DNA from: Gracilinanus agilis
Lineage: Eukaryota
Direction of reading: 5' to 3'
Assembly: GCF_016433145.1 (NCBI RefSeq)
Contig: NC_058135.1
Span: forward strand, 114,845,986-114,909,985
DNA: 64,000 nt
Positions 1 to 64,000 of this stretch are shown piece by piece (positions within the stretch are counted from its first letter, which is position 1; every line of letters begins with the position of its first letter). The translations under genes were made by a program, and so were the position numbers. The notes beneath the pieces are model-generated. The model worked only from the letters and a program-made list of their open reading frames with translations. It ran no database searches and was not told where the DNA came from.

Positions 1-291
1 GATGACTCGATGGGTGCCCCAAACTTGCTCTATTTCTTTTTAGCTGGGTTCGGAGCTATAGATGAGTGTGGAGGGGGTGGGGGTGGGGCGGTTGCTCAGC
101 GCGCGATTGAGTGAGAGCCCTTTATAGCATGGAAATGCCCCGATTCCACGTACCTTCCACGCTGTGCCCTGTTGTGGGGTTCCTCCATTCGTCTGGACTT
201 GTTTTTATGTCCCCTTGAGGAGTTTTGTATGTTTCGGTCAGGAGAGGTTAAGAGCTGCTTCTTACTCTGCCGCCATCTTAACCCGGAAGTC
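1..291 (-). mobile_element. 5' end (internal promoter/5'UTR) of a young L1 LINE that continues off the left edge of the window
   Basis: The minus strand starts GACTTCCGGGTTAAGATGGCGGCAGAG at 291, the typical L1 5' terminus with a YY1 core (AAGATGGCG) and an ETS-like CTTCCGG. The segment is GC- and CpG-rich, with an abrupt switch to AT-rich flank after 291. Confidence 0.85.
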
Positions 292-479
292 TGGAAAAAG
301 AACTATTAAATTTGCATATAGGAGTAGAAAATTTAAATTAAATAGATAAATATTAAAGTAGCCCCTCTCTATCTAGGAGACATCCTTTAATAATGTCACT
401 TATTTAATTTGGAGTATATTTTTAAATAAAAATTGAATAGAGTTAATTTTTTAAATAAAGCACGGAGCACCAAGTCAGC

Positions 480-600
480 ACCTATATAGAAGCAGTTGGA
501 TATGGATTTGTGACTTAATGTATATAAGGAATTCCTGGTGAGGAAAATCTCTTTACCAATGTACAATTTCACATTCTAATTTTAGAGAGTTACCTAAGAC
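480..600 (+). mobile_element. MIR3/THER2-type CORE-SINE fragment (similar fragments at ~7545-7730 + and ~25150-25290 -)
   Basis: 'ggaattcctggtgaggaaaatctctttaccaatg...ttagagagttacctaagaca' resembles the marsupial MIR3 body as I recall it. Confidence 0.55.
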
Positions 601-819
601 ATTATTATTTACACAAATTAAATTAGAAATTGACACCTATAAATTATTTGATTTGTGTTTTAAAAACATTGGGGGTCAGCAACATTGCACAGGGATTAGA
701 GTTCTAGGCCTGTAATTGGGAGACTAGAGATTAAATCTGGCCTCAAATACTTCCTAGCTCTGTGATACTAGGCAAGCCACTTAATCTCAGTTCTTAAGTA
801 TCAAGACATAAAATAAATC

Positions 820-2406
820 CACATAAATCATCATTTTTATATATTACTGACAAAATCTTGACAGAAAAAATAGAAAGAGATATTCCATTTAAATAACCAC
901 AGACAGAATAAATATCTGGGAATATACCTGCCAAAACAAACCTAAGAACTACATGAACATAATTTTAAGAGACTTTTTTTAACTCTTACTGGTTCTAAGG
1001 AAGAAGAGCAGTAAGGTCTAGGCAATGGGTATTAAGTGACTTGCATAGGGTTTCTAGCTGTGTACAGCTAGAAAGTGTCTGAGGCCATATTTGAATATAG
1101 GACCTCCCACCTCTAGATTTGGCTCTCAATCAACTGAAGCACCCAGCTGTCTCCTAAAACACTTTTTACATAAATAAAGTTAGACCTAAATAAATTAAGA
1201 AATATTGATTGTTCATGAATAGAGAGCCAATATAATTAAAATGGCAATCCTACCTAAACTCATTTACTTATTCAGTGCCATCCCAACTAAATTACCAGAA
1301 AACATTTTATTGTGTTAGAAAAAATAATAACAAAATTCATTTGGAAGGATAAAAAAGAATATCAAAGGATTTAATAAAAAAAATGTAAAGAAAGAAGGTC
1401 TAGCAGCATCATATTTTAAATTGTATTACAAAGCAGAAATTATCAAATTACTATCTGGTAGTGGCTAAGAAATGGAAAGGTCAAACAGTGGAACAGAACA
1501 GGCAGACCACAAACAGCAATAAAAATTTATAGCAATCTGATATTTGATTTACAAACAAATCATTGTTTGGGTAAAAAATGCTAGGATAACTGGAGACTAG
1601 TTTGGCAGAAGCTAGATATAGACCAATCTTATACAATTCACTGAGAAGATAAAAATGGATACATGATATAGACATAAAAGGATATACTATACATAAGTTA
1701 GAACAACAAGGAACATAATTTCCATCAGATTTATAGATAGGAGAGGAATTTATGAGTCAAGAAGAGCTGGAGAACAATGTGAAATGTAAACAAAATAATT
1801 TTGAATACACTAAATTAAATCAATTTTTTTTACAAATAAAATAAATGCTGCTAAAATTAAAAGGAAAGCAGAAAATTGGAGGGGTAGATTTTTATAGATT
1901 GCCCTTCAGATAGGTGTCTCATGTTTAAAATACATAGTAAACTTTGTCAAATCTATAAAATTAAGAGTCATCCTCAATTGATAAATGGGCAAAAGATATA
2001 AAGACAATTTTCAGATGAAGAAATCAAAGTCATACACAGGGAGATAAAGAAATGCTTCAGGACATTACCGATTAGGGAAATTCAAACCAAAACAACTCTG
2101 AAATATCACCTTACACTACCAGACTAGCTAAAATGACAAAAGGGCAAAGTGACAAATATTGGAAGAAATATAGAAAAACAGGGAAACTAAGGCACTATTG
2201 GTAGAGCTATAAATTGATTCAACCATTTTGGAGAACAATTTGGAATTATACTCATGGTGTGTAAAACTGTATGCCCTTAGATCTAGCAAAAACATTGCTG
2301 AGTCTGTTTCTCAAGGAGATTAGGGAAAGAGAAAAGAACCCAAATATTCCAAAATATTTATAGGAGCTCTCTTTGTGTTGGCAAAGAATTGGAAACTGAG
2401 GGAATG
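820..2406 (+). mobile_element. Old L1 ORF2 3' fragment (host of a SINE and an ORF1-only insertion; resumes at 3735-3800)
   Basis: Degenerate ORF2 motifs: 'aaaatggcaatcctacctaaactcatttacttattcagtgccatccca' ([16 protein letters not shown]) and 'caaaacaactctgaaatatcaccttacac'. Confidence 0.85.
973..1155 (-). mobile_element. SINE1_Mdo-like tRNA-derived CORE-SINE (older copy) inside L1
   Basis: Reverse complement of the SINE head 'ggcagctgggt...cagttgattgagagcc' and tail 'ttactgctcttcttccttagaacc' with an A-tail. Confidence 0.8.
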
Positions 2407-3734
2407 TAATTCTCTTTTTTTTTTTACCTCTGGTTTTATATATATTTATACATCTTGACATTTTATCCTATACAGTTTGTCATTGTTCCCTCTAAGTATA
2501 CTTCTTCTAGCTACCCTGATGATAATAACAATTTTTAAAAATTACCAATATCATCTTTTCTTATATAGATACAAATCATTTGAACTTTTTGGGTACCTTG
2601 AATTTTTTTTTACTTTTCCCCCTCTCTTAATTACTTTTTGGTGATTCTCTTGAGTTCTGTGTTTGCATATCAAATTTTCTGTTTAAGTCCGGTTTTTTCT
2701 TTATGAATACTGAGGTCTTCAATTTTATTAAATGACCATACTTTCCCTTGCAAGAATATAGGCAGTTTTGCTGGGTAGTTGATTCTTGATTATAGACCCA
2801 ATTCCCTTTCTTTCCAGAATATTGTATTCCATGCCTTTCAGTCCTTCAGTGTAGATGCAGCCAGATCCTGTGTTATCCTAACTGCATCTTAGTCCCTAGT
2901 ATCTTAATGACTTCTTCTTAGCAGCTTGTAATATTTTTTCCTTGGTCTGGTAGTTCTTGAATTTGGCTATAATATTCCTGGGAGTTGCCAGTTGTGGATT
3001 AAATGTAGCAGGTGATCTGTGGATTCTTTCAATCTCCACTTTTCCCTCTTGTTCCAGGATTTCAGGACAGTTTTCTTCTATAATTTCCTGTAGGATGAAG
3101 TCCAGGCTTTTTCTTTTGTCATGATGTTCCAATAGTCCAATAATTTTTAAATTGTCTCTCCAAGATCTGTTTTCAAGATCTAAGGTTTTGTTAATGAAGT
3201 GTTTCATATTTTCCTGAAATTTTTCATTCTTTTGGTTTTGTTTTATATATTCTTGCTGCCTTGTGAAGTCATTTGCTTCTAGTTGTTGAATTCTAATTTT
3301 TAAAGATTGAATTTCATCCCTGTCTTTTTGGTCATCCTTCTCCTTCTGGACTGATTTTCTTTGTTGATCACCTTTCACCTTCTTTGCCTCATTTTCAAGC
3401 TGGTCAATTTTGGCTTTGAAGACACTATTTTCTTATTTTATTTCATGTATTTTCTTTTTCAAATTGTCTTCAGCCTCTCTTGATTATTTTTTAAGTTCTT
3501 GAGTTAATTGAATTTTATGTTCTTCCAAAGCCTGTGTCCAATCCCCCATAATTTCTTTGTTTTGCTTTGAGTTCCTTGATCTTCTATTTAATTTGCTTTT
3601 TAATTCACTTCCTGGAAAGAAGCTGTCAAGTGTAATTTTTTTTCTTTTTCTGTTGTTTACTCATATTTTTTCCTTCTTTCCCTCCTGTGCTTTCTCTGCT
3701 TTCCTGGTAGATTAGGTTAAGCAGGTGGTTTTAA
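2407..3734 (-). mobile_element. ORF1-only (HAL1-like / 3'-truncated) L1 insertion with a 17-bp TSD
   Basis: The minus strand reads ATGAGTAAACAACAG (MSKQQKKKK..) through ORF1 (track ORF 2896-3378: DLENRSWRDNLKIIGL..IERIHRSP..KEKILQAA) into the ORF1-ORF2 spacer and an A-run. TGGAAACTGAGGGAATG is duplicated at 2390-2406 and 3735-3751. Confidence 0.85.
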
Positions 3735-3829
3735 TGGAAACTGAGGGAATGACCCACAACTGGAGAATAGTTAAATGAATTGTTGTACGTGATTGTGATC
3801 TAAATTTGACAGAAAAAAAGTCTTAGAAT

Positions 3830-4715
3830 TTAATGCAATCAAGAAAATTACAGTAATCACCAATTCATTTCCCTTTCTTTAAGAGAAGTTTACAAAGAAA
3901 AATCACCATATGTGTCAAGAGTATCCTTTATTATAGTATGAGAAGAGAATAGGGCTTTTATAAAATATATTCTATATGAGGACACATTGTTACAATTACA
4001 CAATCAATTGAAAGATTTAGAAAATACATGATTACTCCATAATATTTTTAAAAATCTAAGTGAATTACCTAATTAGGAGTACTTCAACAAAGTATTTACC
4101 AAACGTGTTAAAAATCATAGAGAGTTCCTTGAAAGATATCACAAAGAAAAGTTTCACATTTTGATTATCTTCCAAAAAATATAGATGCATGTTTATTACA
4201 AGTATTTGCAACTATAAATAGGTGAGGCCCAAGAGAGTCCAAATGAAAAAGAAATTCCCTAGAGATGGTAAAGCCCTCCAAATGTTCATCTTTGTGAATG
4301 ACATCATCATCATCATAATGTCAAGAAATCCTTAAAGAGCTCAGTAAGCATTCAAGCATTTGTCTTAACCATTCACATAGGGGGGAAATGCAAATACAGA
4401 ATTATTATTGTGCAGCATGTGACAAGCAGTTGTATGGATGATACTTTGAGGTGGTCCAGTGACATGTCAGACAGACACTCTGGCTGTACAATTAAGCAAC
4501 TGTAGAGATGAGTAGAAGATGGAAAGCAGGCTATATTGCTTTCAGGAAACAGTGTAATGCTTTGATAAAGCCTAAATTTCTCCCTTAAATTAAGGACATC
4601 TTTTAAACACTCATTTATTTTCTTTCTGGTAATTTTATATTGATAAAAATCATATGTAATGCCATAGTGTCTGTAGCAGGAATGTGCTATCCCTGTTTCT
4701 ACCTTCACAACATCC
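3830..4715 (+). mobile_element. RTE-clade LINE (marsupial RTE1-like) reverse transcriptase (RT) fragment
   Basis: 'ctccaaatgttcatctttgtgaatgacatcatc' = LQMFIFVNDII (RTE LQMLLFADDI), plus the downstream 'gaagatggaaagcaggctatattgctttcaggaaa' typical of RTE. Confidence 0.75.
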
Positions 4716-5580
4716 CTCATATGTGCTCCCTTCTCCCTTCTAACACTGCCACCATCTTGGTGGTGGTGTAGGTCCTCATTCTCTCACACCTGTTCTAATA
4801 ATAAGCTGTTGGTTGGTCTGGCTTTAAGTCTCTCCCTACTCTAACCTTTCTTCCATTCAGCTGACAATTTTATTTTCCCAAAGAACGTCTGATTGTTTCA
4901 TTCTTGTTTTCAATCAATGTCATTGGTTCCCTCTCAGGATTCCTATCAACTTCAATGGCTCCAGGATCAAATAGTAAATATTCTATTTGACTCCTAAAGT
5001 TCTCCACAACCTCTACCTTCCAAGACTTCAGAAATCAAATGATTCCCTTGCATTTCTTTGCCCAGAATACTCCATCTCCCTGCTCTATAAATTTATATAG
5101 GCTGCCTCCACACCTGAAACTCTTTCCCTCGTTTTCTCTAATTCCTAGTTCCCTGGCTTCCCTTAAGTCTCAGCTGAAGTCCCACCTTCTACAAGAAGAC
5201 TTCCTGATACTCTTAATGCTAATGTGTNNNNNNNNNNNNNNNNNNNNNNNNNNNNNNNNNNNNNNNNNNNNNNNNNNNNNNNNNNNNNNNNNNNNNNNNN
5301 NNNNNNNNNNNNNNNNNNNNNNNNNNNNNNNNNNNNNNNNNNNNNNNNNNNNNNNNNNNNNNNNNNNNNNNNNNNNNNNNNNNNNNNNNNNNNNNNNNNN
5401 NNNNNNNNNNNNNNGATACCAATCTAAGGATACATAAATAGATATCTATCTTGTTTGTAAATAGTTGTTTGTATTTGTCTCTCCTCTGAGGCAAGCAAGG
5501 ATATTTTGCTTTTCGTCATATTACCACTATTTAGAACAGTCCTTGGCACATAATAAGTGTTGAATAAATGCTAGTTTGCT
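4715..5580 (+). mobile_element. L2 LINE 3' end (spans an assembly gap)
   Basis: 'ttaagtctcagctgaagtcccaccttctacaagaagacttcc' and the terminal 'ttggcacataataagtgttgaataaatgct' match the L2 3' tail. Confidence 0.85.
5228..5414. other. Assembly gap (other gaps: 25370-25521, 38245-38609, 49870-50027)
   Basis: Runs of N. Confidence 0.99.
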
Positions 5581-8500
5581 GGTTGCTCATTGACTATGAG
5601 GAAAGAGGAAAGTGAGAGGTTAGTACAGAGACATAGATACTTTGAGGAAGATAGAATAGAAACAAAGAGACTTAAAGAGAAAACAAAGTGATTTTCTCAT
5701 TAAATTAGGAAATGAAATCAACTATCAAAAGTTGTCCAGAAATGAATATAATAAGATATTAAGTTTACTTAAGGAAAGCATGAGAAAATAATAAAGGAAT
5801 GTTAAAGCCATGAATTAATTAGGCAAATGTATAAATTATGAGAAAAGGTAGTGTGATATTGGAAATTTGGGTATCCTTGAACTAATTTTGAGGTCCTAGA
5901 GGGGTCTTCAAACTACATTTCCCATAATTCCTTGCTTGTAGTCAGGAAGAGTAATAACATAGAGAAAAGTATAAAGACTGAGGACTGTATTGGTACTTCC
6001 TCTTTTCTGCCTGTGGAGCAGGAGCCAGAATGGGAGGAGGAGGCAACATGGTGCAACTTTCAAATGACTTTTAGTAAGGCACGTGGCTTTATTTATCTGA
6101 TTCCCAATAAATCCTTTAAAACCCTAATATTTTTAAATCTATCCTTTTATACCCATTTTATTTCTTACAGTATGTAACAAATGAATGATTATAACTCAGA
6201 GATAATATTTACTTAGAATGTTTTCATATATTTATTATGTTTAAGTACATGGTATTCATAATTTCTGAAATTTAAAGCTATTGTTGTTTTTATTTTTGGA
6301 ATAAAGCATTTTGAAAATTTCCTTAAATTTACCTTACTTATTGATTCACCATTAAAAATAAATTATTTATATTAATTAGCATGAGGTGAATTTATGCTAA
6401 TGAAATGTGAGCAAAGACCTATTGCATTTATAGACTGAAGGCAAAGGGACTATTGAATGCTGGATGACAGTTTTGATCTATGCTTACCACCTGTCAATAA
6501 TTTGTCAGCACACACACAAAAAAAAATAAAGTTCTAGTAATGCAACAGAATGTGATAGTTATTGTTTTTGGTCCTGAACATGAAAGTACCCAGATTAAAT
6601 ATAGTATAAAAAACAGTATAATGTTACCTTGCTTCAGACATGATATTTCCAGGAAAATATAGTAGAACTTCCTGACATGGCTTTCTACAGACCCTGAAAA
6701 AATCCTACTCATTAAATTCAACATCCATTTATTAATTGACCGCTCTGGGCATTGAGGTCTCCTAGGTGCTAAAAATATATATTACTTTTATTGCATAGCA
6801 TCTACCCTCAAGGAACTTGTGTTCTTCTTGTGGAGAAGGGGACAAAATAGATATTCATAATATTATCTTTCAGATTTATTTGGGGGCAAGGAGAGATACA
6901 AAGGCCTCTAAGAAAAAAGGAGAAATAGGCAATTTCACTTCAAAATCAGCATTCCTAATTCCAGGGATTACAAATTGGAGGTCTCTGTTACTCCAAAATT
7001 TAACCATAACAATCCACACATACTCCTGAAATGTGTTAATACTCTCATGAAGTATTTATGTGTGCTTTGATGATCCATGGCATGAAACTTCATTTTGAAA
7101 GTCATAAAGGAGAAAAACCATTAGCAATATATTAGAGAATTATGAGACTTAAACTATAAATTTTTCTATTTCCTTTCTTCTATTCTTTTCTCCTTCACCT
7201 TGTCCTTCTCCATCTCCTTCTTCAAGTTAATTGGCATCAGTGTTTTAAACTATTCAATTTCCAACCTTTACCTCCTCCTTAGGTAGCTTGTGCCTCCCCT
7301 ATACACAACTGGGGGCTCATCATATTGGTGTCAGATTTAGTATAGATATACAATTCACTTTTAACTCAACTGCAACTCAGAACTTTGAAGCTCAAGAAAT
7401 TCACCAAATTCAGCTTTTGCGTAGCAAGGACTTACAGCCTACAACACTATTCCAGCTAAAATGTTTCATTGTGGCATGAATTATTCTCCTCTATTTTCAG
7501 AACTGTGTTTTGGATTCTGTCTTATGCATTCATTGGTATTCAGGACTCCTACTAAGGAAATTCAATATACCAATATGTGTCATCATCTTTTCTGATATTC
7601 TTAAAAAGAACCTAGAAACCTGAGAGAATGAGTGACTTCTCCAGTGTTATATAAACAGTATGTGTCAGAGGACAGATTTGAACCCAGTTCTACATGACTC
7701 TAAGGTTAGCTCTCTATCCACTATTCCACAATGCATTAAAAATCTAGAATACTCTTAATTTAATATTGTTAGAGCTTTATTATTTTATTTAAGTATTCTT
7801 TTCTCCAATATAGATTCATTCTCTCTAAGTCTTTACAGTATTCAAAGTCTCTCTAAGTATTGATAACCTTCATGAATTGCAGAGCCTAAGAAATCTGTCA
7901 CCCTGTGGCCAGTTGCTGATAAACCTGAGATTAACTTGGGTGAAATACATAGAGTCCATTGCAGACAAGTGCTAGAAGCTCTATTTGGCTAATAATACAT
8001 GTCAAAACATACATTTTCCTGGTCTTTGAGTATCTAGGATCATTTCCACACTAAGATGGGACATTTAAGGATGATTTAAGGATTTTTTTAAATTTATTCA
8101 CAAAAATAAAATATATGGAAGCCTCTTTGATCTGTGACAGTATTTGTGTCATAGAATTATCTTACTAAAGTACAGATCTTAAATCAGAGTAAACCTCTCC
8201 ATCTTAGGCAATTCAGATTAGGCAATATGACATCAAAATAAATAATCATCATTACAGCTTTATATTACTCATTTTTGTGCTGTTTTGTAGTGGAAATACA
8301 AGTATAGTTTGAAGAAAATGCTATATTTATGCATATGTGTATGTGTGTGTGTGTGAGGGGGGGCTCAAACTGAATTAGCATGCCTATCATCAGAGCTCAT
8401 AAAATAAAAAGATTTCTCATATGAAATGTTAAAAGCAATGTCACTGTAAAAATGACCACAAACGTCCTTTTTGTAAAATAAAACAAAATAGGCCTTGTAT

Positions 8501-8756
8501 AACTATGTCCTAGGTTTGATTTCTTCATAAAAATGATAAAAATATAATGAAATGGTGTTTAAAGTTTCTTATTTATTATAATAAAGACTATCATTCTTTT
8601 ATGAATCTTATTAGTATTCAAATGAAAATCTGAAAAAATAATGATAATGAGTTATAATCAATGGATATCCAGGATGAATAATTGCTATTCACTGTCACGA
8701 GACCTAGAAGAAACTCTAACATGTTAGATAGGTCCCTTGTATTTGTGGAAAAATTA

Positions 8757-9790
8757 ATGAATTAATGAATCATTTAAGCATTTTTAGCACTCAACTTTGT
8801 CAAAAATACTTTGCTGAGCAAGAGGAATACAAAGACATTGAAGATTGACCTCACTCTCTAGGCAATTGCATTCTAATTGAGTAGACAACAAAAACATTTG
8901 GAAGATTTCATTTGCAAGTCAGATGTCAAGGTGTCTGGGTCCTTGGGGTACAATGACAAAGAAGATGTTAATGGTTCTTTAATGTTACTTTCTATAGATA
9001 CAATAATGTTGGTTTCTGATGTTGAACTAAATGTCTTTGGTGGCCAGAATTTCTTTTTTCCTTATTCAGAGAAGCTGTGACTATAGTTCCTGAAAGAGCC
9101 CTTATAGACTATGTCTCCATAGATGTTACATTTCAGGGTAATGGCTGAAGGCACTAAGCTGGAATTAGTGCTATTCCCAAAGCTCTTGGGTATATGGTCC
9201 AGCCTATCCATCAGAATCTGAGAGAATCTGGTTGTCATGGTAATGATGATGTGGTACATTTGGTACATGCCATTTCTTTCATACTGCCTTGCTGCTTTAG
9301 CTAGATTGGCTTTCCTTCTTTTCCTTTGTGTGGCTGCTGGTTGGCAGTTTATTGGGGGTGTCTAGCCTCTTCTCTCTAAGAGATGCTCCCCTATTTGAAG
9401 GCTCTTTGAGTCAAGCTGGAAACAATACTGGTAGATTGATAGGCACAGGATTCCTGTGCCGATTTGATTATTGGAAACAGCTGATCAGTAGTTGTTGCTG
9501 ATGGTGATGAAGAAAGTAGGTTTCTTCTCTAGAGTGATTTCTCCCTGTCAGTGATGGCTCCTGGGACTCCATTGTAGACAGGTATGATGCTTAGAAGGCT
9601 CTGATATCCTCAAGGGTCTTGGACTTGGGATCCCGAGTTGTCTCCATCAGAGTACAAGGGGAAATAATCAAGGTCATAGTCAAGGTCTGACTTGCCTGGC
9701 ACATGCCACCTCCTGTCTCTCACTCAGGCTACATGAGCCAAACTGGCTTGCCTGCTCTGTATGTGTCAACTCAGATAAGAATCCTGGAAG
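8757..9790 (-). mobile_element. Copy A of a chimeric L2-tailed retroposon carrying a Y-box cold-shock-domain fragment
   Basis: L2 3' tail at ~8757-8890. Minus-strand 9059-9012 = KKEILATKDI*FNIRN (YBX KKVLATKVLGTVKWFNVRN with a 12-nt deletion). Nucleotide homology to 43540-43715. Confidence 0.7.
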
Positions 9791-10039
9791 ATTAGAAGAT
9801 AGAAAAAATGTGATTAATATCGTTGGAAAGAATGGTAATATTGATAACATTATAGATCCATAGAAATCTAAAACAAACAAAACAAACAAAAGCATATGTA
9901 TACAATATATGTGTATATACACACACTTTTTTTTTTACTATTTAAGCAACTATAGTCAAAGCTATGGATAGTTTTTTTTAACTGATTGACTATTAGTTGT
10001 AAAAGACCTTTGTTCTTTGTATTTTTACCTCCATCATTC

Positions 10040-10240
10040 TTTTTTTTAACCTTTCTTTCCATCTTAGAATTAATACAATGTATTGGTTCTAAAGCAGAAG
10101 AGCAGCAAGAGCTAGGCAATGGGGTTTAAGTGACTTGCCCAGGGTCACACAGCTAGGAAGGATGTGAGGCTAGATTGAAACCTAGGACCTTCCATCTCTA
10201 GGCCTGGTTCTCAACTCACTGAGACACTTGCTTCCCCCTA
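10040..10240 (-). mobile_element. SINE1_Mdo-like SINE (older subfamily)
   Basis: 'tattggttctaaagcagaagagcagcaagagctaggcaatggggtttaagtgacttgcccagggtcacacagctagg' preceded by a T-run. Confidence 0.85.
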
Positions 10241-11229
10241 GCCTCTGTATCATTCCTAAAAGCCAGGAATTCTGATAGTTACTTATAAGCCTCTTGGGGT
10301 TTGTTTAAAACAATAAAGAGGATTGCCTAGCAACCTCACATCAAGCTTTTGGTACCCTATTGAAACTTGCATTCCAAGCTACTCTGCACATCTTCACCAG
10401 GATAAAGAAAAAATACTGTATAATCAGAATTAGATCAATGTTCCCCTTCCTGAAATATGTACACCAGACTACACAGTCATCCTAATTGTCATGTGGCTCA
10501 GAACATAGGTTGTCATAAACTCTAAATAATCCCTCTGCATGTTGACAAGCCTATGAGAAAATTCAGCACACTCTCCAAGAAAGCAGTAGAGGTTCCTTCC
10601 CTCTATGGATCAGGGAATATGTTCTTCCTTCACAGCCAGAAAAAAAGAATTATAGGATCATAGGATTTAGAATTGAAATAACCTTAGAGTCCAATTTCTT
10701 CAGTTTAGAGATGTCTCAAAGACATTAAATGATTCAAAGATTTTCATTTTTGTTATTCAAAAAGAGAGACAGTTTAAGTAAGGACAATTTACATTTGCAG
10801 AATACTTTAATGTTTAAAAAAGGACTTTAAAGTTTAAAAAGCTCATATCAACTCTGCAAGGTAGATGGTGGAAGCATCACTGTCTAAATGTAAGAGAAAA
10901 GGAAACACTAATTAAATACCTTGACCATAATCATATATCTAGTAAATTTTAGAGATAAGAATACAGTACATTCCTGACTCCAAAATTATTTTCATCTTTC
11001 ATAAATCTATCAAAACCCATCATCATCATGTTTGGAATCTCTACATGTAGCATTCCTGAAGATTCCAAGAAATATAGCTCCATCTCATCTATCACCTTCC
11101 CACCTTTTTTGAGGATTGGTTACTAAAGACATTAAATTTAAATAATTTGAATAATTTGTCTAGTTTCTTGAAAAATAGAGATTATTTTATGTGCTTTGTC
11201 AGCTCATTAAAAATGAGGATTATATCTCT

Positions 11230-12450
11230 AAGGAGAACATAATTTGGAGAGAAGGAGAGAACATTAATGAATAGGTGCACCAAGAAAGCCTACACCGAGA
11301 AAGTAACACCAGAATTGGGACCTAAAGGTGGTTAAGGATTTTAAGATTCATAAATGAGTAAGAAGGCCATTCTAGGAATGAAGGACAACCTATGCAATAG
11401 AATGGAAACAGAAGATAGTAATGGTAAGGAGGTGATTAGGTGAAATAAAAGTATTTAAAGATAAATAATACAAAATAAGTATAGAAAAGTAGGCTAGCAT
11501 CAGATTGTGAAAATGTAAAGTATTATGCTGGTTTGTGTTTTAACTTGGCTATATTAGGGAACCACTGAAGATTTTTGAGCAGTGAGGTAAAATAGTCAGA
11601 CCTATTCTTAAGGAAGATAATTTTTATAGTTCTGTGGAGGAAAGGTCAGAGAAAAGACCCTAACATAATAAAAAATAATTATTAAATATTGCATAAGTCA
11701 GCTGACTGTTGATGAAGGCCAAAATGGTAGTACTTTATTTGACCGAAGAGAAAAAGAATATGAAAGATATAAAGATGATTGAGATTGAGTTAACAAGATA
11801 CAGAAAATATGAGGTGGTAAAGGTAAAAAAGACAAGATAGTTGAACATGACCCAGAACTTGAGATTACAGGTGAATGAAATGATTAGAATACTTTATCAT
11901 GACCAAGAGGAACCTTCAGAGGCAGGACTGATCTAGCAAGAAAGAAAATGAGTACAATTTTGTACATACCAAGTGGGAGAAGATCAAGTCTAGAAATCTA
12001 GAAGACATTTGAAAATGAAGGACTAGAGCAAAGTAAAATTAGAGCCAGATTTATAACCTTGGGAGTCATTTATATAAAGTTAATACTTGAATTCATGGGA
12101 GCTGATAAGATTACTAAGAGAGCATGTAACAAAACAGAAGCTAGGGCAAAGCTCTGGGTGATGTCCATATTTATTGAGCAGGAGAAGGGTGATCCAGAAA
12201 AAGATGACTGAGAGGGATCATTCAGAAATAAAATAAAAATTAGAAAATAAGTGCTAGAAAAGACAAAGGATGAGAAAGTACTCAAGAAACACAGAAATTG
12301 CAGAAACATCATGATGACTGAGAAAACATCATTGGATTTAGCAATTAAGAGGTCTTTGGTAAATTTGGAGAGGATCATTTCAGTCCAAGGGTGAAGATAA
12401 AACCATATTACAAGGGTTTGAGATGTGAATAAAGAAAAGGAGACAATAAT
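11230..12450 (-). mobile_element. L2 LINE fragment
   Basis: Purine-rich L2 antisense signature, e.g. 'gagaaaacatcattggatttagcaattaagaggtctttggtaaatttggagagg'. Confidence 0.8.
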
Positions 12451-15359
12451 CATAGGGAGCTTGTCAACAAAAATGTCTAGGATATAAAATTATATATTGT
12501 ATTTGTTTCACTTATATGAAAAAGACAGATATAATACTTGAATGTATTGGAAGGACCTCATCAACATGATTTCATTTGAGCATCCAATAATTTATGTTCT
12601 CATTCATGTAGGTAGTCCCACTTCTAAAGTAAATCTGAACCCTCCATATTTTAATAAATAATAATCATGGAATGTTGGTGCTAAAAAATCACTATGCAGC
12701 AGTCACTATTCCAACGATGCATTAACTTGGTTAAAACTCTGACAACAGACCTAGAGTCTATTACTGAGCATCCGCACTTTCAGTCTCTCCAGCCTGGTAT
12801 GGCTTAAATGAGCCTGACAACCACTGTCATTCCCTTTAAGAACCCAGAGACACCACCGTATCATAAGTTATAAGAAAAGTTCATTGATGGTTTGTAGTGT
12901 CATAAATATAAGGACATCATAATATAAAGAGAGGGTGACCTATTTGCAAAGATTCACGGTTACAAATATAGTTCATTTTTCAAAAAAAAATTTGGTTTCA
13001 AACAGCAAGAGGAAGCAAAAACAATCACAGAAGATGTACAATAGTTCTTCATATTTGAGTTCATCCCCCCTTAACCAAACTATGCATGTAACCTCATTCA
13101 GATTAGAAACAATTGTGATTCATGACCTAAAACCCTTAGTGCTTCTGGAATACTAGTCAATGTGGTGACTCTTTAAACAGTTTTAACAACTCTGAAGATG
13201 ACATTTTATTGCTTTCTCGTTTATGTTTGCCATCTGTTTTTCAGATTTCACTTATTGTCTGAATAATTTCTGATAAGAATTCAAATCTTTAAATTTTTTC
13301 CCCTCATCTACTTAAAACCACAGTTGTGATGACTCATAATATGTTCAATAAATGCTTTGGAAACAGTGAGTTCATAATATTTTCTGAAACCATATGTCTG
13401 GCCAATAGAAAAAGCAAAAATCTGGGGAATTCAAGAGTTTGGTATCTGAACAATTCAATCTTGAGGAAAACCCAAACAAAACACAGGCACTGAGAAGCGA
13501 AGACTGAATTCATCCAAAGTGTCCACAATGATGAAAGTCACTGAATTGGAGCTAAGCTGTCTACTTTTCTATACTGGGCCACAGCCAGAGTGGTATCTTC
13601 CTATTTCTTGCGCATTATTTTCAATCTGCCTAAGCTTTAGTCCAGTTTGGCAAAAAATCTAAAACTGAATCTGAGAATGAACTAATCAATTAATAAGTTA
13701 GGGAATTCAGCTTTCCTGTTTTTCATTCCTTCCTCTGTTACATCTGTCTAAAATTAGAAGAGAGAAAAGGGAAACATTGGAGATATTAAATATGAGACTA
13801 TGAGGACCTTCTTGTTAGTAAATTAGGCACAAAGGGACAATGTTTTTAACATTTCAGTCCTACAGAGTATAATTTAATATGGATCTCCTCAAACTCTAAT
13901 GTTACTAATTTTGAGAAAATAGGCAGCAATAGAGACAGCCTAATTTCTGAAGAGCAGGTTTGTTGGAATGTTCTAAGGAATACAAAAGCAATTAATATCT
14001 ATTTTTTTTTGTCATTTTACTACTAGTTGGAAGTCGTGAGTGATATTTCCAGGCAACATAGCCACCATGTATATTGCCTGTATCCAGACTAAGTAATACA
14101 GCATTTGAAGACAAGGGAGAGAATCGCAATGATCATATAGATGCCAGGTTTGAGATGAGTAACAGAAAATAAACAGTGAAATACTAACATTTGAAAGGCA
14201 GAAAGAGAAGTTAAATAAAGAAGGCAATGAATGAAAGTTATAACACCAAGAAGTTAGGAAAGGATTGATTATTTTTTATTGATGTTTTATAGCCCATATG
14301 TAAAACTACCTACCTCTTATCATGGTGCAAATTCCTTGAGTGGGTTAATAAGTTCTGTGTTGAATATTAGTAAATAGTCAAAGGACAGGCAAGTCTTTAC
14401 ATAACAATACTTTTATTGTTATATGAGTACTTTAGGCCAAAGCCCATGATATGTATTACAATGATAGCAACTCATGATTGGCAAAATGCCACTTGGCAGT
14501 AATAAGGAATAAATACATCAAAAGTACAAAGCTCCCAGCCTAGACTAATAATATTTTCCATGTGTATGTCAATTAGTGGATCCATGATTCCATCTATATG
14601 TTTATTGCATCCACTGGGAGAGATGCCTTAACCAAATGAAAAAAGTTTGTTAAAGAAATTCTGGCATGTATGTTTCATTTTTTGATTCTTGTCTTGTTAA
14701 TCTTCAAAGTCTCTTGAAATCATCAGGTTTATTAACTGGATCTCACACTAAGCTTTCTCTTCAAGCTCGTTTGTCCCTTGGCTACTTTTAGTTTCATTAG
14801 GCAATACTACTCATAATCTTCAACCATAGATTTTGCAAATGAGTTAATATTATAAAAATATGTTGCAACATGCTAATGAGATTGTTATCTGACTGAAGTA
14901 GTTCTGGCCTCCCTATTTTGATTGTTGCTTTACATTGTTCAAATTTCCATTGAAAATGGAATAATACAGATCTCTTTTTAGGACATTCATTTTTATCCTT
15001 CTAATTTGGTGTTGATTTTGATAGTGATGATGATGTTAATTTTCATAAGTTGACTAACTGTACTAAGACTTCTTTTTCCAAAGTAATTCCTACATTATTA
15101 ATAGGTTATTTTCTCTTTTCCCCTCAAAACAAGTATTCATTTTGAGTGTACATAGAATGTTTTTAAATGTGTATATCTACTTTCAATAGAATATAAATTC
15201 CTTGAGGGCAAGAATTATTATATTTTTATTTTGCATTTCAAAATCTAATAAATGACCTCTACATAGTAGGAGTGTGATAAATGCTTGTAATTTACTGCTA
15301 AAATACAGAAAATTTCATTTATTGGGATGGTATTTGGCACCTAATATATCCTGTGCCTT

Positions 15360-15560
15360 TAAGATAGTGAAGAAGCAGTAAGATAGAACAGTGAACTGGG
15401 AATCAGGAAGAGATGAGATCAAATACAACCTCAGACATTTAGTAGCTGGGGGACCATGAAGAAGTCATTAATTTCTGCCTCAGTTTCTTTATCTATAAAA
15501 TGGGGATAATAAAAGCACCTACCTCCCAGGATTATTGTGAGGATTTAATGAATGATATGT
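15360..15560 (+). mobile_element. MIR/THER1 CORE-SINE
   Basis: 'ctgcctcagtttctttatctataaaatggggataataaaagcacctacctcccaggattattgtgagg' MIR core. Confidence 0.85.
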
Positions 15561-15723
15561 AAGGAAAAACATATCTATATAGATATGGATATATACACCA
15601 CTAAATATTATTGGACATGAGTTTAAAATGATGCATTATATTCCAAATAAGTCAGACCAAAGCAGAGTAGAATAAGAATATCACTTCCATAGATTTAGAC
15701 CCTATGTTTGCTTGTCTGCTATT

Positions 15724-15742
15724 CTCTGTCTGTCTGTCTGTC

Positions 15743-15778
<36 letters not shown>

Positions 15779-15792
15779 TGTGTGTGTGTGTA
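15724..15792. repeat. Compound microsatellite (TCTG)n(TA)n(TG)n
   Basis: Seen directly in the sequence. Confidence 0.95.
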
Positions 15793-15799
15793 TCCATAT

Positions 15800-16680
15800 A
15801 CTCCACAAAACATTTAACAGCTTCCATATTAAAAGAGAAAAGGAACTAAATCTTTTGTGATTGTAATCATGGTTTCATGTTCTTTAAAAAATTTCTTCCT
15901 GGCATTTGCAATATTTTCTCCTTGACTAAAAATTCTGGAATCTGGCTAAACTATTCCTCAGAGTTTTCATTTTGAGATCTCTTTTAGGAGGTGATTGGTG
16001 AATTCTTTCCCAAGATATTAGAGCAGTTTTTCTCAATAAAATATTGAAATATTATCACTAGGCTCTTTTTGTATTATCATGGCTCTCAGGGAGTCAAATA
16101 ATTCTTAAATGGTCTCTTCTTGATCTATTTTCCAGGTCAGTTGTTTTTGCAATGAAATATTTCACACTTTTTTGCATTCTTTTGATTTTGGTTGATCTTG
16201 ATTCCTCATAAAATCATTAGCTATTATTTGGTCAATTCTCATTTCTAAGGAATTATTTTCTTTATTGAACTTTTTATTTCATTTGGCTAATTATTCTTTT
16301 GAAGTCATTCTTTTTTATAGTCAACATGTGCTCCCTTTTCATTTGACCTATTCTGCTTTTTTAATTTTTATTTCCTTCAGTATCTTTTGTGTCTCTTTTA
16401 CTAAGCTTGTTAATTCTCTTTTCAATATTTTCTTGCCTCATATTTATTTTCCCATTTTTCTCTATCATTCATATCTTTCTTTAACTCTTACAGGAATTCT
16501 TGATGAGTTTATATCCAATTAAATTTTTTTGATACTTTGCTTATAGCAGTAGTCACATTAATGTTTTATTCAGAGTTTATCTTGGTTTTCCCTGATATTG
16601 TAGTAGCTTTTTATGGTGAAGTTCTTTGTGATGTAGTCATTTTCCAGCCTCTATTTAGAATTTGAACTTTGTGATTCTAT
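15800..16680 (-). mobile_element. Old L1/HAL1 ORF1 fragment
   Basis: The minus strand gives 'gacctggaaaatagatcaagaagagaccatttaagaat' (DLENRSRRDHLR) and 'gtcaaggagaaaatattgcaa' (VKEKILQ). Confidence 0.75.
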
Positions 16681-18040
16681 GTATTTAATGAATTTAATCA
16701 TTCTTCTGAGAAGGGCTTAATTACCCTCATTAGAATGACAAAGGAATCTTGACATAAAAAGGTTAAAAATGTCTAGATTTGATGAACTCTGAAATCATTT
16801 CCAAATTTGAAGATTGCTCAGTGGTTGTATGTAATCATTCTTTGTAGAGATAGAATAAGTCATTGAGGACAATGACTTTTGCACATGTTCCCCTTTATAT
16901 ATGTAACTGCTGGAAGGATGTGTGCAAGGAAAGAACCTCCCAAGTTTCCATTTAGCTGCTATAGGGACTGTGTTCATGTATAATGAGAATGTCAATATTA
17001 ATAATGTTAATTTCCTATAGCAAAATGTCAACACATTGACATTTGGATAGAGATTTCATTTTTAAAGCATCAATTTCAGAATTGAAATTTGTAGGTAGTT
17101 TAAAAATTGTAATTCTTAACACTTTTATCACCTTTCCCAACATTTTATCAATACTGTTTCAGAAATGAAAGGAGAACTACATCAAACTAAAGGCCATTTT
17201 GAATTTTTGGCTCATTCATTTCATTGATTGCCAACTCTAAATAAATTATCCCCTATTGCCAAGCCCTCTAATTATCAGCCCTTTACTACTTGTTATAGCT
17301 CAGAAAGGTGGCCCTGTCTGCCAGAGAATTCTATTAGAAACCTTTCTAGTTTCACTAAATTGGTTGGACTTGTGTTTCACTGTATAAAAGATACTATACA
17401 TATCTGGGAATTAAAGGTCACCTCCAAACCATGATGAAAATAGGATATTTTTAAGACCTCTAGGCTTGTTGTGGTTGGCTTGCTCTGTCCTTGCCATATG
17501 AAGCTAAATTTGTCTTTGCTTTTCAATTATTTGAAGGTGATAAACTGTGATTCTGACAGTTCATTTTTTCTCAACTCTAACACTAAGCCTAATTTAAAGT
17601 CTTGGCAAAAATCAGAAAAGCCAGCTGTCCCCAGGCTAGATACTTTAAGAATGACTGATGATTATGCATGATGATAGCCCCTGCCTCAGAATAGATTTTA
17701 CTAATTCCTACATTTGACTTTTTTGGTCTCATTCTGCATTAACACACTTGAAAGGAGCTCCAGTTTCACTTTGTCTAATATAGTAAAAACAAAAATAACA
17801 AAAACAATATGAAAACAACCAAAGATGAAGTGTACAAAATAGACAAAAAGCCAAATTCAGGGATTTAATTCAATCTTTAAAAATTAGAATCGAACAATTA
17901 GAAGAGAATGACTTCACAAGACACAAGAATGTATAAGACAAAATCAAAAGAATGAAAATTTGAGGAAAATATGAAATACCTCATTGATAAATCAACAGAC
18001 CTAGAAAATAGATCCAGGAGAGACAATTTAAGAATTATTG

Positions 18041-19480
18041 TAGTTCAGGAGTGGAACCAAGATGGTGGAGTAATTCAGAGAAGCTCTGCACCACCATGAG
18101 AATCCTCTCTGATCAATATTAAATAATGGCACAAAATGAATACAGGAGTGAAAGAACCAACAAGGAGACAGAGTGAAACAACATTCAAGAAAAGAAAAAC
18201 CCAAAAGGTAGGCAAAGAACATCTGGGGCACTGGGGTATGAGGAGAGCAGACAGAGCAAGAAGCTGTAGCAAGAAGGGAAGAGCGAGCCACAAACCCTCA
18301 CCCCATATCTGTTGCACAAGGTTTGGGAACCTATGCTGAAGCCAACATTCAGGTCCTGAAATCCTGCTTGGGGAAATAGTGGTATAGGCCAAGCCGTACC
18401 CCTTGAAATTTCAAACCTGTAGAGCAGTCTATATCCCCAGCCCAGGGAATTCTATTCTGGACTTGGGCTAAGGACTCAGTTCCCACTTTGGGATGGTTAA
18501 TAGTACTAACTTCTGACTTATGATCTTTTTGCCTAAAGCTCAGGACAGAGCTCCAAAACAGGACAATCAAGGGTATGCCTGATTGGACTAAGTACATTGT
18601 GAGACTAAAAACTTGAGACTAATCCTGGGGATAGAATATGGTCAGCCTCTGATCAAGATCTGAGTGAGATCAAAAGCTTACACCTAAGCCTGAAAACAGT
18701 CTTTAGGCTTTCAGCATTTCAAAGGTCAATTGAATCATCATGGGAGGAAGCTCTCAGAGCTCTCAGCCCTCAGACCATCACATCATCCCCCCCCATGCCT
18801 ACATTTAATTACATAGGAAAAATGAGCAAACAACAAAAAAGCACCTCACTCTAAAGAATTTTTATGGAGACAGAGAGGAAGGTACAGATAAGAAGAGGAC
18901 AGTGAAAGCAAAGGAAATACATGCAAAGTCCAAAAGAAAAATATGGGTTGGACATAGATTCTGGAAAAACTCAAAAAAGACTTCAAAAACAATTAAGAGA
19001 GGCAGAAGAAAAGTGGGAAAGAAAAATGAAAGTGATGCAAGAAGAAATGGGCCAATTGAAAAAGGATAAGCAAAAACTGACAGAGGAAAATCAGGCCTTA
19101 AATATTGGAATTGACCATCTACAAATTAATGATTTCATGAGAATTAAAGAAACAATAAAGCAGAATCAAAGGAATGAAAAAATGTAGCAAAACAAGAAAT
19201 ATCTTATTGAAAAAACAACTGACCTAGAAAATAGATCTAGGAGATATAATTTGAGAATTATTTGATTATCTGAAATCCATGATCAAGAAAAAAAACCTTG
19301 GGTATCATTTTATAAGAAATTATCAAAAACAGAGATCCTCAAACAAGAAAATAAAATTGAAATTGAAAGAATACACAGATCACCTCCAGAAAGAAATCCT
19401 CAAATGACAACTTTTAGGAATGTAGAATTCCTAAATTCAAAGGTAAATTCAAGAGCCACCAAGACAAGGAAAAATATTTC
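18041..19480 (+). mobile_element. 5'-intact, 3'-truncated L1 (5'UTR + partial ORF1) inserted into the ORF1 of another L1; 11-bp TSD
   Basis: AAGAATTATTG at 18030-18040 and 19481-19491. Removing the insert restores RDNLRIIGLLENHDQ. The insert starts '..ggaaccaagatggtggag' (L1 5' YY1-like motif), with the ORF1 ATG at ~18821. Confidence 0.8.
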
Positions 19481-21648
19481 AAGAATTATTGGACTACTGG
19501 AAAATCATGACCAAAGTAAAAACCTGGACATCATTCTACAGGAAATTATATGAGAAAACAGCCATGAAATTCTTGAATAGAGGGTTAAGTAGAGATCAAA
19601 AGAATCCACATTAACAACTGCATTAAATCCCCAATTGACAATATGCAGGAATTTTATAGCCAAGTTCAAGAACTTCCAGACTAAGGAAAAGATACATACT
19701 ACAAGCTGCTAAAAGAAACAATTCAGGTATCATGGAGCCATAGTCAGGATTACACAGGACCTGGCTGCATCCACACTGAAGGACTGGAAGGCATGGAATA
19801 TGATTTTCTGTAAAGCAAGGAAACTGGGTCTACAACTAAGAGTCAACTACCAAGCAAAATTGACTATCTTGGAGGGGAAAGTATAGTCATTTAGAAAAAT
19901 AAAAGATTTCCAAGCATTCCTAAAGAAAAGACTAGACTTAAACAGAAAATGTAAAGCCTAAATATAGAACTCAAGAGAATCACAAAAAGGTAATTAGGAA
20001 AGAAAAAAATTAAGGGACTCAATAAGGTCAAATGATTTATATTCCTAATTGAAAAGATGATATGGGTAACTTAAAATTGTTGTTATTGGGGTAGCTAGAA
20101 GAAATATACTTTGAGGACACAGTGGTAAACTGTAATGTATGATATGACAAAAAAATATAAAAAACTAGGCATGAAAGAGGATAATACTAAGAGAAATGAG
20201 AAAAGAGATGAAATGAGATAAACATATATTTCATAAAGTAGTTCACAGGGTCGAAATTGGGGAGAAGACCAATTCAATGGAAGGGAGGAAGAGGTAAGCA
20301 ACAGGTAATACTTAAATCTTACACTCATTGGAATCAGCTCAGAAAGGGAAGAACAATAGATCAATTGGGGCAGAAAATTGTATAGTGCCCTATAGAGAAG
20401 TAAAAGTGTAATAAACGGGCTGGTGGGGAGTGGAACAATACAAGGGAGAGAGAGGTTGGGAGTCACTTAAAAGGCACTATAGTAAGAGGGGAATAATAAG
20501 AAGGGAGTGGGTGGGAAGGGGGATAACATTAGGGAGGGGGAAAGGGTGAGATTGACTAAAAGGGAAAAGTTGGAGGGGCGGGTAAGAAGGATAAGAGAAA
20601 AGATACAAATAAAGGAGGAAGTCAAAATGGAGGAGAATACACAGACAGTATCCATAATTGTGAATGTGAATGGGATGAACTCTCCTATAAAAAAGAATTA
20701 GATAGCAAAATGGATTAAAACCTAGAATGCTAGAAGGAATATACCTTCTTTTCAGTAGCACATGGCACATATACAAAGATTGACCATGTACTAGGGCATA
20801 AAAACATTGCAAAAAATGTAAGAAATCAGAAACAGTAAATGTAATTTTTCAGACCAGAATGAATAAAAATCATAATTATAAGGGCTTATGGAAAGGCAAA
20901 TTTTAAATTCATTAGAAATGAAATAATCTAATTCTTCAAAACTGGTGTGTCAAAGAACAAATCAAAGAACCAATTACTGATTTCATTGAAGAGAATGACA
21001 ATGAGGAGACAACATATCAAAATCTATGGGATACAGCCAAAGCAGTACTAAAGGGTAAATTTATAGCCCTTAGTACATATATATCAACAAATCAGAGTAG
21101 AAAGATATCAATGAATTGTGAATGCAACTAAAAAAACTAGAAAGAGAACAAATTAAAAATCCCCAGATAAAAAACTAAATTTGAAATTCTAAAAATCAAA
21201 GGAGAAATTAATAAAATTGAAAGTAAAAGAACTGTTGAACTAATAATTAAGACTAGACCAGGAGCTGGTAGTTTGAAAAAACAAATAAAATATATAAAGT
21301 ACTGTTTAATCTAATTAAAAAAAGAAAGAATAAAATCAAATTACCAGTATTAAAGATAAAAAAGACAGCATCACCTCTAATGAAGAGGAAATTAAAGTAA
21401 TTATTAAGAGTTATTTTGTCCATTTATATGCCAACAAATATGACTAGTTGAAATGGGTGAATATTTACAAAAATATAAACTGCCTGAGTTAAAAAAGAGG
21501 AAATAGAATACTTAAACTAGGTATTTATCCTGTCTCAGAAAGAGAAATTGAACAAGCCATCAAAGAACTCTCTAAGAAAAAATCCCCATGGCCAGATGAA
21601 TTCACAAGTGAATTCTATCAAAGAATTAAAAAAAACTAATCCTAATAC

Positions 21649-22308
21649 TGAGAAGATGGGATTAACTCTCCCCTATTCATTCTTTAGATATTTTTTTTAG
21701 TCATCAGGAATATATACACTCCCACTTAATACTTAAGTGGGGAGGAGGTCTATGACCCACGTGTGCTAGCAAGTGACCAATCAAAAACAACTGACTAGCC
21801 CTGTAGTCCGAAGCAAAGTTAAAGTTAAAGCTGCTGTTGGTCCATGTAAAAGTGGAAGGAAGGCGCAGGAAATGATGCAAAGAACTATCTTTAAAAATGG
21901 TGGTAACTTCCTTTGATTAGCTTTTTCCTTCTGAACTTCACCTTAGAGGAACTCAGGCTTGAGACCTCAGACTGCTTCCCTTTGGACTGCCATGTGGGTA
22001 AGTGAAAAGGCTGACTCCCTTTCCTAGATTTTCTAGAAGGACTATTCTTGGGAGAGGCCCCTCATCTTGGGGAAGGCTTTGGGCTAGAATCCTTGTTAAA
22101 TTTACCTCTGGGCCCCACTTTGCTGGGGCCTCTGAAGCCCCTGCCTGGTTTGGAGCAGGCCAGAGTAATTATCTCTCTCTCTCTCTTTTTCCTTACTTTC
22201 ACTCTTTATATTTGTAAATAAATTACCATAAAAGTAATTCTGACTTGAGTAATTAATTTCAGCATCCACACTCATATATTCAGTCCAACTATAATTTTAC
22301 CCTTTATA
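21649..22308 (+). mobile_element. Solo LTR (660 bp, probably ERV1/gamma-like) inserted in L1 ORF2
   Basis: TG...TA termini (CA>TA). 4-bp TSD ATAC at 21645-48 and 22309-12. CCAAT at ~21777 and AATAAA at ~22217. Removal rejoins the L1 'ctaatcctaatac|tatgcaaact'. Confidence 0.85.
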
Positions 22309-24729
22309 ATACTATGCAAACTTTTTAACAAAATAAGCAAAGAGTTTTACCAAATTCCTTTTATGACACAAATATGGTACTGATTCCAAAGCCAGGCAGA
22401 TCAAAAACAGAGAAAGAAAACTAAAGATCAATCTCCTTAAAGAATCTTAAATAGAATACTAGCAAAAACACTCCAGCAAGTGATCACCAGGGTTATTCAT
22501 TATGATCAGGTGGGATTTATGCCAGGAATGCAAGGATGGTTTAATATTAGGAAAACCGTCTATATAATTGGTCATATCAATAATCAAACCAACAGATATC
22601 ACATTATTATTTCAATAGATGCAGGAAAAGACTTTTATAAAATAAAACACCCATTCCTGTTGAAAACACTAGAAAGTATAGGAATAGATGGCCTTTTCCT
22701 CAAAATAATAAATAATTAAAAACATCATCAAGCATCATCTACAATGGGGATAAGATAGAAGCCATCCCAATAAGATCAGGAGTGAAGCAATAAAAATGAC
22801 AATCCTACCAAAATTAATTTACTTATTCAGTGCCATACCTATAAAACTACCAAGAAACTTTCTTATAGAATTAGAAAAAATATAACAAAGTTCATTTAGA
22901 AGAAAAAAGGTTCAAGAATATCAAGGGAAATGATGAAAAATGTGAAGAATGGAGGCCTAGCAGTACCAGATCTTAAACTATACTGTAAAGCAGTGATCAT
23001 CAAAACAATAGGGTATTGACTAAAAGATAGAAGCATGGATCAATGGAATATACTTGGGGTAAATGACAGCAGCAAAATAGTGTACAATAAACCCAAATAT
23101 TCCACCTTTTGGGAAAAGAACCCACTGTTTGTCAAAAACTGCTGGGAAAATTGAAAAACAGTATGGGAGAGATTCAGTCAACATCTCACACCCTATACCA
23201 AGACAAATTAGGATGGGTAAACGACTTAAATATAGAGAAATTATAAGTAAATTAAGTGAATATAGAATAGTATACCTATCAGATATATATGAAAAGAAAG
23301 AATTTAAGATCAAGCATGAGATAGAGAATATTACAAAATGTAAAATCAATAATTTTGGTTAAATTAAATTTAAAAGGTTTTGTATAAACAAAAACAATGC
23401 AACCAAAATTAGAAGGGAAGTAATAAATTGGGGGAAAATCTTTATAACACAAACCTCAGACAATGGTCTTATTTATCAAATTTATAAGGATCTAAGTCAA
23501 TTGTACAAAAAATCAAGCCATTCCCTAACTTATAAATGGGAAAGGGACATGAATAGGCAGTTTTCAGATAAAGAAATCAAAACTACCAATAAGAACATGA
23601 AAAAAGTGGTCTAACTCTCTCATAATAAAAGAAATGCAAATGAAAACAACTCTGAGGTACCACCTCACACCTAAAAGATTGGCTAATATGACAGTAAATG
23701 AAAGTAATATATGTTTGGAGAAGATGTGGCAAAATTGGAACACTAATACAATGCTAGTGGAGTTGTAAATTGATCCAACCATTCTTAAAGTCGATTTGGA
23801 ATTATGCCCAAAAAGCTTTAAAATACTGCCTTCCCTTTGATCCAGCCATACCACAGCTGGGTTTGTGCCCCAAAGAGATAATAAGGAAAAATACTTGTAC
23901 AAAAATATTTATATCTGTGCTTTTTATAGAGGCAAAAAGAAAATGGAAAATGATAGTTTCCCCCAATTGGGGAACAACTGAACAAATTGTGGTAACTGAT
24001 GGTGATGGAATACAATTGTGCTGAAAGGAATAATTTACTGGAGGATTTCTAGGTGAACTGGAAAGACCTCTAGGAATTGGTGCAGAGCAAAAGGAGCAGA
24101 ACCAGGAGAACACTGTACACAGAGACCAACACACTGTGGCACAATTGAATGTAATGAACTTCTCTACTAGCAGTAATGCAATGATCCAGGACATGAGGGA
24201 CTTATGAGAAAGAACACTATTCACATCCAGAGAAAGAGCTGTGGGAGTAGAAATGCAGATGAAAAATATATGATCAATCATATGATTCAATGGGTACACA
24301 ATCGGGGATTTTGGCATAAAAAACCACTTTATTGCAAATATTAATAATATGGAAATAGGTTTTGAACAATAACACATGTATAACCCAATGGAATTGCTTG
24401 TCTGCATGAGGAGGGGGGAGGGAGGAGAGAGGAGGCAAGAGAAAGAGCAAGAATGATTGAACCATGGAAAAATATTCTAAATTAATTAATTTTTTAAAAT
24501 AAAGTAATTTCTCTATAAAAACAAACAAACAAACATCATAGCTCCTAGAGTCTTTGAGCCATCTAGTGGTCAGGGCTTATCCATAATGAAGCAAACTTCT
24601 AAGAGCAATTACAAAGAAAGTCTCATTTTCTCCTGCTCACATAAAGTGGTGTGGAGTTAAGCCAAGAAAATCTTGTGATCAATATGAATCCAAAACTATG
24701 TAGATACTCAGAGATAGCCTGTATTGTTT

Positions 24730-25140
24730 TTATTGTTAAGTTATATCTGATTCTTCTTGATCCTATTTGAGATTTTCTTGGCTAAGATACTGGAGTGGTT
24801 TGCCATTTTCTCTCTCTAGCTCATTTCCTTCCATATTAGAATCAATACTGTGTGTTGATTCCAAAGCAGAAGAGTAGTAAAGTCTAGGCAATGGACATTA
24901 AGTGACTTGTCTAAGGTCACACAGCTAGGATTTTTGAGATCAGATTTTAACCCAGTACCTCCTGTCTCCAGGCCTGACTCTCAATTTCATGAGTTACCCA
25001 GCTGCTCCCATTCAGTTTATTTTACCAATGAGGAATAGAGGCAAAGAGGGTTAAGTAACTTGCCCAGGGTCACACAGCTGGTTTCTGTTGCCAGATTTAA
25101 ACTCTGAAAGGTGAGTTTTATAGTCACTGAACCACCTAGC
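24730..25140 (-). mobile_element. Mar1-type CORE-SINE interrupted by a SINE1-like element (~24825-25010)
   Basis: 'ttttcttggctaagatactggagtggtttgccattt' (Mar1/BovB-type tail), then a nested SINE, then the CORE 'gggttaagtaacttgcccagggtcacacagct'. Confidence 0.75.
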
Positions 25141-25943
25141 TACCATTTTATACAAGTCCCTTAGCCTATCAATTCTCTAGTTACTGATAAATTAAGACTA
25201 TAAATTACAAAAGGGGGTCAATCTGCATTAGTAAGTTGAATTTCCTGAAACTGGAGTTCCCAGGACCAGTGAAATCTCAGGTCTAGTCACCATCCCTAAT
25301 CATAATCATAGGAAAAGACCATAGTCAATTTCTATTCTTAAAATTTCATTCTTTTTAAGTATAACAATTNNNNNNNNNNNNNNNNNNNNNNNNNNNNNNN
25401 NNNNNNNNNNNNNNNNNNNNNNNNNNNNNNNNNNNNNNNNNNNNNNNNNNNNNNNNNNNNNNNNNNNNNNNNNNNNNNNNNNNNNNNNNNNNNNNNNNNN
25501 NNNNNNNNNNNNNNNNNNNNNTGCACACAAATATATATATATATGTATGTATATATATACATACACATATAGGTATATAAATACATACTCACAGAAGGTC
25601 CACTGAGAATACACACTCTCTAAACATCTTCCAAGAGCACCTTTTACAATCAGCTGATAACCAAGGCAAATAATTCATTGATTGTAGACTTTGGATATGA
25701 ATTCTGCTTAATTATTTTAATGGTGGTATGCTTGGACTCTTATCAGTGTCTTACTTTGACTCACCATTAAGTTTAGTATGAATACATTGGCATAGCCTGC
25801 CATGCATTTCAGTTGGTTCCATGATACCATGTTGCATTAGAAGATTGAAGGCTTCTGTGTGTGTGGTTTTTTAATCCTTAAAATTTGATGCTTCTTTCTC
25901 CATGAAGAATTCCTTTCTCACATCCTCAACTGCCTTTCAGATA

Positions 25944-26451
25944 TGTTATGAGGAAAGGAGTGCAAACAGGTAAGAGAGAGATTTTGCACAGAGAGCAGTC
26001 AGTGTGCAAGACATTGCCACATGCCCTGGAACTATATGTTGGATTCTAAGAATGAGGGGACATTATAAAAAAGGACACAGAGAGCTGCCTAAGAGCTTTG
26101 TGACTTCCTGTTGGGGGTATAGCCTGAAGCTGACAACTTCCTCTGGCTTGGAATCTTTACAAGACTTGGAGGAGTTTGTTTCCTATTCCCCTTGAAGCCA
26201 AGCTTCAGATCCTATGGTCCTGTTTCAGATAAATCCTGCATACCTGTGATCCACTCATGTTCCTGTGTCCTGAGAGATTATTCCCAACTGCTGTGAAGAT
26301 CTCTGCTGGCCAACCAGTAAACTGTCTGTGGATAGGCCTGAAGCCATCTCGGACCTAACCCAATGAGGGTTGATCCCTGAAATAAAGGGAATTGCTTAAC
26401 TGCTCTGAAAGACTATACATCTAACCAAAATGTTATCTGGGAGGTAATACA
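25944..26451 (+). mobile_element. Putative solo LTR
   Basis: TG...CA ends, TATAAAAA at ~26062, AATAAA at ~26381, LTR-like GC-richer composition. No clean TSD found, so the left end is uncertain. Confidence 0.55.
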
Positions 26452-26824
26452 TTTCCTGGGCTTCACTAAGTCATTCAAAAAATCATAGAATTCAGCACTA
26501 AAACACATATTAGAAATAATATTGTCCAAGTCTTTCCACACCCTTGTTTCTCATTGCAAATGAGGAAATTGAGGCATAAACAAGTTGTTAATGGCTTGCC
26601 TAAAGAAACGTGGTTGTCTCTGGAACTAGAATTTAAATTCAAGTTTCTAGAATTCAAGTCCAATTTCCTTTCCAATATTCTTAAATAAAAAGGTTCTGTG
26701 CTATTGGAGGGAATACATGGATCAAAAGAAATAGCAAATTGTTTGACAGCTATGCACATTATACTTTAATCATGAGGAGAGGTAAAATTAGGGAGAATAG
26801 TTCAATAGTCATAATAGTCTAGAT

Positions 26825-27027
26825 CAGTGATGTGCAAACTTTTTAAAGAGGGGCCAAAGGAAAGGAAATGCTCATATGTCAGTCTGTTTCTAAGGCAACT
26901 CTTTCGAAGTTTCATTGTATTGTATCCTACTCATTGTATTCGTCAGATTAGGTATAATGTCACACAGCTGGATAGAACATTTCAGGGGGCCACGTCTGGC
27001 CCATGGGCCATAGTTTGCCCATCACTG
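26825..27027 (-). mobile_element. hAT (Charlie-type) MITE, family 1
   Basis: Terminal inverted repeats (TIRs) CAGTGATG(T/G)GCAAACT...AGTTTGCCCATCACTG. Perfect 8-bp TSD GTCTAGAT (26817-24 / 27028-35). Confidence 0.93.
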
Positions 27028-29079
27028 GTCTAGATGAGGGTTAATGAGGGCCTGAACTAAGGAGAAGAGGAGTGGAGATATTTGCAAGGGATATGGGTAG
27101 AGGTAGAAATGACAAAACCATATTACTTCAATTGTGCCTTGTAAATAATCCAGATTAGCAGATCCCAGGTGATGGGAAACACTACAAAAGTTCTTAAGCT
27201 TCCTTTGCGATCAATTTTGAATAGCATCCTTTTCACAATCCTTGTAAAATTAGTCTTCCACATTCTTAAATCTATAAGTGGATGGTTATGTAAGTGTCTA
27301 ATTAATCTGAGGACATTATGAACTGAACATTCCCCTTATTTTGCTCATTCTTAAAAAGATTTCCTTTTAAGTACTACAAAGGACAATATCTTGGAAAAAA
27401 GTTTAGAAGAGTTATAAATTTATGTGACATACAGGAATGCAGACTACATAGCTTTTGCATTGGGTCATTGTGTTTGTCAAATTAGAAAAAATCCAAAGGC
27501 ACCACTGGAGGGCTTTATCATGAATTCCAAAAAATGAGGTATACTGAATCAACTAATCTAAAAAAGTACCAAAACAGTCATAAAACAAGTAGCACTGATA
27601 TTCAGTCTAAGTGGCAATTCCCTGACCAAGATGCTGAGTCAATTTTTGAAATATGAATCTCTGAACAATGTCAGACCATACTGCTAAAAATATACTATCA
27701 ATACCCTCCCTTAAATTTTAATAATCCTGCAAATTCTCAAGTGGAATAATTGACTACAACAGGACAATAGGAATGGAACTCGCCGACATAAATTGTTCTT
27801 TTGGTATGGTAAGAATAGAATCAAAGAATATATATTAGAAGAAAGTTATGTCTGCATCTGATTACCAGTAATTTGACCTAGAATTATTTTTAAAATATAT
27901 ATAAATTTGTATGTTACATTGTAACTTAAATACTGAAACCTGTCTCACCAAATGTGTGCTCTAATTCTCTCCTAAAATATGTCTTTCTGTAAACAGGCCT
28001 TTTTATGCCTATGACCTATAAAAGTATATACCAAAAAAAAATACCATGCAAGTAAAAATGCTGAAAATAGAAACTCAGTCCTTATTCTACTTTTTCACAG
28101 CAGCAGTCCTTGAATATGACACCACTTCTCATGATCAATTCCTTTCCTTACCTTGTAGAACATTCAGAACACTGTGAATGTTTAAGCCTTCCTTTGGCAT
28201 ATCAAGAAGGATGGAGAAAAATATGCGAAGTGTTTGGAAGAGAAGGCTCTCATATGTTTTGTGCAAAGGGAGTGTGTGTTCCCCAGACCAAAGAAGAGAA
28301 TCATGCTTTCTATGACCACTAATGTAAATTTTAAAGCAACAAAAGTTTAAGGAGTTTCCTTATGATTTACTATGTACCTTCTGGTTTTGTTTTTAAGGAT
28401 TAAAAAGCCATGTTTAAATAATCAAAAAGAAACAAATTATCCAGTTGAAAGAAATCAAAATTCTAAGAAGTGCTCATTAATGAACTCAACCCTATGACGT
28501 TTATGGGCAATGTTTCTGTTTCCATTTCTTTGGTGAACAAAATCCCATGAGCCCTTAATCAACAGAATATCATCTGTAAATTAAAAAAAAAAAAGCTCAT
28601 ACATTTAAATGTATTCTAATACCCTCACTTCATCTTCACCCACATGAAAGTCCCTTGACAAACATTTGGCAACCTGAAAATGGGCCAAACATTATGTAGA
28701 ATGTCAAAAAGGCCTTGATTTTTCTTCCTCGATAAATCAATGAAGGCTGTCAAAAAAACAAAAAACTTTTGCTTTTGTTTCTAAAATTTTAAGTTATTTC
28801 TTTTCTCTCTGAAATAAATTTAATACAGGCCTGCTACAAAAGATTATCTTGCTTAAAACAGGACAAGTTTTCATGAGTGAAAAAAGAACTATTCAAAAGT
28901 GAACCTAACCCATAGCTCACAGAAAAGTTATAGAATATTATATAGCAATCACTTCATAGAATTACAAGATCAAAGTTTTAGTCTCTGATGACAATCTAGT
29001 CAAATCAAAACCCCAAAGTATTGCCCCTTATTACATACCTAACAAGTGTTTATAGCCTTTGCTTTTAAAGTCCTCTAAT

Positions 29080-30340
29080 AAGTCAAATAATTACTACTTT
29101 CTCCTTTGTCTTCACCCCATTTCTGACATATTTCTTATGTTCTTTGAAAAGACATTTTTCCCAAAAGACAAGTATTATAGAGAAGGCTCAAACTGGGTTA
29201 CAGATGACTGCTCTGTGAATTATCAGTCATTTTCTGTTCTTGAATATCTGGGTTTCTGAAATGACATTGTAGTACCCTGAGATGGCTTTTCAAATTATTT
29301 CTTTTTACTAAGTTACAATCTCTTATCTTGAAGACAAGGTGACTAATTCATTCTAAGGGGAACTATAAATTGATCTTAGCCTTTCAGAAAGCAATTTGAA
29401 ATTATTCAAATTAAGTAACTAAAATTGTCATACTGTTTGACCCAGATGTTATACCATGAGATAGTTAGACCAGGAAGATCTCTGATTTAAAAGAAAAAGA
29501 TTCATATCCACCAAAATATTTATAGCAGAACTATCTTTTGTGGTAGCAAAGAACTAAAATCAGAGTAGGTTCTCATTATTCCACATTTATTTCATACTAT
29601 TTATGTAAAAACAAAAATGTATGAAAAACTTATGTAAACTTATGCAAAGTAAAGAAAATAGAACCAAAAAACCCACCTCATTTAAATTTAAATACTTAAA
29701 ACAAACAAAATTGAATGTTATAAAATTATAAGAGCCCAGCTTGGCTCCAAAGAAGATATATGAGAGACACCTCTATCCCTCCTTTGTAAAAGTAGCAGGT
29801 CCACCGGGGTGGAACATTGCATATAACAGATTTTCTTCAATGTGTTGATTGTTTTTGCTGCATATTTTCCTTTTTTTCTCTTTGGGGAAATATTTTGTTA
29901 TATGGGCTGACTCTTGGGGAGAGGAAGTAAAATGGAGAGAAATGTAGGCAACATAAAATCAAAGATTAATTAATGGCTTTGTTAATACTTGAGCCATTTA
30001 GTGACAGTTTTATTATACACCTTTCTGTCAGTCAAATTCTTGCTGTTTTCCCCTTGTTGTTGCTCCATTTCTGACACCATATTTCTTATTACCAAGAAGA
30101 GACAAGTTTTTCCCCCAAAGACAAGTATTATAGAGGAGACCCAACTAACCATTTCATTAGGGTTATAAATGATTGCTCTGTGTGAATTATTTCAGCTATT
30201 TTCTGTTCTGCAATATCACAGGGATACTTTAAGATTGCTTTTCAAATGATTTCTTTACACTAGGTTATGACCTCCTATGTAGAAGATATATTGCATGGTG
30301 CTCAAGAAGGTGAGTGACTTACATCATTAGTAACTATAGA
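29080..30340 (+). repeat. Diverged ~300-bp direct duplication (29080-29370 and 30030-30340) flanking an old L1 3' fragment (~29385-29975)
   Basis: Shared exact 19-mer AAAGACAAGTATTATAGAG (29164-82, 30117-35), plus colinear 'ccatttctgaca', 'tgctctgtg..aattat', 'gcttttcaaat.atttctt' and 'aactata'. Confidence 0.85.
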
Positions 30341-33300
30341 ACCAGAGGGGGTGAATATGCTCTATTTAAACCAGAACAAGCTGATTTTCCTAACGTTCAT
30401 TGGTTACTGAGTATCCATAAAGTCATGAAAGGAAATCCCTCACTGTGTTAGTAGGCAGCTGTAAATGCTACTTGCTGAGGAGTAGAAAATCTGAGTAATT
30501 TTCTCTGTTGAACTAAATATAGGTTTGGTTCAATCAGAGAACTAGAAAGGGATGCAGCGATCTTATAGGGCTAGAATGGTAAAATAAGGCATTATATTTT
30601 CTAATAGCCATGAGAAAAATATGACATTTTATGTTTTATAACTATTATTATTCATTTAATTGAAATTTTATATCATTTAAAAACACATTAATGATGCCAA
30701 TGTTCCCTTTACTCCAGGAACTGAAATGTTCCTTTCAGAAAAAGGAAGCCCTTCTATGATCTCCTGGATTACATAAGGGAATCAATGATGTCTACCAGAA
30801 GTCAGTTTCACAATGAATCTGATGAACAAACAGACCTCCTGCATACTTAGATGTGTTTAACATAGATAATAGGAAATATAGAAGAAGAAATTCCTATTCA
30901 TTGAGGCAGGGGACAAGATTTTTTGCCATGGATCCTTGACTAAGTACACTTAATGTCTCCTTTCCCTAAGTCTTCATTCCGTAAGGCAAATGGGCAAAAT
31001 GGGAACAGACCAAACAAATACCATCTCAAAAACTAAAAACTGAGTGACAGATTTACAAAACTGGAAGCTACTTCAAAGGCCATCTAGTCTAGCCTTTACT
31101 CAAAAGGAATCCCTGTTACAGCTTACAAATGTGGATGCCAGTACAGGTGCACAGGCTTCTAATTTTCCATTCCATCTGTGCTAAAAACAGTATTTGGGGC
31201 TTTTCCTCTGAGTTTAGAAATGAGGATTTCAAAGTGAAGCAAAAAAATGAAAAGGCAAAGAAAAATTAAAGTTGTTTTCTTGGTGTGAGAACAGCTTGTT
31301 TGATTTCATGTAATCATTTTACTGAATTCAATATTTAACTGAATTTAGTCATGTGGAGTGTGTAGATTTAGATTTTAAAAATATGGACAAGGACAAGTGA
31401 ATGCTTTTAAATGAAATTTGATAGAAATTTAACTAGACAAATTTGAGGAAAAAATTGTTAAGGTTCTAGTTGGTACTTAGACCATAAAAAGCTCATTGAA
31501 GTGAATGGTAATGTCAAAAGAAATTTAGGATGGTAAAATCATTGAAATCATTGATTTGACCTCTTGCTCAGTAGGACTTCAAAAATAGGATCTTGAAGCC
31601 AGAAAAAGAGAAAAGAATTGATTGGAGCCTTTGAAGTGCAATGATATCTCCAGACTTCTAGTGTCATGGAAACAACTAAACTTGGAGTATGTGCAATAAA
31701 ACACTGTAGATGAGAGTATTTATTATTGTGAAGGATCTAGCAAAATTAATATTGGAATTTTTGAGCCATGGATCACAGGCAAGCATACACCATCTGGAGA
31801 ACAGGATGATACACCGGAACGTGCCAAGGGAAAAGTTGAAAGGAAACACAGAGAATATGAAAATATTTTGGGGCCTTTTCAAGAATGCCTGAACAGTATG
31901 CAGAAAATCAATCATAAGAAAAATAAAGGGTATAAAAAATATCAATCTTGTCTTTTCCAAAAAGGTCACCCAATGATGAAAAAATTAGTAGAATTATGAA
32001 CATTTTAAGATAAGTCAAAGAAATGCATGATTCTTGGGGGAAAAAATCACTTGTTATTTAACTTAATCCCTCTAACCTCTAACATTGTGTACTTTATATT
32101 ACATACCTAAATTGCCCTTCAAGGTTGAATGATGTCACATGTTTAGGTAGCCTTTACATTGATCTAATTGCTTTTTTTTTTATAAAGATGTAATTTAATG
32201 TTTTTGAATCTTTAAGCTCATCAAAGTGGGTGCTCCCCCTTAAAAATGGAACTTCGAAACCACGGTATGTCTTCCCATCATGCCTGACTCTTATTTACTT
32301 CCTTCTTAAAAGTTTACCATAGTGAGTTCACATGAACTGCCAAAAACAGAATTTGTAAACACAAACATGGGAAAATTGATCCTAACCACATAAGAATATC
32401 AGATTAAGACTCTGTGTATGTATATGTGTGTGTGCTGCATGTGTATGTGTATGTAGGGCTATTTCATAAGGGGCAAAGTAAATACTGGTCCTGGCTCATG
32501 AACTTATTTCCATGGGAAAGGAAGAATAGTTTCTGGGTTTGAGACCTGCTTGCTATTCAAACATCACGTTTTCTGGAATGTTTTTAACATCTAAAAAATT
32601 GCTCTCAGGGAATCATGTTCGGCATAGATATTTTTCTCTTTTGTCCTTTCATAACTTTTAAAAGGAAGAGTAAGCACTGAAAGATTTTAAATGAATATTA
32701 AAATATTATTCATAGCCATTTTGAAAATTATTCGAGCCCAATTTTGTTGGTCCCATGACACAGATACTCAAACTCTTGATATCTCTTATTCAAAATATCT
32801 TTTGTTAACCTTTCAGTCTGGTTCCCTTTAATATTCATTTGCAGCTGACTATATTTGTTTCAACTAGCTATTTGCCCTTCTTGAGATATTTACTACCAGT
32901 GATATGTGAGTACTTTGATTGTTTTTTTTTTTATTTTTATTCCTGGCATTTCAAAGTCCCTACAATAAATGAAACCATTGATTGTAGATCCTGGGTTTAA
33001 AGCTGGGTCAGAAAGCTTAGCCTTTATTTCTCTAAGACAACTAGCTGGAAAGTGAAAATTTCATTCCAACAAACAGAAGCCAAACAACTGATTCAAATGA
33101 TTTCTTCTACTAAATGGAACTCAACCAACTATTTGACTTGGCATGATATTAAAAAGCCTCTATCTGTTGCCAAGGCTCTAGTGGTATGATAGGGAATTTA
33201 ATAAAAGGAACATTGGATTAAGAATCAAGAGCCCCAATTTGGTCTTTACTCTGACACTGACTTACTGTGTCAATGTCAACATTTTCACACCACCACCATT

Positions 33301-35374
33301 AATGTAATTTGTCTCAATATATAATTCTGGAACTGTAAAAAGAATGACAAAGAATTTAGAAAACATATGAACAACAAGAGAAAACAATAAAATATTAATG
33401 AAATGAAGATCCTGCCACCTATAGGACATATATTGGAAAATTAAGACTTCCTCATCAAAGGATGAAGAAAATTTATAGATATTTTCAGATTTCATGATAT
33501 ATTTGTTAGAAACTTAGAAAAAAAATTTCTTAATCTAAGAAAAAAGACTTCACAGAGTTATACTAAAGACACAAAAAAGTTATGTCATTGTTCTCATCAG
33601 ATACAACCAATATGGGTTATCTATGTAGGAACTACTGAAATGACTAAGATTCCAGAATGGAAGCAAAAGGCCCCTCCTGATCAATGGTCACATGAATTCA
33701 CCAAAAATATGTCAACAAAAAAGCTTCAAGAAAATGGCCAAGTTAAGGGGAGGGACTTGTTTATAGAAAAAGAGGCATTTACAATTGTGACACATATTGC
33801 TACTAGAAATTATAGAATAATCTTCCTTAAGAGCCTTGACTTATTGATCAATGCAGATTTTGCACAGCAATGGTAGAAATCACAACATATCCGTTCAAGT
33901 TCCAAAAACTGTGTCAAATGAATCCTTAGAATCATATCATCAAGTGTTCATGACAGGACACTAGAACTATCTATCCTTCAGTAAACAACAGTTGACAGAA
34001 TCTAATACAACAAATACACACAGTATAATATTCTTGAGAATAATCAATAAATGACAATCAATAAACTTTGCTAGGTAAGAATATGAATAATAAAACTGCT
34101 CTGCCCAGATAACTAGATACAATAATAACCTATACAAATTTTTAAATATTTTAATAGATGTTATCAAGCCAAATACTCATAATGTTTATACCACACAAAA
34201 TGAAGAGCTTTCAAAAAATAGGAAACTTCTAGAAAAGAAAATCAAAACCATTTGAGAACAGGATAAGGTACATATCAATATTACCTTGTAAACTATGGGC
34301 ATCATTCTAAAGCTGAATTTAATGAGCCTATACTAGAAAAACTTCAGAAACGTCATTTTATTTACTGAAATATGTCTATCAATAATTGACATAAAAAGCA
34401 ATAATTTGATGAATGACATTCCTAAGATAATTTCTCTCTGAAGCCCACTGAATATAAGATAAGTAGAAGAATATTCATGATAATGGTGATAATACTATAA
34501 AGTTTTATTGTTATTATTAATATTATTATAATACATCATCTGACCCACTGTTCATGGTGCAAGTGGGACAAACTTGGGGTATACTAATCATAAAATTGGA
34601 GTAAGGACCTGGTGGGCCTTGATACCATCATAATCACTGTGAAGACTTGGCAGAAACTCAGAAATTCTAGCAAACAAAATTCTAACAACAGTATTAATTT
34701 GGTGTGCACTCTGGTCAGTGTGCTACAGTATTTCGAAAAAACAAAGAAATAAATTGACTAGAAAATATTTACAGATTAGCTTTACTTAGTTCTTTTGATG
34801 ATCAGTTTGACATGGAGAATGGTGAAGCTAGTGGTGTTCATGTTTTGATGCTACAAAAATACAAATTATATCAACTATAAATTAAATATATAGTAAATAA
34901 ATTGAAAATACCAATACCAAAAGATATAGTATAAAAATATAAAATACAGAAATGATGGTGAACACTAAAAAAAATACAAAAGGATTATGCATAAAACGTA
35001 TTGAAGACATGATTTATTTTTATTTTGCACCAGCACTATATCATGATAAAACTGAGACTAGATCCTACCAATTATAGGTTATCACTTCATATTGCATTTT
35101 GTAAATGGCACCTTCAGATGAACACATACACATACGTTGCTGACAAATGCAAATATAAGAAATCACCTATCCCTAATCATAAAATAGACTAATTCAGAGA
35201 TAAATCTTTGAGGTTACCCAAATTGAAAGAGGGAGAAGGTAAAGAACCAATGGATTGAGCACCAAGTCTAGAGATAGTAGATCCCAAGTTCAAATCTGAC
35301 CTCAATCACTTCCTAATTGTGTGACCCCGGAAAAGTCACTTATACAGTAAGGAATTAGGAAAATATTGATTAGG

Positions 35375-36128
35375 TATTGATAAGAACTTTGAGAAAAGGG
35401 TCTCTGAGGATACAGGCAAGGCAGAGTGCTATGCACGAGATCAGAATTTGGAAGGTAAGAAGCAGATAAAATTCTGACAGTTGGTGACTGAGCTGGGAGA
35501 GTTACTGACACCCCCTCACTGGCTTGAGTTAGAAAGACTATTTCTCTGGTTTCTGGTGAAGACAGACATCTCAGACCTTGCCCTTTGCTATATATAGGTA
35601 AAAGAGAACTCTAAACTATCTGAAGAGGTTTTCTTACCCTCTTTACCAACAGAATTCATCTTGGAGAAAGAAGTTGTCATATTTGCATTGTTGGAAAACG
35701 GTTTTGAGAGAAGAAAGATCAAAGACCTGTTTGCCTGGACTTTGGTCATCCAGCCTGTGCCATGTTGGGCTAACTCGGTGTTCACTTGGAAATATCTTTA
35801 ATACTATTAAGTTACTTTTAATAAGGATTATAGTTAGATTGTAGTCAGCATTTTGGGGTTTTTTGTAAGTGCTAGGCAGTTTCAGAGTAGCTGGAAGACA
35901 AAGAATTTGCTGTGAGGTGAACTTAGAAAGTGGGTGGAGATAGTTTCCTTTTAGTGTTAAGGCTTCCGTGTTACTAATCCTTACATTTATATGTGTTAAA
36001 TATAAATAAATAGATTATTTATAAAAATATAATCTTCAAGTAAGTTATGTACTGGCCTGATGAAGGGAAGTCACTCCTGGCTTTCCTTCTGAGGGGAGAG
36101 CTGAAAGATACTTTTGAGAATATCAACA
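35375..36128 (+). mobile_element. Putative solo LTR
   Basis: Imperfect terminal inverted repeats TATTGATA...TATCAACA, TATATATA at ~35590 and AATAAA at ~36005. The TSD is ambiguous. Confidence 0.6.
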
Positions 36129-37372
36129 AAGTATTTTACCCCAGCATCCTCCTCAACAACATCAATAATAAACCCCAATATTTCATTCACTTAATCCCTA
36201 TTGCCTAGCCCTTACGGCTCCTCTGCCTTAGAACAAATATGTTGGTTCTAAGACAGAAGGTAAAAAAGTTTAAAAAATAAAACTTTACTTAAAATAATCT
36301 CAAGAAATTCTACCTAATAATGAAAGCAAAATTAATAGCAATATCACAAATGATTTTGAAAAGGATATGTGCCTAATTAGATTTGAAATTCAAAAAAGCC
36401 CTTTTCAATTTCACAGAATTTATACAAAAGCAATATAACATTACCAAAATAATGTAATTCCTAAAAACTGGCATTTGATATAACTATTATGAATTAATGA
36501 ATTCCCTCACAATATATGACCAAAAATACAAAAACTTCTTTAGAAATTAAATATGAGTGTATGCAATAGTTACTGTCTTCATATAAACCCTAAAAGGAAA
36601 GGTACAGCTTTAAGGTCAATTATCAAAAAGCAAACTTTTGGGAGGTATAGAAGACTTGCACATACACACACACAATATTTTTTAAAATACCAATATATAG
36701 GACATATCCAAAATAATCAACTTAAGCTCTGTATCACCTCAAATAAGGAAACAAAATAGAAACAGAAATTACAGAATATGGAAAACAAAAACATATTAAG
36801 GTTTAGGAGTCTTTTCATAAGTAATTGAAAGCAAATATCAAGTTTAAACTATTCAAGGAGTTGATATAGTACAAAGAAAGTAGAAAACAATTCAACATCA
36901 ATCTGGAATTTTCTTATAGAGTATTAAGAAGCAAAAAATCAGAAAGGAGATATAATACCCCAAAAAGAATATGTGGAAAATCCTTGGCAATCCATAATGA
37001 CTTAAAGAAGGCAAATATGAAAATACTCTATGGAATAAATGAAATGCAGAAAGTCTAAACTGCATCAATAGAATGACTGATTAAACAATTGCATCAATTC
37101 ATAGCTCGTATTGTTAAAACACACACATATACAAAGTATAAACATTTAGAAGACAAAATATGTTGACTGAAACACAAAAATAACATGAGAAACCCCCAGA
37201 AATGTTGAGACACTTATTGATTCAATAATTACCAATCTATCCCAAAGTACTCTAATTTGTATACTACCTTTACTGATTATCACAAAACTTTTGACTCAGT
37301 TACACATTTATGGCATTTTCATGTATTTCCAAAAAATAAAATCAATCCAAGTATAATAATGAAGATGGTAAA

Positions 37373-37556
37373 GGGGGCAGCTGGGTAGCTCAGTGGATTG
37401 AGAACCAGGCCTAGAGACGGTAGGTCCTAGGCTCAAATCTGGCCTCAGACACTTCCCAGCTTTGTGGCCCTGGGCAAGTCACTTAACCCCCATTGCCTAC
37501 CCTTACCAATCTTCTGCCTTGGAGCCAAAAGACAGAAGGTAAGGTTTTTAAAAAAA
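37373..37556 (+). mobile_element. SINE1_Mdo-like SINE inserted in the R4 fossil
   Basis: GGGGGCAGCTGGGTAGCTCAGTGG head and A-tail. TSD AAGATG(G/C)TAAA at 37362-72 and 37557-67. Confidence 0.92.
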
Positions 37557-38187
37557 AAGATGCTAAAGTATTTGATGTCCACATAGAAAACTGGCATCTA
37601 TTTAAACTATGCTACCAATCCAATGTTAAGAACAATCAATATACCACATGATGTTTTTTAAGGAGATAGCTGAAGACCATTATATTTTTCTAACTTTAAA
37701 TCCCATTTTCATCTCTACTGAAGAGAAATGTTTGGCTTCTAAATTAAAGAAAAAGTCAAACTCTAATATTTTATTAATAACTTGACATCAAGGTATAGTC
37801 TTCTACCAAAAACAAACAAAAAACATTAAATGCTCCTTCAGCTAATGAAATCTTTATATAGAACTGTTATTTGGACTTTATATGGGTAAAATTATTAATT
37901 TATTCCAAAGAAACATAGACACTGAAGATATTAAACTTGAATCTAGAAGTCAAATTGAACCAAAGAAGGAAGGTAATACATACCAATTATTTGGTCTCTT
38001 CTAAGCAACACAAAACTATGAAATAGAAAACTGTGGCTAAATATGTTGAGACTAACTGTTATCTTAATCAATGCACAATGGGATGAAATAATTTAAAACA
38101 ATAAACACCTATGCAACAATTATCGAATGTATACTTCCCAAACTCCAAAGTGGAGCTTATTTGAAATCTTTTTTCACAAAAACTAAA

Positions 38188-38189
<2 letters not shown>

Positions 38190-38244
<55 letters not shown>

Positions 38245-38609
38245 NNNNNNNNNNNNNNNNNNNNNNNNNNNNNNNNNNNNNNNNNNNNNNNNNNNNNNNN
38301 NNNNNNNNNNNNNNNNNNNNNNNNNNNNNNNNNNNNNNNNNNNNNNNNNNNNNNNNNNNNNNNNNNNNNNNNNNNNNNNNNNNNNNNNNNNNNNNNNNNN
38401 NNNNNNNNNNNNNNNNNNNNNNNNNNNNNNNNNNNNNNNNNNNNNNNNNNNNNNNNNNNNNNNNNNNNNNNNNNNNNNNNNNNNNNNNNNNNNNNNNNNN
38501 NNNNNNNNNNNNNNNNNNNNNNNNNNNNNNNNNNNNNNNNNNNNNNNNNNNNNNNNNNNNNNNNNNNNNNNNNNNNNNNNNNNNNNNNNNNNNNNNNNNN
38601 NNNNNNNNN

Positions 38610-38667
<58 letters not shown>
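38190..38667. repeat. (GA)n microsatellite spanning an assembly gap
   Basis: Pure GA repeats on both sides of the N-run. Confidence 0.95.
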
Positions 38668-38673
<6 letters not shown>

Positions 38674-39128
38674 AATATAGGTTTGTATACAAAATGAAAT
38701 GCCTTACTCTAAAACTATAGAAAGATTAAGTATCCTCACCAAAAAAGATGAGTAAACATTCTCAAATAAATAGATCAGAAATCTATAGAAACACTTTTCA
38801 AAAAGATATCACTTCACCAAGTTATAGTAAAAGCTAATTAAGCTGTAAAATTTTAAAATATATAACCCAAAGAGTTATGATAAATTATTAATATAAAAAT
38901 TCAGAGAAATATGGGAAGATTTACAGGAGATGATGTAAGCAAGTAAGCAAAGTAAGCAAGCCTAATAAAATAATAGTATGGTTAAAATGTAAATTAAAAT
39001 AACAACATAAAAAAAAAACAAAATTCAGTGGTATAAAATAATGAAGAGCAAAGTTTCTGAATCTGATGAATATGATTTTACAGAGCTATAGTTAACACTC
39101 ACAAAAGATGTATTTGAATGGTCTTATT

Positions 39129-39329
39129 CAGTGATGGGCAAACTATGGCCTGCGGGTCAGATGCAGACCCCTGAAATGTTCTATCCCACAAGGAGACATC
39201 ATTCCTAATCTGACGAACACAATGAGGTTACAATACAATGAAACTTCGAAATAGTTGCCTTAGAAACAGACTGACAGATGAGCATTTCCTTTCCTTTAGC
39301 CCCCTCTTTAAAAAGTTTGACCCTCACTG
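39129..39329 (+). mobile_element. hAT MITE, family 1
   Basis: TIR CAGTGATGGGCAAACT. Perfect 8-bp TSD GTCTTATT (39121-28 / 39330-37). Homologous to 26825-27027. Confidence 0.93.
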
Positions 39330-42300
39330 GTCTTATTAAATAAAAACTAAGCTGATTTTTGAAGAAATAATGAGAAAAGGTACATTTCTCTTTTCAGAGG
39401 TAAGGAATTATGAGTTTGAAATAATGACATATCATCAGATTAATGTAATGTGATGGTTAGTTTTTCTGAACAGTTTTCATTACTCTCTGTCTCTTTTTTT
39501 TTCATTCCATAATAAAAACGATGGCTTTCAAGGCAAAGGAATAAAGAAGAACATATTTGGAAATGAAAGTTACGTAAAAATGAGATATCGATATAAATTT
39601 TAAATCAATATGAATGGCTTTTTCCAATTGCTATTAATAGATATAAAATGCTTTAAAACAAATTAGAAAATATGGTAAAAGTAAATTTTAGAGGGATGTT
39701 GCAGCAGGCACATTGATTCACTGCTAGTGGAACTGTAAACTGGTCGATCCATTTCCATTTCGGAAAACAATTTGGTATTATATAGAAAGTATAAGTAAAC
39801 TTTTCTTAATGACATTTATCCTAGATATCCTACAGCTGGGCATGTACCCCCACAGAGGCCAAGGAAAGAAACAGGGATGATAGAGCTTATGTAGGCATAT
39901 TAGTGGAAACAATGTGTCCCCAGTGATGGGAGAATGGTTTGAATATGGACCATGAATTCTTGGAACCATGAGAAGGATTGATAGATATGATACAGAGTAA
40001 ACTAATCAGAAAAAAACACTTTAATTATAGTAATAATATTTATATAACTACTTACTAAGTTCCAGGATTCATTTAATCCTCAGAACAACCCTATAATGTA
40101 GGTGCCATATTTATCTCCATGTTAAAGATAAGGAAACTAAAACAAGTAGAGATTAAGTGACTTGTCCAGCATCACATGTTGTTCCACTAAGCTACATCTC
40201 CTAGCTTTGAATTCAACATAAAATAAAGGAATGATGAAACATTATGATCATAATGGCCCATCTTGGCCTTACACAAGAGACACCCATTCTTTGAAGGTTA
40301 TCGAGGACAAAGATCACAGAATGTTTTCTTTGAGTCCATTTAATGTTGTATGTGTTGACTGGTTTTGTTTAACTTTTTTTGTTGTTGTAATGATCAAAGA
40401 CTCATTGGGGAATGGAGGAGGGAGGGACAAATAGAGAAAATATCTAAGATATAAAAATAAAAAGCATTGGTAAAAGTTAAAAGCCAAAAAATTTAAAATT
40501 TAAATTTAAATATTTCATTTTGATGTTGCTCTATGCATGTGTGCTTGAAGAAATACTTTCCCCCTATTGTTCTGGAAAACTTAGATTACTTGAATTTTAA
40601 AGTTTAAAAAGTACTTTTCTTTAGGATGTAGATTGTGCTTTTGTGGAAGGGAAATCTTTAAGTTCAGTGAGCTTATAGAACTCCTTTAAAGCCACATAGT
40701 TTATAAATGTGTTTAACATCATGTGATTCAGGCCAACTAATCCCAAATACAGGGCTTCTTTCATTAGACCAAAATATCTCTCGTTATGTCCAGTTAAGTA
40801 CACTGACTCCTGGATATATAGGGCACAGGTTTGAAAGTAATGAGACTTGTGAACAAACATAATGCTAGCTATATTAGCAGACTGTTATTTTAACCATATA
40901 TATGTACTATTTATGCCAACCAAGGGCTCAAATTAGTTGATTTCATTAGTAGCATATTTATACATATAAGCAAATATGATAAGACAAAATAAATATCTTT
41001 CTAGTTCAAATAATTCATTGTTAATATTGAATTAGGAATAATTTCTCCCAGTTATACTGGTGATAAACATCCATAATGGAATGAAGTATCAATATCCTCA
41101 AACCACTCCTAATATGTATTTCTTCTTCTTTATATTTCGAGAGACACATAATTTCCTTTGTAATTAATCCTGGATTTAGAGACTTGCAAATGGGAAAACA
41201 TAATAACCATAGTAAATAAATACTAAAAAATAAAGAAATTAAACATCTAACCCTAGAGCAACCAAAGAAAATCTTTTAAGGACCAGAAATCTAAAACTGT
41301 TGCAAAGACCTATTCCATTTTCAAGACAATTTGGTGATGTCGCATCCTACTGATGCCAGGATTTTAAAGACCAATCTGCTTATAGCAAAGACTCATAATC
41401 CTAGAGAAATCTGATGTTACCAATGATTAATCTCTAGCCTCTTTGTTAACCCAATAGCACTCTTTCTGTGATTTATTGTGGCAATATATCTTTTTTCTAT
41501 AAAGACCAGTGGGACTCAGCACTTTAGAAAATCAGATATTTCCTGGAAATTCACCATTTTTTATCAATACTAATGAAACAAATGACTTTCAAGTAAGAAT
41601 AACTTATGAGTTCTTAGGACTTTCTATTTGGCGGCAGTTTTGTCTAAAATAGAATTGTCATTGTTAAAACATTTATCAGGGCAGACAAAGAGCACTTGAT
41701 TTGTAATCACAACTCTTATGTTTCTAATATGTCAGACCCTGGGCAAGTCACTTTATTCTGATCACAGCATGTGGAAAATAGTTGGTAACACTATGATGCT
41801 TGAGATAGAAAGGATCTTAGAGGATGTCTAGTATATTCTGTTTATTTTACAAATGTGAAAATTGAGGCCAGAGAAGTTTAAGTAACTTGGCAAGGAAATA
41901 TAGTAGACAAAATAAGTTTGAGATTTGAACCTGGATTCTCTGAACCCAAAGTTAGTCCTCATTCCACTAATTCATTGAGTTAGAGAGGTAGTTAAGTGGT
42001 AAAACAGATGAAATTCTGGGCCTGGAATCAAGAATTTCTGAGTTCAAATAAAACTTCTTATTTACCAGCAAACTATTTTATATATTTTTTCAAAACCCAG
42101 CTTTTGTCTTTACTTATCAATTACATCTTTCCATTTTATTTATATCTCTTCTTTTATTTTCATAAATTTGACTTTATTATTGAGTATTTTTACTTGTTAA
42201 CTTTTATCGCATGTTCAATTCATTGATTTACTTCTCTTTTATCAATAAGAATGATTAGAGATATAATTTTTCACAACTGCTTTATTTAGCTAAATACACA

Positions 42301-42896
42301 ATTTAATTAAATTGTCTCATTCTAATTTTCATTGATGAATTTTTTGTTGTTTCTATAATTTGTAATGTGACCCACCAGTTATTTAGAAATATATTGTTTA
42401 GTATCCAATTGCTTTTATATTGTTTTTAAGAATACTTTATTGAATATAATCTTATTTTATTATAGTCAGTAAATAATTTGTTTAGTAGTTGTGCATTTCT
42501 ATATTGTGGTAATATCTTTATACCTTCAATGTCTGGTAAATTTTTTTTTAAGGTACTATTGTTCACAAGAGGAGTCCATAAATTCTTTTTGATTTCCAGA
42601 GATCCATTAGATGGGGTTTTTTAAAGCTCTATTTGGTTGTAATAAAAGGAAGGGAGGAGAAGGGGAAGAGACAGAGGGTGAGGAGGAAGGCCTGTGTTAA
42701 ACTACTAAGAACATAAGAAAGACAAAAAGCCCAAAGCAGAAAGAAGTATGTAAAACTAGACCCCCAGATGATAAATGAACAATGATTTTCATACCTAAAG
42801 AGGGAAAATAATAATAATCCTATAATGTATTGATTAAATACTATATTATAAAAAAGGATGACTCAAAAATCATCAACAAAGAACCATGTTCTATGA

Positions 42897-43260
42897 CCCT
42901 GATGGCAAACCTATGACACACATGTCAGCACTGACACGTGTAGCCATCTTCGATGACACACGGCCACATACAGACAAGTATGGGGCCACATGCCGAGGCT
43001 GAAACATTTACTGCAGTGTAGTGTAGACACTCTGTGCCAGAGGTCTTTAGACCAAAACAACTGTCCCTAAGCAGGTAAGTTAAATAATTAGATTTTGGTT
43101 TATTAAATACAGTTATATATTACAATTACACATTTTTGTTATTTAAACTATAAATATCATGAAATTATGGGTTTTTTTTCTCGAAGTGACACACCACCTG
43201 AGTTGTGCTCGGTTTTTGGTGAATTTTGACACACCAAGTTCAAAAGGTTGCCTATCACTG
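42897..43260 (+). mobile_element. hAT MITE, family 2 (nhAT1/hAT1-like, 364 bp)
   Basis: TIRs C(CC)TGATGGCAAACC...GGTTGCCTATCACTG. Perfect 8-bp TSD TTCTATGA (42889-96 / 43261-68). Subterminal GACAC repeats. Confidence 0.9.
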
Positions 43261-43329
43261 TTCTATGAGCTACATAGAGAACATGGAACAAAATATAGAA
43301 CAAATTTGTAAAGATCAAAGAGTCTATAC

Positions 43330-43490
43330 CAGTGATGGGCAAACTATGGCCTGAGGCCAGATGCGGCCCCTTAAATGTTCTATCTGCTGTACAGGATACA
43401 ATACAATGAAACTTTGAAAGAGCTGTCTTAGAAAGAGACTGACAGATGAGCATTTCCTTTGGCCCCTCTTTAAAAAGTTTGCCTATCCTA
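43330..43490 (+). mobile_element. hAT MITE, family 1, internally deleted copy
   Basis: Left TIR CAGTGATGGGCAAACT after GTCTATAC. The right TIR is degenerate (AGTTTGCCTATCCTA) and the right TSD is only partly matching (GTCCTTGC). Confidence 0.85.
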
Positions 43491-44750
43491 GTCCTTGCTT
43501 TTAAGGAGCTCGCATTCTAATAGGGAGAGATAATACCTATAGGTTTTAGGTGTAAATCAAATGGAAAGGTCCTATGGTCCTTAGGATGTGTGGACAAAGG
43601 AGAGAAGGCTTCATCTTTAATGTAATCTCCACTTACAAGAAACCTATCTGTTCTAATGTTGAACCATTTAACAACGCCAAGTATTTTGCTGCTGAGAATT
43701 TTCTTTTCCGAATGATCAAGTCGCAGAGGCCACTAGTGAGGTAGAGGCTGCATCACTTGAGGAGGAAATAGCCAGGTCTCACACCCATAAAAGATGCTTC
43801 CCTAGTTGATGATGGGGGGAGGAAGGTGGAAGAAGCACTGTAAGTGATCCAGTGTCTCTCAGGGGAACTGGTTTAACTTTCCTGGCACCATCAGCCTCTT
43901 GTTTCTGCTACAGGGTACCTTATTATTTCATGAAGTAAAGCAAGAGCAGTAGTTCTCCTCAACTCGTCTTCTCAAACTGGGAGTAGATTTTCTCTTCCCT
44001 ATTTCCCCAGGAACATCTTTACCAGTTCAATGGGGCTTCCCAGATCTTCCATCCTTTTGGAGTTTAAGAGGCCATCTCTCAATCCTTATTAATGAGGAAA
44101 ATAATAATTATATCATTCTCCTCTTCCCTCCACATAGAGCACTTCTATGGCAGAAGTCCTTTGCTGGATTTGACCACTGACATCCCTTGTCACACATAAG
44201 CCCAGAGATATATCCAATTCTTTTAGTCACTTATTGTGTGACACTTTTTGTGTGATGTAGTATGTCATCATCCATTGATCAAAGAACTTCACATCTTTCA
44301 AATTGATTGAAGACTTGTTCACATCTAGTTTTTTTATAATAACCTTGATTGATGCAATCCAGCAGCTATCTGGGTCTTCTGTTAACATATTAATGATGGT
44401 GAAAGTTCAAAATCTCCATGTTCTTACATATGCATGAGCTACTTATACAATTACAATATTTACTGGTATATTTGCCTAAATTAGTATTGATTTCCCTCAG
44501 CATGGAGTATTCATAAAAAATGGAAGTAATACACTGATCAAAAATGTCATTGTCCCTACTAGCTACCAGATCCCTAGAGCTGATAGCAGCAACAATTGAA
44601 TCTAGTGAGGATCCAGTAAGGCCACCAGGTACCTTGGTCAACCCCAGAAGTGGACTGACTGCATTACCAATAACACCATGTTTGATAAGTTAATTCAGCT
44701 TAGTAAGAGATTAACTAACTCATCCTTCAGCAATGCCATGCTCAGAAGTG
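43491..44750 (-). mobile_element. Copy B of the chimeric L2-tailed retroposon with a Y-box cold-shock-domain fragment and upstream ORF-like sequence
   Basis: L2 tail remnant 'aaggagctcgcattctaatagggagagataata' (43503-35). Minus-strand 43708-43652 = EKKILSSKILGVVKWFNIR (13/19 identical to YBX3 [19 protein letters not shown]). Confidence 0.75.
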
Positions 44751-44769
44751 AAAATTGTGGGGATGCTAT

Positions 44770-45030
44770 GAAGTGAGATGGGACAGCTAGATATCTTGGT
44801 GCATAGAATATTGGCCTCAGTTGGAATCAAAAAGATCTGAGTTCAAAGCTGGCCTCCAGCACTTATTAACTGTGTGACCCTGGGCAAGTCACTTACTCCT
44901 ATTCAATTCAATTTCCCTATATGTAAAAAGAGCTCAAGAAGTAAATGGCAAAACAATCTACTATTTTTGCCAAGAAAACCTAAATGGGGTCACAAAAAGT
45001 GAGAAAACTGAAACAACTGAACAACAAATA
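44770..45030 (+). mobile_element. Mar1-type CORE-SINE
   Basis: CORE 'tgtgtgaccctgggcaagtcactt' plus tail 'aaatggcaaaacaatctactatttttgccaagaaaacc...ctgaaacaactgaacaacaa'. Confidence 0.85.
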
Positions 45031-45408
45031 TGAAGTAAGAAAAAGTCTCCTAGGTCCAAGAGGTACCTTTTTACCACATATATTCTCTACAAGAGTATCT
45101 CAATAATTTTTGCTTTAGGTTTACATCTACTTTCTTTAAGGTTTGAATGTGAGTAGAGGGGAGTATGTCCCTAGTTTCTGGGAGGGGCAAGTTTTTGTAA
45201 CCTCTATCTTTCTTCTATCTTCTCAGCAAATATCTATTTATAAAAGCTAATTGAAAATCAATTGCTTAATTGATATTAGAATTAATTGATATTGATATGA
45301 ACTGGGTTAAGCCACATAGAAACTTGAGAATGATAATATTGGAAGCAAAAACCATTCTAGACTGTTCCAGTAATCCTGAGGGGAGAAGTAGTTGACTAAC
45401 CTCTAAGA

Positions 45409-45593
45409 CAAGAGTCGGCAACCTTTTCGGCCATGAGAGCCATACAGTGCTCACAGTGTGTGCTCCTGTAACAGGGCGCACTCCTGTAACAGCACCTGAA
45501 AAAAAAATTGACTTTATTGCTCCTGCAGAAAGAGCCATATCTGGCCCTCAAAAGAGCCAGATATGGCTCAAGAGCCATACGTTGCAGACCCTG
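45409..45593 (+). mobile_element. hAT MITE, family 3 (185 bp)
   Basis: TIRs CAAGAGTCGGCAACC...CGTTGCAGACCCTG. Perfect 8-bp TSD CTCTAAGA (45401-08 / 45594-601). Repeated GAGCC subterminal motifs. Confidence 0.88.
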
Positions 45594-46129
45594 CTCTAAG
45601 AGATGGGTCTTGAGAAAGCAGGCTGGAACTTGAGAGGAAGAGGGATGCTCCATTTGATTTTAAGAAATGGAAAACCCTAATCTTGTAAAGTCACAAATCC
45701 AATCAGTCCATAGAGAGGCAAAGTAGTACAAAGGAAGGAAAACAGAATTTGAATTAGAGGGCTTCTTTTCAAATCCTGGACATTCTGCCTATTATGTATG
45801 TGGTCTGGCATCAGCTACAACTTCACTGAGGCTTAGTTTTGTCCTTATAAACTAAGCAGATTAAGCTAGGTGACTTTCTGAAGTCACTTCCTGATCTAAC
45901 ATACTATGATCATATCATTTTATTTAATGTCTTTATGGGAATTATTAAAGAGGAAAGGGAAAGAGATAAGTGAACAATCTCAAAAAGATAAGTGAATATA
46001 TCAAAAGGAAAATGTAATCATAGAAAAAAACTAAACCTAAAAGAATCACTGACATTTTAAAAGAGAAAAAAAAGCCATCTTATATAAGCTGTTGAGTTCA
46101 TAAATATATTTTAAGAATAAAGATGAACA

Positions 46130-46560
46130 GACTAAGGTGAAGACCACACCTTAGGGAATGGTTAAACAAATTTTAGTGTAAGAATGCAATAAAATATTAT
46201 TATGACATAAGAAATTATAAAAGAGCATGTTTTGAGAGAAATCTGAGAAGATGTATGAATTGATGCAGAGTAAAATAAGTAGAATAATGGGAACAATTTT
46301 GCAATAAGAACAGCATTGCAAAAACAATTTTGAAGGACTTTAGGTTTCTGATTAACATGACCAAAGATAATTCCAGATGACAGATGAGAAAACATGCTAC
46401 TCACATCCTGAGACAGTGATGATGGATACAGGATGTAGAATGAAACATATTTCTTGGATATGACTGACTAAGACCTCACCCATATCTCTTGCAAGAGGGG
46501 TGGTGAAAGAGAAGAAAATAAATTTTAATTGAAACAATCAAATTTAATTTAAAAAATAAA
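46130..46560 (+). mobile_element. Old marsupial L1 3' end (similar fragments at ~39420-39600, ~39700-39990 and ~48520-49060)
   Basis: 'gatgtatgaattgatgcagagtaaaataagtagaa' and 'atgagaaaacatgctactcacatcctgagacag' are typical of the L1 3' region. Confidence 0.75.
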
Positions 46561-46627
46561 GATGAAAAGTTTCTCATACTCATTCAAAGCTTTTTTAGAA
46601 GGATAGAATTAGAACCTCAAGTAGAAA

Positions 46628-46830
46628 AAGAGCAGGTAGATGACTCAGTGAATTGAAAACCAGGCTTAGAGACTGGTGGTCTTAGGTTCAAATCTGACCT
46701 CAGATACTTCCAAGCTGTATGACCCTAAATAAGGCACTTAACCCATATTATCTAGTCCTTACTACTCTTCTGCTTTAAAACAAATACACAATATTCAAAG
46801 ATGGAAGGTAAGGGTTGAAAAAAAGAGAAA
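46628..46830 (+). mobile_element. SINE1_Mdo-like SINE (older); another at 61757-61940 +
   Basis: 'gcaggtagatgactcagtgaattgaaaaccaggcttagagac...ccttactactcttctgc' followed by an A-run. Confidence 0.8.
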
Positions 46831-49800
46831 AATATATGTACCCTCCCCCCAAAAAATAGAGTAAAAGAAGGTAAATAAAAGATTCAAAAATCTCTAATAA
46901 CCCCTTTCTCTTATTTTCTCCTTTTTCAGGAAACATAAGCTGCTTCTATTAAATGACAAGTCTTGGAGCAATAAAAATCTGGTAGGCTTTTTGAGGTTAT
47001 TATACTTACCAACTCAGAGTTATTGCCTGGGAAAGGCTTGCTGCCAGAAGGACTCATCACCAGTGTTTACTACCTAACACCCATTTCCATTGGGGGGGGG
47101 AGTGGGTAAAGGAAGTCTACACTCTGTGAGAAGATATTTGTCCCACTGTGGAAAGACTCAATAATTCTTGCTGAACTAGTTGAATATGATCTTTTCAGTC
47201 AATAGGAGTACTATTTAGGCAGTAGGTCTCAAAATTTACCAACAAAGTTGCAAGTTCAATGTCATATATAACAGAATTACTTTCCATGTGTGTTTGTGTA
47301 TTTTAAAACTTGGGTAGATGTTTTCTTTATTAATCTCAAACTGCTAGACCACAATGAATAGAATGAACTAAAAATGATCCGGGATTATATTCTATTTTTA
47401 GTAGATTCCTGGCATAATATTGTATTTCTTTATTGTGAAATAGACCTGAATTATTTTGAAAAACAGCAAGTGAAATAGCTTTCTTCACTATTCACCTCAT
47501 GTTCAATATCCCCTAAATGACTTGACTTCCCATATGTATCCCAGAGGAGTTATATATTGAGTCAAACTTGTTTAACTTGATCTATATTAACTTCCCTACC
47601 CTATGATTAGCTCTCATGATTCTACTTTTCAGTTTTGAGTAGCACAGCTATTTCTGAACCCAGAGTCCTTAAGATAATGTGCTTCCCCAGATCTGAGACC
47701 TGTAGAAAGAGCAAAGAAGACCAAACAGCAGACCCCTCTGATGATCTCATAGATCTGAGGTAAAGGAAGAGGGATGAAAGAGGGAAAAAAAAGAATAGAG
47801 ATAGGTCAAGGTTAGAGGAACAGAATGATCTGAAGAAGGTATTTTCACTGACTTCAAAGAGGTGAAAAGAGATTTAAGCCCATCAAAAGAAACTAGAATT
47901 TGTTTGATCTCACTCTCTATGCACCTCAAGTCATGCATAGATTAATGTAAGGGTGATGTCAAATTAATTGTTGCTCTCCAGACATAGTCTAATGAATCTA
48001 AAAGGATCTAAAAGTCCTCTTCTTCATCTTCCTTCTTTTACTTATCCAAAAGACTTACAATCTAAAAGACACATTACTTTAGAAACACATTTTAAATATC
48101 ATAACAAAATATATATACAAAAGTCCAGCTTTTTCAAGCTAATATGATTCTAATGTTATCAACCAAAATATAAATTTTAAAAAGGAACTGATTAATGGTT
48201 TTCTTTATGAATTGATGCCTATTTGACTTTTTAAATGAAATTTACTGATTTTAAAAACTATTTTTAACTGTCCATTGTTACTTGAATTAGATAGATAGGT
48301 AGATTGATAGACAGATAGATTGATATACAAATACATATATAGGGCATGGTGGGAAAGCCCTGAACTATGTAGATATCCGAAAACCAAAGTTCTATTGGCT
48401 CCAACACTACCAAGCCTTATGACCTTGAATCATTCATTCAAACTTTGGGCTCCTTTTCCAAAAAAAAAAAAATAGAATCATTCCCAAAGTCCCAAAGGTC
48501 AGCTCTGACCTTCTATAACCACATGCCATGCATGTTTCAGAAAGGCCACATATTTACCAATATATTTATGGTATCACTTTTTGTAGTGAGAAAGGACTGC
48601 AAACAGAGTTGATGCCCATTGGTGGGGTATGGCTATGCAAGTTGTAGTACCTGAATATAAGAGAATATTCTATGATTCAGGAATAGATTAACATGAATAC
48701 AGAGAAATTTGAGAAGACTAGTGAAATGAGGTCTAACAAAATAATTTGGACAAGGAAAGCAGCATATGAAATGACTGCAACTATGTTAATTGAAAGAATA
48801 CCAACAAAAACATCAAAATTGAATGCCTCAGAATTATGTCCAAAGTTAACCACAGGGAATATATGAAAAAGTACCTCCTTCCATGTCATTGCAGTGGTGG
48901 AAAACTATGGATGTGGAACACTATGACAACAATTTTTTCTGATATGTTTGTTAGTTCTGCTGAACTTCCTCCTCCCTTTTTTTATTATTTGTCATAAAGA
49001 TTGACTTTCTAGAAAAAACGTGTAGAGACAAATTGTAAAATGTGATATAAAAAATAAAATGTATTTTTCAAATGAATGCTATCATTTTGATATATTTTTC
49101 TTGTTTATTGATATTTCTCAGGAACTGTGACAAGAAGGTAAGAATAGGGAAGAAAGTAATATTGGAGTTGCAAACAGAAGGATTAGGCGAGAGAAGAGAT
49201 GTAAAAAAAAAACCTTTGCTCCCTATTTTAGAATTTTTTTTTATTTTTAAAATGTGATCCTAGTTTAATACCTAATTACTTTTAGGAGAGTGTGTGAAAG
49301 TATAAAAATGCAAGCTGTTTCCAGAAAACATTTTAGGTGATAACCAGACTTCTAGGAGGAAATAACTCATAGCTAGTTAAATCTTTTGCCTAACCAATGC
49401 CCTAAAGGAGTTTCAGTAACTATCAGAAAGAAGAAGGCTATTTGATTACTTTAGTTAATGGAAATAACTCTTCAGATCACTTTTTTCCAGCTAGAGAAGA
49501 GAATCCCCAAAAGAAAGCATGAATGATTTCAGGCCAAGTTATTCTCTCAGATCATACTAAAAGTTAAATGATTATTGCTCTAATTGAAGCAAACTGTTAA
49601 ATGAATTGTTATCTATACTCTTGACACTAGTTCAATCTTGCCTTTAATAAAACAGATTTTTTAAGCATTCAAAGAAAAGTTAGGTAGGGGCAGAAATTAT
49701 AAAAGGTAAAATGTTCAAAGAATTGAAGACTCTAATATTTGACTAGAATAAGAAACAGTCCTAAAACAAAGATCCCTATTTTTATTGTGCTCACTAATAT

Positions 49801-51139
49801 TGTATTTTTTTTACAAATTGAAGGTTTGTATCAATCCTGAATCCAGTTAAGTCAATCAGCACCATTTTTNNNNNNNNNNNNNNNNNNNNNNNNNNNNNNN
49901 NNNNNNNNNNNNNNNNNNNNNNNNNNNNNNNNNNNNNNNNNNNNNNNNNNNNNNNNNNNNNNNNNNNNNNNNNNNNNNNNNNNNNNNNNNNNNNNNNNNN
50001 NNNNNNNNNNNNNNNNNNNNNNNNNNNTGATATCCATATGAGAATAAACCTTGAAAAGAACTGAAGCTTGCAAAAACACAGCAACAAAAAAGTGAATTTT
50101 TTTAATGTTATGCCCAAAAAGAGAAACAAGAAAGAGAAAGAAGAAGCCATAGTTTGGGGATGCTAAAGTGACAAGAGATATTAGAAATATAGCTAATATA
50201 ACTCATTTTCTTACTATTTTGCCTCCATCTTCTGCAATGAGGGGGAAATGATCTTCAAAGTAGAAGAGGCATGTTTAACTGCTCAAAAAAGGAATTGAAG
50301 GCCAAGATAAATATGGTGATAGTAAGAGCAAACCTAACCACATTAAATAAGCTTGAGTTTTCAGCTCAGATGATTTATATCCTAAAGCTTGGAGATCCAG
50401 ATGTTGTTAGGATCCTGCCTGCTTGGCCACCTTTGGTAATATTGTATCAGGTATAAGTTATTAGCTGACATACATTTGGAATGTGGATGGATGTAATAAT
50501 ACCTTGCCTTTCCCCTTTGTTTCTGAGAAAGCAAAAGGTCTCAGAAAGGAGTGGTCCATTATATTTTCAGGCTGAAAAAATTGAAGGGATGGTTTCCTGT
50601 TTTAGGTCAAGCAAAAAAACAACAACAAAATTGAATTGAATTGAAATGCATTTCTACTTGAGCAAAGATACACTATCTCAATAAACTGACTTTCATATCT
50701 GGAAGAGCCTATAAGGTAGAAAATATGGTATTACTTCTATTTCTCAAGATGACATGGATGAGTGGGGTCTAGTCATGGCAAGAATAAGCATGAGGAAGGC
50801 ATATGTAACCTGACTTGAAGCAGCAGGTGAGCCCTGAAGACATAAGTCTTCTGAGCTTTCCTCCTTTTGACAGTATTGCCTTTATCCAGTTGAACTAAGG
50901 GACATTGGGCATTTCTAGGTTTTCCCTCACTATTTCTTCCCAAGCACATAATGAAAAAGTAGAATTTTAACACTACTCTCAGTTTTGCCTCTCTTCTTTT
51001 CTAGAAGATAGATGAATAGAAATTTCATGATTTCTCAACTTCATTATGGACAGCAACAGATAGAAGATGCACTTCTCACAAAAAAGAGGTTCTAGTGAAA
51101 AAATATATGTGATTCACTTCACCTCTAAGAAGCTATAGT

Positions 51140-51540
51140 ATGCACAATCAGGTAAAACTATCTTGGCAGATAGGCTAAACCAGGTTGAAGGTAACTAACT
51201 GATAGGATTCAAAACCATTGGTGAGTTAGGGGGATGTCTATCCCAAAACATGTCAAGACTTTCCCCCTGAAAAATGGGTGGATAAAAATAATTTGTTCTA
51301 ACAACCTCAAAAGCAGATAAAGCAATGATGTAAAACACTTAGAGTTTGGTCAGAAATTGACAACATTAATGTCATCTACTGCATCCCAGGCCATCTCCAG
51401 TCTTTCCACTGGATTTTGAAGATTCTGGAAGAATAAAGCTGAAGGCTTTGGAAAACTTTGCCTCACTTAAGTCCAATTCCCATGCCAGTTAAGACATCAA
51501 AGAGTCAGTGGTCCTCTTTGAAAATGAAGGATGAACAACA
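51140..51540 (-). mobile_element. Marsupial WALLSI/RTE-SINE-like repeat (homologous copy at ~54596-55050 +)
   Basis: Both copies share 'gtccttcatttt(c)aaagagg..ccaatgacatc', 'ggatttaagtgaggcaaag' and 'gagggtaactaa'. The family name is from memory. Confidence 0.6.
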
Positions 51541-51719
51541 AGATTCTAGAAACCACAGACCAAAATGTTTAATATTTTCCTTAAATTTTGCAAATTATTT
51601 TCCCCTTATCCATTAAGAGTTGGGAAGTCTACACTGCCTAATTATGAGACCATTTCAACTAGACCTAGAAGTATCCAGTACTGCATCCTTTCAGAAATGT
51701 GTTTAACAAAAAAAAAATT

Positions 51720-51812
51720 TTAGACCCTTAACTTCGGTGTTTTGTCTCATAGGTGGAAGAGTGGTAAGGGTGGGCAATGGGGGTCAAGTGACTTGCCCAG
51801 GGTCACACAGCT
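51720..51812 (-). mobile_element. 5'-truncated young SINE1_Mdo
   Basis: 3' half nearly identical to the copies at 53424 and 60245. Flanked by a TTTAACAAAA..TTTT duplication. Confidence 0.85.
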
Positions 51813-52499
51813 TTAACAAAATTTTATAATTATTCTCAAAGATTCCATTCCTATTATATTCATTTTAAAAGATTTTAATATTTATACTGAGCTAGTAATT
51901 GTGCCCTTTTGGTCTATTTGCTTGGTGCTTCTCCTTAAATATTGCTCAGGCAAAATTCATGTTTATTTCAAGAAGTTCAACCTGTAAGAGGACTCTGGGT
52001 ACCATACAACACAAAGAGCCAGGTGAGAAAAATGCTTTGCCACTCAAATAATTTGGGCTGTTCCAGCTTTATTACTAATTGATATGGAAGGGTACAGATT
52101 GAGTACAATAGAAGTCGAAAGAAGTCAAACAGATTTGATATAAGGAAAATACAACAGTTGGAGCCATTAAAAGGTAAAATGGGCTGCCTCAGGAAGTTGA
52201 GGGCTCTTCATATTAAAAGATCTTCAAGCAAATATTGAATACTGAGTATGTTTTACCTTTGGCTAGAGCAGAGAGTTGCTAGAGGGGAACATTGAAAGAT
52301 AATCCTTAAATAGAGAGAAGTGCTGGGTTGTGGTTTCCTATTAATTTCAGAGTGGAATTGTTCTGTGGAAAGGTTCCTTTTTCAAGCATGGACAAGAAAG
52401 CCAAGAAAATCCCCTTCAACTCTGAAATTCTATAAATCTGTAGCAATCAGATAGTTAGTAGAAGAAAATTGTACAGTTTCAGTAACAGTGAGGCCACAA

Positions 52500-53730
52500 T
52501 ACCACAAAGCATTCATTTTTGAAAAGTCATAGAGAATGAGGGAAATACCAATAGATTATGTATGGGCATATATTCCAATTTTCAGGAAAGGATAAAACTG
52601 GGTTCTGAAAATTCCAGATCAGTTTACTAAATATTGATCTCTAGAATTTTACAACACTAAATTAAATATGTCATGCCAGAGTGCTGAAAAGAAAATTTGA
52701 TGGTCCCTAGTAGCTGGAATAGTTTACTATTGAAATGTTATGCCAAATTAATTTAATTTGTTCTTTGATTTATGAAATTTCTAGATGAAATGAAAATAGT
52801 ATACCTAATTTATCATGATTTCAGCAAGACAACTGACATTATTTTATAATATTCATGTAGGAAAATGGAAGAATATAGGTTGTGTTATGCTACTGTTAGG
52901 AATATTTTAAAGTCACTGAATGATTGTGTCTATGGTAATAACATTAGTTAGCATTTTTTCAAAATCTTAGCGTTTACAAAGCACTTTACATAAGCCATCC
53001 CACTTGATCATCACAACAACCCTGGGAGTTAGGTGTTATTATTATCGTCAGTTTTTCAGAAGGAAAACTGAGACTAAGCGAAGCAACAGCATTTCCCTAT
53101 CCAGAGAGGTCACAGCTCATAAATGACTGAGTCAGGATTCAACTTTAGATCTTCTTGTATGTTTAGTTGTTTTTTAGCCATGTCTGACTCTTCATGAGAC
53201 CTTTTGGGTTTTTGTTGATAAAGATGAAGTGGTTTGCCATTTCCTTCCCCAGTTCCTTATACAAATGAGGAAACTGAGGCAAATGGGATTAAATGACCTT
53301 TTCAGGGTCACATAACTGCTATCTGAAGCCAGATTTCAGCTCAGGTCTTCCTGACACTAGACCCAGCACTCTATCCACTGTGCCAAATAGCTTCTAAATA
53401 GTGTTATTTAAAAGTGATATTGAGGGGGCAGCTGGGTAGCTCAGTGGAGTGAGAGTCAGGCCTAGAGACAGGAGGTCCTGGGTTCAAACCCGGCCTCAGC
53501 CACTTCCCAGCTGCGTGACCCTGGGCAAGTCACTTGACCCCCATTGCCCACCCTTACCAATCTTCCACCTATGAGACAATACACCGATGTACAAGGGTTT
53601 AAAAAAAAAGTGATATTGAACTGGAGGAGAGTCTGTGCTGATGTGTCAATGAACCTTGACTACTGCTATTTTTGACAAATTTTATTAATAACATGGAAAA
53701 AGAAAGTTGCTTATCAAATTTGTAGATTAC
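52500..53730 (+). mobile_element. CR1/L3 LINE RT fragment interrupted by MIR, Mar1 and SINE1
   Basis: 'atttatcatgatttcagcaagacaactgac' (YLDFSKAFD-like) and 'ttttattaataacatgga...gcttatcaaatttgtagat' (IFINDLD..LIKFADD-like). Confidence 0.7.
53424..53605 (+). mobile_element. Young SINE1_Mdo
   Basis: Near-consensus and CpG-retaining. 14-bp TSD AAAAGTGATATTGA (53410-23 / 53606-19). Confidence 0.95.
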
Positions 53731-53979
53731 AATAAGAAAGAGCACTCTAAGTTTGTGGTCACAAAGCTAATAAGTACCAGAGGCAGAATTTTAATTAAAT
53801 ATTCCTAACTCCATGTAGGGTACTCCATACATTACAAAACCTAGCTGCCTGAACACTGGGCAAGTCACTTAGCCCCTGTTGCCTAACCCTTACTGCTCTT
53901 CTGCCTTAGAGCCAATACACAGTATTGATTCTAAGACAGAAAGTAAGAGCTTAAAAAAAAAACCACCAACAACAAAAAA

Positions 53980-55470
53980 AACCTAGTTGCCAGAAATTGA
54001 ACAACCCATGAATGTATTCCCAAAGGAAACAACACAAACTCATGGACTAGACACTAATTTTCTCATTGAATTCTATCAAATATTCAAAGAAAAATTAATT
54101 AGAATATCATTAACACACTAAAAGAAAAGATCCTACCAATTTCCTTCTATGGTGCAAAAGTATTCTTGATACCTAAATCAAAGTCAAAGTAAAGTAAGGT
54201 AAAAAGCAAAAGTAAAGAACTACAGATCACTATTTTTAATAAACATTGATAAAAATGTAAATACAATAATAACAAATTACACATTCTGATTAGATTTGAC
54301 TTATACTAGAAATCTAGAGTTGGTTCAAGCTGAGAACATAATTGACCATATTAGTAAGAACAACAAAAAGCATAATTCAGAAGATGAAAAAAGACTTTAA
54401 AAAATAAAACTTCCATATATGTAAAGAAAAAATAGAAAACATAGAAATAATTGGCATTTTTCTCAGCATAAGCTTATTGATGGTAAATAGCATATGTCTA
54501 AAATTCCCAAACATCATTATATGTAATGAGGAATTCTTTTCAGTAAGATCAAAGATAAAACAAAAATGCCCATTGTCACCCAACTATTTGATGTTGTTTT
54601 TTGTCCATTTTTAAAGAGGCAACCAATGACATCATGATGTTGTTATAAAATAGTAAATGATGGGTGATGCCTTGACTTGTTCAAGATTTGGATTTAAGTG
54701 AGGCAAAGTTGTGCATAGTCATGAGGCTCCCTCTCTTTTTCAAAGTCATCAAAATTCAGTGTCAGGACAAAAGAGAAGACAACTGGCAATGACACTGGGC
54801 AAAGTGGATAACTGTGGCACCTTCAATGTTTGACCAAACTTTGAGACTCCATAGTGCCTGGGTTATTTGCTTTCAAGGCCCTGGGAACAAATTCTTTTCA
54901 TCTATCCATTCACAGAGGAAAGTTTCATTATACTGCAGTATGCACAGGTATATCCATATCCAGGTAAAATCTTCTTACCATATTGGCTAAAGCATATTGA
55001 GGGTAACTAACAGGCCTCAAACCCATTGGTAAATTAGAGGGATAGGATAATGTAGTAGAATTACTAGCTATAGCAATAATATGAGAAAAATAAATTGAGA
55101 TAATAAGCACAGGCAAAGAATAAACAAAATATTGCTCTTTGCAGATAATATTATAGCTTATTTAGAGAATTTTAAAGTGTTAACTAACAAATTAACATAA
55201 TTCAACAATTTTTTGGATATAAAATCCATATAAATCATCATCATTTTCCCAATATTGCCAACAAAACTCAGCAGAAAGAGATAGGAAGAAAAAATTCTAT
55301 TTAAAATAATTAAATAATGTATAAAATGCTTTTGAGCCTACATACTAAGATTTGTTTAGGCACTATAGGAATACAATTACAAAACAGTCTTCATGGTAAT
55401 AAATACCTAAGTAATTGAAGAAATATTCCTTGTTCATGGGAAGGCTGAACCAAAATATTAAAAATGATAA
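53980..55470 (+). mobile_element. Very old L1 ORF2 RT-region fragments (interrupted)
   Basis: 'ttttctcattgaattctatcaaatattcaaagaa' (EFYQIFKE), 'aagatcaaagataaaacaaaaatgcccattgtcacc' and 'ctctttgcagataatatt' (LFADD-like). Confidence 0.7.
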
Positions 55471-55659
55471 CAGTAACTGATGCTCATTAGAATATACCTC
55501 AAGAATTAGGCTAAGTTTGTCTTTAAAAGGGTCATTGGCAAACCAGATAGAATATGTTGAGGATGACAAGGTGTCTGCCAACTGGATCATAGAAAGAAAA
55601 GTGGAAGGAACTAAGAATGTTTAGACTAGAGCAGAAAAATCTGGGGAGGTCTTGATACC

Positions 55660-56760
55660 TGTCTTTGAATATATGAAGAGTTTTTAGGTGGAAGTGATAG
55701 TAAACATTCTTCTCCCTTTTTCTTCCCCTAATTTTCTTCTCTTTTTTCTCTACGCATTTTCCCTGGACACTTTTGTTCACAATGTTGGTTTCAATGATCA
55801 CTTTAATATACTTCTCCCAACTCAGTTTCTCTATCCTGAACTTTGTTCTAATTTCCAAACATACATTTTCCATATTCCAAGATCACATATCTATCATAAT
55901 GTTGAAACTAAAGTTTATATTTTCCCTAAACCTGCTTTTTGCTCTGACTTTCTGACTTCTCTCTGCCTATTGTGCCAGTTTTCACCCTGCTTCTTATGTT
56001 TGTAAGGAATTTACCATCAACTCTTCTCTCTCCCTCACATTTCACATCTAATCACTACTGAGTCCTCAAAAGTCAGTCTAGTAACAATTCTTACATCTAA
56101 ACAAATAAAAAGCTAGAATTTAATTAAGCACTGGATCAGGTGCCAGATACATTACAAGTTTATCTCACTGTCTCCCTATTTTCTATTTCTACTGTCACCT
56201 TCTTAGTATCTATCTGGATGATGAGTGGTAGAATGAATTTAATGATGGAGTTGGAGTAAGAAGGACTTGACTTCAAATCCTGATTCAGATTATTACTACT
56301 TATGTGATAAGTCATTTATTTATCATGGAATCAGATTCCTCAATCACAAAATGAAGAGGTTGTGCTCAGTTGTCTCTAAGGTCTCTTTCAGTGCTAATTC
56401 TATGGTCTATGATCTTTCTTACCTCTATCCTCTCCTTATTACAAGTCATCATTTATACCACTATTAGAAATCTTCTTATACATGAATTCAGTCGTTTCAC
56501 TTCTCAAAAATATTCTGATTCCCTATTACCTACTAAGTATGATTAGATCTCCTTTACCTTATGCTTATAGATTTCTACAATCTGCCACCATTCTATTTTT
56601 CTAGAATTATCTAATTATTATTCCCTTCCTTGTAAACTAGCCAAACTCAAATATTCTCTGCCTACTCACCCCCAATCACTAACTGCATTTTCATTCCTTC
56701 TTATTACTGGGGGATCTTCCCTCCCACTCATTGCCTAGTCATTAAAAATACTCTTCTAAG
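55660..56760 (+). mobile_element. L2 LINE fragment(s); additional L2 3' tails at ~58915-59010 (-) and ~59420-59560 (+)
   Basis: Pyrimidine-rich L2 sense sequence, e.g. 'ttttccctaaacctgc' and 'ttcttatacatgaattcagtcgtttcac'. Confidence 0.7.
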
Positions 56761-56879
56761 TAATATGAGAAAAATCCATTCCAGGCATGGACAATGTAAG
56801 CCAATACATGTTAAGGCAAGATAATACTGAGGAAAAACGAGGAACCAGTCCAGTTTAGGTGAAACATAGTGTGTGGAAA

Positions 56880-57950
56880 GAACTAATGTATAATTTCTTT
56901 CTCGGTGCTGAATAAAGCAGGATGAAGGTGGTCAAGATAATTTCTATAAGGAAGCTTTTCCCCAAACTATCCTATTTCCTTTGATTTCCCTCACTTCAAA
57001 CCCTGCATGCATATATACTCAAGCTGGTCTATGCGTTTATACACATGGGAGAAATTGCAACCCTAGTCTATTTAGCAAATGAAGATAAACTAAATGTAAA
57101 CAAATGTTCGTAATTGTTATTCCTTGATCATCTCCAAGTGACATTACCCAAGCGTATTTCTTTTTGCGATCATTTCTTTTATGGGGCCCCATTTAGAGTA
57201 AAGTAATGGAGGATGATGTGGAAGAAAAATGCAGCCACATGTCTTAAGTGCATGTTTTTATAAACCAGAATATGAAGCCATCATGCCTTGAAGTGGCACA
57301 TTTGCCAGAGCAATCGTCTGTAATTAAAGAAATAAATTAAAGGAAAAAATTAAGGGAGGTTGATAATGACTTTGGTCATAGCAATATAAGCCAATCATGT
57401 CACAGAAGAAATGTGGCAAACTCAAAATGATTCAATGGCACTAATTAAAGCAACAGTGGGAAATAGGATTATAAATGAGGGCTAACTGACCCATTTCTTC
57501 CTCCCTATTCTACTCTGGATCCAGTTCAGGGAGATGAGTTGCCCTCTTCAGGCTTCCATGTTTATTTTATAAACCACTGATGATTAATATTTGGAATGCA
57601 AGGGCAAAAACATCATAACAAGAAAGCAGTTTAAAGCGCAGAGGCCTGATTACTTCAGGGTCTGTTTCACATTGAATTAAATCCTATATACAATATGTCG
57701 CTGGCAGGAGAGAAGCCGTATGTAGGAAATTGCCAATGTGTTGTATTCAGCTGCTTGATTTTTATGGTAAATTAAATTTGGAGTAATTGTTTTTTAGTAA
57801 ATTTATCTTTGCTCTGGCCAGGAGCTAATTAAACTTAGTAAAGATTATACAAAATGGTGACACAATGCTCCTTTTAAAGCAACATGAGACTTTGCTTCAA
57901 AGATGGAACTTTTCTACTAATTAGGAAAAGAAACTTTAAATGCTAAGCAC
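56880..57950. promoter_or_regulatory. Candidate conserved non-coding element / developmental enhancer
   Basis: About 1 kb with no recognisable repeat. TAATTAAA at 57321, 57442 and 57826, further TAAT/TAAATTA motifs, and 9 CpGs in 56881-57780. Conservation is not verified. Confidence 0.45.
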
Positions 57951-60179
57951 TGACTTTTCTTCTCTACAAAGTTTTATGATTCTTTTAAAAAGTGCTGAGG
58001 CAAATGCTTGAGCTTTTTCTTATATACTAAACCTTATCTCTATTTCCAAACTATCTCAAGCAAAAGAAAGAGAGAGGGTATATAACACACAAGAGAAGAG
58101 GCACCAGCCACAGCTGGGATCATAAAGTATGGCTTCTTAATCCTTTGTGGGGGTCCTGGACCTTTTTGGGTGTCCAGTGAAGTTTTTTGGGGGGGTCTTC
58201 TTAGTTTCACATTTATTGCCTATATTCATAATTGAAAATCTCAATTTTGGTTAAAGATTAGAGAAAAAAAAGATGTATTTTTTTCCCATCCAATGTCATG
58301 GAACTTCTGAAATCTATTGATCCTGGGATTAAGATACCTTGTTATGGAGTCATGGACATTGGGAATCTTGAAGGTTAAAAGGTAACTTAGAGAGCAACTC
58401 GTCCTGCCTCCTTCCAGTTGGGAAGGATCACAAACATTTTATTTAGCATCTGCTATGCCCAACCATGTTCCAGACATTATATTAAGAGTTTTAGAAATAT
58501 CTCATTGGATTCTCACAACAACTTTTGGAGGTTGGTGCTATTATTATCCTCATTCTATAGTTGAGGAAACTGAGGCACTCAGAGGCTAAATGACTTGTCT
58601 GTGGTCACATAGCTAGTAAGTGTCAGAGGCTGGATTTGAAGTCAAGTCTTCTGAAACCAGACCCAGTGCTTTATCCACTCTACCACCTAACTGCCAGTTG
58701 GCTCCAAATGTAGAAATCTTCTTGACAATATCTCTTCTAGAGGCCCATTCAGCCTTTGACAGGTCACTTGGTGTTTCCAAGGACCTCTCAGCTTTGCCTC
58801 CATTTAAATTTTGTCTGCTAGAGTGCTTAGAAAGTTCCTTCTTATCTTGAGGTGATATTTACTCTTTCATAAGCTCAATCCATTGTTCCTATTCGTGATC
58901 TCAGAAGTGAACCAGGAAAAGCAATATTTATTAAGTGCTTACTGTGTGCAGAACACTGTGCTAGGAACTGAAGGAGATAAAAGCTTAGAGAAGATACGGT
59001 CAGTGCTCTCATCTGGAGAAGTGCGGTGCTGGTTACAATCTTTGATACTTACTACCTGTGTGACCATGGGCAGCTCACCAGCCGAGGGTCTCCGTTTTGC
59101 AATTTGTACACTAAGAGGGTTGGACTAAGTGGATTTTCAGATCCTTTCTAACCCTAAATCTATTGCCCTAAGAAAATAACTACAAATAATGTGATAAATA
59201 TAGTATAAAGTTGCAAAATATGGTGTTAGATGAGGTCTTGGGGAAGATTTGATACTAAGCATAGCTAAGAATTCATTTCCTCTCTGGTCTTCCACAATTT
59301 CCTTCTACCACCCAAATCTCTTTATTTTACCTCTAAAACATACATGAGAAACTCTGATTCATAGGCATGAACTAGTTATACATACATTAAAGTTCCCTAA
59401 ACAAGAACTTCATCTCCCCTATAATATTTAACATTCCTTAAGAGCATGGACTATGTCATGTTTCACCGTTGTGTCCACAGTGTCTAGCTAGCACAGTAGC
59501 TGGCACATAACTAACACATAATGAATTTTTGTTGAATGGATAAATGAATGAATAAATGTCATGGGAGGAAAAATGATGACATAAAAAGATAATTAGTCAA
59601 AATATCAATTTTGAATATTTTTGAGGCACCAGAACATGATTTTTTGAAGTTTGGACTTCAAATAAAGGACAATGATAGGATGGCCATGACTTTATACCAA
59701 GATGTTTTCATATGTCTACTTCTGCTTCTGCCTCTGCATAGAAAATAAATAGTTAGAGTCAGGTTAAAGGGAAAAGCAATACAGAGATGAAAGACTTAAA
59801 AGCATTTTCATATAAGGACCGATATTTTCAATCTTAATGTGGATTAGAGAATAGAGAAGGTTAGATGATGGTCATATTTAATTGAAGAAAGATTAGAAAC
59901 AGCACGGCAACCAGTCTCATCATACTTAAACATGCAGTAAAATATAGGCATCGGTGGTGAATGGGGACGAATATTAGGGTATCTATCTAACTCAATAAGT
60001 TGTATCCAATAATTATAATAGTTAACATTTATACAGCACTTTAAGGTTTGCAAAACACTCTTCATGTAATCTAATTTGTACTAAATCCAAACTGCTGATT
60101 TAATCTAAACTGTACTAAATCTCGTCATTTAGTACAGTTTATTTTAAATATATGCACTTTTGAGATTGAGTGATCCTGT

Positions 60180-60847
60180 TGTGGGGTGCAGAGATGAACC
60201 CTAGAGGTTCAGGAAGGGTACCTTTTGCAAGAATGCAAGTCTTCGGGGGCAGCTGGGTAGCTCAGTGGAGTGAGAGTCAGGCCTAGAGACAGGACGTCCT
60301 AGGTTCAAACCCGGCCTCAGCCACTTCCCCGCTGTGTGACCCTGGGCAAGTCACTTGACCCCCATTGCCCACCCTTACCAATCTTCCACCTATGAGACAA
60401 TGCACCGAAGTACAAGGGTTTAAAAAAAAAAAAGAATGCAAGTCTCCAAAACTTAGCTTAAAAATAAAAAGAGAAATTTATTAATTTGGAAGGTAATGTT
60501 GAATCTGGCATGGGTGGAGAGGACAGCATGGATGGAAAAGCTGTCTCCCAGATGACATCAATTCTGGGGTTTTATACTCTTTACAACAGCGAAGACGTGA
60601 CTCTAGAGTGGTAAGCACTGAAGTAAGGAGTGGGGGAGGTTTGCTTGAAGGCATAGAGGTGGTTCTCATGATTTGGAGGACAGATGAATAAGGTGGCTCT
60701 CTTTGTCATCTCAAATCAATGGGACAATCAAAGGAGAATAATCCTCAAAGTCAGATGCTTTGGGTTGGGAGTCAAAAGGGCGTAAGGGAGCAAAGGAATT
60801 TTCCCTGATAATAGTTTCCCTGAGTTTCTGTGGGTACAATGCCCACA
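60180..60847 (-). mobile_element. Solo LTR (antisense) containing a young SINE
   Basis: Inverted termini TGTGGG...CCCACA. Minus-strand AATAAA (plus TTTATT at ~60476) and TATAAAA (plus TTTTATA at ~60570). TSD decayed. Confidence 0.7.
60245..60431 (+). mobile_element. Young SINE1_Mdo nested in the LTR
   Basis: Near-consensus. 14-bp TSD AAGAATGCAAGTCT (60229-42 / 60432-45). Confidence 0.95.
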
Positions 60848-63800
60848 CCAATACCAGCCTCAGAGATGAGAAGTGCCTCACATCATTTCATGCATGATAT
60901 GGCAAACCATGGAACCTTCTTGATCCTCATGTTCATCATCTATAAAATGGGTTGGTACCTCACAAAACTGCTGATAGGGTCAAATTAAATAATTCACAAA
61001 CCATAAAAAACTACATAGAAGTAACATTTGTTATTATTAATTATATATTTTTGCTAATAGAATGATTCCATAACTTACCTTAAGTTTTATGCATTACAAT
61101 AATTTGTAGCACATACAATGTATTATGGAATAAATTACTTGGGCTATTACAATAGTATCTTCTATGTGTTAAAGGAAGCCTCTACTAAAGTCTTCTTCCA
61201 ATGCCTCATCATGGGGTGAAGTTAAGCCAAAAGGGCATAAATTCTCCAGTCCTCAAGTCAGAGGACTTGTACTCAAATACTTCCTTTGATGCAGAATAAT
61301 GAATTTTTTGGGAAAATTATTAAAATTCCCTGGACCTTACTTTTCTCATCTGTAAAATAAGGATGTTAAACTAGATCCAATATCTAGATTGGATCTAGTT
61401 GGACCAGTCAGTAGGTCTAGTCCCCACCTAGCTGAGGTCCCTCCCGATTCTAGTCCACTTCTTGTCTATAATGTTCTGGTAGGAAGCACCAAGTCAGAAA
61501 ATTTTCAAATTTACCCAGGGACAAGACTGTTTGTTGTCTGAGGACCAAGTATTATTAGTTCAGAGATATTCATCACTAGAAATCTCCAAGGTGCTATTCC
61601 TGATGTTATTGTTGTTGTTTTGTTTTGCTACAATAATTCATGAACACTCCTAAAGTGTTGAAGAGTTATTACCTGTTTCTCACAAATGAAATCATGATTC
61701 TTTTGCTACACTGAAGTAAATTAAACATTATACATTAAATGTTATGATTCTTTGGGCTTGAGGGCAGTTAGGTAGCTCAGTGGATAGAGAGCCAAGCCTG
61801 GGGATGGGAATTCTTGAGTTTTGTAACATTGGACAAGTGACTTAACCCCCCCCCACCCCCATTGCCCAGTCCTTACCATTATCCTGCCTTGGGACCAATA
61901 CACAGTATTTATTCTAAGATGGAAGGTAATTGTTAAAAAAAATTCCATGGGTTCACACACAGACACATATACACGTACATAAATAAATGATAAACTTACA
62001 AGTTGTCAGAGTGGGAACCAATAAATTTACCATGACTTATGGTTCCACATTTTTTCCTACTATTAGTCTACATATTTCCAGAAGGATATTTCTAATGTCC
62101 AATTTCTTGCATGACAAATATTTGACACTTCAAACTGTTAGTTACACAAAGGACCAATGTTGTACTTTGTTGAGACAGATGGACTGAAATATTATATCAG
62201 CCCTAATTAGTAATGGAAAGAACAAGTCTTTCCTTTCATAGTCCTAAAGGCTGCAGACATGCATCCTGATGAATGCTACGGTCTAAACTCTACAAGTATG
62301 TTTTTAAGCATTGGTTGGACATGATCACATGTTTTTATTACTCAGGCTCATCAAAATATTTTTGAATTGCTCTGTAAACATGGATTAGTTTATTTGGCTA
62401 ATTACCTTTTAGAAATTAAATATCTTCTGAGGCATCTTCATATCCATTTAGACATGAAATGGCAGTTGTCTATACATGGATCATCATCATTGAGAGTTTA
62501 TCCCTACTTAATATACAACTACAATGCATTAAATATGAATAAACTTTGAAAATAACTGAGCAAATCATTGACATATGTTTGCTACAAGAATTAATTCATC
62601 AGTATATATGCATATTGTTTTTATCTCCTCCCCCTTTTAAAGCACTTAAAACCTTTTATTGTTTCAGTCTTGATTTCAACACTGTTGTGAACTCCCAAAG
62701 GCAAATTTCCCTCCACTAATAAATATAGGCGACTCCTTTATAACTTCCTATGGCAGGGAAAGTAACTTCCCCACTGTTCCATAGCTAATATTCATCAGAA
62801 GCATAACTTGAAGTTAGGTCTTCCTGAATTTATGGCAAGCCCTCTTTTCAAATATCTACCTCTTTTCTTTCCTTTATCAAAATACTTTCCATTATTTTTA
62901 AAAGGATATTTTTGAGCCACAAACATTACTTACTGTCAATAAATTCTATTTGTATGTATCTATATAACACTGGTGAACTGGTATTTGTGTTTTGAAATTT
63001 TTATTTGTCATAAGCATAATCTTATATACTACAAGTCAAAACAATAGACATGTAAGAGAGACTATTTTAAAGACCACTGAAAACAATTTTTCACTCTACA
63101 TCACTCATATGTGATTTGGAGAACAAATTTATACTTTTAAATAGCAAAAAAAAATTCTTTTCTCTCTCTATTCACCCCCACTGGGTGGAGGGGATGAGAA
63201 CTCTTATAACAAATAAGCATAGCCAAGCAAAATTAATTCCCATATTAGCCTCACCCAGAAATGAAATTCTCATTCTTTATATTAACCCATCACCACCACC
63301 ATGAGGACAATATTCTTACTCTTTGGTCTTCTAGAATAATTTCATTGGTTGATAATTATTTGTTTTTACAATATTGATTTTATAACATAAGTTGTTCTCT
63401 TGGTTTTGCTAATTTCTCTCCATGTTCCAGTTTCTGAAACCATTCTTTCTTCATTTCTTACAGCAAAAAATTATTCCATTATATCCATACATGATAATTT
63501 GTTCATCTAATTCCCCTAATTGAGAGTTACTCCTTCCAAAATTAAAGAAAATACAAGAATAGATTGATAATCAGCTTTTTAGTGGCAAATAATATCTATA
63601 TTAAGGTAAACTTCAGGAGAAAGACAATCTATTGAATAATCTACTTATTCTGCTTAATCTACTTATACTATATTGAAATTTTAGCCTTTCCATACTTTTC
63701 CTGGCTTCAGTATATACAGAGAACAGGTGGTCACTGTCCTTAATAAGAATAATTCCTCAGGAAATGGAACATTCTACCAAATATGATTTAAGTGACTCAG

Positions 63801-64000
63801 AAATAACTATTGAAGACAGATTTTTAAATCTCAGTTAGAATAATTGCTCTAATCTTTTGGAAGTGGGGAGAGAACTAGAAAGACAGAAAAAGACCTAGAA
63901 ACAGAGAAATAAGTCAGAGATAGGAACCCAAGTGGAAGAAACAAACAATCCTCTGCTTTTTTATAAATATGTATTCACTTTCTCAAAATATATACATAGA

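Follow-up and report, generated by a model that had tools for sequence, protein, structure and literature searches.

A minus-strand segment of the window, by which we mean the whole 64-kb stretch of DNA analysed here, raises the question of how a run of cold-shock-domain (CSD) codons came to precede the 3′ end of an L2 retrotransposon. A preliminary description had read KKEILATKDI*FNIRN from positions 9059-9012 and had taken the segment (copy A) for a second, independent copy of a CSD-L2 junction seen elsewhere in the window (copy B); the reading was reproduced by translation of the minus strand. We think it likely that copy A belongs to a dispersed family of non-autonomous Y-box/L2 chimeric retroposons in a marsupial (opossum-type) genome, as a decayed member with an insertion event of its own. 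The coordinates of the unit, its parts, and the element that interrupts copy B are collected in Table 1.

Table 1. Positions in the window of the two copies of the Y-box/L2 unit, the parts of copy A, and the element lying within the tail of copy B.
Feature	Positions	Strand	Evidence
Copy A, whole shared unit (predicted Y-box mRNA fragment and L2-type 3′ end)	8757..9072	minus	blastn, nhmmer, alignment to copy B
Decayed Y-box (cold-shock-domain) part of copy A	8972..9062	minus	translation; colinear with EKKVLATKDLGTIKKFNSKNEYDFISGNDIKE of L001
"Linker" of copy A, after the clear Y-box part and before the clear L2 tail	8895..8971	minus	family-specific sequence
L2-type 3′ tail of copy A (..TTAGAATG....AAATG.TTCATTAA end)	8757..8894	minus	matches to tails in the window; L001
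Copy B, same Y-box/L2 unit	43491..43718	minus	YB-1 match; blastn and nhmmer with L001
Small inverted-repeat element inside the L2 tail of copy B	43327..43490		inverted repeat I3, 43334-43345 / 43476-43487

Local alignment placed A 9027-8849 against B 43664-43493 at 61.5% identity over 182 columns, with a score of 30 against 12.0 ± 1.5 (maximum 18) for 300 dinucleotide shuffles (z = 12), and blastn over the whole window recovered the same pair at E = 3e-7; no further copy was found in the 64-kb window by blastn or with a profile built from A and B. A third copy lies on L001, a 1571-nt Logan contig unrelated to the window, of which positions 1127-1451 matched A 9072-8758 (62.6%, 334 columns, blastn E = 1e-23) and positions 1131-1358 matched B 43718-43490 (69.5%, 236 columns, blastn E = 3e-26). 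Searches by nhmmer with L001 gave 1.6e-19 for copy A and 6.8e-20 for copy B. The claim that the window holds a second copy of the junction is therefore upheld both by the A/B alignment, which is significant against shuffled controls, and by the match of copy A to L001.

All of the pairwise matches share a 5′ limit about 12 nt ahead of the EKK codons, and the match between copy A and L001 stops 3′ where the L2 tail stops (8758 / 1451). Copy A is a discrete element of ~315 nt that runs from 9072 to 8758 on the minus strand. The repeat unit as a whole is likewise discrete, measures about 315-325 nt, and has one internal junction, which is shared by three unrelated loci. Upstream flanks, taken from 170 to about 740 nt 5′ of the EKK codons, gave nothing above shuffles for any pair of copies in shuffle-controlled local alignments (z of 0.4, 0.8, and 1.7; p about 0.4-0.5), tblastx upstream of the unit found no match, and the comparison of 8757-9790 with 43491-44750 that the preliminary description had suggested yielded nothing beyond the ~315-325-nt unit. 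The sole other blast match between the A and B regions (84%, 51 nt, opposite strands) is explained by copies of a marsupial tRNA-derived SINE (..ctgtgtgaccctgggcaagtcacttaa..) at ~10080-10270 (minus) and ~44790-44900. Directly upstream of copy A, 9120-9340 is repetitive too: 9134-9191 and 9275-9305 were matched at 80% identity or more by several other contigs of the sequencing run described below (run X1), with clipped ends unlike A, and this repeat returned no Pfam family and matched neither L001 nor the L2 in the window. Open frames upstream of copies A and B (9065-9361, 44393-44689, and others) had no Pfam family either, and a gag-like or ORF1 body in that region gained no support.

Over the shared core, K2P distances were 0.39 (L001-A), 0.45 (L001-B), and 0.58 (A-B), with branches to the common node of about 0.26 for A, 0.32 for B, and 0.13 for L001. 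Divergence is similar in the Y-box and non-Y-box halves, which argues for descent of the two as one unit. These data fit very old, separate insertions of one unit, the age being judged from the divergence, and they agree with the earlier description of ancient, independent insertions rather than a recent duplication, inasmuch as homology stops at the ends of the unit and the flanks are at shuffle level.

The kinship with Y-box proteins was established through copy B and L001. Copy B has an open frame of 71 codons (43732-43520) that reads ..EKKILSSKILGVVKWFNIRT.. and matched the cold-shock-domain structures of YB-1 and YBX2 with a best E of 5.8e-5 (YB-1). An exhaustive phmmer search with copy B as the query brought up one closer relative, P0001, an 88-aa protein encoded by L001 (E = 1e-7), and besides it only two invertebrate multi-CSD proteins; in tblastn, multi-CSD proteins matched L001 and copy B, with E values of 3e-8 and 9e-8. 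Word-index protein searches with copy B, P0001, or the reverse-transcriptase piece of L001 as queries found only P0001 itself. L001 is the best preserved of the three copies, reading ..EKKVLATKDLGTIKKFNSKNEYDFISGNDIKE.. and then an L2-type tail, and its open frame matched the YB-1/YBX2 cold-shock-domain structures at E = 9.5e-7 to 1.3e-5. Against the Pfam CSD family (PF00313), L001 scored 12.1 bits, below the cut-off of 27, and the gathering score was reached by none of copy A, copy B, and L001. Because only about the N-terminal half of the domain is present, we regard the sequence as a fragment and not as a cold-shock-domain gene. Pfam gave no match for copy B or copy A, Rfam gave nothing meaningful for copy A and L001, and copy A by itself had no significant protein match; copy A is too broken for such a match, so its Y-box derivation is drawn from DNA homology to L001 and copy B and is secure by transitivity only. 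A stretch upstream in L001 ("SLAAAP..") that looks like the N-terminus of YBX3 was dropped as a candidate, being absent from copies A and B. At 960-1000, between its reverse-transcriptase fragment and the Y-box unit, L001 also has a near-palindromic stretch (ggtgttaccatgtttaccatggtaacaacc).

Copy A translates as (E)KKEILATKDI*FNIRN..I.R..NIKE and is damaged by frameshifts, a stop, and a deletion of 12 nt. The deletion was placed by nhmmer between 9031 and 9030, the stop is the TAG at 9029-9027, where the same codon is TGG in copy B and AAG in L001, and one nucleotide is inserted at 8988. How other members of the family read at these points was seen in contigs of one sequencing run (run X1), aligned to copy A at an identity of at least 80%. 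One of these contigs is the copy A locus itself (8 differences in 876 nt), about 12 others stack on 8969-9027, and 6-8 stack on 8903-8964. Clipped ends of the other copies read ..ACTGTCAAATG|GTTCAAC.., which gives TVKWFN, and ..ATTAAAGAAGA(C/T)GTA.., which gives IKEDV; the base inserted at 8988 is absent from one contig, and plus-strand position 9001 is C in copy A and A in 12 other contigs. From the clipped ends it follows that the 12-nt deletion, the TAG, the extra base at 8988, and the base at 9001 are private decay of copy A, and that TGG is the ancestral codon at the position of the TAG.

Several details of the preliminary description are settled by these readings. The loss of GTVK and the change of TGG to TAG both stand, and the proposal that the copies supplement one another in pointing back to a Y-box-like ancestor is borne out by L001 and the clipped ends, which restore EKKVLATK..TVKWFN..NDIKEDV. 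The end that it set for the Y-box sequence at 8975 had to be moved, since other copies read IKEDV and the Y-box part extends a few codons past that position. From the pile-up of this one run, we would guess that the family has some hundreds to thousands of copies. When metagenomes were scanned with a family pattern of 25 bases, there were 0 matches. All of the family copies seen are neutral relics, and copy A is a dead, very old one with no sign of a present function. No direct repeat (target-site duplication) is visible at the ends of copy A, the copies being heavily decayed.

Within the unit, the Y-box fragment lies 5′ and the L2 3′ end (the last 200 nt or so) lies 3′, both in the same direction. 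The Y-box head opens a few codons ahead of "EKKVLATK", ends at about "NDTKEDV", and comprises about 35-40 codons. In human YB-1, exon 1 encodes the 55-residue A/P domain, and the primers used for that gene assign NVRNGYGFI to exon 2 and DTKEDVFVH to exon 3 (PMC4130533). The unit is colinear with this arrangement and free of introns across both the exon 1/2 and the exon 2/3 junctions (EKKV|LATK..GFI|..NDTKE), so the head would take in exon 2 together with the last part of exon 1 and the first part of exon 3 and would derive from a spliced mRNA, on the assumption that the exon structure of YB-1 is conserved in the marsupial donor gene. The string "EKKVLATK" looks YBX3-like, and this paralogue, rather than YBX1 or YBX2, may be the donor.

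The stretch of 84 nt that follows the clear Y-box part had been described as a linker, and its strings in copies A and B as colinear. Colinearity was seen in the A/B alignment, and the stretch is conserved in copies A, B, and L001 (e.g., CC.AAGGACC, ACCTT, and CAT.TGA.TT.CA). It is no mere linker: the contigs stacked on 8903-8964 show that it belongs to the repeated unit, its start reads as Y-box codons (EDV in other copies) rather than as neutral spacer, and the rest is family-specific. This remainder is probably L2 3′ UTR, and the Y-box/L2 junction in copy A would lie somewhere between about 8965 and 8900. The tail that follows resembles those of L2-type elements, judging from its likeness to other tails in the window: A 8800-8833 matches 62365-62332 (82% over 34 nt, E = 0.001), and the tail of L001 matches 59011-58925, which is of L2/MIR type (E = 9e-4), as well as 5492-5571. 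The stretches at 58925-59180 (minus), 5492-5571, and 62332-62365 are MIR/L2-type 3′ tails of other old repeats, and the first of them looks like a MIR-type SINE.

In copy B, the tail is cut at 43490 by an element of ~160 nt with 12-nt terminal inverted repeats (GATGGGCAAACT / AGTTTGCCTATC) and TA on each side, which looks like a Tc1/mariner-type MITE; an end motif akin to that of the element (cagtgataggcaa) recurs at ~43250-43265. Beyond the element, the tail of copy B probably resumes from 43326 to ~43250, where the sequence is colinear with L001 1358-1401 at a similarity that is not significant when taken alone (p about 0.12).

A different origin would follow if the Y-box codons were an in-frame patch in a longer L2 subfamily, in place of part of the C-terminus of ORF2, with copies A and B being 5′-truncated L2 elements. 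L001 lends this reading some substance, given that an L2-like reverse-transcriptase fragment precedes the unit on the same strand (446-917), matches the repeat at 12232-11736 of the window (nhmmer E = 1.4e-12), and has RVT_1 clusters as 27 of its 30 Atlas neighbours, and that the frame of L001 is open from upstream into the Y-box part; L2-ORF2-like motifs were also read by eye upstream of copies A and B. A single L2 subfamily would, however, predict upstream parts at 60-70% similarity, like the unit, whereas upstream of the EKK codons no significant sequence was common to any pair of copies, the reverse-transcriptase part of L001 and a two-sequence L2 profile found no match upstream of copies A or B, and L001 900-1140 gave no alignment with the L2 in the window. 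With no upstream support from blastn, tblastx, nhmmer, the profile, or the shuffled alignments, an origin inside ORF2 was demoted, and we hold it to be unlikely. The window repeat matched by L001 belongs to a separate, decayed L2-like element (11736-12232, minus, probably reaching to about 11200) that includes a reverse-transcriptase region and reads ..LYIND.. in place of YADD; it is no part of copy A.

Two other explanations would do without a family altogether. Copies A and B lie 34 kb apart in one window and on the same strand, as they might if an ancient local (segmental) duplication had doubled a single insertion, but their flanks are unrelated on both sides at a sensitivity that detects the unit, a third copy sits on an unrelated contig and about 12 more contigs carry the unit, and copy B is nearer to L001 than to copy A. 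Since the flanks have no similarity above shuffles, the insertions are best taken as separate and a segmental duplication as excluded; we give this explanation very little probability. Processed pseudogenes of Y-box genes are numerous in mammals, and copy A taken by itself matches no protein significantly, so that one might think of an ordinary Y-box processed pseudogene beside an unrelated L2 fragment, or of a chance resemblance. Such readings are refuted by the A/B z of 12, the A/L001 E of 1e-23, and the ~12 run X1 contigs; moreover, all copies have one and the same junction, a poly(A) is lacking, and the Y-box sequence stops at about 40 codons. We therefore attach next to no weight to them.

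For the dispersed chimeric family that we favour, the most economical origin would be as follows. An L2 reverse transcriptase would have started on L2 RNA by target-primed reverse transcription and then changed over to an abundant Y-box mRNA as its template, and cDNA synthesis would have halted or been truncated soon after entering exon 1, leaving one chimeric copy. Because transcripts of this chimera would have kept the L2 3′ end that L2 enzymes recognise, they could have been recopied in trans to many places. It is also conceivable, if very doubtful, that the founder expressed a peptide or RNA with the RNP1-bearing half of the cold-shock domain that aided its own L2-dependent mobilisation; were this so, a captured host gene would have supplied a "half-L2" with its analogue of an ORF1 protein.

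The practical import of copy A, as a neutral relic, is modest. L2 counts as a "stringent" LINE, copying no RNAs but those with its own 3′ end, and few of its products are known besides MIR-type SINEs. A multi-copy family with a head from spliced coding mRNA would demonstrate that template switches of the L2 reverse transcriptase reached cellular mRNAs and that a chimera of this kind could grow into a repeat family of its own, and the family could serve marsupial phylogeny as an old presence/absence marker.

Chimeras formed by LINE template switching are known from U6-L1 (PMC4476161) and from bi- and tripartite chimeric pseudogenes (PMC2104539). The Y-box/L2 unit is like them in joining two RNA-derived parts head to tail in one orientation with the LINE 3′ end last, and in having a 5′ part from an abundant cellular RNA, in the Y-box case from a spliced mRNA. 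Known chimeras are mostly single-copy and were made by L1 or fungal LINEs, whereas here the enzyme would be that of L2 and the chimera has multiplied as a family. With Y-box processed pseudogenes, the unit shares a spliced Y-box mRNA as its probable source; unlike them, it holds about 35-40 codons, ends within exon 3 with no 3′ UTR or poly(A), finishes in an L2 tail, and occurs in the same truncated form at many loci. Retroposons that end in the tail of a LINE include the MIR/CORE-SINEs, which have L2 tails, and the platypus snoRNA-RTE. A LINE-tailed SINE of de novo origin is found in passerines, where TguSINE1 has a CR1 tail (PMC5729268). As in such SINEs, a short non-autonomous unit carries the tail of its partner LINE at the 3′ end, would borrow its reverse transcriptase, and is present as dispersed copies with unrelated flanks; in contrast to their tRNA, 5S, or snoRNA heads with an own polymerase III promoter, the head of the present unit consists of cold-shock-domain codons.

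Follow-up and report, generated by a model that had tools for sequence, protein, structure and literature searches.

The sequence examined here lies on the minus strand of a 64,000-nt window, the whole stretch of DNA that was analysed, and raises the question of how part of a Y-box gene came to be joined to an L2-type 3' tail. The join is found at two places, copy B, where the Y-box resemblance was recognised, and copy A (Table 1). We asked what the Y-box piece is, whether the two places descend from one fusion, where the element begins and ends, and which founder could have given rise to both.

On the minus strand of copy B, positions 43711-43604 translate into 36 residues free of stops, reproducing exactly the translation given in the initial annotation. 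They represent a Y-box cold-shock domain (CSD) up to about its midpoint, corresponding to approximately residues 50-85 of YB-1. When this peptide was compared with PDB chains by phmmer, the top matches were Y-box proteins only, namely human and zebrafish YB-1 and YBX2, with E values of 5e-5 to 6e-4. A YB-1 fragment searched against the whole window by tblastn recovered one place, copy B (E = 1.2e-7), and phmmer against 1.84 billion representative proteins gave a single match to the copy B peptide, a protein with two Y-box CSDs (P0001; E = 5.3e-5). The earlier identification of a Y-box CSD fragment at this site is thus confirmed by matches in PDB, in the window and in a large protein library, and, as judged by these comparisons, the resemblance is very unlikely to be due to chance.

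The resemblance is closest in the initial 19 residues, 13 of which are identical to Y-box proteins, and is weak at the position of RNP1, which now reads DRFLV (versus GYGFI). The match stops at Phe85 of YB-1, the opening residue of RNP2 (VFVH), so that the Y-box sequence does halt at the start of RNP2, as first described. With the whole 71-codon open frame of copy B as query, phmmer found no match in PDB beyond the CSD fragment, and a search of short predicted proteins with the same 71-residue frame yielded no candidate family member. The peptide, which retains about 35 of the approximately 70 residues of the domain, did not reach the Pfam CSD model (PF00313), because the fragment is both short and decayed. 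The EKK and LATK residues are, we presume, closer to YBX3 than to YB-1, which has DKKVIATK in this region. Neither copy has a complete CSD with both RNP1 and RNP2; the Y-box piece is a gene-fragment relic, not a domain.

Copy A lies 34 kb from copy B on the same strand. By itself its Y-box match is weak (tblastn E = 8 window-wide and 0.011 inside 600 bp), with RNP1 out of frame, and as DNA it ranks approximately fourth among window sites compared with the CSD part of copy B; its position is exactly that predicted by homology to copy B. In local alignments, the CSD parts of the two copies gave z = 7.0, with none of 200 shuffles scoring as well, and the segment that follows, here called the linker, gave z = 7.9, with 41/64 identical and all 200 shuffles beaten. 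The homology extends into the tail motif ATTAGAATGC. The MAFFT alignment of the two copies is unbroken between the beginning of the CSD and ATTAGAATGC, passing ACATTAAAGA, a motif common to both in the junction zone, with a mean identity of approximately 68%. A profile built from both copies found these two places alone in the window, and no third copy. The Y-box residues that they retain differ, copy A having kept LATK and IRN and copy B ILG.VKWFNIR, which indicates that their common ancestor was nearer to YBX than either is now. The recurrence of the same geometry 34 kb away is therefore established as homology through CSD, linker and tail, and the alignment bears out a junction of single origin common to the two copies. 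The break between Y-box and L2 sequence probably falls somewhere within 43650-43610 of copy B, a range that stays ambiguous with two decayed copies.

Table 1. Positions in the window of the parts of copies A and B, and of the insertions in copy B.
Feature	Positions	Strand	Remarks
Copy B head	43712..43918	-	blocks 43918-43870 and 43809-43769 common with copy A
Copy B CSD fragment	43604..43711	-	RNP1 decayed; ends at first RNP2 residues
Copy B linker, from CSD fragment to tail motif	43522..43603	-	kept in copy A, z 7.9
Copy B proximal L2/MIR-type 3' tail	43492..43521	-	TAGAATGCGAGCTCC, exact pattern match
MITE 1, in copy B tail, not part of the element	43321..43491	-	74% identical to 26834-27034; TIRs by eye
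Copy B tail between the MITEs	43261..43320	-	putative, by eye against the L2 consensus
MITE 2, hAT-like, in copy B tail	42897..43260	-	8-bp duplication TCATAGAA
Copy B last tail part (approximate)	42856..42896	-	sequence read; end near 42860, approximate
Copy A head	9064..9766	-	blocks 9732-9684 and 9398-9363 common with copy B
Copy A decayed CSD fragment	8975..9063	-	minus strand 9063-8975: KEILATK, loss of about 4 codons with a stop, FNIRN
Copy A linker and uninterrupted L2-type tail	8757..8974	-	8-mer ATTCATTA twice at the terminus

The linker had been described as about 80 nt of unrelated sequence, a view that its conservation between copies A and B contradicts: being kept in both, it belongs to the element. 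It opens with a box of the GAAGCCTTC type and is probably L2 3'UTR. The same box resembles the one that closes a peptide-like L2 stretch at 5150-5200. The L2 3' region of the window that contains this stretch (4930-5640) gave no significant alignment with the linker and is too diverged for such a comparison. This L2-type region lies on the plus strand, its peptide-like stretch reads SLKSQLKSHLLQEDF, and a run of masked N (5229-5415) splits it. It has no Y-box piece, which means that the L2 tails of the window are not all linked to a CSD.

For the tails, L2 identity is likewise our assumption, based on the L2/MIR 3' consensus, with which TAGAATGCGAGCTCC and the terminal ATTCATTA repeat appear to agree. 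The tail of copy A showed no significant structure when folded (z = -0.27), and Rfam had no match in the whole window. The terminal 8-mer repeat of copy A corresponds to the tail type of CR1-mobilised SINEs, which consists of a hairpin and an 8-nt microsatellite (PMC5729268). In copy B the tail is broken by two MITEs. Position 43491, which the initial annotation had taken as a boundary of the element, is the insertion point of the first of them, and the tail resumes at 43320-43261. The second is flanked by the TCATAGAA duplication at 43268-43261 and 42896-42889; a clean 8-bp target duplication of this kind is typical of hAT elements. We note that the two MITEs share related TIRs of the CAGTGAT.GGCAAAC type, and that related MITE copies are present at 26821-27034 and 39129-39333, 86% identical to each other. 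Other repeats of the window include an L1 ORF1 fragment on the minus strand (2899-3378), which is open over 160 codons, has relatives carrying Pfam PF02994 and is 73-79% identical to L1 ORF1 proteins of Monodelphis domestica, its best matches; this assigns the genome to an opossum or a near relative. A (GA/TC)n simple repeat lies beside a masked N run at 38220-38640.

Upstream of the CSD, the two copies share two blocks. Local alignment of 43918-43870 of copy B with 9732-9684 of copy A gave z = 6.9, and that of 43809-43769 with 9398-9363 gave z = 5.6. Directly before the CSD, copy B carries a frameshifted stretch rich in Ala and Ser, which appears to fit the N-terminus of YBX, and the head of copy B may stem from YBX N-terminal or 5'UTR sequence. 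Copy A contains an internal duplication of approximately 165 nt (9766-9602 versus 9331-9169, offset 435 nt; z = 8.0, nhmmer E = 3.7e-6), which is old and absent from copy B. Beyond about 43960, copy B showed no homology to copy A (z = 2.2; nhmmer none), and the three upstream ORF pieces matched no Pfam family, reverse transcriptase included, in a search whose sensitivity is limited by their decay. An 'ORF-like body' reaching to 44700 had been proposed as part of the element; as it is not shared with copy A and belongs to no Pfam family, we do not retain it. No L2 ORF2, with its endonuclease and reverse transcriptase, was detected upstream of either copy, and truncated copies need none.

Both copies are dead and very old, and neither can encode a domain now. 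Copy B has lost RNP1 and received two MITEs in its tail; in copy A there are stops as well as a deletion. L2 mobility in therians is reported to have ended more than 100 Ma ago (PMC4408412), and the identity of approximately 68% between the copies agrees with this date. The copies show no sign of a present function.

Taking these features together, we consider it rather probable that copies A and B are relics of an ancient non-autonomous retroposon, whose founder joined a spliced YBX mRNA to the 3' end of an L2 and was copied by L2 in trans. The 5' part of the founder would have come from the beginning of a Y-box (YBX3-like) mRNA after splicing, as far as about codon 70-85 in YB-1 numbering, and its 3' part the final 250-300 nt of an L2 LINE. 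In this scheme, an L2 reverse transcriptase would have started on L2 RNA, copied its last 250-300 nt, and then switched template to an abundant germ-line YBX mRNA, copying to the 5' end of that mRNA and thereby making the chimera. Transcripts of the chimera, which end like L2, would have been recognised by the L2 reverse transcriptase, as those of MIR are; with a recognisable 3' end, the chimera could have been copied repeatedly, its junction unchanged each time, and the half cold-shock domain would have been a passenger. The template switch, the trans-mobilisation by L2, the size of the family and the assignment to YBX3 are what we infer; for template switching there is a precedent in a proposal on how new SINEs originate (PMC5729268).

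In mouse, exon 1 of Ybx3 encodes the first 79 residues, and deletion of exons 2-5 leaves products that keep only the N-terminus encoded by exon 1 (PMC10217384). Set against this exon layout, the contiguity of N-terminus and CSD in the Y-box piece points to a spliced mRNA as its source, an origin that the sequence makes plausible. The capture of a YBX mRNA by an L2 tail, as first suggested, thus stands as regards the Y-box origin and the shared junction, and is plausible as regards the spliced source. Against the chimera speaks the fact that a head derived from mRNA has no internal promoter, so that sustained transcription of a master copy needs explaining. The family is deduced from two copies in one 64,000-nt window. 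A metagenome scan with the junction pattern returned one match, an unrelated AT-rich contig, and no marsupial Y-box/L2 retroposon was found in the literature; repeat libraries were outside this search, so novelty is not implied.

The difficulty over transcription would disappear if the copies belonged, as 5'-truncated members, to an autonomous L2 subfamily carrying the YBX piece at the start of its 3'UTR or at the end of ORF2, since neither a separate master gene nor a promoter would then be needed. Such a subfamily is also favoured by the tails, in that only two clear L2-type tails were found in the window and both are joined to a CSD, and by the sequence upstream of the CSD, which is unlike a Y-box N-terminus past about 15 residues. 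The upstream ORF pieces, with no Pfam family and no reverse transcriptase, argue in the other direction, as do the fading of homology between the copies at approximately 200 nt (copy B) to 700 nt (copy A) upstream of the CSD and the Ala/Ser-rich stretch with its fit to the YBX N-terminus. On balance we hold this explanation to be unlikely, although it deserves consideration. We give less credence still to a truncated or mis-spliced transcript of a YBX gene, ending in a sense L2 tail that lay in an intron or in an alternative last exon, and retroposed repeatedly by L2. In that case the junction would be constant because it marks the edge of an exon and not a template switch, and a strong germ-line promoter would account for sustained transcription. 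The end of the Y-box match may lie close to such an edge, exons 2-5 of mouse Ybx3 being small (PMC10217384), and a GTAAGT is present at 43634-43629 of copy B, in the zone where the match decays; the same GTAAGT is missing from copy A.

That the element might be a single chimeric pseudogene duplicated locally, with just two loci, had already been raised in the initial annotation, and the position of the copies 34 kb apart on the same strand is what a segmental duplication could produce. Past the tails, however, the copies have unrelated 3' flanks (z = -0.1, compared with z = 7-8 inside the element), and the element alone stands out when the window is compared with itself. The shared junction, the end of homology at the 3' terminus of the tail and the unrelated flanks argue for separate retropositions and not for local duplication, which we regard as highly improbable. 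Least probable of all is that the L2 3' region resembles a CSD by chance, or that the locus is a live exon. The peptide-like stretch of the L2 3' region does end in EAF/EDF (5150-5200), overlapping the last residues of the CSD match, and the frame of copy B is open over 71 codons. Nevertheless, the identity to Y-box proteins at 13 of 19 residues falls over a part with no L2 counterpart and reaches E = 1.2e-7 window-wide, copy A contributes LATK, and an exon is contradicted by the destroyed RNP1 and by the stops in copy A. We have also considered, as a very unlikely variant of the founder, a 'half-L2', that is, a non-autonomous partner of L2 with a reading frame of its own ending in a captured Y-box RNA-chaperone module. 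If true, it would represent an ORF1-like protein built from a host CSD, and would explain how an element headed by an mRNA was amplified. The chimera of spliced YBX mRNA and L2 3' end is the reading that we retain in what follows.

Such a chimera is an unusual founder for a LINE-dependent repeat. To our knowledge, pol III RNAs form the basis of almost all partners of stringent LINEs, L2 and CR1 among them, and mRNAs, having no LINE tail, are regarded as poor templates for LINEs of this kind. If true, a family in which an mRNA head precedes an L2 tail would mean that the addition of a tail suffices to make a coding transcript amplifiable, and would provide a marker for the phylogeny of marsupials and for the time at which L2 was active. 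In marsupial genomes, the element would also account for fragments resembling Y-box sequence, which might wrongly be annotated as pseudogenes or exons of YBX.

Comparison with known systems places the element between several classes of retrocopy. Like the processed pseudogenes of YBX genes, it has Y-box coding sequence that lacks introns and lies at a non-genic site; unlike them, it stops in mid-domain and continues into an L2-type tail, with the same truncation in both copies, and the poly(A), the mRNA 3'UTR and the C-terminal part, which mark an L1-type processed pseudogene, are absent from copies A and B. It resembles the chimeric retrocopies made by L1 through template switching (U6-L1, mRNA-L1), in which a single retroposition event places intronless host RNA 5' of a LINE 3' end. 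Those retrocopies are mostly one-off, with variable break points, whereas copies A and B, though diverged, have a single junction in common, implying that amplification followed the fusion, and the partner would be L2 and not L1. HAL1 elements ('half-L1'), which are non-autonomous LINE derivatives with ORF1 only, would offer a parallel to a 'half-L2' in which a LINE tail follows an ORF1-like body; unlike in HAL1, the upstream ORF pieces matched no protein family, ORF1-like or other, and copy A does not share the body upstream in copy B.

A further likeness concerns the SINEs with LINE tails, such as MIR, the partner of L2, and TguSINE1 and PittSINE, the partners of CR1 (PMC5729268). Their heads derive from tRNA and bring an internal pol III promoter, whereas the head here would come from a spliced coding mRNA, a pol II product, and the element, with approximately 0.5-1 kb common to both copies, exceeds a SINE in length. 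In common with these SINEs, it would combine a head of host RNA with a stringent LINE's 3' end and a short terminal microsatellite, and in the model proposed here it would also share with them an origin by template switching and copying in trans by the LINE enzyme.
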